Source of the DNA: Ascoidea asiatica JCM 7603
Lineage: Eukaryota; Fungi; Ascomycota
Assembly (NCBI GenBank): GCA_001600695.1
Contig: BCKQ01000012.1
Span: 577,514 to 582,944, forward strand
Direction of reading: 5' to 3'
Length of the DNA: 5,431 bases
A program made the position numbers and the translations under genes. Shown here piece by piece: positions 1 through 5,431 of this stretch (position 1 is the first letter of the stretch; the number at the start of each line of letters is the position of its first letter). The notes beneath the pieces were generated by a model, which ran no database searches, was not told where the DNA came from, and was given only the letters and a program-made list of their open reading frames with translations.

Positions 1-71
1 TTCTTTACAGAAAAATATATTTATTTTATATATATTAATTACCTCAATTATTTATTTAATATATAATTACA
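1..71 (+). repeat. 71-bp exact terminal direct repeat, copy 1 (LTR sequence; probably assembly overlap)
   Basis: 1-71 is identical to 5361-5431 (ttctttacag...ataattaca). Confidence 0.97.
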
Positions 72-88
72 AGTTATTAAATTTATTA
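1..88 (+). repeat. 3' end (U5 side) of the 5' LTR, ending ...TTATTA
   Basis: 1-71 matches the downstream LTR. 80-88 AATTTATTA is an 8/9 inverted repeat of the LTR start TAATAACTT (4928-4936) and abuts the PBS at 89. The exact end (88, alternatively 79 or 71) is inferred. Confidence 0.75.
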
Positions 89-111
89 GATTTCCAATCT
101 TTGCTTTCCAC
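89..111 (+). promoter_or_regulatory. Primer-binding site complementary to the 5' half of tRNA-Ser(IGA)
   Basis: GATTTCCAATCTTT (89-102) is the reverse complement of AAAGAUU[I]GAAAUC, tRNA-Ser(AGA) nt 27-40 as recalled for S. cerevisiae. GCTTTCCAC (103-111) extends the pairing into the D-arm. It lies between the LTR end and the gag ATG. Confidence 0.8.
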
Positions 112-112
112 A

Positions 113-895
113 ATGTTTATGTTTCCTGATGGTTTTGACATTGGCCATGAAGACTTTAAAGAAATTGTTGCTCAAGTTCAATTAATTAAAATTGATAAAT
201 ATTCTACTGGTACTGATTATCCTTTATTCAAGAAATGGTTTATTAAGAAGCTTTCTTATTACGTTGATTTTGGTGGTGATGATTTAAATTCTTTTTCTAA
301 TGCAAATGGTGTTAATCGTTCTCCTCGGAGACTTGCTGGTGTTGTTGAAGCTCTTATCAAAGTTGGTTATAATGCTTCTTTTTTTAAAGATTATGATGAT
401 GAAAACGGTATTTAAATTTTGATTAAGCTTAATGTTAAATATGCTGTTCTTGGTAACTTTGATAAAATTAAATTGTTAAGAAGCTTTATTAATCCAAATG
501 TTGTTGCTTCTTCTGATAAAGACTTTAAGAAGCAGATTAAACTTATTGTTGCTCATTTCCCTGTCTTTGCTTCGATTGCTCCTTATGTTGCTCTTTTGAA
601 GTTGAATGGTAAATCTACTGCAAAATATTTGAGAAATAACAAATTCTCTGGTAATGCTTGTGATGTTGTTGCTGCTTTAGAATCTAAAACTATTGGTGAT
701 ATTTTTAGAGATATTCGTGAATTAAGAGATGGAGGTTTAATTGATACTGATGATAAAAATGATATTATTAATGATGATTCTGATGAACTTAATTTGATGC
801 TTAGCAAAAACAAATTCTTCAATTGTGGTGCTTATGGGCATTTCTCTAAGAAGTGCAAGAAACCAAAGAAATTCAAAAAGTTTGAACATGTTTAG
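113..895 (+). pseudogene. gag: Gag region (capsid plus nucleocapsid with degenerate CCHC knuckle)
   Basis: Position after the PBS; F-F-N-C-G-A-Y-G-H-F-S-K-K-C at 815-856 is Cx2Cx4Hx4C with the first Cys as Phe (TTC), followed by basic KKPKKFKK; internal TAA at 413. Confidence 0.85.
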
Positions 896-1312
896 CTTAT
901 TGAAGTTCCTGATGATTATGCTGTTTCAATTGATAAAAATGATGTTGCTTCTGATACTGATGAAATCAATCTTGTTTTACATGAATTTGATATTCGTCCT
1001 TCTAATTCTACTGATGCTGCTCTTGCTGTTTCTAAGGTTGGTGAACCCTGTCCCTTGGTACCTAGACCGGCCTCATATAGAAGTGATCTGAAATTTGAGG
1101 ATGCTATGCTTGAACATCAGACCTCATCTTTTGGTGAGCTACATGCAGTAGCTGAAGGCTGCAAAGTCCATTGTGATGTGCTTAAGTCGGAGACTGAGAT
1201 GAGAATGAAAGCGACAGTAATGCCTGACCCACCAAATGGGGGCGAATCTCTGATGATCAAAGGCCCACTTAATACTGGTTTATCAATCTTGCAAATTCAA
1301 GAAGAAGTGAAT

Positions 1313-1690
1313 CTAGTAGATTCCTCTTCCAATGCAAACTTTTTCTTAGATACTGGTGCTTCAACTCATGTTGTCAACTTAATCGAGTTGCTTGCACACC
1401 AAAGAGAATCAAACACTTTGGTGAAAGGAATCAATGGACGAGAGATATGCAAAACTGAAGGTACTGTTAAAATTGGATGTCTTCAACTCAATGATGTGAA
1501 GTTGTTACCCAATGCTCCTAGAAATATCATTTCCATGGGAAAGCTAGCAGAAAGCGGTTACAAAATTGAAATTAAAGACAAATTGTGTTCAATTTATCAT
1601 CAAGAGAAGCTTATATTTGAAACAGTTATGCAAAACTATTTGTGGCATTTGGACCCTAATGATGTTTGTACTGAAATGGTGTTTAATGCT
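1313..1690 (+). other. Aspartic protease domain of Pol
   Basis: FFLDTGASTHVV (catalytic Asp 1349-1351), VKGING flap, G-T-V, LNDVKLLP, NIISMGKL. Boundaries are approximate. Confidence 0.92.
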
Positions 1691-1714
1691 GATACTTCTA
1701 CACCTACTGATTGA

Positions 1715-2602
1715 GGTGCTCAAACTGCTGTTTGCGATGAAATTCTTCAATTTCACAAAAACAACGGACATTGCTCATTTAACGAATTCAAGTGGTTAAA
1801 TCAATCTGCTGAAGTCAAATACCTCGATAATGACATTCATGCTGCTTTGAAGAGATGTGAAGCTTATGTTTCAATTGTACCTAAAAGTACAATTAGAAAG
1901 TCAAAAGAAGCTAAACACTTGGTTACTGGTGAATATATCGTTGCTGATCTAATTGGTCCCATTAACAACTCTTATGGATTGATTGTAACTGAAGCTAATT
2001 CGCACTTTCTTGTTGCTCATGTTCTTACTTCTAAGTCTCAAGCTACTGACAAACTAATTGAATCTCTCAGGATTTTCGAGAAGTTGCTTTCCTTGACCAA
2101 CAAATCACTTTGTTTTGTGAAAACTGATAATGAGTTCAAAACAAATGCATTCAAAGCATTTTGTTCTGCAAATGGTTTTATTCATGATGCGACTGCTCCT
2201 TATTCTTCTTATCAGAATGGAAAGTCTGAAAACATGAATCGTCAAATACAACACAAGTTGAAACAGTTGCTTGCTGATTCTAATATTCCTGATACTTATT
2301 GGAATTTTGCTTTCCATCATGCTGTTTTTCTTCACAATTACTTGCCCTTGAATTTAAATGGAAAATCTCCTTGGGAGATGCTCAGAGAAATCAAGAAAAC
2401 TGTTACTGTTACTGCTCCCTTTGGATGTCGTATCTATGGCTTTAACCATCATAGTGTCAGGCAAAAGGTTTTCAAGAAAGACGTTTCTGGAACGTTCTTT
2501 GGCTTCAATAAAACTAATACGATTGCTTTTATTCTAGAAGATGGCACTGGTAAAATAGTCAGATCCAGTTCATTTAGGTGCTTAACTGATGTTTATCCAT
2601 TC
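1715..2602 (+). other. Integrase: zinc-binding, catalytic core and SH3-like region
   Basis: H 1754, H 1769, C 1856, Y 1865 (expected C). D 1946 (ADLIGP), D 2126 (KTDNEF), E 2228 (QNGKSE). Also YWNFAFHHAVFLHN, SPWE, PFGC. Confidence 0.93.
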
Positions 2603-3241
2603 AAGTTAAACAATTATGTTGTTGTTACTGACACTGATGTCCAACCAATTTCTTTTGGTGGTTCTTCGGCTTCTTTCTCAGCTGCTTCTAATATTGATTC
2701 TAACACTTCTGCTACTGAAAATACTGTTGAAGTTAGACCTTCTAGCCATGATGCTGCTGATATTGATATGACTGATAACAATGAAAGTCAACAAACTCAA
2801 GAAGATACTCAAGATGTTTCTCTTGATGAAACTAGTGCTCCACCTGAAATGCAGGAGGATTGCTTAAATGACGCGTCCAATTGCAATATTTCAAGTGATT
2901 CACTTCAATCTGCTGTTGAATCAACTACTCCTTCTATTATCGAATCTACTCCATCTTTAATTTCCAATTCTGTTGTTATTACTCCTCGGAGAAGAAATAG
3001 GTTTCGCATTGCAAAAGCTTCTAATCGAGTTTACAAGATGAAACTAAGACCCAAAAGACATGTTTCGTTGCAAATGAAAGATATCCTCAATTTGCTTTCA
3101 AACAGCAGTAATGTTTCAGATCCTGTTATTCAACTCCCTGATGAAGATGCATCTGACCACAAAGCTGATTCTCAAAAAGCTATTGAAGGTCCAAAAGATG
3201 TTGTTTCTATGTCTGAAAACGCTTCTGATAATGAAATCAAT
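2603..3241 (+). other. Low-complexity Ser/Thr/Asp-rich integrase C-terminal linker with basic NLS-like block
   Basis: Acidic, Ser-rich translation with a central PRRRNRFRIAKASNRVYKMKLRPKRH (2984-3061). Confidence 0.7.
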
Positions 3242-4317
3242 CTTCTTGTTTCCAAATCAAAATACAAGATTCCTAACTACTTTTCAGAAGTGTTACAATC
3301 ACCTGAAAAGAACAAATGGTTACAAAGCATTGAGAAAGAGATGAACTCCATTCGTTCTAACAATGTGTATGATTCAGTAAAAAAGAATGATGTTGAGAAA
3401 GCTATCATCAAAGGCAGATGGGTTTTCAATGTTAAACAAGAAACAGATAACTCAGAGCGTTTTAAAGCTAGATTAGTCGCCAAAGGTTATTTGCAACACC
3501 TTGGTGAAAACCTCATCGATATCTATGCTCCAGTGATGAAGTGTGATACTTTAAGATTGATCTTGTCCTTAGCTGCAATTAAAGGTTATTCTTTGTGCCA
3601 AATGGATGCTAAAACTGCTTTTCTCAATGGAAAGATAGATTATCCTGTTTTCTTTCAACTTCCTGCAGGAACTGGTACTCCTTCAGAATATGTCTGGAAA
3701 CTCAAGAAAGGACTTTATGGACTAAAACAAGCTCCTCACATCTGGTTTAATACAATTAGAAAGGTGGTAATGAAAAGTGGTGATTTTGAACAAAGTGTGC
3801 TAGATCCTTGTTTGTTTTACAACAAAACCTGTTACATCTCAATCTACGTTGATGATATTCTCATTGCAGGTGCTACTTCTTCTGATATCAAAGTTGCAAA
3901 AGATTTACTCAATGATGCTTTGGTGATGAAAGATATGGGTTCTCCTGCTGTGTTCCTTGGAATTAACATCAATAAGATTTCAAATGGATACTCCATCTCG
4001 TTAAAGGACTTATAACCAAAATCGAAAATGATTTTGAAGTTAAAAAGCTCAAAGAGCTCAGAACTCCACTAGCTAAAGGTTTTGAACCAGCTGAATCTTC
4101 TTCCAAACTTCTAACTGAAGAAGAACATTCAAAATACCGATCAGGCATTGGAACTCTCTTGTTCCTGGCTAACACTGTTAGACCTGATATATCATTTGCT
4201 ACTTCAATGCTAAGTCGATATCTCGTTACTCCCAGAAAATCTCATTTGAGTGCTGCTTTCAGGATATTGCAGTATGTTGTTCAAAGAAAGAACTTCTCTT
4301 TAACTTATGTTGCAGAT
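3242..4317 (+). other. Reverse transcriptase domain (copia-type), frameshifted near 4010
   Basis: KWLQSIEKEMNSI, GRWVF, FKARLVAKGY, QMDAKTAFLNG, LKKGLYGLKQAPHIW, YVDD (3845-3856), KDMG, RPDISF. Confidence 0.96.
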
Positions 4318-4401
4318 TAGAACCACATCAAATATGCTGATTTCCGTTACATGGATAAAAGTGACAATGCTAAGATTCAAGACTATCCCAAACAAACAGC
4401 T

Positions 4402-4863
4402 TTCAAATTAACTGTTGTTAGTAATTCTGACTTTGCAAGCGATAAACGAACCAGCCACAGTCAAAGTGGCTATTTCACATTATTGAATGGAAATATCATT
4501 TCATGGTCTTCTAGAAAACAATTGTTGATTGCTCTCTCGTCAACTGAAGCCGAATATATTTGACTTACTGAAGCGATGAAAAGTGGATTGTACTTCAAGA
4601 ATGTTTTAGCTAACGTCAAATTCAACTGTTCCTTTATCAACCTTCTTGGTGATAATCTCTCTTCTTTAACTCTTGCTGCTCATCCTTATATTCACAACAA
4701 GTGTAAGCACATTGATATCAAATATCATTTCATTAGACATAATGTTACAAGTAAGTTGATAAAACTTAACTATGTTAACACTAAGATGAATACTGCAGAC
4801 ATGCTTACCAAGCTCGTTGATACAACTACATTAGAAAGCTTGCTTCAATCTGTTTTTCATTAA
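4402..4863 (+). other. Ty1/copia RNase H domain, disrupted
   Basis: VSNSDFASD (first catalytic Asp appears as Asn, AAT 4423-4425), SQSGY, ISWSSRKQ, SSTEAEYI*, GDNLSS, KHIDIKYHFIR, NTADMLTK. Confidence 0.94.
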
Positions 4864-4918
4864 TGAATTTCAATTATCAATACTTTAACAATTATCAAAG
4901 ATCATGTTATTCTTTTTT

Positions 4919-4927
4919 GAAGGGGAC
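4919..4927 (+). promoter_or_regulatory. Polypurine tract (plus-strand primer)
   Basis: GAAGGGGA(C), preceded by a T-run (TTTTTT), 55 nt after the pol stop and immediately before TAATAACTT. Confidence 0.85.
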
Positions 4928-5431
4928 TAATAACTTATTGATCTATTTCATCAATTACTTGCTTCAGTTTAGCATTGCTTTCTGCTTAAATTACTTCTGT
5001 TTTACTTAGGACTGTTAACACACAATTACCTGTTTTCTGTTTTTCTCTTTCTTTTACTGTTACCTAACCCTAATATTTATCATGTGCCAGGGCTCAACTA
5101 TGACCGATCTAATTATTTGCATTATTTGGTTTTTCTCAGATCACCTGTTTGCGTGGTCACCTGGTTGGCACGGGGGATGCAAATGCTTTTTGTTTTTCGT
5201 CCAATGAAAAACTTTGCACTTGCTCATTTACTTTGGCAATTGTTCGCTCAATTGCAATCTGCTGCTGTTTTCAAACTTCTTTCCAGGTTTGCTAATCTAA
5301 ATTAAATAGCTTTCTTTTCCTGTTTTATTTTCTTTTTCTCTTTTATATTTTTCTTTTTCTTTCTTTACAGAAAAATATATTTATTTTATATATATTAATT
5401 ACCTCAATTATTTATTTAATATATAATTACA
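4928..5431 (+). repeat. 3' LTR (truncated by window end; full LTR about 521 bp when joined to 72-88)
   Basis: Starts directly after the PPT; non-coding and T-rich; last 71 nt identical to the window start; terminal inverted repeat TAATAA...TTATTA. Confidence 0.85.
5361..5431 (+). repeat. 71-bp exact terminal direct repeat, copy 2
   Basis: Identical to 1-71. Confidence 0.97.

What the first reader, a model, noticed from the sequence alone, without database searches (positions are those of the whole stretch)
89..111. PBS for a tRNA-Ser(IGA) half-molecule, with C opposite the wobble inosine
Seen: there is no TGG-type PBS. GATTTCCAATCTTT-GCTTT-CCAC follows the LTR directly. Knowledge: budding-yeast tRNA-Ser(AGA), recalled as ...GAGUGGUUAAGGCGAAAGAUUAGAAAUCUUU..., pairs with 89-102 over nt 40 to 27. 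The only mismatch to the gene is C95 opposite A34, which is edited to inosine and pairs with C. Pairing continues through 103-111 if G26 (m2,2G) and the two D-loop dihydrouridines are looped out, and these are poorly pairing modified bases. The register (primer 3' end at about nt 40) matches half-tRNA priming in copia and Ty5 (iMet) and Candida Tca2 (Arg-UCU). Inference: this family primes reverse transcription with a cleaved tRNA-Ser fragment, and the PBS matches the modified rather than the genomic tRNA. I do not know of a described Ser half-tRNA-primed Pseudoviridae lineage.
Basis: partly seen in the sequence, partly recalled or inferred. Interest (0 to 1): 0.88.

Follow-up and report, generated by a model that had tools for sequence, protein, structure and literature searches.

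The report
Serine half-tRNA primer site, yeast retrotransposon
A yeast copia-type retrotransposon has, right after its LTR, a 14-base site that matches the anticodon arm of the host's serine tRNA in its inosine-edited form, so it most likely starts DNA synthesis from a cut tRNA-Ser; this is a new primer for yeast elements, but a known kind of mechanism.

Summary

- **LTR end.** The LTR ends at window position 88. Six solo LTRs diverge exactly there.
- **Match to the host tRNA.** Bases 89-102 (GATTTCCAATCTTT) are complementary to nt 27-40 of the host's own tRNA-Ser(AGA), which has 11 gene copies. The one exception is C95 opposite A34.
- **Specificity.** The host has no tRNA-Ser(GGA). This exact 14-mer occurs 9 times in the 20.3-Mb genome, always abutting a copia LTR.
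- **Conservation.** The same 14-mer, always with C, abuts the LTR end or its presumed end in six lineages: two host families and four lineages on metagenome contigs. Their proteins are only about 30-60% identical and their LTRs are unrelated.
- **Isoacceptor switch.** A seventh lineage carries GATTTCAAGTCTTT. This is a perfect complement of nt 27-40 of spliced tRNA-Ser(UGA). Both changed bases track the tRNA differences (C32, U34).
- **Extension 103-111.** It is conserved in four lineages and absent in three, so it is an optional add-on.
- **Rivals.** tRNA-Cys half, self-priming and 3'-end priming all fit worse or fail.
- **Novelty.** I found no description of a Ser half-tRNA primer. A binding site that matches an inosine-edited half tRNA is already described for the plant Bianca lineage (half tRNA-Ile).

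Nothing was tested biochemically.

The parts
1..88 (+). 3' end of the 5' LTR (U5 side). The full 5' LTR starts 1006 bases upstream of the window at G000:C12:576508.
   Evidence: LTR pair alignment. Six solo LTRs end at ...TTTATTA = position 88 and then diverge.
89..102 (+). Core primer binding site GATTTCCAATCTTT, complementary to nt 40-27 of host tRNA-Ser(AGA/IGA). G89 pairs with C40, the inferred primer 3' end.
   Evidence: Identical in 7 copies of this family, in host family 2 and in four metagenome lineages.
95..95 (+). C opposite tRNA position 34, which is A in the gene and inosine in mature eukaryotic A34 tRNAs.
   Evidence: C in all 9 host copies and in 5 of 6 metagenome contigs carrying the AGA-type site. 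Never T. One contig at 1.7x coverage has A. No tRNA-Ser(GGA) gene in the host.
103..111 (+). Optional extension GCTTTCCAC that can pair with C25-A21 and G19-G15 of the same tRNA if G26 and U20/U20a bulge out.
   Evidence: Duplex folding adds about -11 kcal/mol. 7 of 10 columns are invariant in four lineages, against 14-20% at neutral sites. Absent in family 2, L114 and L111.
113..4863 (+). gag-pol of a Ty1/copia-type element (zinc knuckle, protease barrel, integrase region, RVT_2 reverse transcriptase), broken by in-frame stops at 415, 895, 1714, 4318 and 4561 and a reading-frame break near 4015.
   Evidence: ORF list and Pfam hits.
4919..4927 (+). Polypurine tract GAAGGGGAC (plus-strand primer site) directly before the 3' LTR.
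   Evidence: Sequence. The LTR alignment starts at 4928.
4928..5431 (+). 3' LTR, cut 17 bases short by the end of contig C12.

Best explanation
The window holds a decayed Ty1/copia-type LTR retrotransposon of a budding yeast. Its minus-strand primer binding site is the 14 bases 89-102. In the element's RNA, this site pairs with nt 27-40 (anticodon stem and loop) of cytoplasmic tRNA-Ser(AGA). Because reverse transcriptase needs a paired 3'-OH next to the last LTR base, the primer must be a 5' fragment of that tRNA cut after C40, as in copia and Ty5. Position 34 of this tRNA is inosine in the mature molecule. Inosine pairs with C and is copied as G, so the element carries C95 instead of T.

The core ends where G26 begins. 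In S. cerevisiae tRNA-Ser, G26 is m2,2G, a base that blocks pairing and reverse transcription. In one subclade, which includes this window, a further 8-9 bases (104-111) also pair with the D arm and D loop of the same fragment.

Shown here: the complementarity, its exact position at the LTR end, its conservation, and its co-variation with the serine isoacceptor. Inferred: the cleavage, the inosine, the modified bases and the priming itself.
For: - LTR end at 88.
- 13 of 14 match to the host's own tRNA-Ser(AGA), with the only non-match at nt 34.
- All 9 genomic occurrences of the 14-mer abut copia LTRs, and none lies elsewhere.
- Host family 2 has an integrase only 41% identical and an unrelated LTR, yet the same 14-mer sits directly at its verified LTR end.
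- Metagenome relatives L082/L113, L085, L086 and L114 (gag 32-62% identical to each other) have the same 14-mer just upstream of gag, after ...ACA or ...ATA.
- Among four lineages, neutral proxies are invariant at 7 of 50 third codon positions and 8 of 40 LTR bases, against 14 of 14 in the primer site.
- L111/L112 (gag 30% identical) carry GATTTCAAGTCTTT. This is the perfect complement of nt 27-40 of spliced tRNA-Ser(UGA) as encoded in this host. Both changes fall opposite the two bases that differ between the isoacceptors.
- The host has no tRNA-Ser(GGA). All eukaryotic A34 tRNAs are deaminated to I34 (PMC10275265).
- Ser gives the most stable duplex in every lineage, even with A34 left unmodified.
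Against: - No primer molecule, cDNA or tRNA fragment was observed.
- All host copies are coding-dead, so current activity is unlikely.
- LTR ends in the metagenome contigs are inferred from ...ACA/...ATA, not from a second LTR.
- The organisms behind those contigs, and their tRNAs, are unknown.
- My tRNA set is incomplete: 71 distinct sequences, with initiator Met, Asn, His, Pro and Tyr missing.
- One low-coverage contig (L109) has A, not C, opposite nt 34.
- The modification states (m2,2G26, D20, D20a, i6A37) are recalled from S. cerevisiae tRNA-Ser and were not measured in this host.
Confidence: 0.8

Rival explanations
1. The primer is a half of tRNA-Cys(GCA). Its anticodon arm (AGAUUGCAAAUC, nt 29-40) pairs with 89-100, with G34 opposite C95 and a C:C mismatch at nt 35.
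For: It is the second-best match in the partial host tRNA set: 11 of 12 over 89-100, and 12 of 14 if A88 is included. Its duplex with 85-112 is -22.7 kcal/mol, against -23.9 for unedited Ser. It explains C95 without inosine.
Against: - It needs a conserved C:C mismatch in the middle of the helix in all lineages.
- It loses 101-102.
- With the primer end fixed at 89, the duplex is weaker than Ser in all five lineages tested: -8.7 against -10.6 (A34) or -17.2 (I34) for the core, and -13.8 to -19.5 against -20.8 to -31.3 with the extension in the four lineages that carry it.
- It cannot explain the UGA-type site of L111, which is a perfect match to tRNA-Ser(UGA).
Confidence: 0.04
2. The site does bind tRNA-Ser(AGA), but C95 is only a tolerated A:C mismatch, or the primer comes from unedited precursor tRNA. 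On this view C95 is not a record of inosine.
For: Inosine was not measured in this host. The duplex with A34 is still the best of all tRNAs tested. One contig has A at this position, so the site can vary.
Against: - C is kept in six lineages whose neutral sites are invariant only 14-20% of the time.
- T, the base that would pair with A34, is never seen. All 11 genomic hits to the T-version of the site are the tRNA genes themselves.
- In the UGA-type lineage the same position is A, which is Watson-Crick to U34. The position is therefore under pairing selection.
- A34-to-I34 is universal in eukaryotes (PMC10275265).
- The same logic was published for plant Bianca elements (PMC6317226).
Confidence: 0.08
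3. The conserved 14-24 bases are not a tRNA primer site. They would serve self-priming as in Tf1, or act as a packaging, dimerisation or translation-start signal, and the likeness to tRNA-Ser would be coincidence.
For: The extension 104-112 lies directly before the gag ATG in a CCACAATG context, so part of its conservation could serve translation. No biochemical data exist.
Against: - No complement of 8 bases or more to the site exists in the LTRs of fam1, L085, L082 or L086. The single 8-base hit, in family 2, is an A/T run outside the 14-mer.
- The site has the exact shape of a serine anticodon arm, in the right register, at the LTR end.
- It switches to another serine isoacceptor in L111.
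- The core is kept in lineages where the distance to the ATG differs, from 10 to about 50 bases.
Confidence: 0.03

Closest known systems
Ty5 of Saccharomyces and the Ty5-like yeast elements (genus Hemivirus, Pseudoviridae)
   Same: A Ty1/copia-type yeast element with no TGG-type site. [quoted passage not shown]
   Different: [quoted passage not shown] Here the tRNA is Ser(IGA), or Ser(UGA) in one relative. The LTR ends in TTA instead of CAACA. The RT-RNase H region of relative P0013 (L085) is only about 39% identical to a Saccharomycodes ludwigii protein that I take, unchecked, to be a Ty5-like element.
Plant Bianca lineage of Ty1/copia (half tRNA-Ile primer)
   Same: The primer site is complementary to a half tRNA whose A34 is edited to inosine, so the site fits the edited tRNA and not the gene (PMC6317226).
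   Different: Bianca is a plant lineage that uses tRNA-Ile. The proteins here are only about 30-37% identical to plant copia. No D-arm extension is reported there.
Tca2 (pCal) and the gamma/whio LTR families of Candida albicans
   Same: A yeast copia-type element primed from an internal region of a non-initiator tRNA. Some families have an 'extensive', and others a short, region of complementarity (PMC4139406). This parallels the core-only and core-plus-extension forms seen here.
   Different: The tRNA there is Arg(UCU), which has no inosine position. Seven primer-site classes are listed for C. albicans and none is Ser.
Drosophila copia
   Same: This is the only case where the primer was shown physically: a 5' fragment of about 39 nt of initiator tRNA-Met (Kikuchi 1986, cited in PMC10275265). 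The inferred primer end here is at about the same place in the tRNA, nt 40.
   Different: copia is an insect element that uses initiator tRNA-Met.
Ty1 extended tRNA-template pairing (boxes outside the primer site; recalled from memory, not checked here)
   Same: Extra pairing between the D and T arms of the primer tRNA and template RNA downstream of the primer site.
   Different: Ty1 uses the 3' end of an intact initiator tRNA. Here the extra pairing would be contiguous with the core and would involve only the D arm of a half tRNA.

Membership tests
Ty1/copia (Pseudoviridae) | RVT_2-type reverse transcriptase | tested here: met
   PF07727, E = 3.2e-52, on window 1847-4012.
Ty1/copia (Pseudoviridae) | Gene order gag - protease - integrase - RT, flanked by LTRs, with a purine tract before the 3' LTR | tested here: met
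   A weak zinc-knuckle hit (E = 7.8e-4, 19.9 bits, just below Pfam's 20.8-bit cut-off) at 419-892. Pol_BBD at 1055-1711. An integrase-like region at 1847 to about 2600, aligned to family 2, which carries the SH3_retrovirus domain. RVT_2 follows. LTRs and purine tract. The rve domain itself was not detected by Pfam.
Half-tRNA-primed pseudovirids (Hemivirus-type priming) | No site complementary to a tRNA 3' end (TGG...) near the LTR end | tested here: met
   No TGG between 89 and the ATG at 113.
Half-tRNA-primed pseudovirids (Hemivirus-type priming) | Complementarity of 12 bases or more to a tRNA anticodon stem-loop, starting at the first base after the LTR | tested here: met
   14 bases against nt 27-40 of host tRNA-Ser(AGA), with C opposite nt 34.
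Half-tRNA-primed pseudovirids (Hemivirus-type priming) | Primer physically shown to be a tRNA fragment | not testable with these tools
   This needs the RNA attached to strong-stop cDNA.
Genus Hemivirus (ICTV) | Phylogenetic grouping with copia, Ty5 and Tca2 | not tested
The only named yeast hit is a Saccharomycodes ludwigii protein at 39%.
Self-priming elements (Tf1 type) | The 5' end of the transcript (within the LTR) is complementary to the primer site | tested here: not met
   No complement of 8 bases or more in the LTRs of fam1, L085, L082 or L086. The one 8-base hit, in family 2, is an A/T run outside the 14-mer.

The most novel reading that the evidence does not exclude
A clade of yeast copia-type elements primes on serine tRNA halves. 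Its primer sites then act as a genomic record of the mature state of the tRNA in four ways. Inosine at 34 is written as C. The core stops at the pairing-blocking m2,2G26. The extension skips the two dihydrouridines. In one lineage the site matches the spliced tRNA-Ser(UGA), which carries an intron in this host's genes. Lineages have also switched between Ser(IGA) and Ser(UGA) while keeping the register 27-40. That implies a cleavage or selection step that recognises serine tRNAs or their anticodon arm as such.
Probability: 0.35. Interest if true: 0.75.

Novelty: new variant of a known kind. Interest (0 to 1): 0.6.

Why it matters
Half-tRNA priming in yeasts is currently tied to initiator tRNA-Met (Ty5 and its kin) and tRNA-Arg(UCU) (Tca2). 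A whole clade using serine tRNA, a long-variable-arm tRNA with an inosine wobble base, shows that primer choice in Pseudoviridae is more plastic than the ICTV summary ('usually initiator tRNA-Met') suggests.

The isoacceptor switch with a fixed register gives a natural experiment on what selects and cuts the primer. That step is still unknown even for copia and Ty5.

The C opposite nt 34 gives a second, independent case after plant Bianca that primer sites evolve to fit the modified tRNA. Annotation pipelines that match sites to tRNA genes alone will therefore miss such elements.

Tried and rejected
- **3'-end priming by any tRNA.** Rejected, because there is no TGG near the LTR end.
- **Initiator-Met or Arg(UCU) half.** No complement is present. 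The host initiator tRNA was not recovered, so that part rests on recalled sequence.
- **tRNA-Cys(GCA) and tRNA-Phe(GAA).** Both scored close to unedited Ser when the LTR end was included. Both fall behind once the primer end is fixed at 89 or the register is inspected.
- **tRNA-Ser(UGA)/(CGA) for this window.** The host versions have C32 and differ at 2-3 positions. The TGA and CGA forms of the 14-mer found are ordinary non-tRNA DNA.
- **Self-priming.** No complement in the LTR.
- **S. crataegensis relative (L080).** It has TGTTG-type LTRs and no Ser site. I could not define its LTR end or its primer.
- **L110 (P0051).** It has only 135 bases upstream of the ATG and no Ser site there.
- **Metagenome scan by protein.** It returned only distant copia elements (25-38% identity), and none has the site.
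- **Host species.** The closest named relative protein is from Saccharomycopsis crataegensis.
- **Neuveglise 2002 yeast survey.** It could not be opened. Its content is recalled only.

Full report
**What is in the window.** The window is G000:C12:577514-582944 of a 20.3-Mb, AT-rich, 71-contig assembly. It holds most of one LTR retrotransposon.
- Bases 1-71 repeat at 5361-5431.
- The 3' LTR starts at 4928 (TAATAAC...), right after the purine tract GAAGGGGA, and is cut by the contig end.
- The 5' LTR starts 1006 bases upstream of the window and ends at 88.
- Pfam finds a weak zinc-knuckle hit just below the curated cut-off, the Pol beta-barrel (protease) and an RVT_2 reverse transcriptase in copia order.
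- The reading frame is broken by several in-frame stops, so this copy is dead.

**The LTR boundary.** Six solo LTRs elsewhere in the genome all end in ...TTTATTA and then run into unrelated DNA. Six full copies continue with GATTTCCAATCTTTGCTTTCCACAATG. There is no TGG between 89 and the gag ATG at 113, so no tRNA 3' end can pair there.

**The host tRNA.** A genome-wide search for AAAGATTNGAAATC gave 27 hits.
- Eleven, with A at the N, are tRNA-Ser(AGA) genes. They read ...GTGGTTAAGGCG-AAAGATTAGAAATC-TTTT...
- Nine, with G, are all inside retroelements.
- The T and C versions are ordinary non-tRNA DNA.

A search keyed on the serine D arm found 11 AGA, 6 UGA, 1 CGA and 6 GCU genes and no GGA gene. 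Bases 89-102 are therefore the complement of nt 27-40 of the host's own tRNA-Ser(AGA), except C95 opposite A34. No gene in the genome encodes a G there. A34 is deaminated to inosine in all eukaryotes (PMC10275265), and inosine pairs with C.

**Rivals among tRNAs.** I collected 71 distinct tRNA sequences from loci of the genome. The set is incomplete. tRNA-Ser(AGA) is the best match at 13 of 14. The runner-up is the anticodon arm of tRNA-Cys(GCA), at 11 of 12 with a C:C mismatch at nt 35. With the primer 3' end fixed opposite position 89, Ser gives the more stable duplex in all five lineages tested, even with A34 left unedited, and much more so with I34 modelled as G. No complement of the site exists in the LTRs, so Tf1-style self-priming is out.

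**Conservation across lineages.** This is the strongest evidence.
- A second family in the same genome (C21 and C18) has an integrase only 41% identical and an unrelated LTR. Its LTR end was verified against its own 3' LTR. It carries the same 14-mer directly after ...TTTTAATA.
- Protein searches led to metagenome contigs from other, unknown organisms. The same 14-mer follows ...ACA or ...ATA a short way upstream of gag in L082/L113, L085 (one intact 1401-aa ORF), L086 and L114, whose gag is 32% identical to that of L085.
- Among the window, L082, L085 and L086, only 7 of 50 third codon positions and 8 of the last 40 LTR bases are invariant. The primer site is invariant at 14 of 14.
- C opposite nt 34 is present in all of these and T is never seen. 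One 1.7x-coverage contig of the L086 family (L109) has A there. This may be an error, decay or an I:A pair.

**An isoacceptor switch.** L111/L112 (gag 30% identical) have ...TTTTTTACA followed by GATTTCAAGTCTTT. Its complement, AAAGACTTGAAATC, is exactly nt 27-40 of tRNA-Ser(UGA), as read from this host's genes once the intron after nt 37 is removed. The two bases that differ from the window's site lie opposite C32 and U34. These are exactly the two positions where the two serine tRNAs differ in this stretch. This double change in step with the tRNA is hard to explain unless the site pairs with serine tRNA in this register. It also shows that the base opposite nt 34 is under pairing selection: A for U34 and C for I34. 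The host itself has no UGA-type site. The tRNA of the organism behind L111 is unknown, so the fit to the spliced form is an inference.

**The extension 103-111.** Pairs form at 103-107 with C25-A21 and at 108-111 with G19, G18, U16 and G15, while G26 and U20/U20a bulge out. This adds about -11 kcal/mol.
- Random AT-rich 10-mers reach this value in 1% of trials for the window and 0.1% for L086.
- Shuffles of the same bases reach it in 1-18% of trials.
- In the subclade of the window, L082, L085 and L086, 7 of the 10 bases before the ATG are invariant.
- The three variable ones are 103 (G/C/A/C, opposite the G26/C25 bulge), 105 (T or C, both able to pair with G23) and 112 (outside the helix). 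This pattern fits pairing.
- It was read after the fact, and the CCACAATG context could also serve translation.
- Family 2, L114 and L111 lack the extension.

I rate it as a real but optional, lineage-specific addition, at about even odds of being tRNA pairing. [quoted passage not shown]

**Mechanism.** By analogy with copia, where a 5' fragment of initiator tRNA was found on the cDNA (Kikuchi 1986, cited in PMC10275265), and with Ty5, the primer would be tRNA-Ser nt 1-40, cut in the 3' strand of the anticodon stem. Synthesis would start opposite A88. The core ends at A27. The next base, G26, is m2,2G in S. cerevisiae tRNA-Ser (recalled, not tested here) and blocks pairing and reverse transcription. 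It would therefore bound the copyable part of the primer, as m1A58 bounds the 18-base site of retroviruses. When the primer is copied into plus-strand DNA, I34 is read as G and yields C. C95 thus fits both the first annealing and the later strand transfer. These steps are inference.

**Literature.**
- The C. albicans review lists seven primer-site classes and none is Ser.
- A 2025 preprint calls the half-tRNA site unique to Ty5 among yeast elements.
- The ICTV profile defines Hemivirus by use of a short tRNA segment.
- The S. schoenii and S. fibuligera genome papers do not analyse primer sites.
- Full-text searches for tRNA-Ser together with primer site, copia and anticodon found nothing relevant.
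- The plant survey of Neumann et al. reports that Bianca elements have sites complementary to the edited half tRNA-Ile, whose A34 is inosine (PMC6317226).

The principle that the site fits the edited tRNA is therefore known. The serine primer, the yeast clade, the isoacceptor switch and the D-arm extension appear to be new.

**Limits.** No reads could be examined. The host species is not identified; the closest named relative protein is from Saccharomycopsis crataegensis.

**Verdict.** This is a new variant of a known kind, with interest 0.6.

Noticed in passing
L074:209-1302 (G000:C12:576508-577601), upstream of and into window 1-88: The 5' LTR is 1094 bp, about 570 bp longer than the roughly 521-bp 3' LTR form. 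The extra block lies at about L074:582-1112. The two LTRs are 94-97% identical where they align, so the insertion is old.
   Followed up: partly
L008 (G000:C13:441027 onward): This copy has an internal deletion. The LTR end plus GATT is joined directly to sequence matching window position about 1185 onward, so the primer site and gag are lost.
   Followed up: partly
window 4928-4933 and 83-88; L078:663-670; L114:47-54: LTR termini are TAATAA...TTATTA here and ...ATA/...TTA in family 2 and L114. The related L082, L085, L086 and L111 end in the usual ...ACA.
   Followed up: partly
window 413-415, 893-895, 1712-1714, 4316-4318, 4559-4561; L082:271-273: Host copies and L082 carry in-frame stops of all three kinds. 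Relatives P0013 (1401 aa, L085) and P0014 (1453 aa, L086) have one long open gag-pol. L113, a second copy of the L082 family, has GAG where L082 has the TAG.
   Followed up: partly
L085:1-1646: A pol-like ORF (1-924) is followed by the purine tract GAGGGGAAG and an LTR that also serves as the 5' LTR of the next element. These are tandem elements sharing one LTR.
   Followed up: no
L107:347-457 (G000:C7:464646-464756): The host tRNA-Ser(UGA) genes carry an intron of about 30 bases after nt 37. tRNA-Ser(GCU) genes also appear to have an intron.
   Followed up: partly
L109:441-454: A 1.7x-coverage contig of the L086 family has GATTTCAAATCTTT, with A opposite nt 34. This form is intermediate between the IGA-type and UGA-type sites. 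It may be an error, decay or a real intermediate.
   Followed up: no
L078:671-740 and L079 (family 2): Family 2 has about 45 extra bases between the primer site and the gag ATG. The stretch just before its ATG (AAAACTTGCTGCTCATG) aligns loosely with the window's AATCTTTGCTTTCCACAATG, which hints at an old duplication or insertion.
   Followed up: no
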